Origin: a virus
Reading direction: 5' to 3' (one strand)
IMG/VR virus record: IMGVR_UViG_3300029258_002856
DNA: 64,000 nucleotides
Shown here one piece after another: positions 1 through 64,000 of this stretch. Position 1 is the first letter of the stretch, and every line of letters starts with the position of its first letter. Below the pieces are notes generated by a model, which worked only from the letters and a program-made list of their open reading frames with translations, did no database searches and was not told where the DNA came from. The position numbers and the translations under genes are program-made.

Positions 1-1
1 C

Positions 2-1462
2 AACGACTTTAAAATTCGGTACAACGAAGACGCTACTGCTGCGGACTTGTTTGAGGTGCAACGAAATGCCACAACCATTATCCAAGGTACAGCTGCGGGG
101 GGTGTTTCCATTACCCCGGTTAGCGGGCAGCCGTTCAATGTTGATGTTTCGGGAACTGCGGATGCGACCGTAGACACCCTAAATGGGGACATTCAGGTCA
201 CCGCAAATCGCACGAGCGGAGCGTCATCGTCGTTCTTCAGCGTGACGGGAGACACGGATACGTCAAGCGTTGATATGGCGGTCAAGGCTACGAATACCGG
301 CGATAATTCCACTTCGGCGTTGACGCTGAGTGCGAATAATACCGGAGCTGCGGGTGGTGGTAACCCCTCCTCGACGGTTCTCATTTCGGCTACCAGCGCA
401 AACGGGGATGCTACGATCCACTTCGTAGATAACGGCAACAGCGGGTCCACTTGGGCGCAAGGTTACGTGTTGCTCTCGGATGGTTCCGCCGCAGAGTGGG
501 ACAACTACGAGACTTATTTCGGTGAAGTCTCCATCTTCAACGCGCTTACCCAGGCGTACCTGAGTGCGGGCACTACGGACCTCAACGAGGCGTACGAGAA
601 CTTCGGAGCTGCGGCTGCCACCGTGACCGTCGACTTGAAGGACCTCAAGTGGGACCTGAATGGTGCGTTCAGCATGGAGGTCGCTCTCGGGAACATCACC
701 AGCGATGATTCGGACGGCTTCCTGATTTCCGGATTCGCCGGTAGCGGCCAGAACTTCAACATCCTGGCGAATGACACTTCGAATATCATCTACCTCGATG
801 CGACTATCGAGAAGATGGAGATGGATGTTGCCGCGGCCTCCTATATCAAGGCGACGGGTGGTTCCCTGACCTTCCAGACGTTGGACGATGGCACGGATGG
901 CGGGGATATCGATATTGACGCGGCAGTCGGTACTGGCGGTAGTGGCGGTGACGTGAATATCGCAGCTGATAAGAGCGTGAACTTTGATGCTAAGAGCTCC
1001 TACTTCTTCGGTGCGGATGCTGCTGACAGCTGGGTTGACTCGGTGGCGGTCTCTTCCGGTGCGAATGCTGCCGCCGGAGACGCGCAGAGCAGCCGGACGC
1101 ATCTGTTCCACAAGACGTCGGATGCGACGCAGACGACGTTGAAGAACGGCACTGGTACCACGGGCTTGGCTCTGACGGCCAACAAGGTCTATGCTTGCAA
1201 GCTGGTGGTCATCGGGAAGGTTGACGGCGTGGATACCTTCTCTGGTTGGGAGCTTGACTTTGTGGCCGACGACTCTAATGTCTTCGGTAAAAACCGCAAC
1301 AACTTTGCCCAGCAAGACGGTGGGACGGGTGACCCGAGCAACTGGGACGTGGACGTAGATGTCAACGCGGGTAACCTCCGAGTGCGCGTCACGGGGGAGA
1401 ATCTTGCCGGAATCGGCATCTCCTGGTCGGCCACGTTGGATGCCACCGAAGTCCTGGACTAA
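2..1462 (+). CDS. Gly/Ala/Thr/Asp-rich virion structural protein, probably tail fibre (5'-partial)
   Basis: Frame is open from base 2, so the start lies outside the window; low-complexity beta-strand-like G/S/T/D composition; heads the tail gene cluster. Confidence 0.6.
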   Translation, partial: NDFKIRYNEDATAADLFEVQRNATTIIQGTAAGGVSITPVSGQPFNVDVSGTADATVDTLNGDIQVTANRTSGASSSFFSVTGDTDTSSVDMAVKATNTGDNSTSALTLSANNTGAAGGGNPSSTVLISATSANGDATIHFVDNGNSGSTWAQGYVLLSDGSAAEWDNYETYFGEVSIFNALTQAYLSAGTTDLNEAYENFGAAAATVTVDLKDLKWDLNGAFSMEVALGNITSDDSDGFLISGFAGSGQNFNILANDTSNIIYLDATIEKMEMDVAAASYIKATGGSLTFQTLDDGTDGGDIDIDAAVGTGGSGGDVNIAADKSVNFDAKSSYFFGADAADSWVDSVAVSSGANAAAGDAQSSRTHLFHKTSDATQTTLKNGTGTTGLALTANKVYACKLVVIGKVDGVDTFSGWELDFVADDSNVFGKNRNNFAQQDGGTGDPSNWDVDVDVNAGNLRVRVTGENLAGIGISWSATLDATEVLD

Positions 1463-1550
1463 TCAGTGACTGATGGATGTGCACCAGCCCTTACCCCGTA
1501 AAGCTTTCCACTAGAGTAGCAATACTCGTCCACACAAAAGGACTGTCTTC

Positions 1551-2996
1551 ATGACCTGGGATTTGGATACCTCAGGCGGAGAATACCGCTTCAAAATCGA
1601 TGAAGTAGAGAAGGCGTTCATCGGGGAGTACTGGTCCAACCTCGGGGATACCTATTTCGTTAGGGCTGGGAGTAACCTCCAGGAGCTACTGGAGCACCTG
1701 GTAAATACGGAACGCGCCGGGGGCACCATTTTCCTTGGAGAGGGAACGCACGAAATTTCGTGGACGGCTTCGACTGTCATCTCCGAGGAGATTCGTATTA
1801 TCGGCGCGGCTCCTAACTCGACTATCATCGACTTCACTGCGGACGACGCGGACTGCTTCTTTGATTTCAACGCTGCGTGCATTATCGAAAATGTGCAATT
1901 CCGGGGGACCGGGTGGTCCGCGTCTGGCGCACCTTATATCATCCGTCTGGGGACGAGCGCTGACCGCAGTGTGATTCGTAACTGCCAGTTCAACGAGGCG
2001 ACTATCGGCACGGCAGTCATCTATTTGAGTTCTGCTAGCGATGTTGAAATCTCGGGTTGTTACTTTGCATCCGGACCGGTGAGCGATAGCAAGTACCTCA
2101 TCTATATAAGTGCGGGGTCCCATCGCTTTAGGATTCTCAACAACTACGATCCCAGTTGTACTACTGGGTACTTCGTTTATGTTCCAAATAGCAGCACCGA
2201 AACCAATGACTTCGAAATCAAGGGAAACAAGATTTTTGGGGCTTCTGGGTCCTACGATGCCTGTCGTATTTACCTCGGTGGCGCAACTTCATTAGGGGGG
2301 AACGGCGGTGTGAATCGCGGCGTCGTCGAGAACAACACGCTTGACATCACGCTCAGCGATCCGGTGACAGTGCTTGATATCGGGGGGAGCAACGGGAGTG
2401 CCTACGGGGACCGCGGACAAGTGCGGGTGGCGAACAATCACTTCAAATGTGAATATGCTTCTTCGTCCAAGTGGACCAATAACACTTTCTTGACGCGGTT
2501 CAATCTCGCTAAGATTCTGTTTACTGACAACCACTACTATTGCCGCTACATCGGGTACGTGAGTGCCGCGGGTACCAGTGGGCTTCTCGAAGTTGGACGT
2601 TATGCTCACGATATGGAAATTTCGGATAACCATCTCGGAGCCTGGGACTGTCGGAACGGCATCTGGATACAGAACGATTCTGCGAATTCTCCGTATAGGT
2701 TGAAGATTGTAGATAACACCATTTCGGCTCTGGACCACGACGGTACAGGGGGTGGTCACGGGATCTATTTTGAGAATAGCGGGACTCACGCTGGGCCGCA
2801 GGGCTTTATTATTCACGGCAACATTATTACGGCGTCATCCAGCGCGGAGCATACCGCAGTAGGCTCGAACAGGACGACTGCGGGGCAGCGCCCCAATAAC
2901 GGCCAAATTAAAAATAATAATTTCGACAATCTTGCTACCATTCCAACCGGTGAGTTTGAGTCGACAGTCGACATCGACGGCAATAAGTATTTTTAG
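1551..2996 (+). CDS. Right-handed beta-helix (pectate-lyase-like) tailspike/depolymerase-like protein
   Basis: GGTIFLGEGTH..I motif followed by repeated I.N..F / I.GN.I parallel beta-helix turns (IIENVQF, VIRNCQF, VEISGCYF, FEIKGNKI, IIHGNII). Confidence 0.7.
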   Translation: MTWDLDTSGGEYRFKIDEVEKAFIGEYWSNLGDTYFVRAGSNLQELLEHLVNTERAGGTIFLGEGTHEISWTASTVISEEIRIIGAAPNSTIIDFTADDADCFFDFNAACIIENVQFRGTGWSASGAPYIIRLGTSADRSVIRNCQFNEATIGTAVIYLSSASDVEISGCYFASGPVSDSKYLIYISAGSHRFRILNNYDPSCTTGYFVYVPNSSTETNDFEIKGNKIFGASGSYDACRIYLGGATSLGGNGGVNRGVVENNTLDITLSDPVTVLDIGGSNGSAYGDRGQVRVANNHFKCEYASSSKWTNNTFLTRFNLAKILFTDNHYYCRYIGYVSAAGTSGLLEVGRYAHDMEISDNHLGAWDCRNGIWIQNDSANSPYRLKIVDNTISALDHDGTGGGHGIYFENSGTHAGPQGFIIHGNIITASSSAEHTAVGSNRTTAGQRPNNGQIKNNNFDNLATIPTGEFESTVDIDGNKYF

Positions 2997-3075
2997 CCTC
3001 TAGGCGTGGTTTCTTACTAGACAAATCGCGTTTAGCGTGGTTAACATCCCTTTACGGCTGTAAAGCAAGAAGGAG

Positions 3076-3693
3076 ATGGGAATGCCTGTAACTAAGACGC
3101 TCACGAATCTCGATGTTCTCAACTTGAATATGGCGCTTGGACGGTACGGCGATGCTAAGAACAAGCGCTTAGCGTACGCCGTTGCGCGCAACCGCAATAA
3201 ATTGAAGGAGTTCATCGAAGCTCTGGAAGAGGCGCGAAAACCGAGCGATGCGGTCAAGGAGTGGGAAGAGGCGCGTATCGAACTCTGCAAGAAGCATGCG
3301 GACAAGGACGAGAAGAATCGTCCAATCATGCGGGGTCCTGTAGGTGCGCAGTCGTATGACATCGCTGACCAGATAGTCTTTGACAAGGAACTGAAGAAGC
3401 TCAAGAAGAAGTTCCCCGAGGGGGTCAAGGAACAAGAGGAGCAAAATGAGCAGTACAAAGAGCTTCTCCAGGAAGAGGTCGAGTTTACTCCGTACCAAAT
3501 CAAGTTCTCGTTGATTCCAGACGATGTGATTGCGGCACGCGACCTGGAGAACTTCATCGAGGCCAAGATTGTCGTTTTCGATTTGGATGACGACGAGGAC
3601 GACGAGGACGACGAGGACGGCGTTGAAGAAGAGGCTGAAGCCCCCAAGCCCAAGAAGAAGCCTGCCAAAAAGCCTCGTAAGCGCCGGAGATAG
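3076..3693 (+). CDS. Hypothetical protein, coiled-coil with acidic then basic C-terminal tail
   Basis: 205 aa ORF with AAGGAG SD; DDDEDDEDDED...PKPKKKPAKKPRKRRR tail. Confidence 0.7.
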   Translation: MGMPVTKTLTNLDVLNLNMALGRYGDAKNKRLAYAVARNRNKLKEFIEALEEARKPSDAVKEWEEARIELCKKHADKDEKNRPIMRGPVGAQSYDIADQIVFDKELKKLKKKFPEGVKEQEEQNEQYKELLQEEVEFTPYQIKFSLIPDDVIAARDLENFIEAKIVVFDLDDDEDDEDDEDGVEEEAEAPKPKKKPAKKPRKRRR

Positions 3694-3718
3694 CACCTAT
3701 ACTTCCCTAGAGGTGCTA
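3691..3718 (+). promoter_or_regulatory. TATACTT -10-like motif inside an 8 bp inverted repeat whose 3' arm contains most of the SD of the 3722 gene
   Basis: TAGCACCT (3691-3698) / AGGTGCTA (3711-3718); TATACTT at 3698-3704; GAGGTG at 3710-3715. Confidence 0.5.
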
Positions 3719-3721
3719 TGA

Positions 3722-4159
3722 ATGGTCGACAGATTTATCGGTGGTCTCGGCATCATTCCGTTCGGGCAGTCCCAGTTCGGACATGGTGACCCGAAGACGG
3801 AGCCGCGTTTCCTGACTTCTCGACCGTTGGACAAGAGCGTGAACGTTCCGACAGACGTGACGCTCAAGTTTACGACGTATTGCTTCACTAGCTGGATTGA
3901 TTTCCCTGGTACCCAGGTTGAGATTAGTGAAGACGGTGGCGGCACGTACAATCTTGCGTATGATGGGAGCGCTTTCGTAGCTCCCTACGATGGGGTGAAC
4001 AGCAAAGTTCGGCGCACAGAAGGTCACGCACTCACTTTCTACATCCAGAAAACGCTGCCGTGGCCGGTGGCAACCAAAGTAGTTATCCGGTACACTGGTC
4101 CGGATAATTATGGGCAGATTGCGACGAAGGAGATTCCCGTCGTCTGGGGTAGAATCTGA
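3722..4159 (+). CDS. Hypothetical virion protein, possible Ig-like (SbsA/Big_5-like) domain
   Basis: RPLDKSVNVPTDVTLKF resembles the Ig-like P.d.a.nV...i.F pattern; SD GAGGTG. Confidence 0.45.
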   Translation: MVDRFIGGLGIIPFGQSQFGHGDPKTEPRFLTSRPLDKSVNVPTDVTLKFTTYCFTSWIDFPGTQVEISEDGGGTYNLAYDGSAFVAPYDGVNSKVRRTEGHALTFYIQKTLPWPVATKVVIRYTGPDNYGQIATKEIPVVWGRI

Positions 4160-4656
4160 TGCCGTACGAGTGGGAATTCAACACTTCTGGACGTCCGGTA
4201 GGGCCGGTGACCAAACGCTGTCATCGAGGTCCCATGATTCCCATCGAAATCGTGATGTCCCGGGCCTACTCTTTAGTGCCGGGTTCGGAGTCTCTTCGTG
4301 GCCGCTTGTTGACGCATATTGTAGATACCCCTCTCGTGGCCGTGCAGACCCGAGAGGTCATTCTCCGTACGCTAGGCAGTAACCTCGGCCCCATTTTCAC
4401 CGAGCTGAATAACGCGAAGCGCACTTTACAGGTGACCATCTGTGAGAAACGCAACAGCATTCCCATTGACAGGGAGCTTGTGGCCTGGGACCGGGACTAC
4501 CTGAACGTGGCTAATTCGCTGTTGGATTTCGCTGTAAGCCCGCAGCATCTTGCCCTCATGAAAAGTGCCCTCCAGTCGCTCAACCCGGTGTTTCGAGTAG
4601 CAGCCAGGTGTGCCATAATCCTGATGGTTGCATACGTCGAACAGCGGGGTGGCTGA
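4159..4656 (+). CDS. Hypothetical protein
   Basis: Translationally coupled (TGATG) to both neighbours. Confidence 0.65.
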   Translation: MPYEWEFNTSGRPVGPVTKRCHRGPMIPIEIVMSRAYSLVPGSESLRGRLLTHIVDTPLVAVQTREVILRTLGSNLGPIFTELNNAKRTLQVTICEKRNSIPIDRELVAWDRDYLNVANSLLDFAVSPQHLALMKSALQSLNPVFRVAARCAIILMVAYVEQRGG

Positions 4657-7600
4657 TGGCGCAGCGAGACTTCACTAATTACACCGTAAATGTCCCGCAC
4701 CAGGCGGCGTGGCTGGTCTATTTCAACGGCGTGGAGGTTCCGGTAGTCTCGGTGCAGTGCCAGTTTGGGGTGTGGCAAATCCCGGAACTGCGCATTACCA
4801 TGGTGCCGCATGTAATCCTTCAGCGCCTTGGATTTGAGGACCGCATTCAGGTTGAGGTTTTCTACCTGGACGAGTGGTTTGACCCGTCGAATCCCGAGTT
4901 CAAATTCTTGGCGGAGTTTGAGATTGTTGGCTGGTCATACACCAACATGGGGACGAGCCGTTTCATTGAGGTACAGTGCCGCGCTCAGACACAAATCATG
5001 GAGCAACTGTACTTCTACTACATGTCGGCGGTTGACGACATCGTGGTCAACTCCTCTCCTGCTACGGCGCAGAACCCCAACCTGTACTCGCAGTCTATGG
5101 TCTACTACCCGGCATCGTTGTTTCTCGAGGGGCTTGTGCGCCAGACGGAGAGTTCGGACAGTGGCACAGTCTCGACGGGACCAGAGGGTTTTGTCCGCAG
5201 CCCCTTTGAGTTTGTGTCGAACGTATTCAAGGCTCTGCTCGCCCCAATTGATGTGACGGCGGAGAGTGCGAGTACCGCGGAGCCCGGGAAGCTCCCCGCT
5301 AATGCAGCTTCAGTCGCTGGACGCAATTTCTTTGCGCGTTGGATGAACTTAACGGACTTCCGGCGGCGGTGGGCGGGACTTCCTTATTTCGATAGTGACG
5401 ACGCAAAGTCTATTGAGGGCTGCTTCCCGTTGTTGAAAGCGACGCAATCCACGGAGGTGATGAACGCACTCCAACAACATCTGGGACAGAGCATCGGACA
5501 TTCCGGCAGCATGTGGCAATTGTTGCAGACCATCTATAGCACCATGTTCTTCGAGATCGTCACGATTCCGGGTCCGCCCGTTGTGAGTATTCAAAAGAAA
5601 ACAGGGTTGTTGAAGGGCGCGGCGAATCGTCGGAAGAATGGCAGCGTCATCCGCAATAGCGCGAATACTTTCGGAGGTATTCTGCATCATCTCGTGAAGC
5701 CTCAGTGCGTGTTTGCCATCCCGCCCCGCTGTAACATGATTTTCCCGTCGATGATTACGCAGTACACGTTCCAGGAAGGGTACATGTCGCAGCCGACGCG
5801 GCTCTACCTGGGCGAGAAGTACATGTCGAATATTGTGTCAGCACAAGCTCAGGGAAGTATCCAGGCTCTAGTGGGAGAGCTTCTGACTACTGGGTATCCT
5901 CCCGTAGTCGCAAAGCGCATGGAGCTCTACCTGACAGACCCCAAGCAGAACACCAAGAATTTCTTGATATATCCAGAAGAGATTTACAAAGGACCAGTTA
6001 CCGAGCAGCGGAATGCTCCTCCGTGGCTCTACATTCTGGAGCAGAAATACAAAGCGTCTGCCCAGACGGCGTACGAAGCCGGAGACTGGAACCGGATGGG
6101 GCGTAAGAAAATCAAGGAGGCGATGAAGCCTATCGTTTCCAAGTATGCGGGGAAGTACAACATTCCGGCGGCGATGGTGTATGGCATTGTGGAGCGGGAA
6201 TCAGGATTTGTTCCGAACAACATTTCGTGGGACGGGGGCGGCGGTTTGATGCAGCTCCAGGTTGCCGGGGAGTGGACGAATCCGCATACGGGTAAGAGCA
6301 AGCGCACCGTAGATACCGTGGAATTCGCCTACAAATTGGCGAAGCGAAAGTTTGGGTGGGAAGGGCGCACTCTGGACCAGGTTAATCGTCTGGACCCCGA
6401 CGATAACCTGAAGATGGGAATCGCACTATTACACCACTACATGGTGAAACGTCCGAAGCAAGTTACCGGTTCCCCGGGGGACCCCAATGACCTGTCTAAT
6501 GTGAACACGAAGCGTGGGATTCTAGCATTCAAATTTGGTGCGTCGGACGGCTCCCTCATTTGGAAGTTCAAGTTCAAGCCCGGGGACGATAACGTCTACC
6601 GTTCGGATGGAGTCACCATCCACGAGAGTGCTACGAAGTCCTGGAAACGTTTTAAAGCGGCGTTTACCAAGTGGAAGTCTCGAGACCTGACTCCGCCACA
6701 GACGGTTGAGGAAACTCCCGCAGTGGCCGAGCCGGAAGACACAGATGCGCAGCCGCAAGCTGAAACTAACGCCCCTGCGGAAGATGCGCTTCAGAGTGTA
6801 TTCTCGGAAGCTAGTTTGGCGGGCGGCGTCAATAGTCCGCTCGGGCGATTGTTCCGCCTTTACGCTCGCTACGAGTTTTACCGTTCTCGCTTCGAGAAGC
6901 GTGCAGGCGGCGTCACGACGGTATTCAATCCCTATATCGTCCCAGGCTTCCCCGCAGTCATCTTCGACGAGAAGACCTCGGGTTTTGACGTGTTCGGGTA
7001 TGTCACGCAGGTGACGCATAACTTGTCGGCAGCTGCGGGCTCCCCGAATATGTCCACGTCCATCAATTTCGCGTTCTGTAGGTCTTTCCCGGAGTTCATC
7101 AAGATTCTGCGTCAAGGCGTAGAGGAGTCGGTGGCGGAGCAGGAAGTATCTAATTACGACTGCGGGCCTACGGAGCCCATCCCTGATGTCGCAGAGGTCT
7201 TCCAGCGGTGGAGCACTGCTGATGACTTCTACCGTCAGGTCTTCTTTGCGAGCGTGCGCAAAAAGGCGGCATTCGACTGGGAAGAGACCGTTGCGGTGAC
7301 GGATGTTGATAGTAAGCCCCTGGACCCGAGCGGTGGCACGGCATTTGACTACGCCAAGGGTGTTCTCACTACTCCGAAGCCCAAGTTCTATGACCAATTC
7401 CGTTCGGCCGATGCTGCGATGCTGTACATCGCACGCCCGGTATGTACCTTACGGGATTTCGTAGAGCTTCGGCACGGGAAGAGTATTGGAGATTTAGCGA
7501 AGGAAGGGGGAGTCGTTAAAGGAATGGATACCTCGTTCTTTAGTTCTACTCGTGCTGGAGGACGTGGGCAGGTTCGGGGAGGCGCAACTTTCTGGGGGCG

Positions 7601-7826
7601 CATAGATGCTTTTCTCCAGGGACCGGGGAATCCTGCGGATTCGATTATCCAGAGAATCACGAATGTAGGGGACGCTCCGGACTATCCGCCGAACGCAGAC
7701 GGCACATGGGATATAATTACAGCAGGTTTTGGTGTGCCCCAGACACGGCAGGACTGGGATACAGCTTTACGGCGTTATCGTGCTATCGTACGTGGTGAGG
7801 GGCGGTACGCAACACCGCAATTGTAG
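4656..7826 (+). CDS. Baseplate hub / tail-associated lysin with internal lytic transglycosylase (SLT) domain
   Basis: Start reassigned to ATG 4656 (TGATG coupling); SLT motifs YNIPAAMVYGIVERESGF, GGGLMQL, LDPDDNLKMGIALL; hub-like FNPYIVPGFPAVIFD...GYVTQVTH; lies upstream of the gp25-like and gpJ-like genes. Confidence 0.7.
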   Translation: MAQRDFTNYTVNVPHQAAWLVYFNGVEVPVVSVQCQFGVWQIPELRITMVPHVILQRLGFEDRIQVEVFYLDEWFDPSNPEFKFLAEFEIVGWSYTNMGTSRFIEVQCRAQTQIMEQLYFYYMSAVDDIVVNSSPATAQNPNLYSQSMVYYPASLFLEGLVRQTESSDSGTVSTGPEGFVRSPFEFVSNVFKALLAPIDVTAESASTAEPGKLPANAASVAGRNFFARWMNLTDFRRRWAGLPYFDSDDAKSIEGCFPLLKATQSTEVMNALQQHLGQSIGHSGSMWQLLQTIYSTMFFEIVTIPGPPVVSIQKKTGLLKGAANRRKNGSVIRNSANTFGGILHHLVKPQCVFAIPPRCNMIFPSMITQYTFQEGYMSQPTRLYLGEKYMSNIVSAQAQGSIQALVGELLTTGYPPVVAKRMELYLTDPKQNTKNFLIYPEEIYKGPVTEQRNAPPWLYILEQKYKASAQTAYEAGDWNRMGRKKIKEAMKPIVSKYAGKYNIPAAMVYGIVERESGFVPNNISWDGGGGLMQLQVAGEWTNPHTGKSKRTVDTVEFAYKLAKRKFGWEGRTLDQVNRLDPDDNLKMGIALLHHYMVKRPKQVTGSPGDPNDLSNVNTKRGILAFKFGASDGSLIWKFKFKPGDDNVYRSDGVTIHESATKSWKRFKAAFTKWKSRDLTPPQTVEETPAVAEPEDTDAQPQAETNAPAEDALQSVFSEASLAGGVNSPLGRLFRLYARYEFYRSRFEKRAGGVTTVFNPYIVPGFPAVIFDEKTSGFDVFGYVTQVTHNLSAAAGSPNMSTSINFAFCRSFPEFIKILRQGVEESVAEQEVSNYDCGPTEPIPDVAEVFQRWSTADDFYRQVFFASVRKKAAFDWEETVAVTDVDSKPLDPSGGTAFDYAKGVLTTPKPKFYDQFRSADAAMLYIARPVCTLRDFVELRHGKSIGDLAKEGGVVKGMDTSFFSSTRAGGRGQVRGGATFWGRIDAFLQGPGNPADSIIQRITNVGDAPDYPPNADGTWDIITAGFGVPQTRQDWDTALRRYRAIVRGEGRYATPQL

Positions 7827-7828
7827 AC

Positions 7829-8539
7829 ATGACGATGCAAAATCGACATCAACGTGACCTTGAACTGTGGCATGAGGCCCGAAAGAAGCGTTTTCAGGAC
7901 CCCTCCACGCTGAATGCGTTGCTTCATGAGTTGAACCCCATCATCCAAAAAGAGGTGGGAAAGTGGGGGTCGACGGTTCCGCGGCCTGCACTAGAATCGA
8001 AAGCGCGGATGCTCACTGTTGATGCGTTGAAGAAGTACGACCCCAATCGCGGAGCTGCGGTCGCCACTCACGTTACGAGTCAGATTAGAAAACTCTCACG
8101 GCACGTCTACCCGTACCAGAACGTGGCACGTCTGCCGGAGAATAAGCAGCTCAACTACAATGCATTCCAGATTGCACAGAATCGTTTGGTGGATACGTTA
8201 GGGCGCGACCCTACCGTAGACGAGATGGCGGACCAACTTGGGTGGCCCCAGCGTAAGGTTACGGACTTTCAGCACTCATTTGCTCGTCGCGAACTGGTGG
8301 AATCCGAGGGTGCGTACATTGAAGGAGATGAGACACAAGAGCCGGTTGTGGACTTTTACTATCACGGGCTCAGCCCCACCAATCGCCGACTCTTTGAGGA
8401 CATTACGGGGTATAACAACCAGCGCCCGATGACGAATCAGCAGCTCATGCGTAAGCATCAGTTGACCCAAGGACAGTTGAGCTACCGCAAGCGGAAGTTC
8501 ACTAACGACCTTCAACGGATACAGCGCGGGCAGTACTGA
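7829..8539 (+). CDS. Sigma70-family (group 3/FliA-like) RNA polymerase sigma factor
   Basis: Region 2-like DALKKYDPNRGAAVATHVTSQIR; region 3-like LGRDPTVDEMADQLGW; C-terminal HTH-like MRKHQLTQGQLSYRK. Confidence 0.7.
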   Translation: MTMQNRHQRDLELWHEARKKRFQDPSTLNALLHELNPIIQKEVGKWGSTVPRPALESKARMLTVDALKKYDPNRGAAVATHVTSQIRKLSRHVYPYQNVARLPENKQLNYNAFQIAQNRLVDTLGRDPTVDEMADQLGWPQRKVTDFQHSFARRELVESEGAYIEGDETQEPVVDFYYHGLSPTNRRLFEDITGYNNQRPMTNQQLMRKHQLTQGQLSYRKRKFTNDLQRIQRGQY

Positions 8540-9954
8540 TGGCGTTGACGGATAACCAGCTGGAGAAGCTGCTCGCGGCAGAAGAAGAGAATCTGACGTC
8601 GGGTAAGTACCTGGCAGACCACACTATCTTCAACGCGGAGGATGCGACAGGAGCCCCTGACGCCCCTTCCTGGCTCGAGGTACTAGGAGACTTCTCCGGG
8701 TACCTCTACCAGAATGTCATGAGCTTCCTGAATGCGGGGACTCTGGCTTCCCCGGAAGTTACGCGGCGCAACCGCGTGTTGAACTCAGAAGGTTTTCCGT
8801 CAGACGTGAAGGTGCGCTACACCTATGCTGCTCCTGGTTCGTATGTGCCATGGACGAAAGACGATAACCGCGAAATCAAGCAAATCGTTCTGCATTCGTT
8901 CGGACAGCAATGGCATGCCTTTCAGTCCAGCGGTAAGTGGATGGGGAAGATGAACCAGCGGAACGGCCTCATCTCGCACTTTGTTGAGATTGGGAGCTTG
9001 GAATCTCTGGTTTGGATACCTACCGGTACGAATACGGCACTAGGGTATGCCCAGTGGGACCGCTTTTCGTCCGCACTCCGAGCGCTTGTGAGTGCCCCGC
9101 AACCTGTCACCGCAGTACATTTCCTGATTGACCGCGCAGGCAATCTGTATGTGATGGCGGACTGTAACGACATCATCAATTCTTCTGGAGTGCTCAGCGA
9201 TACGTGCATTTCAATTGGGCTTGAAGAGGCCCTATACATGCCTGGAGATGCGCAGGGCAATCGCCCGGCGACCGCGACGTGGCTTCCGGGGGGGACGCCG
9301 CCCGGCACTGAAGGGACGTTGCAGCATTGGGATTACTCGGTTTACCAATACCGGACGTTAGCCATTCTCGTTCGCAAATTGCAGAATGCAATTCCGGAAT
9401 TACAGACGGTCGAACATACTACGAGCAAGAATGCCGACGCTTCCTTTACGGGGTATACGATGCACGGCCATATCATCGACAGCGGCTCCGACATCGTGGA
9501 CGTATCCCCGCATTTCCAAGAGGAGAGCAATTGGGATGCGTTCTTCCAACTCGTCTCGCAACAGGGGCATGTTGATGAGTACCTCAGTTTCATCAAGAAG
9601 CGGCCTGGAGTTGAAGGTCGGTTACAGTGGGTAGAGGAAATCATACAGTCGTTGGGGCCAGATGCGCGGGGGGTGACTCGGGGTATTATGACAAATCCCT
9701 CGATCCATATCCTGTCCGGGGTGCATCGTACACACGAGGAAATCAACAAGTCTCGCGCAGACTATCGAGATGAGGCGGCCACTCGGGCAGCTAACGAGAG
9801 TATTGTACAGAAGCAGCGCCAGGGGATAGGGAAGCAGCTTGAAGTGGCTCTGGAGAACCCAACGATTGTGCCTGCGGACTACCCGGAAGACACCTCGGCT
9901 ACAACGCTTGCGGATAGTCGAGGTGGCGGAGTGGATACCGAGGAGCTTTACTGA
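8539..9954 (+). CDS. N-acetylmuramoyl-L-alanine amidase (Amidase_2-like) domain protein
   Basis: IVLHS, AVHFLIDRAGNLY, ISIGLEE, MHGH...DVSP motifs. Confidence 0.6.
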   Translation: MALTDNQLEKLLAAEEENLTSGKYLADHTIFNAEDATGAPDAPSWLEVLGDFSGYLYQNVMSFLNAGTLASPEVTRRNRVLNSEGFPSDVKVRYTYAAPGSYVPWTKDDNREIKQIVLHSFGQQWHAFQSSGKWMGKMNQRNGLISHFVEIGSLESLVWIPTGTNTALGYAQWDRFSSALRALVSAPQPVTAVHFLIDRAGNLYVMADCNDIINSSGVLSDTCISIGLEEALYMPGDAQGNRPATATWLPGGTPPGTEGTLQHWDYSVYQYRTLAILVRKLQNAIPELQTVEHTTSKNADASFTGYTMHGHIIDSGSDIVDVSPHFQEESNWDAFFQLVSQQGHVDEYLSFIKKRPGVEGRLQWVEEIIQSLGPDARGVTRGIMTNPSIHILSGVHRTHEEINKSRADYRDEAATRAANESIVQKQRQGIGKQLEVALENPTIVPADYPEDTSATTLADSRGGGVDTEELY

Positions 9955-10400
9955 TGCCTTACGACATTCACTTTCAACCAGTTCCGCAAGACGCATCCAA
10001 AGGTCTGAAGGTCTTCACGTTCGGGTTCAAAGCCGCGCTCAAGGTCAAAGGACCGCAAGCCTTGGTTAATCGATGGGCAAAAACGTTTATGACTCCGTTG
10101 GGAAGTGACCCGCGAGACCCGGATGCGGGAACTGAATTCGCTAACATGGTCGGCGGAAACTTGAGTCTTCGCTCCCCTGAGGTGCAGGACGTAATCACGG
10201 TTTCGATTGATGAGACGAATGAGCAAGTGCGAGAGCAGGACCTCGAAGGAGACTACGACGCCAACGAGAGTCTACTGAACGCACGACTGATTGGTTTCAA
10301 GCTGAATGACCAGGGTGATGGGGTAGAAATTTGGGTCGAAATCGTTAACCGCGAAGAAGAGCGGTTGACGTTGCGCCTGATGGATTTGGCTACGAGGTAA
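9954..10400 (+). CDS. Baseplate wedge protein, gp25/gpW-like
   Basis: 148 aa; VKGPQALVNRWAKTFMTPLGSDP.DP..GT pattern; directly precedes the gpJ-like gene. Confidence 0.6.
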   Translation: MPYDIHFQPVPQDASKGLKVFTFGFKAALKVKGPQALVNRWAKTFMTPLGSDPRDPDAGTEFANMVGGNLSLRSPEVQDVITVSIDETNEQVREQDLEGDYDANESLLNARLIGFKLNDQGDGVEIWVEIVNREEERLTLRLMDLATR

Positions 10401-10404
10401 GCGG

Positions 10405-12546
10405 ATGGCACAAATCACACTGTCGCAAAGCGACATCGATGATGCGGAACTTTTTCTCGCTGAATACCTGAGTGAGAAAGTACCGGAGGGGGACTTCAAC
10501 CGTGGGGGAGCGTTACGGGACCTGGCGGTTAAGGCATTCGCCTACCTTTACGCCTACCTTCGCGGGGAAGCGGACCGCATCAGTGTGTCGCAATCCATCA
10601 TGCTCATCGAAGAGGAGCTTGAAAACCTCTCCGAAGGCGGCACGCTGACGGGAGACCCCGTGGATTACGCCCAGATGGTGGACGAGGTGATGTCCAATTG
10701 GTTCGTCACTCGCCGGGGCGGCTCCTATTCATTCGTGACTGGTCTCTTGCATTTCAGTGAGCGTGCGACCGTCAACATCACCAAGGACACCAAGTTCTGG
10801 CGCACAGCGACCTTGGCGTTCTACATTGATGCGGAATCGGACCCTTATGTGATTGCCGGAAGCTCCATGTTGCCGCAGTTCGATGCAAAGGGGACGCTCA
10901 TTGATTATGTGGTGTCGGTGCCATTGCGTGCTGCGCGTGCGGATGCCGCGTACGACATTACGCCAGGGCGTTTCTATCAAGTTGAGGCACCAGGCGGCAT
11001 TCCTTACTTCTCCTACGCAGAGAACAAAGAGGAAGCGGAAGGTGGGACGGGTACTGAAGCGACGGAAGACCTGATTGTCAGGGCACGTACTGCTATCACG
11101 GTTCGTAACCTCATCAATAATCGCTCGTGTGACGCGACTCTCCTGGAGCGATTTCCTGATATCGAGACGACATTCACGGTTGGGATGGGTGAGCCCGAGA
11201 TGATTCGGGACAAGAAGACGGAGATAGCGCGGCACATCCAGCTGCACACCGGAGGGTTCTACGACACCTATGTTGAGATTCCTCTCATCCGGGTGGAAGA
11301 AAGCGGGGTTGTGGGTGGCCTCTACCCGCGGCCGGACAATGTTATCAATGTATTCCGAGACCCGGAACTGACGTACGACACCGCAACTTTCACGTCCTTG
11401 GGCGTGCAAGCTGGGCACATACTGTTCCTGCGGGATGGCATCATCGGAGTTCCCCGAGGCTTCCAGATTGTACGAGTGACAGACCACGAAATTTTCGTGA
11501 GCGAGCAGACGCCATTTCCGGAAGCGTCGGATGAGATGCTCGACAACGAGGTTCGCTATTCCATCGGATGGTTCTCTCCTGATTTCGACCAACTGGATTT
11601 CGACCCGGGTCCCGGGATGGTGTACGAGAGGATTGCGGCTTACAGCACCAACCCCGCTTACTCCCACATTCCACCGGGAACGTCGCGGCGTATCAGTGAG
11701 TCGGGAGTCATGGTTCTTTCCGGGAGGCCCAAGCAGGATATTCTTTCTGTTGAAATCACGGACCCGGACAGCGCAGACGCAGACCTCATTGACCCCTCGA
11801 CGGGAACGTTGCGGTTCACTAACCGCGTGAACGGGACCCCTATCGCGGGCTCTGTTCTTGGCACTTCTGAATATCAGGTTGAGGTCATCAATCCGGAGAA
11901 AGGACAGTCGGCGGAAGCCGTTACTTTCATCCGTGTCGGGTACCTGACGCAGATGGACAAATTCGACGGGAAGAACCTGAAGGTCGCATACCAGTCTCTG
12001 CGAGATTTCAATTCCATTCATGACTGGATAAAAGGCCCGGACACGCGAATCACTTCCGCTAACCATTTACTCAAAGCGCGTCATCCTGTTTGGGTGACGA
12101 TGACGATACCATACAAGCACAAGACGACAGCTACGCGGTTTTTGGACGAGTCAGATGCTGCGCAAACGGTGGCCTCGTTTATTAATCAGTTCGACCCCAA
12201 CGACAACCTCGACATGTCGGACATCGCCACGCAGTTGCGGAACGAATACGATGAGATTGGGTCGATTCCGCCGTTCGACATCTACTACACGCTCAACTCT
12301 CCAGACGGGCAAATTTTGGAGTTCAAGACCACTGATGTTGTCTCCATCTTCTCGCTTCCATCGAACGGGGTGACGCTGGAGAATGGCCCAGACATCATCG
12401 TGCCTGACGAGATGCAAGAGCAGGGAGTCACTGAGATTGCCACAGACAGCGAGCTCAGTAACTACTATGTCCTGCGCGGTATCTCTGACCGAACGGTAGT
12501 GTACCGGACGCGGGCAGACCTGATAACATTTGCGTTGCTGGGGTAG
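10405..12546 (+). CDS. Baseplate J-like (gp6-like) wedge protein
   Basis: GGALRDLAVKAFA N-terminus; AEGGTGTEATEDLIVRARTAITVR, typical of baseplate J proteins. Confidence 0.7.
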   Translation: MAQITLSQSDIDDAELFLAEYLSEKVPEGDFNRGGALRDLAVKAFAYLYAYLRGEADRISVSQSIMLIEEELENLSEGGTLTGDPVDYAQMVDEVMSNWFVTRRGGSYSFVTGLLHFSERATVNITKDTKFWRTATLAFYIDAESDPYVIAGSSMLPQFDAKGTLIDYVVSVPLRAARADAAYDITPGRFYQVEAPGGIPYFSYAENKEEAEGGTGTEATEDLIVRARTAITVRNLINNRSCDATLLERFPDIETTFTVGMGEPEMIRDKKTEIARHIQLHTGGFYDTYVEIPLIRVEESGVVGGLYPRPDNVINVFRDPELTYDTATFTSLGVQAGHILFLRDGIIGVPRGFQIVRVTDHEIFVSEQTPFPEASDEMLDNEVRYSIGWFSPDFDQLDFDPGPGMVYERIAAYSTNPAYSHIPPGTSRRISESGVMVLSGRPKQDILSVEITDPDSADADLIDPSTGTLRFTNRVNGTPIAGSVLGTSEYQVEVINPEKGQSAEAVTFIRVGYLTQMDKFDGKNLKVAYQSLRDFNSIHDWIKGPDTRITSANHLLKARHPVWVTMTIPYKHKTTATRFLDESDAAQTVASFINQFDPNDNLDMSDIATQLRNEYDEIGSIPPFDIYYTLNSPDGQILEFKTTDVVSIFSLPSNGVTLENGPDIIVPDEMQEQGVTEIATDSELSNYYVLRGISDRTVVYRTRADLITFALLG

Positions 12547-12549
12547 ACG

Positions 12550-15510
12550 ATGCCACACCCATTTGACATCGGCGATTACGGTCCGTCCCTTTTCAAGGGC
12601 CTTTCTGGTTTCTGGCAGCGTTTTTTCCGGGATACCAAGGACCTCGAGGCCTATTACCAAGCGTCAGAACAGTTGCTAGGTCAAGTGTACCTCGACCTGA
12701 TGAGCACCGTCCTCGGTACCGGCCTGGTGGACTGTCCCATCTTCAACAAGGAGTACTGGAAACTCTTCTTGATAGGAGAGAACGACATTTCCTTCTTGGA
12801 GGGCGAATCAACGTCAGAAGACCGTTACCTCTACGATATGCCCGGTTCAACGGTAGACGTGAGCGTCTTGCAGAATACGATTTTCGAGCCCGACATCACG
12901 TTCGAAAAAGACGTCGACTTCGATGTCGAGAATGACGACGGGCTCCTGCGATTCGTTAACGACCCGTTCCGAACCTTTCAGGATATCGACACTGGTGAAT
13001 GGCTCCCGCGTCCTGGGGTTGCTTGGCGTTGGGCAACCATCGAAGTGGGCAATCAGTTTGCCGACCTTAAACGTCCGGAAGGATTGGATTGGCGTGATGA
13101 TACGGACGTAAAGAAAGGTGATGTCCTACGCCTGCTGGCGTACGCCGGAGCCCAGCAGCAAGAAGGTTCAGACGGGCAATTCATATTCGGCGGTGACCTG
13201 GTGTTTAAAGACGTGGTGTCCCCTGCCGCCTTCACCGAGGCACATATCGGAGACATCATCGAGATTTACGAAGACCCCTCGAATAGCGGTTATCGAGGGT
13301 ATTACGTCGTAAAGGATGTCAATCCCCTGTTTCCGACCCAGGTCTTTCTGGAGTTGACTTACGGTGCGGTGTTGGCGACGAGTGCGGCTAACTTGAAATG
13401 GAGACACTACAAAGGGCTCTATTTCGAGTCTTTCGTGGAGGATTACGAACTGGACTTCATCAGCTCGGACAAACTTATTGGGAACGCGGATACGCCCTTC
13501 CCGCTCGATTACGACGCTCCCATCGTATACTCGGTGGTGCGCTGGCCCTCGGACTACGAGGAGGTGGGCGTAAACGTGAACAACCCTCCGGCGTACGCGA
13601 CTCCGGCTACTACCGTCCTGGGGTACAAACACATTGTGCCGGGAACGGTAGAGGTTTTTGCGTCCCGGAATGATGGCTTTCGTGTTCAAGAGGGAGTTGA
13701 CTATACCGTCGATTATCTGCGCGGGCTCATTCACACCATCCCGTACACGGCTCCGGCCCCTCCCGGCGACCTGACACAGCCGGACTGGAACCCGTCGTCG
13801 CCCTTCCATACTTGTAATTTCCAACACATGAAAGAAGTGCTGATTGGGTCTGGAGGCAAAGTCGAAGAGCGCACGGAAGCTCAGGTGCGTCAGATATCGT
13901 TGTGGGTTCCTGAAATCGAGATTGACCGCTTCACGCTCTACAACAATTTCGGTTACATGCTGAACCGCTTCGAGGTGTCCTCCGACACCTACAAGAAATT
14001 CCTGCGCGGTATCATGTATCTCTATGCGTCGGGACCTATCCTGTATCGGATAAACGCCGCACTGAATGTCGCGGCGGGATTCCCAGTTATCCAGTCGGAC
14101 GGGGAAATCCTGCGGGACTACGATGATGGGGCAGATGGTACAGGGTTTGATGGCCAAATAATTTCGCTCTTCAATCATTTCACTACGCCGTCTTACTCGT
14201 TTTCGGAGTTGGATGTTGGGGGTTACGTTGTGTTCCCCAGCCCTGCCAATGACGCGAACAGAGGCTCTTTCCGCATTCTAGAGGTTGTAGACGAGAATAC
14301 GGTCCTTCTCGAGACCACCTTCGGGCTGGCGGATGAGGGTCCTCCGCTGGAGTGGGCCGTTACCCGTTCGAATGTCCAGACGGTGTACACTGAGACAGCG
14401 GGGGGGCTTGAGCGGCAGTATCAATACCCCTATGGCGTTCCGATGTTGGATTTAGTGCTCGACCCGGACAATTACGACGTCACTTCCTTTTCAGCATTCG
14501 ACTATCTGACGGACGCTTTCCGCGTAGTGGATTACATCGAAGACCCGCAGTGGTGGGTGAACAAGTACATCCCGGAGATTCTGTGGCCTGACCAGGGGGC
14601 AGGGCGGCGGCTAGCGTCTGACGTGTTGTTTCCCAACATCATCGGGCCTCCCGATGATGCTCAAATCGGAGACCCCGGTTTCTTCATTGGTGCGGATGAC
14701 TACGGGAATGTGTTTGCTCCGACGGACCCGTACACGTCTGACCCCGCGCTCTTACATAGGCATAATGCGGCGTTCATCTTGTTCGACCGGTATCTCAAGT
14801 TCCATATGTTTTACATCGGAATTGATGACAGCGTAGAGCTTGATACACAGTTCTTGGCGGACTTGGAAGAACTAATTCTGGTGGTGAAACCGGCGTACAC
14901 GTATCCTTATGTGGAACCGGGAGATGCGTTCTTCGATTCCGCAGAACTGTGGGACGAGTTCCTGATGAACATCATGCTCGACCTTTCGGGAGAGCACGGC
15001 GATAACATCCAAGTAGCGGATGAAAACTACTGGCACATCGGTGACCCCTTCAGCATCGGGGACTATTTCCGGTATGTGCGATATGACGATGAGCCTGCTG
15101 GAGTGTCCAGTCCTCCGCCGCCATGGTTCGCGCTTCCTATTGCGTCGAATGAGCGAATAATCGCCCTCAAAATAAACGCGACGGTGGGCGGACGTGAAGT
15201 GCTGGAAGGAGTCGACTACACGTTTGACTACGACCCTACCTCTCCGACCGCGTGGCGCGTGACTCCCATTACGACGTGGGATGCTGCGGGCTCGGTGACT
15301 TTTGACGCACTAGTCATCGCGCTTACTAACCTGACGTTGGGGACCCCCGACACAACCATTGGGTACACGCCTCTTGCCATTGGTCTCCCGTCACCTGGGT
15401 ATGTGCGCGAAACTCTCACCCCGATTCCTATGGTTACAGAACTCATTGACCGCGCGCTGAGTTTACACATTGATGCTGATTATCCAAACGGGGTGCCCTA
15501 TACTTACTAA
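12550..15510 (+). CDS. Large baseplate/tail structural protein (gpI/gp7-like position)
   Basis: Follows the gpJ-like gene; acidic; two EGVDYT.DY motifs; LEELILVVKPAYTY resembles gpI-like proteins. Confidence 0.5.
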   Translation: MPHPFDIGDYGPSLFKGLSGFWQRFFRDTKDLEAYYQASEQLLGQVYLDLMSTVLGTGLVDCPIFNKEYWKLFLIGENDISFLEGESTSEDRYLYDMPGSTVDVSVLQNTIFEPDITFEKDVDFDVENDDGLLRFVNDPFRTFQDIDTGEWLPRPGVAWRWATIEVGNQFADLKRPEGLDWRDDTDVKKGDVLRLLAYAGAQQQEGSDGQFIFGGDLVFKDVVSPAAFTEAHIGDIIEIYEDPSNSGYRGYYVVKDVNPLFPTQVFLELTYGAVLATSAANLKWRHYKGLYFESFVEDYELDFISSDKLIGNADTPFPLDYDAPIVYSVVRWPSDYEEVGVNVNNPPAYATPATTVLGYKHIVPGTVEVFASRNDGFRVQEGVDYTVDYLRGLIHTIPYTAPAPPGDLTQPDWNPSSPFHTCNFQHMKEVLIGSGGKVEERTEAQVRQISLWVPEIEIDRFTLYNNFGYMLNRFEVSSDTYKKFLRGIMYLYASGPILYRINAALNVAAGFPVIQSDGEILRDYDDGADGTGFDGQIISLFNHFTTPSYSFSELDVGGYVVFPSPANDANRGSFRILEVVDENTVLLETTFGLADEGPPLEWAVTRSNVQTVYTETAGGLERQYQYPYGVPMLDLVLDPDNYDVTSFSAFDYLTDAFRVVDYIEDPQWWVNKYIPEILWPDQGAGRRLASDVLFPNIIGPPDDAQIGDPGFFIGADDYGNVFAPTDPYTSDPALLHRHNAAFILFDRYLKFHMFYIGIDDSVELDTQFLADLEELILVVKPAYTYPYVEPGDAFFDSAELWDEFLMNIMLDLSGEHGDNIQVADENYWHIGDPFSIGDYFRYVRYDDEPAGVSSPPPPWFALPIASNERIIALKINATVGGREVLEGVDYTFDYDPTSPTAWRVTPITTWDAAGSVTFDALVIALTNLTLGTPDTTIGYTPLAIGLPSPGYVRETLTPIPMVTELIDRALSLHIDADYPNGVPYTY

Positions 15511-15551
15511 GACGTACGTGGTACGTTTACTCGTGCTACGGAGAGAAACAC

Positions 15552-16112
15552 ATGGAATTTAAAGACCTAATGCAACTGTACGGGCGGCTCCAGGTTCGAG
15601 CGTACGACGTCAAGGGGAAACGTCCGAAGTTCCTCTTTCGTTACACGAAGATGAACCAAATCGTCAATGGGGGCCGTGATATCGTACTGGAATTGCTGGC
15701 TCAAATCAGCGGCGACCCGGGACCACAAGGTAACCCGTACTGGAACACCATTTGGTCTTTGAGTGCGGGCGAGGACCCGACTCCCGCTATCGCTACGCAG
15801 ACTCAGCTGGGGGCTCCCGTGTGGACCGGGCAATTGAGCCTTCCTACGGAGCGCGTTTACATCCCGTCCCTGTTCGAAATTAACGTCGTAAAGCAACTCC
15901 CAGCGGGAGAGGCTACTGGAGCGATGCTCGCGGAGGCCGGGTTGTTTGTGAGGGGAGAATATGATGACCCTGCGGCTGCTTCGGTTCCCAATTGGGAGCT
16001 GATTCCGGGACGTAGACTGTATGCCCGTCAGACGCACCCTGTTTTCGAGAAGGGCGCTACGATGGCAGTGATTTACGATTGGCACCTCGGACTGACTGTG
16101 CAGTCATCGTAA
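15552..16112 (+). CDS. Tail-collar/fibre attachment-like protein
   Basis: NQIVNGGR...GEDPTPA..TQTQL...EAGLF...RQTHPVFEKG..MAVIYDWHL pattern of tail-fibre N-terminal/collar domains. Confidence 0.55.
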   Translation: MEFKDLMQLYGRLQVRAYDVKGKRPKFLFRYTKMNQIVNGGRDIVLELLAQISGDPGPQGNPYWNTIWSLSAGEDPTPAIATQTQLGAPVWTGQLSLPTERVYIPSLFEINVVKQLPAGEATGAMLAEAGLFVRGEYDDPAAASVPNWELIPGRRLYARQTHPVFEKGATMAVIYDWHLGLTVQSS

Positions 16113-16124
16113 AGGAGAGCGTCG

Positions 16125-18785
16125 ATGGCCGACCAGAATATTGATTTCAGGCAAGGTGGAGATTCCGGTGAGCGCGACGACCCAGATGCGATTGAGCGCT
16201 ACAACGACGGGGAGCCCGCGAGCGAAACGGTCTTTCGTCGTCCGCCTGAAAACCTGCGCAGTCGCACCGAGATTCTAAGAACCGAAGGAGAGGACCAGAA
16301 GTATCTCCAAGACTCCGATATGCGCTGGATGATCTCTGCGGGTTCGGATGTCGGTGTTGCCAGTGGGGCTAACATGCCCAGCGTGTCGTGGGATGCGACG
16401 ACTGGGAAGTTCACCATCTCAGATGAGATTGTCGTCCAGCCTCTCAGCACACCAGCAACGGACAGCAAAGAGACGAAGACATACACATGGGGGGTCTCTC
16501 CCAGCGATGTCGATTTCAATTTCATCGCACAGCTCTTCGCTTACGAGGGGATGAACTGGCGGGAGATTCATTGGGAAGAGAAGCCGCCAGCTGAAATTCC
16601 TAACAACGTGTGCGAAGCTGTTGTTTCCGGAGACCCGAAAAACATCCTGACCATTACTATTCGGGATGACGGGAACACGCAAGCGCAGGACGTGGATGAT
16701 GCCCTGACACTGATAGTTGCGGACCTCACGACGATGGGCATCACCTATAGCATGGTGGGGCTCAATAGTGTCTACATCACGCTGCCAACGAGTGACGCCA
16801 TCTACCGTTTCCAGAAGACCTGGGAACGTGAGATGCACCACATTACGCCCACGGCGTTCTCGGACTTTTTCACGAGTGAATCTTTGAGTGACGGTGATAC
16901 GCTCGCCATCTTCTACGACATGATGTACGACCCGACCCCGGCGGTGGGAGGGCGTAAGCAATCGACCATTGATACGATTGACCCTGTGACTACGTTCCCG
17001 CCGAACACACATGTTCGGTTTGGTCAGCTGTTCATCACGTCGGATGAGCAGGAGAAGATTCCGCTTTGCATCCCCATCTGTAAGCGCATCGGTGACGATC
17101 TCATCTTCCTGGACGGTACTATCGTGTCGGACCCGCAGTCCGGAACGGTGCACTTCGGAGAGAACGGCTATACGCTTAACGCCCTGGCGGCAGCCGCATC
17201 GAGCGTTCTCGTGTCTGTGACGAAAGACTGGTATGGGGGGCTCACTCCGTCCTTTGCTCCGTCATCGGTTATTGAAGATTGCATCAACGGGATGATTCTG
17301 GACCTGGCAGAGGCCGATGACACGTTGAACATGAGCGGTGCGCGGCGTGTTGGTGTGGATGCGTACGACGGCACTCCTCCTGGTGACAGCCTCGATCTTT
17401 GGGCTTGGATAGATGGGTCTGTCCGCAGTACTTTTGAGACGGCGCAGACGGTCCTGAACCGTAAAGCGTCCTTGGCCTACGACGAGAATGTTACGGGGGA
17501 CTGGACTTTTGACGGCGAAGAAACATTTAATGGCGTTGTCAATCTCAACCAGAGGGTAAATCTGAACAGCTACCTCTACCTGCCGTTGTCAGGGGTTGTT
17601 TGGGACCTGTACTTGAAAAACACGGCAGTTGGTGCCACTACCCACACCGATTTCATGTGGGGGACCGTTTCGCACTACGAGTACATGGGCGGTGCGCACA
17701 TGATGCTCATTGGTGCCAAAGCTACGTCCTTCGCCGTACAGAATGCGGCTCCCGATGACATCGGTACGGGGACTGTGATTCGAGTTGTTGAGACCGCGCA
17801 GGGTGATTGGCGATTCGATATCAAGAGTGGTTTGAGCGCAGGGGACCCGATTGACTGGGATACTTCGGACCTGACGTACTGGGCGCATTACGATAGTGGG
17901 GATTCCAATTGGAAGCATGAATTCCGAGGGCTTGTATTCTGGGAAGACGGTGGAGTGTCCAAGCGGGATGTAGTACTCGCGTACGACTCTACGGGGGTAG
18001 GAGTCAATGGGCGGTTGTTGCTCCGTGCGTCGGATGAACATGACAAGGGCGTAAAGTCTTGGTTAAAGACCAATTCTTCCGGTTCGCAGCCAAGAGTCTC
18101 GCGCTACTACATGGACGAGATTAGCAAGCCGGGCAATGCTGAAGGCGTTATTTTCATCGATGCGTATAACTGTACGTGGAGCCATACCACTTTCCAATGG
18201 AGCCGGGTGCAGAGCGGTGCTGCGCATATTGTAGTGTACACGAACTACGGAATTCGCGTGTATTTGCGGGACCCTGCAAGCTCGAGTACCTGGGGCACTG
18301 GTGCAGATTCGCAGGACTACAAGACTGGATGGGATGATTATTACGATGTTATCCCGCGCTATAGCGATAAGAATGAGGTTATTCCGTCGCCGTACATCAT
18401 GGGAGGCACCATCATCGATACGGCAGGTTGGGTGGATATAAACGATGATTTGGATTGGCGTACCCGCTATGTGATGTTCGATGTCGTACTTGACGCGAAC
18501 GCGGGACTGCTGACCAACGCGGGGCAAAACTACCAAGAAGACCTTTTTGCAAATAGCAAGATTGTTTATCTAGATAGTGCAGGCGCTGTGCTTAATTTTG
18601 AACGTACATACAAAAGTGCGATTAGCGGTACGGACATTATCGGGAGAGGTAATGGGTCGGGGAGCGAAGTTGACCTCCGAGCGAATACATCTACGGGTAC
18701 GCTGCAAATTAGTACCGTGTCTACCACGAACGTGTACTACCTTATCATCGCAGCGCCCACGATATCGCGCAGTGCGTTTGCCTAG
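16125..18785 (+). CDS. Tail fibre / receptor-binding-like structural protein
   Basis: 886 aa, last gene of the baseplate operon; SD AAGGAG; NDGEPASETVFRRPPENLRSRTE N-terminal anchor-like segment. Confidence 0.5.
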   Translation: MADQNIDFRQGGDSGERDDPDAIERYNDGEPASETVFRRPPENLRSRTEILRTEGEDQKYLQDSDMRWMISAGSDVGVASGANMPSVSWDATTGKFTISDEIVVQPLSTPATDSKETKTYTWGVSPSDVDFNFIAQLFAYEGMNWREIHWEEKPPAEIPNNVCEAVVSGDPKNILTITIRDDGNTQAQDVDDALTLIVADLTTMGITYSMVGLNSVYITLPTSDAIYRFQKTWEREMHHITPTAFSDFFTSESLSDGDTLAIFYDMMYDPTPAVGGRKQSTIDTIDPVTTFPPNTHVRFGQLFITSDEQEKIPLCIPICKRIGDDLIFLDGTIVSDPQSGTVHFGENGYTLNALAAAASSVLVSVTKDWYGGLTPSFAPSSVIEDCINGMILDLAEADDTLNMSGARRVGVDAYDGTPPGDSLDLWAWIDGSVRSTFETAQTVLNRKASLAYDENVTGDWTFDGEETFNGVVNLNQRVNLNSYLYLPLSGVVWDLYLKNTAVGATTHTDFMWGTVSHYEYMGGAHMMLIGAKATSFAVQNAAPDDIGTGTVIRVVETAQGDWRFDIKSGLSAGDPIDWDTSDLTYWAHYDSGDSNWKHEFRGLVFWEDGGVSKRDVVLAYDSTGVGVNGRLLLRASDEHDKGVKSWLKTNSSGSQPRVSRYYMDEISKPGNAEGVIFIDAYNCTWSHTTFQWSRVQSGAAHIVVYTNYGIRVYLRDPASSSTWGTGADSQDYKTGWDDYYDVIPRYSDKNEVIPSPYIMGGTIIDTAGWVDINDDLDWRTRYVMFDVVLDANAGLLTNAGQNYQEDLFANSKIVYLDSAGAVLNFERTYKSAISGTDIIGRGNGSGSEVDLRANTSTGTLQISTVSTTNVYYLIIAAPTISRSAFA

Positions 18786-18788
18786 CAA

Positions 18789-19271
18789 TTATTGAAATTT
18801 GAAGGGGTCAGGGGATGTTGATAGTGTGACGTCCACGCCTGACGTCACCCATTGCATAATTCCATTCGCCAATTTGGCTTTAGCTCCCGGGAGGGGTGGG
18901 ACCATTGATGCCACTAGAATGTCGGCTAGTTGGGGTGCTACCGGTGCTACAGCAGTGGCTGTTGGCCACATGGCGCTGATGGGAGCGGCGTTCCAGTAGG
19001 CGATGAAGGCCTGCTGCATGAGGAGGCAGCTGCTTGCGGGGTCTTTAGGGGCTGTAAACGCAGGGACTAATACCTCGGTCATTGCTTGGACTGCGCTCGG
19101 AAGTAGATTGGTAGTCGGCAGAATAGGCACGCTGTCAAGACCGGCAAAGCCAAAAAAATTGGCGAAGGCTTTAGCAAAAGCCCTCGCCGCATCGGCGGGT
19201 GTCGGCAGAGGTTTCAAGTCGTATGCCTTGAGCTCCGCGATGTAAGAAGTGAGGCCTGCGGGGAGGGGCAC
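18789..19271 (-). CDS. Hypothetical protein (Ala/Pro-rich)
   Basis: 160 aa ORF filling the gap at the end of the minus-strand block. Confidence 0.55.
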   Translation of the reverse strand: MPLPAGLTSYIAELKAYDLKPLPTPADAARAFAKAFANFFGFAGLDSVPILPTTNLLPSAVQAMTEVLVPAFTAPKDPASSCLLMQQAFIAYWNAAPISAMWPTATAVAPVAPQLADILVASMVPPLPGAKAKLANGIMQWVTSGVDVTLSTSPDPFKFQ

Positions 19272-19274
19272 GGT

Positions 19275-19478
19275 TTACTCCGTAAAGGGATTGGCGATGG
19301 GGATGATGCCTTGTACCTGGACCTTTTCGGGGTCCACGATGAGGTGTAGTTTCAATCCGTTGTGAGCTTTGAGGCACTCCTTACAGATGAAACCCTGGCT
19401 GCGGTTACCGAGAAGCAGGCGTAGCGCGCCTTTGGTATCGGTGGTCTGGCAGCTATCGATGAGACATGTTTCTTCCAT
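19275..19478 (-). CDS. Small Cys-containing hypothetical protein (possible Zn finger)
   Basis: C-x4-C ... CKEC; SD AGGA; sits between nrdJ and the 18789 ORF. Confidence 0.55.
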   Translation of the reverse strand: MEETCLIDSCQTTDTKGALRLLLGNRSQGFICKECLKAHNGLKLHLIVDPEKVQVQGIIPIANPFTE

Positions 19479-19487
19479 GGGTTCCTC

Positions 19488-22166
19488 CTAACCGCAGACC
19501 CCATCATTATACGAGCAGTTCCTACACGTTGAACAGAGGCCTGTCCGTACGAGCGGATGTCCGCATTGGGGGCACATGTCCTCACTCAAGTCTGGGATGT
19601 CATCGTCTTCTGGTATGATGGATGACAGGAGTTCGTCGTCTCCTCCTTCCATATGTGCGACTTCTTCTTGCTCTCCCTCGTCTAAGAACCGTTCTTTCAT
19701 CCACCGGGCGATGTAGTCCATGATGGATTTGGCGGTTGGTATCTTTGGGTTAGGAGTGAACCCGGCCGGAGGGAATTTCGACGCTTCCATGTGGGAGATA
19801 AGTTCTTCTAGTGGGATGTTGTACTGCAATGCTTTGGAGAACAATGTAGCATAGCTGTCGAGAAGTCCTCCGACTGTTGACCCGAATCGTGCCATCCGGA
19901 TGAACAACTCGATTGGTTCCTCGGTGAGGGGGTCGAGGCCGACGTGGAAGTACCCGTGGTACGTTCCGATGGTGAACTTGTGGCGTAAGGTTTCAACGTC
20001 GTCTGGGGGCTGTTGGCGCTGGGGTACTTGTCGGACAATCTCCTTTTCTTTGAGCTCCCGGATGCGCAGGGGCTCACTCATCTTGGAACCGCTTCGGTAG
20101 ATGGTGATGCACTTGAGGCCCCGCTCCCAGGCTTTCAAGAAGGTGCGCTCGATGTCTGCAACCGTGCTGTTGGTCGACATGTTGAACGTTTTAGAAACGG
20201 CACCGGACAGAAAGGGCTGCACTGCGGCTACCATGTTGATGTGTCCGTCGATGGTGATACACCGCTCTTGTCCCGGCATTGTGAGTGCGCAGTCGAATAC
20301 GGGAAGATGATTATCGGGAAGCTGTGAACCCTCGAGATGCCCATGCTCTTCGATGTAGTCGAGGAGGGTGTGGATAATGTCCCTTTCGTATCCCAGTGAC
20401 ATCAGCGCCGAAGTTACGTTAGGGTTGGCGTAGGACATGACGCCTCCGCCGACCATGATTTTTGTTTTCTGGAGCCCGATGTCCGGTTCAATGCCTGTTG
20501 TGGCGCAGTCCATCATGTAGGCGGTGGTGCCGGTTGGGGCGAGGAGGGTTACCTGGGCATTCCGGAATCCCGTTCCCTTGTCGACTGATTTCCTTCGCCC
20601 GATGCCTACCCCGAGTACCTCTTGCCAGAGACTTACTGCTTTTCCGGACAATCCCAGCACGTCTTTGCGTAAGCTACGAGTAGTAGACGCGTGGGTGTCC
20701 AGCACGTCTTCCATGTAGTTTTTATTAGCTTCGTAGCGTGAGAAGGGTCCCAGCTGGTCGGCGATGCGGCTGCTCATGATGTAGGCTTCAGCGGTCATCA
20801 TGCTTGTAATCGACGCCGCCACGTCGCGTCCCTCTTCGCTATCGTAAGGGAGTGCCATGTGCATCAGGAGGCCTCCGAGATTGGCGTAACCCAATCCAAG
20901 AGGGCGATAGGCATGGCTGCTCTTCTCAATCTCTTCGGTGGGGTATCCAGCGGTTTCTATCAGGATATCCTGTGCGAGAATCATCACGTCTACAACGTGC
21001 CGGAAGTGTTTGTGGTCGAAAGTGCGTGCATCCACGAGAAATTTATCCAGGTTGATGCTTGCCAGGTTGCATGCGGAGTTGTTGAGCCACATGAATTCAG
21101 AGCATGGGTTACTGGCCTCGATGGTGCCGTCTGCGGCACAGGTATTGTAGCGGTTAACGGTATCGTGGAATTGAATACCCGGGTCCCCACAAGCGTGCGC
21201 AGCTTCGGCTAGCTGGTGGAACAGCTCCTTCACTGACACAACGTCCGCGACGGTTCCGTCAACCCGGTTTTTCAGCTCCCAGAACTCGTCGGGCTTGTAG
21301 CCGTGCAGCACGTCCTTTACGAGTTGCATGAAATCATCAGTTACACGAACGGAGTTGTTACCGCTCTGGTGTTTGGCGATGGAGTAGGCGCTGTCGATGT
21401 CGTGAAATTCTGTGGACATCCCGGCCTCTGCCAGGATGGAAACAATCTGCTCCTGGTCAGCTTTGCAGGTGATGAACTTCACGATGTCGGGGTGGTCGAT
21501 GTTGAGGATGACCATCCGGGCCGCGCGTCGAGTGCGCCCTCCGGACAGGATGACGTTGGCGAACGCATCATAGCCCTGCATGAAGGACACAGGACCGGAG
21601 GCTCTCCCGCCGCCCCGGATAGACTCGTTGGAGCCGCGGAGAGATGAGAGGTTGACTCCGCTGCCGGAGCCGTCCTTGAAAATCATGCCTTCGGTCTGGG
21701 CTAGCTGGAGGATGGAGGGCATGCTGTCTTCCACCGAGTTAATGAAGCACGCGGATGCCTGAGGGTTTTCTACTCCCGGAACCCCGACGTTGAACCAGAC
21801 TGGGCTGTTGAAGGTGGCGAGTTGGTTAACCAGGATGTAGCGCAGCTCGTTGGCGAAGATGTCGGCGTCTTCTTCCTCCTTGAAGTATTCCTGCTCCTGG
21901 CCGCTCTTCTTGATGGCGGAAACTACGCGTTCCACCATCTGTTTGACGCTCACCTCTTTTTCTTCCGCTATCCGTGATTCCCGGAAGTATTTGCTAGCAA
22001 CGATTTGTTTGGCCTGGTCGGACCAGGTAGCGGGGAATTCAGCGTTGCGGCACTCGTAAACGATGTCACCGTCTGTTGAGTATGTACGCACATCTTCTGT
22101 GGTCCAAGAAACGTCATCGTAAACATCGGTGTCGACTTCGGTGAAAAGTCGTGCGACTTTCGGCAT
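19488..22166 (-). CDS. nrdJ: Vitamin B12-dependent class II ribonucleotide reductase with C-terminal TSCPD-like and Zn-ribbon region
   Basis: TFNSPVWFN, QASACFI, GSGSGVN, GGRTRRAARM, EASNPCSEF, CNLASINL, LAPTGT, SGAVSKTFN; C-terminal CPQC..CSTCRNC. Confidence 0.95.
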   Translation of the reverse strand: MPKVARLFTEVDTDVYDDVSWTTEDVRTYSTDGDIVYECRNAEFPATWSDQAKQIVASKYFRESRIAEEKEVSVKQMVERVVSAIKKSGQEQEYFKEEEDADIFANELRYILVNQLATFNSPVWFNVGVPGVENPQASACFINSVEDSMPSILQLAQTEGMIFKDGSGSGVNLSSLRGSNESIRGGGRASGPVSFMQGYDAFANVILSGGRTRRAARMVILNIDHPDIVKFITCKADQEQIVSILAEAGMSTEFHDIDSAYSIAKHQSGNNSVRVTDDFMQLVKDVLHGYKPDEFWELKNRVDGTVADVVSVKELFHQLAEAAHACGDPGIQFHDTVNRYNTCAADGTIEASNPCSEFMWLNNSACNLASINLDKFLVDARTFDHKHFRHVVDVMILAQDILIETAGYPTEEIEKSSHAYRPLGLGYANLGGLLMHMALPYDSEEGRDVAASITSMMTAEAYIMSSRIADQLGPFSRYEANKNYMEDVLDTHASTTRSLRKDVLGLSGKAVSLWQEVLGVGIGRRKSVDKGTGFRNAQVTLLAPTGTTAYMMDCATTGIEPDIGLQKTKIMVGGGVMSYANPNVTSALMSLGYERDIIHTLLDYIEEHGHLEGSQLPDNHLPVFDCALTMPGQERCITIDGHINMVAAVQPFLSGAVSKTFNMSTNSTVADIERTFLKAWERGLKCITIYRSGSKMSEPLRIRELKEKEIVRQVPQRQQPPDDVETLRHKFTIGTYHGYFHVGLDPLTEEPIELFIRMARFGSTVGGLLDSYATLFSKALQYNIPLEELISHMEASKFPPAGFTPNPKIPTAKSIMDYIARWMKERFLDEGEQEEVAHMEGGDDELLSSIIPEDDDIPDLSEDMCPQCGHPLVRTGLCSTCRNCSYNDGVCG

Positions 22167-22178
22167 CTGTTGTTCCTC

Positions 22179-22763
22179 CTAAAAATCGGTCTGCCGCTGC
22201 GGTGCGGAACGGTCCTTTCCTTTGGGGTTTCTTATACCGTGAATTACTTCGACTTGATGACGCTTACGCAAGGTAGGAGTGGGTTTCCCGAAGAGTGCGT
22301 GCGCCATATGCGCTAACCAAGCGGCGTCGGCTTCGTCGTCGGTCAGCTGCTTATCCCATTCTTTTTCGGCGGCCAGTTGCATGTTCTGCTTGCCGCACGA
22401 GCCATGCCCCGTCGTGTAGCGCTTCAGCTGCGTTGGGGGTACGACGTAGATCGGGCAGCTGAAGTCCGCGACCGCTACGGCGTAAACCCCGCGTATTTGT
22501 CCCAGGTCATCGGCGCGGTTGATTGCCTCGAGTGCCGGACCTTCAATGCACGCACCGGTAATCGTGTATTTGAGATACACGGAATGCAGAATCATACGCA
22601 GTTGGTCGCGTAAATCCTGCAACCGGAGAATGCCGCGTTGCTGGCTTTGCAATACATGTGTTTGGAGCTGCACGGAGGTTTCGTCGACCTTGATGATTGC
22701 TAAACCGGTGTGGCGTAAAGCGGGGTCGACCCCTACGTAGCTTCTTGACGTTGTATCGGGCAT
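22179..22763 (-). CDS. ruvC: RuvC-like Holliday junction resolvase
   Basis: YVGVDPALRHTG, ACIEG, PTQLKRYTTGHG...K, DDEADAAWLA. Confidence 0.85.
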   Translation of the reverse strand: MPDTTSRSYVGVDPALRHTGLAIIKVDETSVQLQTHVLQSQQRGILRLQDLRDQLRMILHSVYLKYTITGACIEGPALEAINRADDLGQIRGVYAVAVADFSCPIYVVPPTQLKRYTTGHGSCGKQNMQLAAEKEWDKQLTDDEADAAWLAHMAHALFGKPTPTLRKRHQVEVIHGIRNPKGKDRSAPQRQTDF

Positions 22764-22773
22764 GGCCTACTAT
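22745..22773 (+). promoter_or_regulatory. Sigma70-type promoter for the 22808 operon
   Basis: TTGACG (22745-22750), 17 bp spacer, TACTAT (22768-22773). Confidence 0.55.
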
Positions 22774-22807
22774 TTTTGACAGAAAAACACGGGAAGGTCA
22801 AATGTAA

Positions 22808-23458
22808 ATGGCCAAAATAACTATCGAATATGACAAGGCAATTCTTGCCAACGGCTACTTCATGAAAACGATGGTGAAGCCGTTCCCGGACACCGAACCT
22901 GCCGGGGATTTGGAAGAGTGTCTCGTCATTCAAGAAGCGAGCTACACGCAAGACGAGCGCATCCTCCGGGTGGCGGAGCCCACAGAACTCGTGGAGTTCG
23001 CGGTTGCGGACCCATTGGTATTTTTCCGGTCATCGGAAATCGGAGCGTTGACGGTTCCGGCCGGGTATACTCTGCGCCTCCCCATGCAGCCGGAGTGGGT
23101 GCATCTCGGTTACGTGGGAGATTACATCGATTTTGAAATCACGGGACAGGTTGGAGAGATAATTCAAGTAGCAACTGCAATACCCTCGTTCTATCGAGGA
23201 GACTTCCTCCTCTTCAGTGTTTACCCCGTGCCGCCTCTGATGGCTCCTTGGTATGCCGGAACTATCGGCTATGCGTTGCGCAACGATGCGGGCGCTGCTG
23301 AAACCCTTCGCATTGATGAGCACGTTGACATGTTCAGCGACATTGTGACGGGGGCGAACAAGCAGACCATCCTGGGGGCACAAGCACAGGCGTTAGTGGA
23401 CGCCACGAATGTCGACGAAGAGTCCTTCTCGGGCACTGACACCGAGGTATACGAATGA
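22808..23458 (+). CDS. Hypothetical protein, paralog family A (with central insert)
   Basis: Shares RV..P..L and C-terminal LV....F.GT....YE patterns with the next two genes. Confidence 0.65.
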   Translation: MAKITIEYDKAILANGYFMKTMVKPFPDTEPAGDLEECLVIQEASYTQDERILRVAEPTELVEFAVADPLVFFRSSEIGALTVPAGYTLRLPMQPEWVHLGYVGDYIDFEITGQVGEIIQVATAIPSFYRGDFLLFSVYPVPPLMAPWYAGTIGYALRNDAGAAETLRIDEHVDMFSDIVTGANKQTILGAQAQALVDATNVDEESFSGTDTEVYE

Positions 23459-23823
23459 GCACCCTGATTGAACTCCGGGTCACTCAGACCGTTGAGGAGG
23501 GGCCGCTTTACCGCGTAAACATGGAGGTGCTTCACGCCTCTGACATCTCTCCCGATATCTTTGTGTTCGAAGTTGCCTGTGATGACTATTCGCATGTAGC
23601 AACTCCTTTTGACCTTGAGCATGTCCCTACTACTCCGGAAGTTGCTGAAAATGACGGCATCAACTATTATCGACAGCGCACTGTAACAAAGGACTTTGAC
23701 ACTGTGGATGCCGCTCGAGAGTTTTCGACGTATACGCGAGGGCGTGTCGGCTATCTGGTACGTGAGTATCCGAAGGTCGTTGGTGACTTCGAGGGTACAC
23801 ACGACTACACCTACGAGGATTAG
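23455..23823 (+). CDS. Hypothetical protein, paralog family A (stand-alone domain)
   Basis: IFVFEV..VATPFDLE..DGINYYR..KDFDT.D.A..R..FEG aligns with the N-terminus of 23826. Confidence 0.7.
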   Translation: MSTLIELRVTQTVEEGPLYRVNMEVLHASDISPDIFVFEVACDDYSHVATPFDLEHVPTTPEVAENDGINYYRQRTVTKDFDTVDAAREFSTYTRGRVGYLVREYPKVVGDFEGTHDYTYED

Positions 23824-23825
23824 CG

Positions 23826-24887
23826 ATGACGATGGCCCCCACGATTGTAAATCAGGAGCGCCAGCAGGAACTGCTGTCAGACGGCACGCTCAAGTACGTC
23901 ATCCTCTCCACGGTCACGGACCCTGGAGAACTCCCGCACACGCACCTCTTTGTGTTTCAAATCGTGGATACCGTCGATCCCAAGGACGACATCTTCCTTC
24001 GGGTGGGGAACCCTTACGACCTTGAAAATGTAAACGTCAGCCGCATCGACGCCGTGGACGACGGGGAGCAGTACTACCTGGCCTCGGAGTTACGTAAAGA
24101 GTACAAGACTCTCGACACTGCTCTTGACGCCAAGGATGCCATCAATTCGCGCATCAATGATGCCGTCAAGGCGTGGTACTCCTACATCACGGAGTTCGAA
24201 GGGTCGGACACCGAGGACTATCCGACTACGGACCCCTCGTACGAGCAAGCACTCAAGGATGCCTATGCGACTGCAAAAGAGAACCGGAAGGCGGCGGAGG
24301 ACGCAGTTACCGCGTCGGACACGGCGCTCACGCTGGCGCAGTCGGAAGCGTCTCTGGCTCAGCAGAAAGTCCAAATCTATGCGAATGAAGTCGAGTTCTG
24401 TGAGACTGCCCGGGTTACATACTGGGTCACCTACTACGGCGCTGTCGGCTCCTACACCCCCGAGGTCACTAACCTACGCAACAACTACCAGTCCTACATC
24501 GAGGATATCGTTGCGGCGTATGATGCAGCAAATACGAACCCATATCCGAATCCTCCCACGGCTCCAGGGTGGAACCCCGTCTGGACGGCTCTGAACACCC
24601 ACTTCTCCGACCCCTCGGACTTCACTACTGGCCCGCAGGCCACGTTCCAGGAGAAGGAGAACTTCGGCAGCCTCCTGGACAGTGCGTTTGCATCCTTCTG
24701 TTCCAACGCGGCGGCCAATCATGCAGCGGCCCTCAGCGAGAAGCAGCTCAAGGACCAAGACGTCGCGGATGCTGTCACAGCAAAAGAAGAGGCAGAGGCC
24801 GCGTTGGTTGCGGCCCAGCAGGCAGAGGACGAAGCCTTAGCAGCAGTGCTTGCTGTCTGCCCGGACTTCGACCCACTGTCTGTCTAG
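23826..24887 (+). CDS. Hypothetical protein, paralog family A domain plus Ala-rich coiled coil
   Basis: LFVFQI..VGNPYDLE..DGEQYY..KEYKTLD.A..R..FEG, then heptad-like Ala-rich helices. Confidence 0.7.
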   Translation: MTMAPTIVNQERQQELLSDGTLKYVILSTVTDPGELPHTHLFVFQIVDTVDPKDDIFLRVGNPYDLENVNVSRIDAVDDGEQYYLASELRKEYKTLDTALDAKDAINSRINDAVKAWYSYITEFEGSDTEDYPTTDPSYEQALKDAYATAKENRKAAEDAVTASDTALTLAQSEASLAQQKVQIYANEVEFCETARVTYWVTYYGAVGSYTPEVTNLRNNYQSYIEDIVAAYDAANTNPYPNPPTAPGWNPVWTALNTHFSDPSDFTTGPQATFQEKENFGSLLDSAFASFCSNAAANHAAALSEKQLKDQDVADAVTAKEEAEAALVAAQQAEDEALAAVLAVCPDFDPLSV

Positions 24888-24890
24888 CCT

Positions 24891-26228
24891 CTATCGGTGT
24901 AGGTACGGTACTTCCCTCCAGTGTTTGTAGAAGTCGCTGAAGCTCTGGACGGTTGCCGTCCAGGCTAGGGGGCGTCGTCCGCCCCAGTTGAAATGTAATT
25001 CGATGGCATCTCCGTAGCTAGGGACCATCGTCAGGATGCTGTAACTTGTTTTCACCCATCCGCATTGTTTGTACGGGCTGCGGTCGATGTGCGCGGCGCA
25101 GGCTAGAAGGGCTTTGCGCTTCTTCGTCATGCGCCCGCGCCACTCGGGCCAACTTCGGTCGTAGCCGTATTCCGAGAGGACGTGTTTCGCCTCTTTGAAA
25201 GACGAGAAAGCCACGTCGATGTTGTTGCTGTTGGCAGTGCGGTAACGCAGGCCGAACCGCAAGATGTTCTTGTGGGTACGCCAGTCGTAGTCGATGTAGA
25301 AGCTCCCCACGCAGATGTGGCGGTCGAATCGCTCGGATAGTTCTCCGCTGTTCGCTAGAAGATACCGAAGCTGTGCGTCATTGAAGGGGATGTGCACCTT
25401 AGAGAGTACCTCTTCCGCGGCCTCGTCTTCCGTTTGTGCGAATGCTCCTGCGCAGCGGGCTATCTGCCAGCGCTCGGCGTAACAGAGACATCCCGCGTGC
25501 ACCAGGCAAGTAGGACACACTTCGCGGCGAAAACGGTTAACACGGTTGCGTTCCACGGCAGCATCGGAGGTCCGGTGGGAGTTCTCTGCGACCACGGAGA
25601 AGTCGTGCGCATCCAACGGGCGTTTCAGTTTGGCGAACACCGTCTCCCGGTCCCACCCTTCAGGTTTCGTCAGCATGGGGCTGATGTATGTGAAGGGGCC
25701 GATCTTCGTCACCGAAGATTGGAGGACTTCTCCGTTGAGTTCGTCCACGTCTGCGCCGTCATAGTCCGGGGTCGAGTACCCATCGTGGAGATAACGTCGG
25801 ATAGCACAAAGGCGCGGCATGTCATAGGCCGGAAGCTCCGCGCAGCCGTTGCACCCGATGATGTATTTGTGAGGGAGAGGGCACTCTTCGTACACCTCGT
25901 AGGGGTGAAACTTTCTCGCGGAATCCCGATTGAGGATGTAGACGTACTCTCCCATGCGTGAAGTGTGTATGCGCGAGATAACGTCATCCCCGATATCTCC
26001 AGCGATTCGGATAACCGGATGCGGGAGACTCCCGCGGTGCACGTACATGATGCACGGATAGCCGAGTACGTCGTGGACCAATTGACTCTCGGACAGGAGT
26101 TTCAGATTCTCGGGGGTGACTATCTGTTGCGACGTGTCCAGGGTGGAGAACAGCAATTCCGGGTAATCGTCATCCACGCAGAACGTGAAGACCTCACGCA
26201 ATTTGTACGCTGGCAATCTGGCTGTCAT
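24891..26228 (-). CDS. Hypothetical Cys-cluster protein downstream of the RT
   Basis: 445 aa; start overlaps the RT stop by 35 nt; CNGC..C and CPTC..GC.C..C clusters. Confidence 0.7.
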   Translation of the reverse strand: MTARLPAYKLREVFTFCVDDDYPELLFSTLDTSQQIVTPENLKLLSESQLVHDVLGYPCIMYVHRGSLPHPVIRIAGDIGDDVISRIHTSRMGEYVYILNRDSARKFHPYEVYEECPLPHKYIIGCNGCAELPAYDMPRLCAIRRYLHDGYSTPDYDGADVDELNGEVLQSSVTKIGPFTYISPMLTKPEGWDRETVFAKLKRPLDAHDFSVVAENSHRTSDAAVERNRVNRFRREVCPTCLVHAGCLCYAERWQIARCAGAFAQTEDEAAEEVLSKVHIPFNDAQLRYLLANSGELSERFDRHICVGSFYIDYDWRTHKNILRFGLRYRTANSNNIDVAFSSFKEAKHVLSEYGYDRSWPEWRGRMTKKRKALLACAAHIDRSPYKQCGWVKTSYSILTMVPSYGDAIELHFNWGGRRPLAWTATVQSFSDFYKHWREVPYLHR

Positions 26229-27384
26229 GTTCCCACATTTTCATCGCAGCGTCGAAGTTCTCGCGGAGTCGCGCACCTCGCTCGGGGTTAACTTGCATGG
26301 CGTAGTTCACTTTACCGCGGAGCCAGTCTTGTAATTGCGCCGGAGACTCCTTCCCGGCCCGGAGGTACTGAGTATCGAAACCATGCGCCAGGCAGTTATA
26401 GGTCAGGGAGCGCAAGGAAATGTACTCTTCTCGGGGGATGTTGGGGTGCCGGTTAAATACGATGCCCAATAGTTGCTTTCGATAATAGCTGCTGGAGATT
26501 CGGGTTTTGCGTTTGTTTACGGCGTAACCGGCTCGGTGGCAGATGTTCATTAGCTTGGCGACGATTTTCCGCTTCTCGGTGAGCGGGAGGTTCTCCCCGC
26601 ACGTGAAGGCGAGGTCGTCGGCGTAGCGGGTGTAGGTCCAACGCCATTCGCCCGCGAGACCCATCTGGATGTTCAGCTCATCTAAGTAGTCGAGGATGGG
26701 ACGGTCGAGAATCCAATCGGCAATGAGGTTACAGATGGCACCGGACGCAGGACTCCCCTGTGGGACTCCAGAGTAGAACTGCTTCTCGTCTTCCCGCTGA
26801 TGCGTGGTTCCGTATCGTCGGTTGGGGATGTCGGACACCGTGAGGAGGTTCGCCATCAGGTCAGACACGAAATGGTTGTAGCCGATGACCTCGTTGAAGT
26901 AGCGACGAATCCAAGAGCGCCGCGTGCTGTGAAAGAAGTCTCGAAGGTCGAGGTTGATGTACGTGCCTTTGCGGGGGCACTTGTGCGTAGGTGCTGTTTC
27001 GCTGACGGGCAGTGCGTCGCAGATGGAGCACTGCGGGACGTGAGCACTGACGGCCATCCGGGTGGAAATACCTCGTCGGTACGCGGTAACGTGCTCGCCG
27101 AGGTCTCTCTGCAACGGCACCAGTATCTTGGTGTGGAACTGTCGCAGCATCACCTTCATGAGCGGGCTCGGGGCGTGGATTATGCGCTTCTGCCCATTCT
27201 TCTTTGGGATGTAGTAGACGTGATATTGCTCCTTTTTCTGCGTAATGACGTACCACAGTACCTTGTTGCGAAATCCCAGGAGGAAGGCGAGGCCGCAATC
27301 GTCGAAGATTGCGTGCGCTCGCTCTCCCATCACATCGGGGACCTGGATTTCATCTACGGAAGTGAACCTGAAGCCGTAGGACAT
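26194..27384 (-). CDS. Reverse transcriptase, retron-like
   Basis: YIPKKNG.KRIIHAP..LMK, YINLDLRDFFHS, GVPQGSPASGAICN, YTRYADDLAF, GYAVN.RKT; region X variant MAVSAH, region Y variant QLLGIVFN; retron-like thumb LRGKVNY..VNP..G. Confidence 0.92.
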   Translation of the reverse strand: MSYGFRFTSVDEIQVPDVMGERAHAIFDDCGLAFLLGFRNKVLWYVITQKKEQYHVYYIPKKNGQKRIIHAPSPLMKVMLRQFHTKILVPLQRDLGEHVTAYRRGISTRMAVSAHVPQCSICDALPVSETAPTHKCPRKGTYINLDLRDFFHSTRRSWIRRYFNEVIGYNHFVSDLMANLLTVSDIPNRRYGTTHQREDEKQFYSGVPQGSPASGAICNLIADWILDRPILDYLDELNIQMGLAGEWRWTYTRYADDLAFTCGENLPLTEKRKIVAKLMNICHRAGYAVNKRKTRISSSYYRKQLLGIVFNRHPNIPREEYISLRSLTYNCLAHGFDTQYLRAGKESPAQLQDWLRGKVNYAMQVNPERGARLRENFDAAMKMWEHDSQIASVQIA

Positions 27385-27388
27385 GAGG

Positions 27389-28021
27389 CTATCCTCCTAC
27401 TTCCTCGGAAGACTGTTTCTCGCTGCGGGCGTTGTAGCTGTCGTACGGCAATTCCGTATCGACGTTCTTCAGGCAGAGCTGTGTCCCCGGACGACACTTG
27501 CCTTCGTAGTAGTCCATGATGTTGGTGCACACCGCACAAAAGAGTCCGATTTCTCGAGTCGGAGTGAACAACGTCACCTGGGGCATGTTGATCTCTTTGT
27601 CGATATTGCGAAATACTGCCTGAGACTGCACATACCCGACAAACGAATTGATGGCTTCACGGTCCTTGTAGCGCCCTCGAACGTGCGTGGGCACGACAAT
27701 CATCCACTCGTTGAGGTCTGTCAGCCATGAGATGTATCCTCCTGCCGAGACGACGATGTACTCGAAGAGGTTGTCGTTCCGGAGCTGACTGATGGTTCGG
27801 GTTTTGTCCACACGCACGTTTTTGATGGCCTGGCGCAAATCCTCGTCCAGCGGCAGCATGAAGAAGTAGCGAAACATCTTCTGTGCCAATGGGAGGTCGT
27901 TACGTTTCATCAGGTAGAAGCGGTCGTAGGGGAAGTAGAGATAGGGGGTCTTCGTCCCCAACTCTTCATTCCCCTGAACCTGCCGCTGGCAAAGTTTTAC
28001 GCAGTAAATTGTTTTGGGCAT
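27389..28021 (-). CDS. Hypothetical protein with C-terminal Cys cluster, upstream of the RT
   Basis: 210 aa; CAVC-x10-C-x6-C; 4 nt gap to the RT and 2 nt gap to the vWA gene. Confidence 0.7.
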   Translation of the reverse strand: MPKTIYCVKLCQRQVQGNEELGTKTPYLYFPYDRFYLMKRNDLPLAQKMFRYFFMLPLDEDLRQAIKNVRVDKTRTISQLRNDNLFEYIVVSAGGYISWLTDLNEWMIVVPTHVRGRYKDREAINSFVGYVQSQAVFRNIDKEINMPQVTLFTPTREIGLFCAVCTNIMDYYEGKCRPGTQLCLKNVDTELPYDSYNARSEKQSSEEVGG

Positions 28022-28023
28022 TG

Positions 28024-29602
28024 TTATCCCTTGATACGGAGTACCCGCTGCATCTCGGGGGTCTCAGCGCCGTTGCTGGTGAGCGCCCAGATGAGCGGTA
28101 CGGGTGGTTCGTAGTCCGGAATCGGACCGGCGGGGCTCTGGACTGGCGCGTAACCGTCGGTGAGCATCACCACCAGGTCAGCGTTGGGAATGCCCTCCGT
28201 GATGCGCTCAGCTCCCTCGAGCCAGTCTGAGTCTTCGTCTTTGCCCATGACGCGCTTGAGCGCGGGCTTGAAACACGTACCGCCATAGCCGTAGCGATAC
28301 GCTCGATTGCTGGCGAACTCCTCGCTGTCCTCGTCCAAGAGTGCTTCGTGCTGGATGGCGTGGTCGAAGGCGATGAACTGTACGGACACTCCCTGCTCCG
28401 CGTCGAGGATGCCTTTGATTTCCGACATGAATTTGGTGTACTCGTCGTCGGAAACCGAGCCGGAGGTGTCCACGCAGACTGCGATGTGGAAGGTGAAGTC
28501 TCGCTGGTAGTACGGGAAGGGCTCGATACCCTCTCCAGCGAGGTGCATCATGCCGGGGTTTGGCATCACGACGCTCTCCTGGAGCTTCGCGGAAATAGCG
28601 GATTTCATCATGCCGCGGAAGACAATCTCCCACGGGATGGTCGGCTCTTCGAGCAGCCGGTCGATGAGGTGCTGGAGGTGCCCGGGAACGGTGCCCCGGC
28701 TCTTGGCGGTCTGCTCTACTGCGGACTCCACGATGCGCTTCCCGTCGCGCTTGGCTTGCTCGATGGCACGCTCACGCTCCGAGTCGGTCATCTCATCGAA
28801 CTCCTGATTCCAATCCAGGTGTCGCGGGAGCTGCTTGTCGAGCAGGTCACGGAACCAGGACGGTACCCGGGGGTCCTGGGACATGATGTCTCCCGGTCCG
28901 AGCTTGGGGTCAGGGCGATTCTGTTGTTGCTCGTCGCCTTCCCCCTCTCCCTCCCCCGGCTGCGGTTGCTGGCTACCGCCTCCGCCACCTCCACCTCCGC
29001 CACCGCCGCCGGATTGCTGCTGCTCTTCTTCTCCGTCCCCGCCTCCACCTTGGGCGGCTCCCTCGAAGGTACCCTCGCTGTACTCCCCGACGTCGAAGCC
29101 GTTCTTCTGGAGGTCCTCGAGGAGCAACTTGAGGTAGGTCTCCATGTACTGGTCACGGGGGTAGTTGCGACTCTCCGGCCAGCACAGCTTCTTCTCCAGG
29201 TCGGCGAAGTGCGCGGGGTTCTCGGCCAGGAACGGTCGAACCGCTACGTCATTCGCAGCCATGTCCATGGCGATGTTGAATACCGGTTGGAAGCGCCGGA
29301 ACTTTTCGGGGGAGTCGAAGTTGATGCGGTAGCGCATGATGCGTGGGATGTGCTCCAGCACCAGGTGCGCTGCCTCGTGAACCACGACCAGAATCTGCGA
29401 CTCCCGAGGTAGAGAGCCGAACCAATCTGGGTCGTAGATGAAAAGGTACTTCCCTTGTGGCGTGATGGAGACCGCAGCGGTCTGTAGGCCGCGTGCTACG
29501 ATTCGGGAGCACCCGTTGAGAATCCGGCCGTAGAAGTTATTTCCGCCGCGTGGACTGCATGCCCATTGCAGCACTTCGCTCAGTGCATTTCCCTCACCCA
29601 TA
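28024..29602 (-). CDS. Metallopeptidase-like (HExxH) plus vWA domain protein (DUF2201-like)
   Basis: VVVHEAAH zincin motif; vWA MIDAS VCVDTSGSV and VMLTDG; Gly/Gln/Glu-rich linker; start reassigned to ATG 29602 (SD AGGAGG). Confidence 0.85.
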
Positions 29603-29607
29603 ATGTG

Positions 29608-29639
29608 TTGCCTCCTTTTTGACGTCTGTCTATAATTCA
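29608..29639 (+). promoter_or_regulatory. Sigma70-type promoter for the 29673-31460 gene pair
   Basis: TTGCCT (29608-29613), 17 bp spacer, TATAAT (29631-29636) followed by TCA. Confidence 0.55.
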
Positions 29640-29672
29640 GTGGGCGTAAACAACAACCCAACTGAGGTAGTG

Positions 29673-30680
29673 ATGAGCGACATTATCGACCAAACGAATG
29701 ATCCGGGATTTTCGGTCCTGCGGACCATCTGCGACCAGTTTCCGCAAGTGCGGGAGATGTCCAAGACCGCTGAGCTCGACCCGGAGGTTCTTGCGGAGCT
29801 TCCGGATGCAGCGTTCGCTTGGCCAGGCCGCCGACAATTCCCGATTCACAACCGGGAGCACACGATTCTGTCTCTCGGTTACCGCAAGCACGCCAGCGCG
29901 GTTCCGGCCGACGTCGATGCGCGGCTGACCAAGGCGGCAGAGGTTTACGGCGTAGTGAACAGCGTTTTTGAAACGCCAATCGCCATCGAGAAACAGGCGT
30001 CTCCGGAGTACTGGCTGATTCCGGAGAAGAAACGGTTCCTGGTGAAAGAAGCCGCCGATGTCCCGGTCGCGGAGAAGGTGGTCCTCGAGCGATTCAAGGA
30101 GCTGCCCTTCGAAGACCGAGCTACCGCTGCTCAGAATCTCGTGAAAGTCGCCCAACACTTCGGTGTTGAACTATCTCCTTCTACCCACAAACTCGCGGGA
30201 TTTACTGTGACCAGCACGCAGATGCTGCGGGACTACATCGGCGCACGCCGAGAGGCGGCCATCAAGCTCGGGTCCACCATCAGCGACGCGTATCGAGAGC
30301 TGGACGTGGGCCTTTCGGGAATGAATCCGTTCTTTTCGGATGCCAAGCAGCAGACGAAAATCGCCAAAACTCTCTATGAGTTGGACCACCAGTCTGGAGT
30401 GGAGAAGCTCTATGGGTCGAAGGTTCCGGACCCCATGCTGTCAGTCTTCAACACCACCAAGATTGCGGCTAGCCAGGTGAACCTCAACGGGGAGCTGTTC
30501 GACAAGATTAAGCTCGCGTCGTTGCCAGCAACCTTCTGGCAAGATGCCCTCGGAGAGGACGTGGCCAAGGAAGTAACCTCGGATGGAGTTGTGGACGCCG
30601 AGAAGTTGGCCCAGGTGTTGAGCACGTTGCCACAAGACCTGAAGACGACCCTCGTGACTCAGCTGACGCCCTACAAGTAG
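29673..30680 (+). CDS. Hypothetical K-x-A-rich protein (putative head/internal virion protein)
   Basis: Start reassigned to ATG 29673 (SD GAGGT); KTAE, KHAS, KAAE, KQAS, KEAA, KIAA, KLAS, KLAQ. Confidence 0.7.
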   Translation: MSDIIDQTNDPGFSVLRTICDQFPQVREMSKTAELDPEVLAELPDAAFAWPGRRQFPIHNREHTILSLGYRKHASAVPADVDARLTKAAEVYGVVNSVFETPIAIEKQASPEYWLIPEKKRFLVKEAADVPVAEKVVLERFKELPFEDRATAAQNLVKVAQHFGVELSPSTHKLAGFTVTSTQMLRDYIGARREAAIKLGSTISDAYRELDVGLSGMNPFFSDAKQQTKIAKTLYELDHQSGVEKLYGSKVPDPMLSVFNTTKIAASQVNLNGELFDKIKLASLPATFWQDALGEDVAKEVTSDGVVDAEKLAQVLSTLPQDLKTTLVTQLTPYK

Positions 30681-31460
30681 ATGTACGAGAAATTGGCAGC
30701 ACTCACAGAGAAGATTCCCACGCTCTGTGCCTATCACGAGAAGTCCGCGAGCGAGGAGGAGTACGCTCGGGAGCTGTTGCGCGGTCCCGATGATGACACA
30801 GCAGCGGGTCTCTTCCTGGCGGTGCGCACTCTCTACGGGTTGGACGTTCTTTCTTGGGAGCCAGAGACGCTGTGGGTGACCATGGAGAAGGACGGCTTCG
30901 ACTTACCGGAAGAGGCACGCAACAAGATACAAGCCGCCATCACGCTCATCGTGAACCCCGCTTTCTACTGGGACAGCATCGCGTTTCAACGTACGGTGCA
31001 GGCTTTCAACGATATTCCTTTCGACCCAGAGGCACTTCAGGAACCAGCAGTCGCGCATATGGATTGGGCAGTCTACGAGGCAAAGACGATTCGAGGACTC
31101 GACCCGGACGACCCTGGTAAAGCGCCAGACTTTGACGAGGACGTTCAAATGTTCGTGGCGGTCGTCCTCAAGCGCGCGGGCTTCATCTACCCACCTAAGT
31201 CACTGCGGTTCTCGGAGAGCGCGCTCGATAAACTTTACGCCGTAGACCCCACCGGACTCAAAAAAGAGGTCGCAGCCGCCTGGAAAGCTGTCGACCAGAA
31301 CCGTCTCCAAAACACTGAGTTTTCAGAGAATGCTCTGGGCGTACAGCTTGCCAAGCTGGCTGCTTGTTACCTCTACACCAAGGACCGTGCCGAGAAGCTA
31401 GCCGAAGAGCTAGTCGGGTTCCAGGTGACTAGCGCCTCTTCTTCTTCCGGGATTTCTTGA
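30681..31460 (+). CDS. Hypothetical K-x-A-rich protein
   Basis: Abuts the previous stop; KLAA, KSAS, KLAA, KLAE. Confidence 0.7.
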   Translation: MYEKLAALTEKIPTLCAYHEKSASEEEYARELLRGPDDDTAAGLFLAVRTLYGLDVLSWEPETLWVTMEKDGFDLPEEARNKIQAAITLIVNPAFYWDSIAFQRTVQAFNDIPFDPEALQEPAVAHMDWAVYEAKTIRGLDPDDPGKAPDFDEDVQMFVAVVLKRAGFIYPPKSLRFSESALDKLYAVDPTGLKKEVAAAWKAVDQNRLQNTEFSENALGVQLAKLAACYLYTKDRAEKLAEELVGFQVTSASSSSGIS

Positions 31461-32694
31461 AGTCGTCGTCCACCGCACGGTGAGACTTATCCAACTTCTT
31501 GTGTGCCGCGACCCACTCATCGAAGGTGTACATCTTCCGCATCAGCGTCTTCAGGTACTCCTCCGCGTTGTTGGATTGTGCCACGCGCTTCATGCTGTTC
31601 ATGATTGCGCCGACGTTCTCCGGCGGCTGGGTATCGATGAACCGTACGAAGTTCTCCGCTACCTCGTCCACCTCGAACTGCTTAGCGAAGAGAATCTCCA
31701 GGACGTTCATGTTGAGGTCCATGAGCGCTTCCTGGTTGGTGTTCTTGACGAGCGTCGCCACCTTCTTGCGCACCTTCCCGTAGTTCCGCAGTACGTCCTC
31801 GGGACTGATGGCCGTCGAGCGGTCACGCAAGAATGCGCTGAGCTGGTTCGTTGCGGTTTCACCGATGGACGCGGCGAAGCGCACGGAGGCGAACGTTCCT
31901 CCGAGGTTCATACCGCTGTTCTCCATCAGGTAAGCGTCGAGCGAAATCGTCTGGATGGTCGCGGGGCACGTGTACTGCTTGTTCTGTTCCCGCGCCTTCT
32001 TGTCGTCAATCATCTCCGCCTTGTTCTCGAAGAACTCCAGGATGTCGGGGTGGCACGGCTTCCGACCGCCCAGCGCATTGATGTCGACCTCCGTCGAGTG
32101 GAAGAGGTCGGTGGCTGCGTGGTCCAGAAAGGACCGGGTGGTCGGTACGGCGAAGATGAACTTCAGCCGTCGCCGCAGCGCCGCGTTGTTCTCGATCTGC
32201 GTGACCGTGTACTGTGCGGTGTTGGGGTTCATCATGGCCACCACCAGGGCGCTCTCCGGCAGGAAGTAGTTGAACATCTGCCGGTCCTCAATCATGCTGA
32301 AGAACATCGAGATGGCGTGCTGCTGGCCCTGGTTGATTTCGTCGAACATGACGATGGCCTTCTCCCCCTCGGCGGGGAAGACCTCAGGCAGCTTGATTTT
32401 GAAGAAGTCGACTCCCTTGGCGTCCTTGACGCTGGGGATGCCCGTCCCCATCAGACCGAAGTGCGCGGTCCGGATGTCACACACCCGGGCCTCTTCTTCC
32501 TCAGCCAGTTGGTGCACGATCTGGGACTTGCCCATCCCGGCCTCTCCCACGATACACCAGACACCGCGAAAGGCCTTGTGCCGCATCGAGAAGCGGAGTT
32601 GTTCCTTGATGTCGGCGATGCTCCCCGAGGGGATATCGTACAACTCGGTGTACGACATCTGTGCCTTTTCTTTTTCGTTGGTTCCAGTTGACAT
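31429..32694 (-). CDS. MoxR-type AAA+ ATPase
   Basis: Walker A GEAGMGKS, Walker B VMFDEINQ, sensor AMMNP, arginine finger AALRRR; SD AGGAGG. Confidence 0.85.
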   Translation of the reverse strand: MSTGTNEKEKAQMSYTELYDIPSGSIADIKEQLRFSMRHKAFRGVWCIVGEAGMGKSQIVHQLAEEEEARVCDIRTAHFGLMGTGIPSVKDAKGVDFFKIKLPEVFPAEGEKAIVMFDEINQGQQHAISMFFSMIEDRQMFNYFLPESALVVAMMNPNTAQYTVTQIENNAALRRRLKFIFAVPTTRSFLDHAATDLFHSTEVDINALGGRKPCHPDILEFFENKAEMIDDKKAREQNKQYTCPATIQTISLDAYLMENSGMNLGGTFASVRFAASIGETATNQLSAFLRDRSTAISPEDVLRNYGKVRKKVATLVKNTNQEALMDLNMNVLEILFAKQFEVDEVAENFVRFIDTQPPENVGAIMNSMKRVAQSNNAEEYLKTLMRKMYTFDEWVAAHKKLDKSHRAVDDDFKKSRKKKRR

Positions 32695-32727
32695 GTTTTC
32701 CTCCTGCCTTTTAACTTAGGGGTTACG

Positions 32728-34338
32728 ATGCCGCGACTAAGCGCATGTTTGAGCGACGTTGCTGAGGCGTGGATACACCTCAACGGCCAACCCTTTCGTC
32801 TTGACGACTGGCCGATGCACAAAGCGTTCTACGACGGACGCTATCCCCGTACCCTGATGAAGACGAGCCGCCAGGTCGGGAAGTCCACGACCCTGGCAAA
32901 CTTCAGCATTACTGAGTGCAGTCTTATACCGCATTTTTCAACAATGTTCGTCACGCCTACACGGGAGCAAACAGTTCGTTTTTCCAACTCTAGAGTGCAG
33001 AAGACGATGCGGTATTCGCCGCGCATCAACAAATTCCTGCACCCTGACCTAGCTGACCGCGTATTTCACAAGCAGTTCACCAACGGTTCGGAGATGCTCT
33101 TCACCTACGCGTTGGACGACCCGGACCGGCTGCGTGGGCCTTCGACTGACCGCAATTTATATGATGAGGTTCAGGACCTTCTTTACGACCCGGTAGTGCT
33201 CGTCGGGAATGAAACACTGTCCGAGTCAGATTATCAATACGAAACTTACGCCGGGACTCCCAAGACGATGGAGAACACCATCCAGTACCTCTGGGAGTTG
33301 TCCACTCAGACAGAGTGGGTGATGAAGTGTGATTCCTGCGGTTCGTACCAGTATATCGATACGGAGAAGGCTCTCGGAAAGACTGGTCCTATCTGCCTCA
33401 AATGCAGCGCGTATCTCAATCCGCGCAACGGGCAGTGGATTGACATGAATCCCCCGGACGATGACGTACCGGACGAAGACGTGCTGCTCAAGGGCTTTCA
33501 CATCAGTCAGCTCATCATGCCGTCCAACGTGCCGCTCTCCATGAAGCATGACGCCAAATTGGAAGAGCGCGCCCTCAAACGTTGGAATCGTATTCTCCGC
33601 AAATACGAAGAGACTCCCAATCCCGCTACCTTCCGAAACGAGGTCCTGGGTGTCTCGGACGCCATTGGTACCCGGCTCATCAGCCTGGAGGAACTGCAAG
33701 CGTTATGCACCGGCAAAGAGCTTGTGCAATTTCCCAAAGACTCGGACTTCCTCGGCTACTCGATGCATGTCGCAGGCGTTGACTGGTCAGGGGGAGGGAC
33801 TACTGGCATCTCGCGCTCCGTCCTCTGGATTTGGGGCTTTCGGCCCGCAGACCAGAAGATGGTGTGCCGCTACTACAAGGTCTATCCTGGGACCAACCCC
33901 GTGCATGCCGTGGAAGAGATAGCGACCATCTGTAGCGGCTACCAAGTAGCTATGGTTGCTGGGGATGCGGGCGAGGGCGCACTCGCAAACGATTTACTCC
34001 GTAAAAGCCTCGGCCATCATCGAGTGACCCAGGTGCAATACGGGTCCCAATCTCGGGCGATGAAGTGGAACGGTCAGGACCGCTACAACGCTGACCGTAC
34101 CACGCTCATCGACAACTACTTCATGTTACTAAAAAAAGGAGCGGCCGAGTTAGGACCGCTCCATCAGATGCAAACCGCGATAGATGACATCCTCAATGAA
34201 TACGAGGAGGTCACCCACACGGGGAAGAAAGTATGGCGGCATTCGCCACAGAAACCTGACGACTGTTTGCACGCCGGTCTCTTCGGTTGGGTCGCGCTGA
34301 AGATTAAACAAAACGACATGAAGTTCTATCAGGAGTAG
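32728..34338 (+). CDS. terL: Terminase large subunit (GpA-like)
   Basis: KTSRQVGKST Walker A, LRGPS..RNLYDEVQD Walker B, CDSC/CLKC Zn, nuclease acidic residues GVDWSG, VAGDAG, DDCLHA. Confidence 0.85.
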   Translation: MPRLSACLSDVAEAWIHLNGQPFRLDDWPMHKAFYDGRYPRTLMKTSRQVGKSTTLANFSITECSLIPHFSTMFVTPTREQTVRFSNSRVQKTMRYSPRINKFLHPDLADRVFHKQFTNGSEMLFTYALDDPDRLRGPSTDRNLYDEVQDLLYDPVVLVGNETLSESDYQYETYAGTPKTMENTIQYLWELSTQTEWVMKCDSCGSYQYIDTEKALGKTGPICLKCSAYLNPRNGQWIDMNPPDDDVPDEDVLLKGFHISQLIMPSNVPLSMKHDAKLEERALKRWNRILRKYEETPNPATFRNEVLGVSDAIGTRLISLEELQALCTGKELVQFPKDSDFLGYSMHVAGVDWSGGGTTGISRSVLWIWGFRPADQKMVCRYYKVYPGTNPVHAVEEIATICSGYQVAMVAGDAGEGALANDLLRKSLGHHRVTQVQYGSQSRAMKWNGQDRYNADRTTLIDNYFMLLKKGAAELGPLHQMQTAIDDILNEYEEVTHTGKKVWRHSPQKPDDCLHAGLFGWVALKIKQNDMKFYQE

Positions 34339-34346
34339 TCTTCCTT

Positions 34347-34858
34347 GAGCGGTCTCTTTTGCGGACACCGCGCGAAGGAGCTGTTCACCGCTCCGGAGCT
34401 GTCCGCAAAACAACGCAGACAGTGAACGGAGGCATGTCCAGCGTCGAAGAGCTGCTCCGACAGCTCTGGTTCCTGGACATGGTGACGTGAGCCCATTCAG
34501 GGCTTTTCATGTGCGTTACGCGCATGGTTTTCCGGAATCGCCGGATCGAAGACTACAACTTCGTGGTCGCGTTGCTTGGTGGACTTCCTTCCTCAGACCT
34601 GGAGGAGGAAGAGAAGTCGCTACCGCAGGCGGCGAGTACTGCTCAGCAAGCCGAGGAGTACCGCTCAGGAACGTAGTCAGGATGTTGCATCCTTTTGTCA
34701 GCAAATGACTCCAACGCTGGTAGTTCGATTCGACAATGTGAGTGGAAATGACCTTCCACTCAGATTGGAAAATCGAATGGCGAAGCTGCCCCCGAGTTGG
34801 TTCTGTCAGATTACGGTTACCAGCTTAATCAAAGAACCACTCGGGTTAGGACCTGTTC
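34347..34858 (+). ncRNA. Candidate large structured non-coding RNA (~510 nt) of unknown class
   Basis: About 12 hairpins in the terL-polA gap (details in findings), a closing stem 34347-34355/34849-34858, a possible pseudoknot, and G-U pairs that are consistent on the plus strand. Confidence 0.7.
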
Positions 34859-37800
34859 TTATACCGTCACGAGCTGCTGGAATTCGGAGCGGATATCCTG
34901 CTCGATGTGTTCGTCTTCGTCACCCAGACGGTACTCTGGGTTCTCGGAAAGGTAGGACTCGACAGACGCTAGCTCCCCGTAGCTCGGGCCGACTTCCACG
35001 TCCCATTTGAAGGGGACCGGCATCCAGGGGTACTGCTCTCCCACACGCTTTACGCCGTATTCCTCGATGAAGTCCGGAACCTGTGAGATGTACTGCTTGG
35101 GGATTTCGAAGACCACAGAGTCGTGAACGGTGATGAGCATGCGTCCGTGGAAGTCTTGTTCCAGCGGGTCCATCAATTCGCAGAGTACCCCAAGAACCAC
35201 ATCAGATGACGTGCTCTGAATCTTGAAGTTGACGGCCTGGCGTTCGGCCTTGTTACGGAGGTGGAAGATGAGCCCCTTCAGGTTGAAGCGGCGGCGGCGA
35301 CCCAGAAAAGTCTCTACCGTCTCGAGGTGGCGTACCTGGTCCTTGGTGAGCCGGATGTAGTGCTTGATAGTAGGGAACATCTTGAAGAGGGTGTCGATGA
35401 TGACGTCTGCTTGCTCCTGGGGGATGCCCACGATGTAAGACACCTTTCGGGGACTCGCCCCGTAGAGGATGCCGAACACCACACGCTTGATGGTCTTGCG
35501 CAGTTTGCCCAGGCGCTTTCCGTACTCCGGGTCGGGTCCTGGGTTTTCCGGGGTGCCCTTGTAGTAGTCGCGTTTCTGGAAGTCCTCGTAGGACCATGCG
35601 TGCTCGTCGTCGATGCCGACAGTTTCCATCACAGCTTTCCGCATTATGGGTTCCACATCCTGCAACACCGTCGCAGGGTTGTAGACCATCGAAGCGAAGA
35701 AGCTGTGGGGGTCCATTCCGTCGTTCAGCGCCTTGATGAGATTGGGGTCCCGACTGTAGGCAGCGTAGATTCTAACCTCAGCGGCCTTGGCGTCCGCGTT
35801 GACGATGACCTCGGTTTCCGGGTCCGTAGGAATGAACATTTTCTTGAGGTTGTGCTTGCCGATGCGCACTGGGACATTCTGCATGTTCTCGTCGGAGCTG
35901 CTGAGACGGCCAGTCGAGGTCCCGGCAATGTGGAATGAGGTGTGCATCCGTCCGTCTTCCATGCTCAGAGTCTGGACGTTGGCGACGAACGTGTTTCGGG
36001 CTTTGCTAGTCGCTCGGAATTTGAGAACAGCTTTGGCAAAGGGGCATTCGAATTGCGTGACGAGGCTCCGCAAGAACGCTTGGTTCGTGGACTCAAGGCC
36101 GGTGCTGGTGTAGATAGGTTCCACCCTACCGCGGTAACAAATTGCTTCTTGGGTTTCCGGGTGCAGGTAGCCAGACGCGAACAGTATCTTGCGGAGGTGG
36201 GCGGTGCTCCCCGGATTAAAGGGGTCCTTGAGCACCTTCGGTGGAATCATCTCATTGAGAATCTGCCTGGACTGCCGCAAAGACTGGTCCATGTCGATGA
36301 TGAGCTCGTCAATATAGTCGTGGTCTGCGCGGATGCCCGTGGCTTCCATCCTGGCCAAGGCACGCGTCGCTGGAATCCCGCGCTTAATCATCAGCTGTCG
36401 AAGTGGATTCGGGTCTTTCACACCTGGACGAGCGATGGCACGCATGTACTTGTTCTTGGTCTTCCACAGTTCGTTACGCTTCTTGTAGAGGCGCTTGTTT
36501 TCCTCCGCCATGCGTCGCATCTGGATGATGGCAATCTGCCGGGTTACGTCGCCGTCGATAGCACCGTACTCGTTCAGCTGTTTGAGCGGTACGTATAGAA
36601 AACCATCGTCCTCTGCCAACTTCTTGGCGGCACCCCGCAGTTTGGATTTGGGAATGGTAGGTTTGACACCATCCGCTTCGTTTTTGAGCTGTTGCACCTG
36701 GGTCGGGGCTTCGAGCATGTTCAGAATGTCGTGGAGTTGGTCCTCGTATCCAGCGTACTTCGGGAGCATCAGCTTGGTGACATCCTTGAGGCTGTAGTAG
36801 CCCTTCTTATCTTCTTCAAGGAGGTGCTCACCTATCATCGTGTCCCAAGAAATGCGACGAATGTAGAAACCTTTACGCTCGAAGACTTTCAGGTCGTACT
36901 TGATGTTGTGGCCTACTTTGGGCTTGGAGCATGTTACCAGCTCGGCAATATACGGGCGCACGGCTTCCGGCTTCCAAGGAGTTTCCGGATGTTCATAGGG
37001 AATGGAGCACGCCTGCCCTTCTTCCCAGGAAGCCACGACGCTCAAGAGCTTGAGCTTTTGTCTATGGGGGTGCAGAGTGTTCGTTTCAGTGTCCAGAGAC
37101 AGCAGCACATGTCGAGGGTCTTTGCCTGGAGGTGCGTAGTTGATGATGAACTCGACGAGTTCCCGCACTTCTTTGGGCGATGAGGGAAAGATGTAGCTCT
37201 CAACTATCTGCTCCATGGGGACCACGGTCTGGACTATCTCTCCTTTCGAGAGTGCGTACGTTCCGTGGATGAAGTTTTCGACGTGGCGCTCCAGTACATT
37301 GACGTACCCGGACTTGGCCGCGAGCTGACGTTTCGATAATGACGGATAGATAAAAACGCGACGTCCTTGAACTTGCACCTCCAAGAATTTACCCTGCACT
37401 TCTTTGTACTTTCCGTACTTGACTCCGAGGGAGCGTAGGACAGCGGGGCCGAGGGCCAATACGGCGATGGGCCGGTGCTGGGGAGCGTGCTTCAGTAGTT
37501 CTCGGTGGAAGAGCGGTGAGCAGCAATCGCCCATTCGCTTGTTGGGTTTATCGATAGCGCAGCGGATGGCATAGGTATAACGCCCTTCTAGCCCCGCAAA
37601 CATCCGGTTGTGCTCTTTAAAGCGCGATACGGTTTGCCGGATGATGCGTTCGGTATCGAGAGACCATCCCTGGTGGTTATCCAGGTCTCCGGATGGCCCC
37701 ATGACGTGGGGAGACTCCGCGATGATGTAGTAGTCGGCGGGTGTATGGTCCGCACCGATGCCTTCGGTGTAATGTTTCTTGCGGTAAAGGGGGCACTCAG

Positions 37801-37924
37801 AACAGAGTGGGCCTTTCCAGGCCCTGGCACCGCAAAGATTGCAGTCTATGTAGTCGCTACCAGTCGACGTTGCTTCCGAAGTCTTCGTCGATGTCTGGTT
37901 CGTCGAGTGAGGGTTCTTCGGCAT
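34859..37924 (-). CDS. polA: Family A DNA polymerase with N-terminal uracil-DNA-glycosylase-like (family 4, Fe-S) domain and 3'-5' exonuclease
   Basis: Exo LSLDTET, GHNIKYD, YGAIDGD; pol TSTGRLSSS..NMQN, NADAKAAEVR, RKTIKRVVFGILYG, ITVHDS; N-terminal C..C..CP, IIAESP, AIRC, ALG; SD GGAGG before ATG 37924. Confidence 0.92.
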   Translation of the reverse strand: MPKNPHSTNQTSTKTSEATSTGSDYIDCNLCGARAWKGPLCSECPLYRKKHYTEGIGADHTPADYYIIAESPHVMGPSGDLDNHQGWSLDTERIIRQTVSRFKEHNRMFAGLEGRYTYAIRCAIDKPNKRMGDCCSPLFHRELLKHAPQHRPIAVLALGPAVLRSLGVKYGKYKEVQGKFLEVQVQGRRVFIYPSLSKRQLAAKSGYVNVLERHVENFIHGTYALSKGEIVQTVVPMEQIVESYIFPSSPKEVRELVEFIINYAPPGKDPRHVLLSLDTETNTLHPHRQKLKLLSVVASWEEGQACSIPYEHPETPWKPEAVRPYIAELVTCSKPKVGHNIKYDLKVFERKGFYIRRISWDTMIGEHLLEEDKKGYYSLKDVTKLMLPKYAGYEDQLHDILNMLEAPTQVQQLKNEADGVKPTIPKSKLRGAAKKLAEDDGFLYVPLKQLNEYGAIDGDVTRQIAIIQMRRMAEENKRLYKKRNELWKTKNKYMRAIARPGVKDPNPLRQLMIKRGIPATRALARMEATGIRADHDYIDELIIDMDQSLRQSRQILNEMIPPKVLKDPFNPGSTAHLRKILFASGYLHPETQEAICYRGRVEPIYTSTGLESTNQAFLRSLVTQFECPFAKAVLKFRATSKARNTFVANVQTLSMEDGRMHTSFHIAGTSTGRLSSSDENMQNVPVRIGKHNLKKMFIPTDPETEVIVNADAKAAEVRIYAAYSRDPNLIKALNDGMDPHSFFASMVYNPATVLQDVEPIMRKAVMETVGIDDEHAWSYEDFQKRDYYKGTPENPGPDPEYGKRLGKLRKTIKRVVFGILYGASPRKVSYIVGIPQEQADVIIDTLFKMFPTIKHYIRLTKDQVRHLETVETFLGRRRRFNLKGLIFHLRNKAERQAVNFKIQSTSSDVVLGVLCELMDPLEQDFHGRMLITVHDSVVFEIPKQYISQVPDFIEEYGVKRVGEQYPWMPVPFKWDVEVGPSYGELASVESYLSENPEYRLGDEDEHIEQDIRSEFQQLVTV

Positions 37925-40900
37925 CGGGGGTATCCTCCGCTTTTTCTTCGGGTAAGTCTTGCGTGACGCGCAGCCAGCTGTCCGGTACTTTCAATACCAC
38001 GACGTTTTCTAACTTAACGCCCGCGCCCAGATAGGGTCCCACACGTTGGAGAATCCCAGATTCTTTGATTTCCTTCCTAGACAGCGCCATACGATGACGG
38101 CCGAGTGTGTCTTTCAACCGCTGTGAAGTAATGCCTTTATTGAGTAGGTGCGGCGGTAGAAGTCGGGGGATGACTTGTTCCACGAGGAACAACAGCAAGT
38201 TCTGCTGTGAGTCGTAATAAACTCCACACGCTCGGGAGTTAATCTCGGCGCGGCGCTCGCTATTTATCAGCATCTGTGAAACCGAGTAGCTGAGTTTGGT
38301 GTCGGGGTCCCACAAGTTGGAATTCTGGAGGAGAGCGTCGAGATATGTCTCGGACTCGGTAACGGAGCCCGCGACGGTTAGCACGTCTTCATGTTGTGCG
38401 GCGTAATCCCAGAAGAACTGCTTCCAATCTATATCGAGCATCTTGAACAATGCCATTACGGGGTAAAGGTTGGATGCGAATCGCCACTCCACATTGACGG
38501 GAAGTTCAGTGCGGAACTCCACGTACTCTTCCATGATTTCTTCAGAAAGTTTGCGGAGCTTTAGGGCGTGAGGATACATCCCTGTGCATAGGCCCCGACG
38601 CATTTGGTCCAGTTTTTCGCGGCCTAACTCCCGCATGATAGGAACGTCAGCGCGAGTCCGAAACTCGGTCTTATGCATCTCAATTTGTATCAGGCGATTC
38701 AGGTCCTGCGGTTTCTCCGCCGCGGTTATGGCGGCAAACAGAACGGGATGGCGTAGATGGAGTTTGATGGGGACACCGAGAGGCTGACCGACAACGCGCC
38801 GTACTTCACCGGTAATCATGGAGCGGTAGATTTCATATATCTGTTGAACCTGATGCCGGTTTTTACCGTCAAGTTCGAATTCGTCGAGGACCAGGAGACG
38901 AGAGTCGCCACTGGCTGCTTGAATGACGCCCTTGGCAGAGTAGCTCGTCCATCCGTTGGAGTGCTGGAGAAGTTGGATGTGGTCGAGGTTGTTCATGCCT
39001 GCGAACGACGCGAGAAGCGACGACTTACCCGAGTGTGTTTCTCCGGTGACGAAAAGCATCATGGGGTTCGGGAAAACATCCATGATGGGCATGAGCATGA
39101 TTATCGCTGCGAGGAACCGGGCAGTGATGTCGTGGTTTTTGAACCGGAACCCGCACTGGTAATACGTAACTATGTCCTCGTAGAGTTGTTTCAGGTCGAC
39201 ATCTTTACCCTGGTTGAGTGCGTCTAGGGTGAGACCGTGGGGAACCCAGCTTTCTGGCATCCCATGACTCAAGTCTCCGTTGAATACGATGCCTCGGTCG
39301 GAAGGACCCGCCAGCAACTCGTATGTCGGCTCGGGACCATCACGGTCGACGCGGAAAACGTCTCGACCACAGACAATATACTCCTTCGGGTCCGTGGCAT
39401 GTTCTCCCTGCCGCATGCAGTGATAGCCCTGATTCAACTTGGTAGCGAAGCGCGTATCAACTGCTCCTTGGGCGAGACTATTGACGGCTTCCTTCGTGTA
39501 CATCCGCAAGTTCTGATTGAGCTTGCGCATCCCGAGCCCTTCACTCTCGTCCGGTGGCGTGAGGAACGCCGGGAATCCCACGTTCTCTTTGGTAAATTCC
39601 ACGAGGTTGCCCGCGAGAGGTGCCAACTCCGAAGCAATGGACTGCTCGCTATCGAGCTTCACCGTAGTGAAGGTCTTGTTTATCTTGTGGAACAGGAGAA
39701 GATCGCGGCCATTGTCACGGGGGAGGGTCCCCACGACGAAGAAAATGTCCGACAGCGCCTCGCGTACTCGGAGGATGAAACCGAGTTCGTTGTCCTCCCG
39801 AGTTGTAATCTCGAGTTTGAGTATTCGCTCAGGTATTTGGGGGTAAGCTTCGGAGACGGCCTTGACGTAGGCCGCTTCTTCGAGTCTGTGTCGAAGGTAT
39901 CGTCCATGTTCGGATGCTTTCTCTATGAGAGCGCGATGGTCTTCCTGGTTTAGCCCGTCCAACTCATGGCGTGCGCGTTCGAATGCCCAGTTCCAGGGTG
40001 CTGTGAAATTGTCATCGCTCTTCTTCCAGATGGTTTCTTCAACTTTGGCAATCCCTAGCTGTTGGGTGTTAACCGCTTCGTCCAGGTCTCCGGCGGGGAG
40101 TAACTCGTCCCAACCGACGAACACACGGGTAGGCAGTTCTCGAATATTCTCGAGCCAACCCTGAACTACCGTATCTCCGCCCGCCTTCCCTTTCTTTGGG
40201 CTGTCGCCAATGAGGAATATCTTTTCAATCCCGGATTCCTTCAGCACCGGTTCAATATGTGCTGCACCTCCGAGACCTCCAGCGGAGACGATGGGGAAAT
40301 GGATGCTCCCTGACTTCATGAACTGAGCCATGACGGACATCGCGTCCATCTCGCCCTCGGTCACGTACACATAGTTGGAGCCTCCCGGCTTGAAGAAGGA
40401 CTTGTAGGCATCCCATCCAAGACCGTAGAGGCCGAGGTTTTCTTCGAAGTCGTCTTCGGGGATGGCGTAATCCTTGGAGCCGGAGACAGGTACCCGCAGC
40501 TTCAAGCGCCCGATTTCCTTTGGCGTCACATGGAGCGGCCAGATGATTGCACCGTTGAACTTGGTGTTGTTGTACGTAGCTTCGAGATAGACGGTGACGT
40601 CATCGGTCAAGTCTTCGGGTTTATCGCTAGTGGGGTTTGCGCGCCACGCCTTGAATCGGCGTTTGTACTGATTGGAGAGCACTTGCTGGAGATTCAGGAG
40701 CGGAGGCATGATGCCTACCGGTAGAGAACTTAGGACCGACTTGGGAACATGCCGTTGGTTTATCAGCCAATCTACCGCCTGATGCGCGTAGGGGTGCGCG
40801 GAGGAATTTGCCAAGGCGTCTACGAGGATGTCCCTAGCTGCACTGAAAATGGCGTTCTTGACGAGCTGGTTCTTGCGGCGTGCTTCGAGTTCGGCGGCAG

Positions 40901-41276
40901 CCTTCTTCGGCAGAAAGCTGAGGTTGTATTTTTCTTGTAAGAACTGGAGGGTCTCGGCTTCCGAGATACCCTTGGTTATAGCAATAAGTTCGACGGGATT
41001 CGAAGTGAAATAGCCACAACCAAAACACTTGGCAAAGCAGCGGTCATCTTCGTTGGGTCCAGAGTGGAGCCAGAAGGATGGAGTATGATCCGCATGGTCG
41101 GGATGCGGACACCGCCCTAGCAGCGTATTTCTCGCGTGTACTTGAAACGCGTTATTGGGTTTATGCTCTTGAAAGAGCGTCAGCCAGTCACGAACATCAA
41201 TCTGTCGCCAGATTTTTTTAAGCTGTTCCCGGCTGATTCCTTTCTTCTTTTTCCGTTTGGTCGACGACATCGGCAT
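37857..41276 (-). CDS. DNA primase (Zn finger plus TOPRIM) fused to C-terminal helicase-like NTPase
   Basis: CPHPDHADHTPSF..CFGC Zn finger; VTEGEMDAMS and LIGD TOPRIM; GETHSGKS Walker A, LVLDEFE Walker B; start uncertain (41276/41270 preferred over 41318). Confidence 0.85.
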   Translation of the reverse strand: MPMSSTKRKKKKGISREQLKKIWRQIDVRDWLTLFQEHKPNNAFQVHARNTLLGRCPHPDHADHTPSFWLHSGPNEDDRCFAKCFGCGYFTSNPVELIAITKGISEAETLQFLQEKYNLSFLPKKAAAELEARRKNQLVKNAIFSAARDILVDALANSSAHPYAHQAVDWLINQRHVPKSVLSSLPVGIMPPLLNLQQVLSNQYKRRFKAWRANPTSDKPEDLTDDVTVYLEATYNNTKFNGAIIWPLHVTPKEIGRLKLRVPVSGSKDYAIPEDDFEENLGLYGLGWDAYKSFFKPGGSNYVYVTEGEMDAMSVMAQFMKSGSIHFPIVSAGGLGGAAHIEPVLKESGIEKIFLIGDSPKKGKAGGDTVVQGWLENIRELPTRVFVGWDELLPAGDLDEAVNTQQLGIAKVEETIWKKSDDNFTAPWNWAFERARHELDGLNQEDHRALIEKASEHGRYLRHRLEEAAYVKAVSEAYPQIPERILKLEITTREDNELGFILRVREALSDIFFVVGTLPRDNGRDLLLFHKINKTFTTVKLDSEQSIASELAPLAGNLVEFTKENVGFPAFLTPPDESEGLGMRKLNQNLRMYTKEAVNSLAQGAVDTRFATKLNQGYHCMRQGEHATDPKEYIVCGRDVFRVDRDGPEPTYELLAGPSDRGIVFNGDLSHGMPESWVPHGLTLDALNQGKDVDLKQLYEDIVTYYQCGFRFKNHDITARFLAAIIMLMPIMDVFPNPMMLFVTGETHSGKSSLLASFAGMNNLDHIQLLQHSNGWTSYSAKGVIQAASGDSRLLVLDEFELDGKNRHQVQQIYEIYRSMITGEVRRVVGQPLGVPIKLHLRHPVLFAAITAAEKPQDLNRLIQIEMHKTEFRTRADVPIMRELGREKLDQMRRGLCTGMYPHALKLRKLSEEIMEEYVEFRTELPVNVEWRFASNLYPVMALFKMLDIDWKQFFWDYAAQHEDVLTVAGSVTESETYLDALLQNSNLWDPDTKLSYSVSQMLINSERRAEINSRACGVYYDSQQNLLLFLVEQVIPRLLPPHLLNKGITSQRLKDTLGRHRMALSRKEIKESGILQRVGPYLGAGVKLENVVVLKVPDSWLRVTQDLPEEKAEDTPDAEEPSLDEPDIDEDFGSNVDW

Positions 41277-42063
41277 TTGTCCCCGAACTGAAGGCAGGAC
41301 ACTTCGACTTGTAGTCACACCAGTCGCAGAGCCTGCTAGTTCTGTACACTGAGAAGTCAGTGCAGTCTTGGGTTGCTTCGTTCAAAAACGCAACGAACTT
41401 GTTCATCAAGGCAAGGACATCGGGCACATCAATGAACTTGCCCAGCTCTATCCGGTCAGATTTGAGCCAGTTCACACCGGACATAATCCGAGTGAGTTCT
41501 GGATGGTGCGCCTTCAGTAGAATCTGATAGGCGAGAAATTGTTTCGCGTAATACCTGAGCGTGCGTTCTCGGCCAGTCTTATGGTCGATGACGAGACCAT
41601 AGGGCTTAGAAGCAAACCGCACTGATATGTCTACCACTCCGCGGAGGAAGGCATTCTCGTTATCGAAGAAATTCTTAACGATGTTTCCTTCGAGGTCCAC
41701 CGCGAGTTTTTGTTCGAGCTTTGGTTCGTGGGTTCCATGCTTCTCGCAATAGAAACGGAACTTCCGCAGAAAGTGTTCCATCGCGGGGAGGAAGGCCCAC
41801 ATACGTTCTATCTCAGGAGAAGTTAGTTCGTACTCTTCAATAGCGAAGTCAATCGACTTGGAAACCGAGCGCCCACTCAAGGCGTATTCCAATGCCTTGT
41901 GGGCAGCTTTCCCGACGAGCGCATCCACGTTGGTTTTGCGCTTTTCCTTTACGACGTAAGCAAACCAGAATTTCTTAGGGCATTCTTTAGCGGTATCCGC
42001 CTTGCTCACCGACCAGGGGGCGTGTTCAAGAACGAATTGGGAGGGTTTGATGTCGGCGGTCAT
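41218..42063 (-). CDS. PD-(D/E)XK (RecB/Cas4-like) exonuclease
   Basis: WSVSK..TAKECP..F, LRGVVD, VIDHKTG, C-terminal CDWCDYKSKCP. Confidence 0.8.
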   Translation of the reverse strand: MTADIKPSQFVLEHAPWSVSKADTAKECPKKFWFAYVVKEKRKTNVDALVGKAAHKALEYALSGRSVSKSIDFAIEEYELTSPEIERMWAFLPAMEHFLRKFRFYCEKHGTHEPKLEQKLAVDLEGNIVKNFFDNENAFLRGVVDISVRFASKPYGLVIDHKTGRERTLRYYAKQFLAYQILLKAHHPELTRIMSGVNWLKSDRIELGKFIDVPDVLALMNKFVAFLNEATQDCTDFSVYRTSRLCDWCDYKSKCPAFSSGTNADVVDQTEKEERNQPGTA

Positions 42064-42079
42064 TGCGATACCTCTTTAG

Positions 42080-42113
42080 AAAAAAAGAGAGTGGGGCTAT
42101 TAACCCCACTCTC
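42080..42113 (-). terminator. Intrinsic terminator downstream of the 42122 gene
   Basis: Perfect 10 bp stem GAGAGTGGGG/CCCCACTCTC followed on the minus strand by T7. Confidence 0.8.
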
Positions 42114-42121
42114 AGTCGGTC

Positions 42122-43183
42122 CTACATATCCTCGGGCATGTCTTCCATGCTGCCGTACCCTTCGTCGTCCGAGTCGGTAGTCATTCCGGGTACATCCTCG
42201 TCGTCGAAGTCTTCCATTGCCCGAGCGGCCTGCCGATAGATGCGCGCAATGCCGGAGTAGATGAAGTCTCGCTCCGCCAGGGTGCACATCGCATCACAGA
42301 AGGGGTGGAGCTTTGTGTCCACCGTCTCGCCTTCGACAGGCTCGACTTGCATCACGTACCAGCGGCGGCTCTTGTCCTGTGAAGATTTCCGCTCTTCTGA
42401 TTTGATGCTGAACCACCGTGCCCATGGGACCTTGCCGCGCTTGACGAACTTCATCAGCTGCCGACCAGCAGGCTCGGAGGTGCGTTGGAAGCGCACCAGT
42501 ACAATGTCCTTCAAGTTTTGCGTGAGCATGAAGGCCATCACGTCGTTGGCGCACTCGTTGGGTTTGCCGTCTTTCCATGGCCGGTTGGGACAAGTATCGC
42601 AATCGCCGTAATGGGAGCCCTTGTGACGGTCCATGGAAGTGCACACCGGCATGCGCACGGCATTTTCCCCATCACGAGCGCCCCACATGGTTCGGCCTTC
42701 CCAGATGGCCAGAACCGCACCGATGAATTCCTTCCCCACGTTCTCTTTCGATGACATGTAGAACTGGCCGGGGATGGCAGTCTCGGGGCGGTTGGGGTCT
42801 GCTCCAGTTCCTTGGAACAAGCGGAGTTCCGTGAACTCCGGCTGGGTATTGGAAGAGAGAATCCCTTTCCGGTCAGGATTCATGCGTTGCATGATGTCCG
42901 AGATTGGGTCTTGCATCTCGTCGGGGAGCTTCCAGATGATGTCCCAGACTTTATCCTCGTTGAGCCCTTCGTGCTCAATCCGGAGGATTTTCTCTCCGTA
43001 TCGGTGGACAAATGATTCGTTGTTTTCTCCGTAGAGGGCTAGGAGCTTGGACCCACCAAACTCATCTGCCGTTTGGGCCAGTGCTTCGGCATTGGCCTCT
43101 TCTGTTTCGGTTTGTTCCTCCTGCTGCGGTTCTTCTTCCGGGACGGAATCGGGTTTGTCGTCTGCCTTTTTTGCTTTACTCAC
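42122..43183 (-). CDS. Putative ssDNA-binding/annealing protein
   Basis: Lies in the replication cluster; acidic C-terminal tail; C.S.D..G..C..CP...W...C Zn-like motif; has its own terminator. Confidence 0.4.
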   Translation of the reverse strand: MSKAKKADDKPDSVPEEEPQQEEQTETEEANAEALAQTADEFGGSKLLALYGENNESFVHRYGEKILRIEHEGLNEDKVWDIIWKLPDEMQDPISDIMQRMNPDRKGILSSNTQPEFTELRLFQGTGADPNRPETAIPGQFYMSSKENVGKEFIGAVLAIWEGRTMWGARDGENAVRMPVCTSMDRHKGSHYGDCDTCPNRPWKDGKPNECANDVMAFMLTQNLKDIVLVRFQRTSEPAGRQLMKFVKRGKVPWARWFSIKSEERKSSQDKSRRWYVMQVEPVEGETVDTKLHPFCDAMCTLAERDFIYSGIARIYRQAARAMEDFDDEDVPGMTTDSDDEGYGSMEDMPEDM

Positions 43184-43299
43184 TTTTGCTTTCTCCTCTT
43201 ATTTCCGAGATGTTTCGGCAACTTGGGATAATAGCTCGGACTGCTTGCGCTGTCCAGACCTTTTGAGTACAGTCAGTGGTTAAGACAGGAGGCCTTACT

Positions 43300-44319
43300 A
43301 TGGACGACTTCTTCTCGGACCGAGTGTTCCGAGATTACTACGAAGACGTGGGCAAGCACCCTATCTTAACCGCTGCTGAAGAGAAAGCTCTACTGGTACG
43401 CTATAAAACGTGCCCTCATTGTAAACGACGTCTCCCTCATCGAGTACGTGTGCAGAACTGTCCTCGCTGCGCTACCGCCGCGCCGGAACGTAGCAACGGA
43501 CGCGTGTACGTATGCGAAAGATGTACGCTTCGATACGAAACGCACGTCAGTCCCAAGTACTGTCCGTCATGTGGTGCCGACCGCGATATGGAAGCGCGCA
43601 ACAAATTAATCGTTTCCAATTTGCGTTTCGTGATGACCACGGCACGCAAGATTACTAAGAATCCAATCCACGTCCAACGGCTCGTATCCGCAGGAAATCT
43701 GGGACTCATCATTGCAGTGGATAAGTTCGACCTAAGCAAGAAAACACGTTTCTTGACCTACGCCGCGTGGTGGATACGTAAGGAAATGATGGATGAGATA
43801 CACAACAGTCACCTGATACATATCCCTTCCCATAAGCAGAAAGCACATCGTCGGGCTCAGAAGTACGGAGTGTATGTCTGTAAACATTGTGACCTCCGAC
43901 TTGAGGACCCAGACATGCTCGACGCGAGTCTTAAACACCCATGCACGACGGGTACGCACGATTTCATGCTCGTCGACGAGAGTCCTTCCTTACATTCGTT
44001 TATGACCATCGACAACCTCCCAATTGCCGATGCCCATCAGAATATAGAAGAGACCACCATCGACTCCGACGTAGCGGGACTATTACACGCTGTGCTACAT
44101 CGGATACCCATCCGCGAGCGTGACCGGTTCATCATGATGCAATACTTCGACGTCGCCAAGGGCGAACGTCGCTCCCACAGTAAAAGTCTGCATCAGCTAG
44201 CCGCAATCACGGGCATCACGCCGGAGCGTGTGCGTCAGGTCAAGGAAGATGCCTTGAAATTCTTACGGCTGGAATTGGACCGGAAATGTGTGCGGAGTCT
44301 GTCGGACGTTTGCGCCTAG
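43300..44319 (+). CDS. Sigma70-family sigma factor (RpoD/RpoH-like regions 1.2, 2, 4) with Zn-ribbon insertions
   Basis: YYEDVGKHPILTAAEE, LIVSNLRFV, GNLGLIIAVDKFD...RFLTYAAWWIR, GITPERVRQ; start reassigned to ATG 43300 (SD AGGAGG). Confidence 0.85.
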   Translation: MDDFFSDRVFRDYYEDVGKHPILTAAEEKALLVRYKTCPHCKRRLPHRVRVQNCPRCATAAPERSNGRVYVCERCTLRYETHVSPKYCPSCGADRDMEARNKLIVSNLRFVMTTARKITKNPIHVQRLVSAGNLGLIIAVDKFDLSKKTRFLTYAAWWIRKEMMDEIHNSHLIHIPSHKQKAHRRAQKYGVYVCKHCDLRLEDPDMLDASLKHPCTTGTHDFMLVDESPSLHSFMTIDNLPIADAHQNIEETTIDSDVAGLLHAVLHRIPIRERDRFIMMQYFDVAKGERRSHSKSLHQLAAITGITPERVRQVKEDALKFLRLELDRKCVRSLSDVCA

Positions 44320-45239
44320 TCCTCGAACTCCATGATGCCCGCGGCTAGTTCGAGGCCCTGAAGGACGCCCTTGTAAAAGGCGTTCTTCTTGGGGCTGCGG
44401 GTCTTGACGCGGACACCCTCGTAGTAGTTGAGCAACTCGAGGGCCTTCGTCTTGCTGACCATGTTGAGTTCGTACTCGCCGTAGTCGGTGGTCTGGGGCT
44501 TGCGTCCGCTGCCGCTGCTGCTCTTGCCGGAGGCCGCTTTGCCTTTGCCCTTGCCCTTGCCGTCCTTGCCCTTGGCCTTCTTGGCTTCGGCCTTGGCCTT
44601 GGCTTTTTCCTCCTTGCGGTGCAAGTAGTGGGCGGTGACCTCTTCCAGGTCGGTGACGGTCATTCCCTCCAGGCATTTCTCGAAGAACTTCTCCTGGATG
44701 GTCATGTCTTCTTCTTCGTTCACGCGCAGAAGCTGGCGCGCGTGGCCGGGAGTGATTCTCTCATCCCGGAGGGCGCGCTGCATCTTGGCGGGCAGCTCGA
44801 AGAAGGACAGGTGCTGGCTGACGCTGCCCTCGGTCACGCCACAGGCGCGGGCGATTTCGCGGTTCTTCTTGCCGCTCTCGCTCAGCTCTTTGAAGACGCG
44901 AGCCTTCTCCATGGGGTTGTGGCCCTCCCGCTGGAGGTTGACCACGAGACTGTGGAGGTAGTCCTCCTCGGCCTTCCCGGTCTTCGGCGCGATACGGATG
45001 GTCTTGATTTTGAGGTCCTTCAACACCATGTAGCGCCGCCGCCCGTCCACGAGCAGGAACTTCCCACCCTTCTGCGGACGCACGAGCACTGGCGTCTGCT
45101 GGCCGCACTCCTTGATGGAAGTGGTCAGGTCTTTCAGACTCCCGGGCTTATCGCGGTTCCAGTATTCTGGCAGCACGATGTTTGCGAGGTCTGTTTCTGG
45201 GGGCACCGGTAGCGTGTTTTCGGTTTGTTTCTCCGACAT
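44316..45239 (-). CDS. parB: ParB/Spo0J-family protein
   Basis: SIKECGQQTPVLVR, LVDGRRR, NLQREGHNPMEKA, HTH EIARACGVTEGSVSQHL. Confidence 0.85.
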   Translation of the reverse strand: MSEKQTENTLPVPPETDLANIVLPEYWNRDKPGSLKDLTTSIKECGQQTPVLVRPQKGGKFLLVDGRRRYMVLKDLKIKTIRIAPKTGKAEEDYLHSLVVNLQREGHNPMEKARVFKELSESGKKNREIARACGVTEGSVSQHLSFFELPAKMQRALRDERITPGHARQLLRVNEEEDMTIQEKFFEKCLEGMTVTDLEEVTAHYLHRKEEKAKAKAEAKKAKGKDGKGKGKGKAASGKSSSGSGRKPQTTDYGEYELNMVSKTKALELLNYYEGVRVKTRSPKKNAFYKGVLQGLELAAGIMEFED

Positions 45240-45262
45240 TTTTGCTTCCTCCCTGTTGGGCT

Positions 45263-45508
45263 TTAGTCGTCGTCGGAATCGTACTCTAGTTCGTCTAGAA
45301 GTTTTTCTTTATCGATTAAGGTAAGGTCAAGTTCTTCAGGGGGAACACCCTCCAACACTTCTCCCAATGTGTGGAAGAGTTCCACGGAAAGGGGCTGAAG
45401 ACTCCGCGCGTCATTGTACACAATCATGTACAATGCACGGATAGTACGAAGCTGCTGTTCCGGGGGAACAGCTATTCTTCGAACGGCGCGGTTCCGCACA
45501 CCGGACAT
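45263..45508 (-). CDS. Hypothetical protein
   Basis: Start reassigned to ATG 45508 (SD GGGAG) because the upstream part is occupied by the 45472-45627 ORF. Confidence 0.5.
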   Translation of the reverse strand: MSGVRNRAVRRIAVPPEQQLRTIRALYMIVYNDARSLQPLSVELFHTLGEVLEGVPPEELDLTLIDKEKLLDELEYDSDDD

Positions 45509-45627
45509 ACTAGGACTCCCGTCTCGTCCTGGTTGCGAAGTTTGGCGTCGCATTTGGGACATTTTGGCGTCTCGTCATCCGCAGTTTTCGGTTGCGTTTC
45601 CGCCTCCTCAACCCCGTACTTCTCCAT
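45472..45627 (-). CDS. 51 aa Zn-ribbon protein absent from the ORF track
   Basis: MEKYGVEEAETQPKTADDETPKCPKCDAKLRNQDETGVLVCPVCGTAPFEE; TAATG coupling with the upstream gene; CPKC-x14-CPVC. Confidence 0.7.
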   Translation of the reverse strand: MEKYGVEEAETQPKTADDETPKCPKCDAKLRNQDETGVLVCPVCGTAPFEE

Positions 45628-46040
45628 TACTTCTCACCTCCTTCTCCCTCGGTCGGCCCGGGTTTCGGTTTCTTTTCCTTCCTCTTCGTCTTCTTCTCGG
45701 ATGGAGTACGTTCCAACCGGGCACAGATATCGTCGATGAGGTCACGTACCCGCGGCTTGCAACCGCGATGTCGCTTGGCGTTTTGCGGGTTCTCGCACAG
45801 GTTGTCGAGGGTGTCGACTTGGAACTTTTCGGGGTCGTCCCCGAGACGATGGAGGATGATGACCTCCGGGTTCACCTTCACGTCGAGCTTCTCGGCGTAG
45901 GCCTCCAAGTCAGCAATGGCAGAGGTCTTGACCTCATCTTCCTCGATGAGTTCTTGGGCCTCCGCCATGGTCACTTCGAGTGTTTTCGTCTTGGCACAAC
46001 GACCACACTCACGGTCCACTCGCATTTTCGTTGTTCCCAT
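45627..46040 (-). CDS. Hypothetical protein with Cys motifs and basic tail
   Basis: Start reassigned to ATG 46040; CGRC, LCENP..HRGC. Confidence 0.65.
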   Translation of the reverse strand: MGTTKMRVDRECGRCAKTKTLEVTMAEAQELIEEDEVKTSAIADLEAYAEKLDVKVNPEVIILHRLGDDPEKFQVDTLDNLCENPQNAKRHRGCKPRVRDLIDDICARLERTPSEKKTKRKEKKPKPGPTEGEGGEK

Positions 46041-46044
46041 ACTC

Positions 46045-47208
46045 TCACGCTCCTTGCTGCGTTGCTTCGATCCGCTTACACGTAGCGGGTCCGGGGATAC
46101 CATCCATCGTGATTTGGTCTTCGTAGTGTCGCTTGTTCCAATCGGCCTGGAATCGCTTCACCGCCTCGCGGGTCTTCGGTCCGAACTTGCCGTCCACCTC
46201 GAGCGGGTATCCCAAAGCCGACAAAGTAGACTGAACGTCACTGGTGCTCCAATTGATATCGTCATCGGCGTCATCGTCGTGTGTGGGCTCACCGTGCCCG
46301 TACTCAGGATTCTCCTCTTCTTCGTCGATGTCGTCGACCTCTACGATGTCACCTATAACATCGAGGGTCTCTTCGTAGTGCTGAATGAACGCGTATTCCG
46401 TAACCGGCAGCCGGTCGAAAGCGGCTTCGTTCACGTCTTCGAAGGGCCAGAGTGGCCCCATGTCCGGCTTACCCGCACGCCATTCTTGGTGCTGTGTCAT
46501 CCGGCTGGCGTGAAGTTTACCCTGTAAAGCTGTGATGACGATGCGCTTCAGAATGATGCAGTTCTCAATCTGGTCGACGGTGAACGGTTGCATCACGGAA
46601 TGCCCCCGGAAGGGAGCGTCCAATCTGACGGGGGGAAGCTCTTTTACCAAATTTTCTGGCAAAGGTTTGGTGTATTTGTTCGGCCAGTAACACCACTTGT
46701 CCTTGTGCTGGCGCAAGCCTCCCGCGTTGACCATCTCGATGGAAATGGAGTCGTTATTCCGTTTTGGCTCATGCCAGGACTTGTGCATGAGGGGAACGAT
46801 GTAGAACGGGAGCCCGTGGTGCGGCATCACGAAGTGCGTAGACGCACCGTTGTACTTCCCGTTGTCCTTCTTTTTTGCGCTGAACCAGTTCAAGGTCGAC
46901 CAGGCCGAAATGCCGGTGGTGAAGTGGTCGGTCCACCAGAGTTCATCCCGCTTCTTGAGGACGTTCTGGTTGCACTGCTTAGTGGGGTAGTACGCCGCAA
47001 GGTTCTTATTCTTCGCCAGAATCCTCGCATGTGAATCAATGAAGAGTGCGTTGAGACATTCGCACGCTTCATCTGGGCTAAGAGGGATGCCTTTGCGCAC
47101 CTTGTCCCAGATCGTTTCGACGAGAGCCTTTGCGGCCTTCTTTTCCTTCTTCACGAGGTCCCAGAATTTCTTCTGCGCCATGGATGTGTAGTTGGTGAGT
47201 TCCGTCAT
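46045..47208 (-). CDS. Endolysin-like N-acetylmuramoyl-L-alanine amidase with C-terminal peptidoglycan-binding domain
   Basis: DHFT, ASTHFV, SWHEP..N..SISIEMVN, QH..K.DMG; PG_binding_1-like VQSTLSALGY..VDGKFGPKT.EAVKRFQ...DGIPGPAT. Confidence 0.85.
   Translation of the reverse strand: MTELTNYTSMAQKKFWDLVKKEKKAAKALVETIWDKVRKGIPLSPDEACECLNALFIDSHARILAKNKNLAAYYPTKQCNQNVLKKRDELWWTDHFTTGISAWSTLNWFSAKKKDNGKYNGASTHFVMPHHGLPFYIVPLMHKSWHEPKRNNDSISIEMVNAGGLRQHKDKWCYWPNKYTKPLPENLVKELPPVRLDAPFRGHSVMQPFTVDQIENCIILKRIVITALQGKLHASRMTQHQEWRAGKPDMGPLWPFEDVNEAAFDRLPVTEYAFIQHYEETLDVIGDIVEVDDIDEEEENPEYGHGEPTHDDDADDDINWSTSDVQSTLSALGYPLEVDGKFGPKTREAVKRFQADWNKRHYEDQITMDGIPGPATCKRIEATQQGA

Positions 47209-64000: not shown

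Follow-up and report, generated by a model that had tools for sequence, protein, structure and literature searches.

A retron-type reverse transcriptase cassette conserved in large uncultured phages and its possible structured RNA templates

Which RNA is copied by a reverse transcriptase (RT) of the retron type when the enzyme is encoded by a phage and no noncoding RNA lies beside its gene? Retrons consist of one RT, one adjacent ncRNA and one effector, and they are bacterial anti-phage systems. The question is raised by a stretch of 64,000 nucleotides (the window) from the IMG/VR virus record IMGVR_UViG_3300029258_002856, where an RT gene is embedded in a string of four genes on the minus strand (Table 1). 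This string is real and as tight as the initial annotation described it, with junctions of 2 nt and 4 nt and an overlap of 35 nt between RT and p445, the overlap depending on the first ATG being the start of p445, whose frame offers further starts downstream. The source is a 179-kb virus record which is rated complete, and this bears out the earlier view that the RT is phage-encoded. The open reading frame of the DUF2201/vWA protein spans 28024-29661 (545 aa) if counted from a TTG; the start is likely the ATG at 29601, just before which we find AAAGGAGG. The protein carries HEAAH and a DTSGS MIDAS-like motif and appears to be metallopeptidase-like and vWA-like. The MoxR-like AAA_5 ATPase is its probable partner, and the two genes are present as a pair beside the RT cassette. 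A scan of the operon for sigma-70 promoters and terminators stayed below the shuffle level, and the operon DNA gave no similarity match among 50,697 phage records.

Table 1. Positions of the genes and RNA features (window positions unless marked as genome positions)
Feature	Position	Strand	Remarks
p445, 445 aa	24891..26228	-	Open reading frame; no Pfam family
RT, 396 aa	26194..27384	-	Pfam RVT_1
p210, 210 aa	27389..28021	-	Open reading frame; no Pfam family
DUF2201/vWA protein	28024..29601	-	Pfam DUF2201_N and DUF2201/VWA; first gene of the string
AAA_5 ATPase, MoxR-like, phrog_1297	31429..32694	-	Pfam; context only
PolA-TerL gap	34339..34858		Hairpin-dense, z -9.6 (+) and -7.6 (-); syntenic with the module site of relatives
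Three modules	genome 132041-132464		Outside the window
Two modules	genome 22142-22515		Between tRNA-Gln and tRNA-Glu; outside the window
One module	genome 13126-13350		Next to tRNA-Lys; outside the window

We compared the RT with profiles of known reverse transcriptases. With PADLOC the best RT models are all retron RTs (E ~1e-50). The NCBIfam models for the retron RTs St85/Ec67 reach 122-130 bits (St85 130), against 47 bits for group II and 27 bits for Drt2. When a profile of the RT family was run against the PDB, the top twelve matches, with 58-96 bits, were retron RTs of solved structure; group II RTs did not exceed 39 bits nor DRTs 24 bits, and no RT of a diversity-generating retroelement was among the matches. 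By every profile test the RT thus belongs to the retron clade, an assignment which consists of profile scores (PADLOC, NCBIfam, PDB) and which agrees with the retron type proposed initially. PQG (residue 208) and YADD (residue 254) are present, and both PQG and Y254xDD are invariant in the family of 44 sequences. Judged by sequence, the enzyme is catalytically intact and under purifying selection.

Retron RTs, for which we took Ec86/Eco1 and Ec67/Eco2 and the classification of Mestre et al. 2020 (PMC7736814) as comparators, contain between RT2 and RT3 a region X with the sequence NAXXH, in which the H is most conserved (PMC7736814). In the RT family studied here the consensus is DAVxQH; H115 is invariant, another residue stands in for the N, and the spacing exceeds that of the retron motif by one residue. 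Region X is followed by a Zn-knuckle insertion, C119-x2-C122...H134-x-C136, which is invariant in the 44 sequences. The VTG triplet in RT7, with G as the most conserved residue, is said to guide retron RTs to their msr (PMC7736814). In all 44 RTs this region Y reads L-L-G instead; L306 and G307 are invariant, and only the G of the retron motif is kept.

In retrons the msr-msd gene adjoins the RT gene and is transcribed together with it. Here there is no msr-msd next to the RT gene, as had been noted before: the 633 nt upstream are a protein gene (p210) which is conserved in 24 relatives, the intergenic gaps measure 2 and 4 nt, and Rfam gives no match in the window at the gathering threshold.

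How widespread is the arrangement? Synteny of the block extends over about 48 phage loci of IMG/VR, in the order PolA, TerL, AAA, p259, p353, DUF2201, p210, RT, p445 and further genes, with identities of 28-53% for the RT and 42-73% for TerL. The recurrence of one gene order in so many independent loci puts the four-gene arrangement far beyond chance, and the suggestion that the RT sits in an undescribed conserved module holds. More than 120 protein clusters with 38-61% identity are located on contigs of up to 190 kb. A single-protein scan of IMG/VR returned nothing; an alignment-based scan was successful. All sequencing runs listed are DNA runs of sediment or seawater in the form of contigs, with no RNA run among them.

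Using TerL as anchor, we found the RT in 36 of 42 informative loci. The relatives without RT, which represent only about four phages, lack exactly p210, RT and p445 and keep DUF2201 and the MoxR-like AAA gene. In locus L203 exactly these three genes are missing and DUF2201 adjoins the next conserved gene, and in L212 and L217 unrelated open reading frames occupy the slot of the cassette. In four RT-less records no RT was found at any position. Therefore, the functional unit is the three-gene cassette p210-RT-p445 and not the vWA/MoxR pair. DUF2201/vWA and MoxR-like genes are independent of the RT and are separable neighbors.

This also bears on the idea, raised in the initial annotation, that RT, DUF2201/vWA metallopeptidase and MoxR-like ATPase form one machine. 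The string DUF2201-p210-RT-p445 is tight, begins with a gap of 2 nt and is kept in all RT-positive loci. DUF2201 and AAA, however, stay in place in the relatives that have lost the cassette. Moreover, phrog_1314 and phrog_1297 come from a library of sequenced phages, whereas the RT has only distant protein matches (identity at most 25%) in the collection of 50,697 phage records. We regard a single machine as very improbable and see no support for a functional tie between the RT and the MoxR AAA/vWA pair.

Even over deep divergence the cassette and TerL diverge in parallel. The cassette is ancestral to uncultured sediment and water phages that form a lineage with genomes of about 170-195 kb, and it has been inherited and lost as a unit. 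A retron-clade RT is a long-standing, vertically inherited part of a whole lineage of large phages. Such vertical inheritance, and the position among the core genes TerL, PolA, RuvC and RNR, would suit a cassette that is essential for replication or packaging of the genome, for example in priming or end maintenance. We consider such a role most improbable, as the cassette is cleanly absent or replaced in no fewer than four related phages, in which all neighboring core genes are kept. From its loss or replacement in some lineages we speculate that its role is more likely one in conflict (counter-defence decoys or the exclusion of rival phages) than one in essential replication. The initial annotation had named counter-defence, superinfection exclusion and cDNA-based regulation as possible roles.

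The two proteins flanking the RT are p210 and p445. p210 has an N-terminal FPFDRxYL motif and four cysteines, C162, C165, C176 and C183, which are invariant in 24 relatives; this C-terminal CxxC...C...C site probably binds Zn. p445 contains two invariant four-Cys clusters (C116/126/129/141 and C238/241/247/259). Both proteins fold confidently in models (pLDDT 90.5 for the AF2 model of p445), and the fold searches led to no known fold for p445 (Foldseek against the PDB, best E 0.37; VIA wide, best Z 4.0) and no solved structure for p210 (VIA, best Z 2.7; Foldseek, best E 0.033). For p210 the ESM Atlas contains no usable look-alike and a word-index search returned the self-match only. Neither protein belongs to a family in Pfam, PADLOC or NCBIfam or to a known effector family. 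p445 lies directly downstream of the RT in every context read, and even its most distant homologue is again placed after an RT. Wherever a locus was read, the RT had p210 and p445 on its two sides, and they are absent together with it. They are accessory genes specific to the RT, and with or without a link to an RNA the cassette defines two new RT-tied protein families. To our knowledge, an RT between two zinc proteins with candidate templates elsewhere in the genome has not been described for retrons.

One could think of an ordinary retron carried by a phage for abortive infection or superinfection exclusion, with p210 and/or p445 as the toxic component and an ncRNA hidden in cis in coding sequence. 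A retron-clade RT with co-inherited accessory genes is indeed the pattern of tripartite retrons (PMC7736814), and a few relatives differ in what follows DUF2201, as is seen at hotspots of defence and counter-defence. We nevertheless find this improbable. Upstream of the RT lies a conserved protein gene with operon gaps of at most 4 nt, PADLOC finds no effector match for p210 and p445, and Rfam finds no retron or msr in the window or in the RNA arrays described below. Furthermore, typical mobile defence cargo does not diverge in step with TerL as this cassette does.

If the RNA is not contiguous with the RT, it may be encoded elsewhere in the phage genome. Small structured RNA modules with a common layout occur in these phages: a terminal stem of 7-17 bp, its 5' arm followed by a conserved G, then a conserved hairpin (H1) whose apex reads G-UWA-C, a variable hairpin and a conserved AG before the 3' arm. 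H1 begins 13-26 nt past the 5' arm and is usually followed by a second small hairpin. In an unbiased census of hairpin apices, AGUAACU or CGUAACG ranks first in the genomes G000, G008 and G001, and G006 has clustered AGUUACU hairpins. Genomes have 4-6 such hairpins, compared with about 0.5 in shuffled sequences. A 460-nt array folds as three stem-closed modules (z -4.0). Changes on both sides are seen in 5 of 7 pairs of H1 (11 modules, four genomes), the modules having been located by a search for hairpin and stem so that pairing is partly by construction.

The modules also have a preferred place. RT loci hold about 11 such hairpins per 180 kb, nearly all of them in the PolA-TerL gap, and the relatives carry 1-8 modules there, downstream of PolA and on the RT strand, the distance to the RT being about 7 kb. 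Closures of the type a1|G...AG|a2 number 29 on the RT-sense strand and 2 on the antisense strand. When the junction rule was not imposed, 17 of 31 closures still had a G after a1, likewise 17 of 31 an AG before a2, and 21 of 31 a spacer of 13-26 nt between a1 and H1. Gap hairpins are found in 20 of 38 loci with RT (L222 counted as RT-positive) and in none of the six without (4/10 versus 0/6, not significant, within the clade that holds the RT-less phages). G002, G009 and G010 have the RT and few or no such hairpins.

A covariance model (R1) built from the 5' domains of the G000 and G006 modules recovers those two genomes only and matches nothing elsewhere; therefore the homology of the modules across the lineage rests on architecture and not on sequence. 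An exact-pattern scan of IMG/VR for H1 plus a UUCG hairpin gave multiple matches only in the G006 contig, the others being compatible with chance, and Rfam searches of the arrays, with E allowed to reach 10 or 1, returned tRNAs and noise only. Genome-wide, the a1|G...AG|a2 signature alone is near background and only tandem matches are informative. In five relatives the protein encoded beside array (a) is not conserved. Gap calling by ORF cover misses arrays because spurious ORFs overlap them. A tandem cluster at 33.17-33.53 kb of the RT-less genome G023 was rejected, as it consists of three near-identical direct repeats and not of diverged stem-closed modules. With or without a link to the RT, the modules define a new family of structured RNAs in phages.

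In the present genome we count at least six modules in three loci, all outside the window (Table 1), in arrays 42-75 kb from the RT. The PolA-TerL gap of the window contains one G-UUA-C hairpin (34508-34526) and an atypical 274-nt closure, both on the plus strand, and no canonical module on the RT-sense strand. It had been proposed that the RNA is supplied in trans from 34347-34858 or 52801-52984. The general idea has gained ground, since modules resembling retron ncRNAs exist and relatives carry them at the site syntenic with 34347-34858; for this genome it needs amending, the canonical modules being outside the window and its own gap holding an atypical element only. The candidate 52801-52984 has no G-UWA-C hairpin in the census. 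The LLG in place of VTG speaks against a template function, as does the lack of a canonical module on the RT strand in the window's own gap; the conserved G and AG at the stem ends could equally be RNA-processing signals.

We suggest, tentatively and with slightly less than even confidence, that the stem-closed modules are the templates of the RT. The enzyme would do without a contiguous msr-msd and copy these small structured RNAs from other places in the phage genome. The ncRNA of a retron has paired terminal repeats, a branching G that is conserved, 1-3 hairpins in the msr and one long hairpin in the msd, and the msDNA is linked to the RNA through a 2'-5' bond. The terminal stem of a module would correspond to retron a1/a2, and the G after the 5' arm to the position of the branching G. 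The G-UWA-C hairpin and the second small hairpin would be msr-like, and the variable longer hairpin msd-like. The AG directly before the 3' arm is the point where a retron RT would start copying. The output would be a set of different msDNA-like cDNAs, with p210 and p445 possibly acting as nucleic-acid-binding or effector subunits.

The main competitor is that the RT copies another RNA (mRNA, tRNA or host RNA) or works without a fixed template, and that the modules are unrelated small RNAs of the phage. DNA synthesis with no fixed template is known from AbiK and from some DRT enzymes. Ends defined by processing would fit the two arrays beside tRNAs, and the conserved junction nucleotides could be cleavage signals. 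The distance of the arrays from the RT in this genome, the RT-positive genomes with few or no hairpins (G002, G009, G010) and the replacement of VTG by LLG fit as well. On the other hand, the RT scores as retron-type and not as Abi/DRT, and a retron RT has a structured ncRNA dedicated to it. Point for point, the modules correspond to the msr-msd layout of retrons, in most relatives they lie less than about 7 kb from the RT on the same strand, and the gaps of the six RT-less loci contained no module. We take the competitor to be possible but unlikely.

Extending the template reading, one may picture a phage-borne split retron, in which one RT and two zinc proteins serve a repertoire of templates supplied in trans from arrays. 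Some of the template RNAs would be released by tRNA processing, and several distinct msDNA-like molecules would appear during infection, for example as decoys against DNA-sensing or nuclease defences of the host. We hold this fuller scheme to be doubtful. If true, retron-type systems would gain their first member with several unlinked templates and a pro-viral role. If the link to the RNA holds, phages use retron chemistry for their own ends, the rule that the ncRNA is contiguous with the RT is broken, and a natural multi-template RT system is at hand which would be of interest for retron-based genome editing.

How does the cassette compare with known systems? With bacterial retrons it shares an RT of the retron clade by profile scores, the H of region X and the G of region Y, and accessory genes that are co-inherited with the RT. 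Measured against the retron ncRNA layout (PMC7736814), the candidate RNAs have the paired ends, the G after the 5' arm, one or two small hairpins and a longer hairpin. Unlike bacterial retrons, the cassette is inherited vertically in large, virulent-looking phages, has no ncRNA contiguous with the RT and encodes accessory proteins that match no known retron effector. The RT differs in LLG for VTG and in the Zn-knuckle insertion, and the candidate RNAs are multi-copy, mutually different and placed in arrays kilobases away, sometimes flanked by tRNAs. The MoxR AAA+/vWA pair (AAA_5 and DUF2201) adjoins the cassette, yet both genes persist without it.

A retron-like RT is also present in lytic large phages with their own multisubunit RNA polymerases, and neither system has a known effector. 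That RT differs: it has 501 aa with an extra N-terminal domain, is about 21% identical to the RT described here, has no reported p210 or p445 neighbors and is directly preceded by a 1.2-kb non-coding region, the proposed site of its ncRNA. Diversity-generating retroelements of phages likewise combine a phage RT with a small accessory protein, and their template RNA can act on distant targets (PMC8632793). In contrast to these, the RT of the cassette groups with retrons by score, and instead of template repeats the candidate RNAs are stem-closed modules.

The four minus-strand genes described in the initial annotation are borne out by the ORF listing, and the ORF coordinates reproduce its junctions, with gaps of 2 and 4 nt and an overlap of 35 nt. 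The virus record carrying them is a 179-kb entry of IMG/VR which CheckV rates as complete; the sequencing runs available for this phage are all DNA runs stored as contigs. The DUF2201 protein contains the motifs HEAAH and DTSGS, and its gene most likely starts at the ATG at 29601, which is preceded by a strong Shine-Dalgarno sequence.

Positions of the gene block, its neighbours and the structured RNA modules (genome, position in the whole record; all others, position in the window)
Feature	Position	Strand	Remarks
p445	24891-26228	-	ORF, 445 aa
Reverse transcriptase (RT)	26194-27384	-	ORF, 396 aa; RVT_1 (Pfam)
p210	27389-28021	-	ORF, 210 aa
DUF2201 protein	28024-29661	-	ORF; DUF2201_N and DUF2201/VWA (Pfam)
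MoxR-like AAA_5 ATPase	31429-32694		near the block
Large terminase (TerL), GpA-type	32728-34338		near the block
PolA	34859-37924		near the block
One module	genome 13126-13350		adjoins tRNA-Lys
Two modules	genome 22142-22515		between tRNA-Gln and tRNA-Glu
Array of three modules	genome 132041-132464		460-nt stretch after a 276-aa ORF; by folding

RT homologues fall into more than 120 protein clusters with 38-61% identity; the contigs which carry them measure up to 190 kb. Gene contexts were taken from ENA, JGI, Logan and NCBI as well as from 53 IMG/VR loci, and the neighbourhood proved to be conserved: about 48 loci keep the order PolA, TerL, AAA, 259 aa, 353 aa, DUF2201, about 210 aa, RT, about 445 aa, about 300 aa, 123 aa and, further on, RuvC and RNR. 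Since the RT identity drops in step with that of the terminase (53 to 28% while TerL goes from 73 to 42%), the sequences indicate vertical descent of the RT.

A second scan was anchored on TerL and hence blind to the RT. In 35 of the 42 loci with sufficient upstream sequence tblastn detected the RT, and one further locus has a divergent RT. Truly RT-less are L203, L212 (identical to L214), L217 (identical to L218) and L221, and the four RT-less records searched do not carry an RT elsewhere. L203 lacks exactly p210, RT and p445, so that its DUF2201 gene directly adjoins the conserved gene that comes next; L212 and L217 have a pair of unrelated ORFs in the slot. The DUF2201 and AAA genes are kept in every RT-less case. 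The unit is therefore the p210-RT-p445 cassette, which we consider real with high confidence, and the vWA/MoxR pair is its neighbour. The initial interpretation is supported in part: the phage RT module stands, but the suggested cooperation of the RT with the MoxR AAA/vWA pair is contradicted. The RT-less loci likewise argue against an essential role of the cassette in replication. The slot ORFs after DUF2201 (383-392 aa and 140-185 aa; L212:3152-5154, L217:3809-5379) belong to no Pfam family and look like other cargo in place of the cassette.

The assignment of the RT to the retron type is confirmed by three comparisons. The 25 best PADLOC models are retron RT types without exception (about 1e-50), and NCBIfam gives 122-130 bits for retron St85/Ec67, 47 for group II and 27 for Drt2. 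Against solved structures, matched with the single sequence and with a 44-member profile, the retron RTs Ec67, Ec86, Kva2, Ec78 and Ec83 come first with 58-96 bits, whereas group II RTs reach at most 39 and DRT1/DRT2 at most 24 bits. PQG, YxDD and many further positions do not vary within the family alignment, and judged by its sequence the enzyme looks active. Two features fixed throughout the family differ from canonical retron RTs. Region Y reads LLG instead of VTG, so that only the G is retained, the most conserved residue of this triplet in retron RTs (PMC7736814), and the region-X histidine is directly followed by an insertion of the pattern CxxC...HxC, which probably forms a zinc knuckle.

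The Pfam, PADLOC, PHROGs and NCBIfam libraries contain no model that matches p210 or p445. Across 24 sequences p210 has a conserved N-terminal motif and the invariant residues C162, C165, C176 and C183, a conservation which marks it as a real protein. For p445 there are 93 representatives among 1.8 billion, with two invariant 4-Cys clusters, and even the most distant homologue is positioned after an RT. The AlphaFold models of both are confident (p210, pLDDT 83 and pTM 0.80; p445, pLDDT 90.5 and pTM 0.80) but resemble no solved structure in fold searches.

All modules of the three loci in this genome share one layout. The terminal stem is followed by a G (often GGA or GAGCC) immediately 3′ of its 5′ arm, then 13-26 nt downstream by a hairpin with G-UAA-C or G-UUA-C apex, usually by a second small hairpin with UUCG-type loop, by a variable longer hairpin and finally by (C)AG immediately 5′ of the 3′ arm. 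Each of the three modules in the 460-nt stretch has its own terminal stem (z -4.0). An unbiased hairpin-apex census ranks the motif first in genomes G000, G008 and G001 and finds its copies clustered in G006; there are 4-6 copies versus about 0.5 in shuffles. Among 11 modules from four genomes the differences between the stems are compensatory, with both sides changed in five of seven pairs, the pairing being partly by construction because the hairpin search supplied the hairpins. In G002, G009 and G010, which have the RT, modules are few or undetectable, and a CM from two genomes did not generalise. At C1:22142-22515 and C1:13126-13822, outside the window, the modules immediately adjoin phage tRNA genes, which at the first of these loci flank them on both sides; placed in this way, they would be released with exact ends by RNase P and RNase Z.

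In the RT-anchored loci hairpins of this type number about 11 per 180 kb, and nearly all fall into the intergenic region between PolA and TerL, at a distance of about 7 kb from the RT. Both strands were screened in the same way for stems that enclose the hairpin, with a G following the 5′ arm and an AG preceding the 3′ arm; this yielded 29 closures on the RT-sense strand versus 2 on the other. With the junction rule switched off, the G and the AG are each still present in 17 of 31 closures and a 13-26 nt spacer in 21 of 31; the opposite strand has no comparable pattern. TerL-anchored loci have a gap hairpin in 20 of 38 cases with RT and in 0 of 6 without; within the clade holding the RT-less phages the difference (4/10 versus 0/6) is not significant.

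The module layout is that of retron msr-msd RNA (PMC7736814), with the conserved G at the position of the branching G and the AG where copying would begin, although these nucleotides might instead be processing signals. We tentatively suggest, at somewhat less than even confidence, that the RT would use the trans-encoded modules as its RNAs. An RNA supplied in trans, as initially proposed, agrees with the modules in the gap of relatives, but in the gap of the window (34339-34858) there is just a single G-UUA-C hairpin, and its RT strand lacks a canonical module. This gap is extremely hairpin-rich (z -9.6 on the plus, -7.6 on the minus strand) and, with a dozen perfect hairpins of 7-13 bp, among the most structured stretches seen here. 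A lone G-UAA-C hairpin at 24300-24316 (minus strand), within the 353-aa gene directly downstream of p445, has no closing stem and chance suffices to explain it.

In the literature we found no description of the cassette, of the p210 or p445 families, or of a retron-type RT whose candidate templates are multi-copy and unlinked to it. For lytic Staphylococcus jumbo phages a retron-like RT of unknown function has been described, with a 1.2-kb non-coding region upstream, but it is differently built and only about 21% identical. Both the genetic architecture and the host, a phage, would be new for retron chemistry.

In relatives the length of the PolA-TerL gap lies anywhere between 0 and over 3000 nt. 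In the RT-less relative G023 a GUCGUUUAACGAC hairpin occurs in each of three nearly identical repeats of 117-129 nt arranged in tandem (C1:33170-33530), which may be coding sequence, an origin or RNA. An RT homologue labelled by NCBI as Archaeoglobales MAG (P0015/L009, IMGVR_UViG_3300014914_000004, 78,677 bp) probably stems from a mis-binned phage contig, since the contig has the complete phage synteny. Among relatives we also noted a PolA with intein (Intein_splicing; L002:1-352) and a class II RNR with LAGLIDADG insertion (L006:15116-18718).
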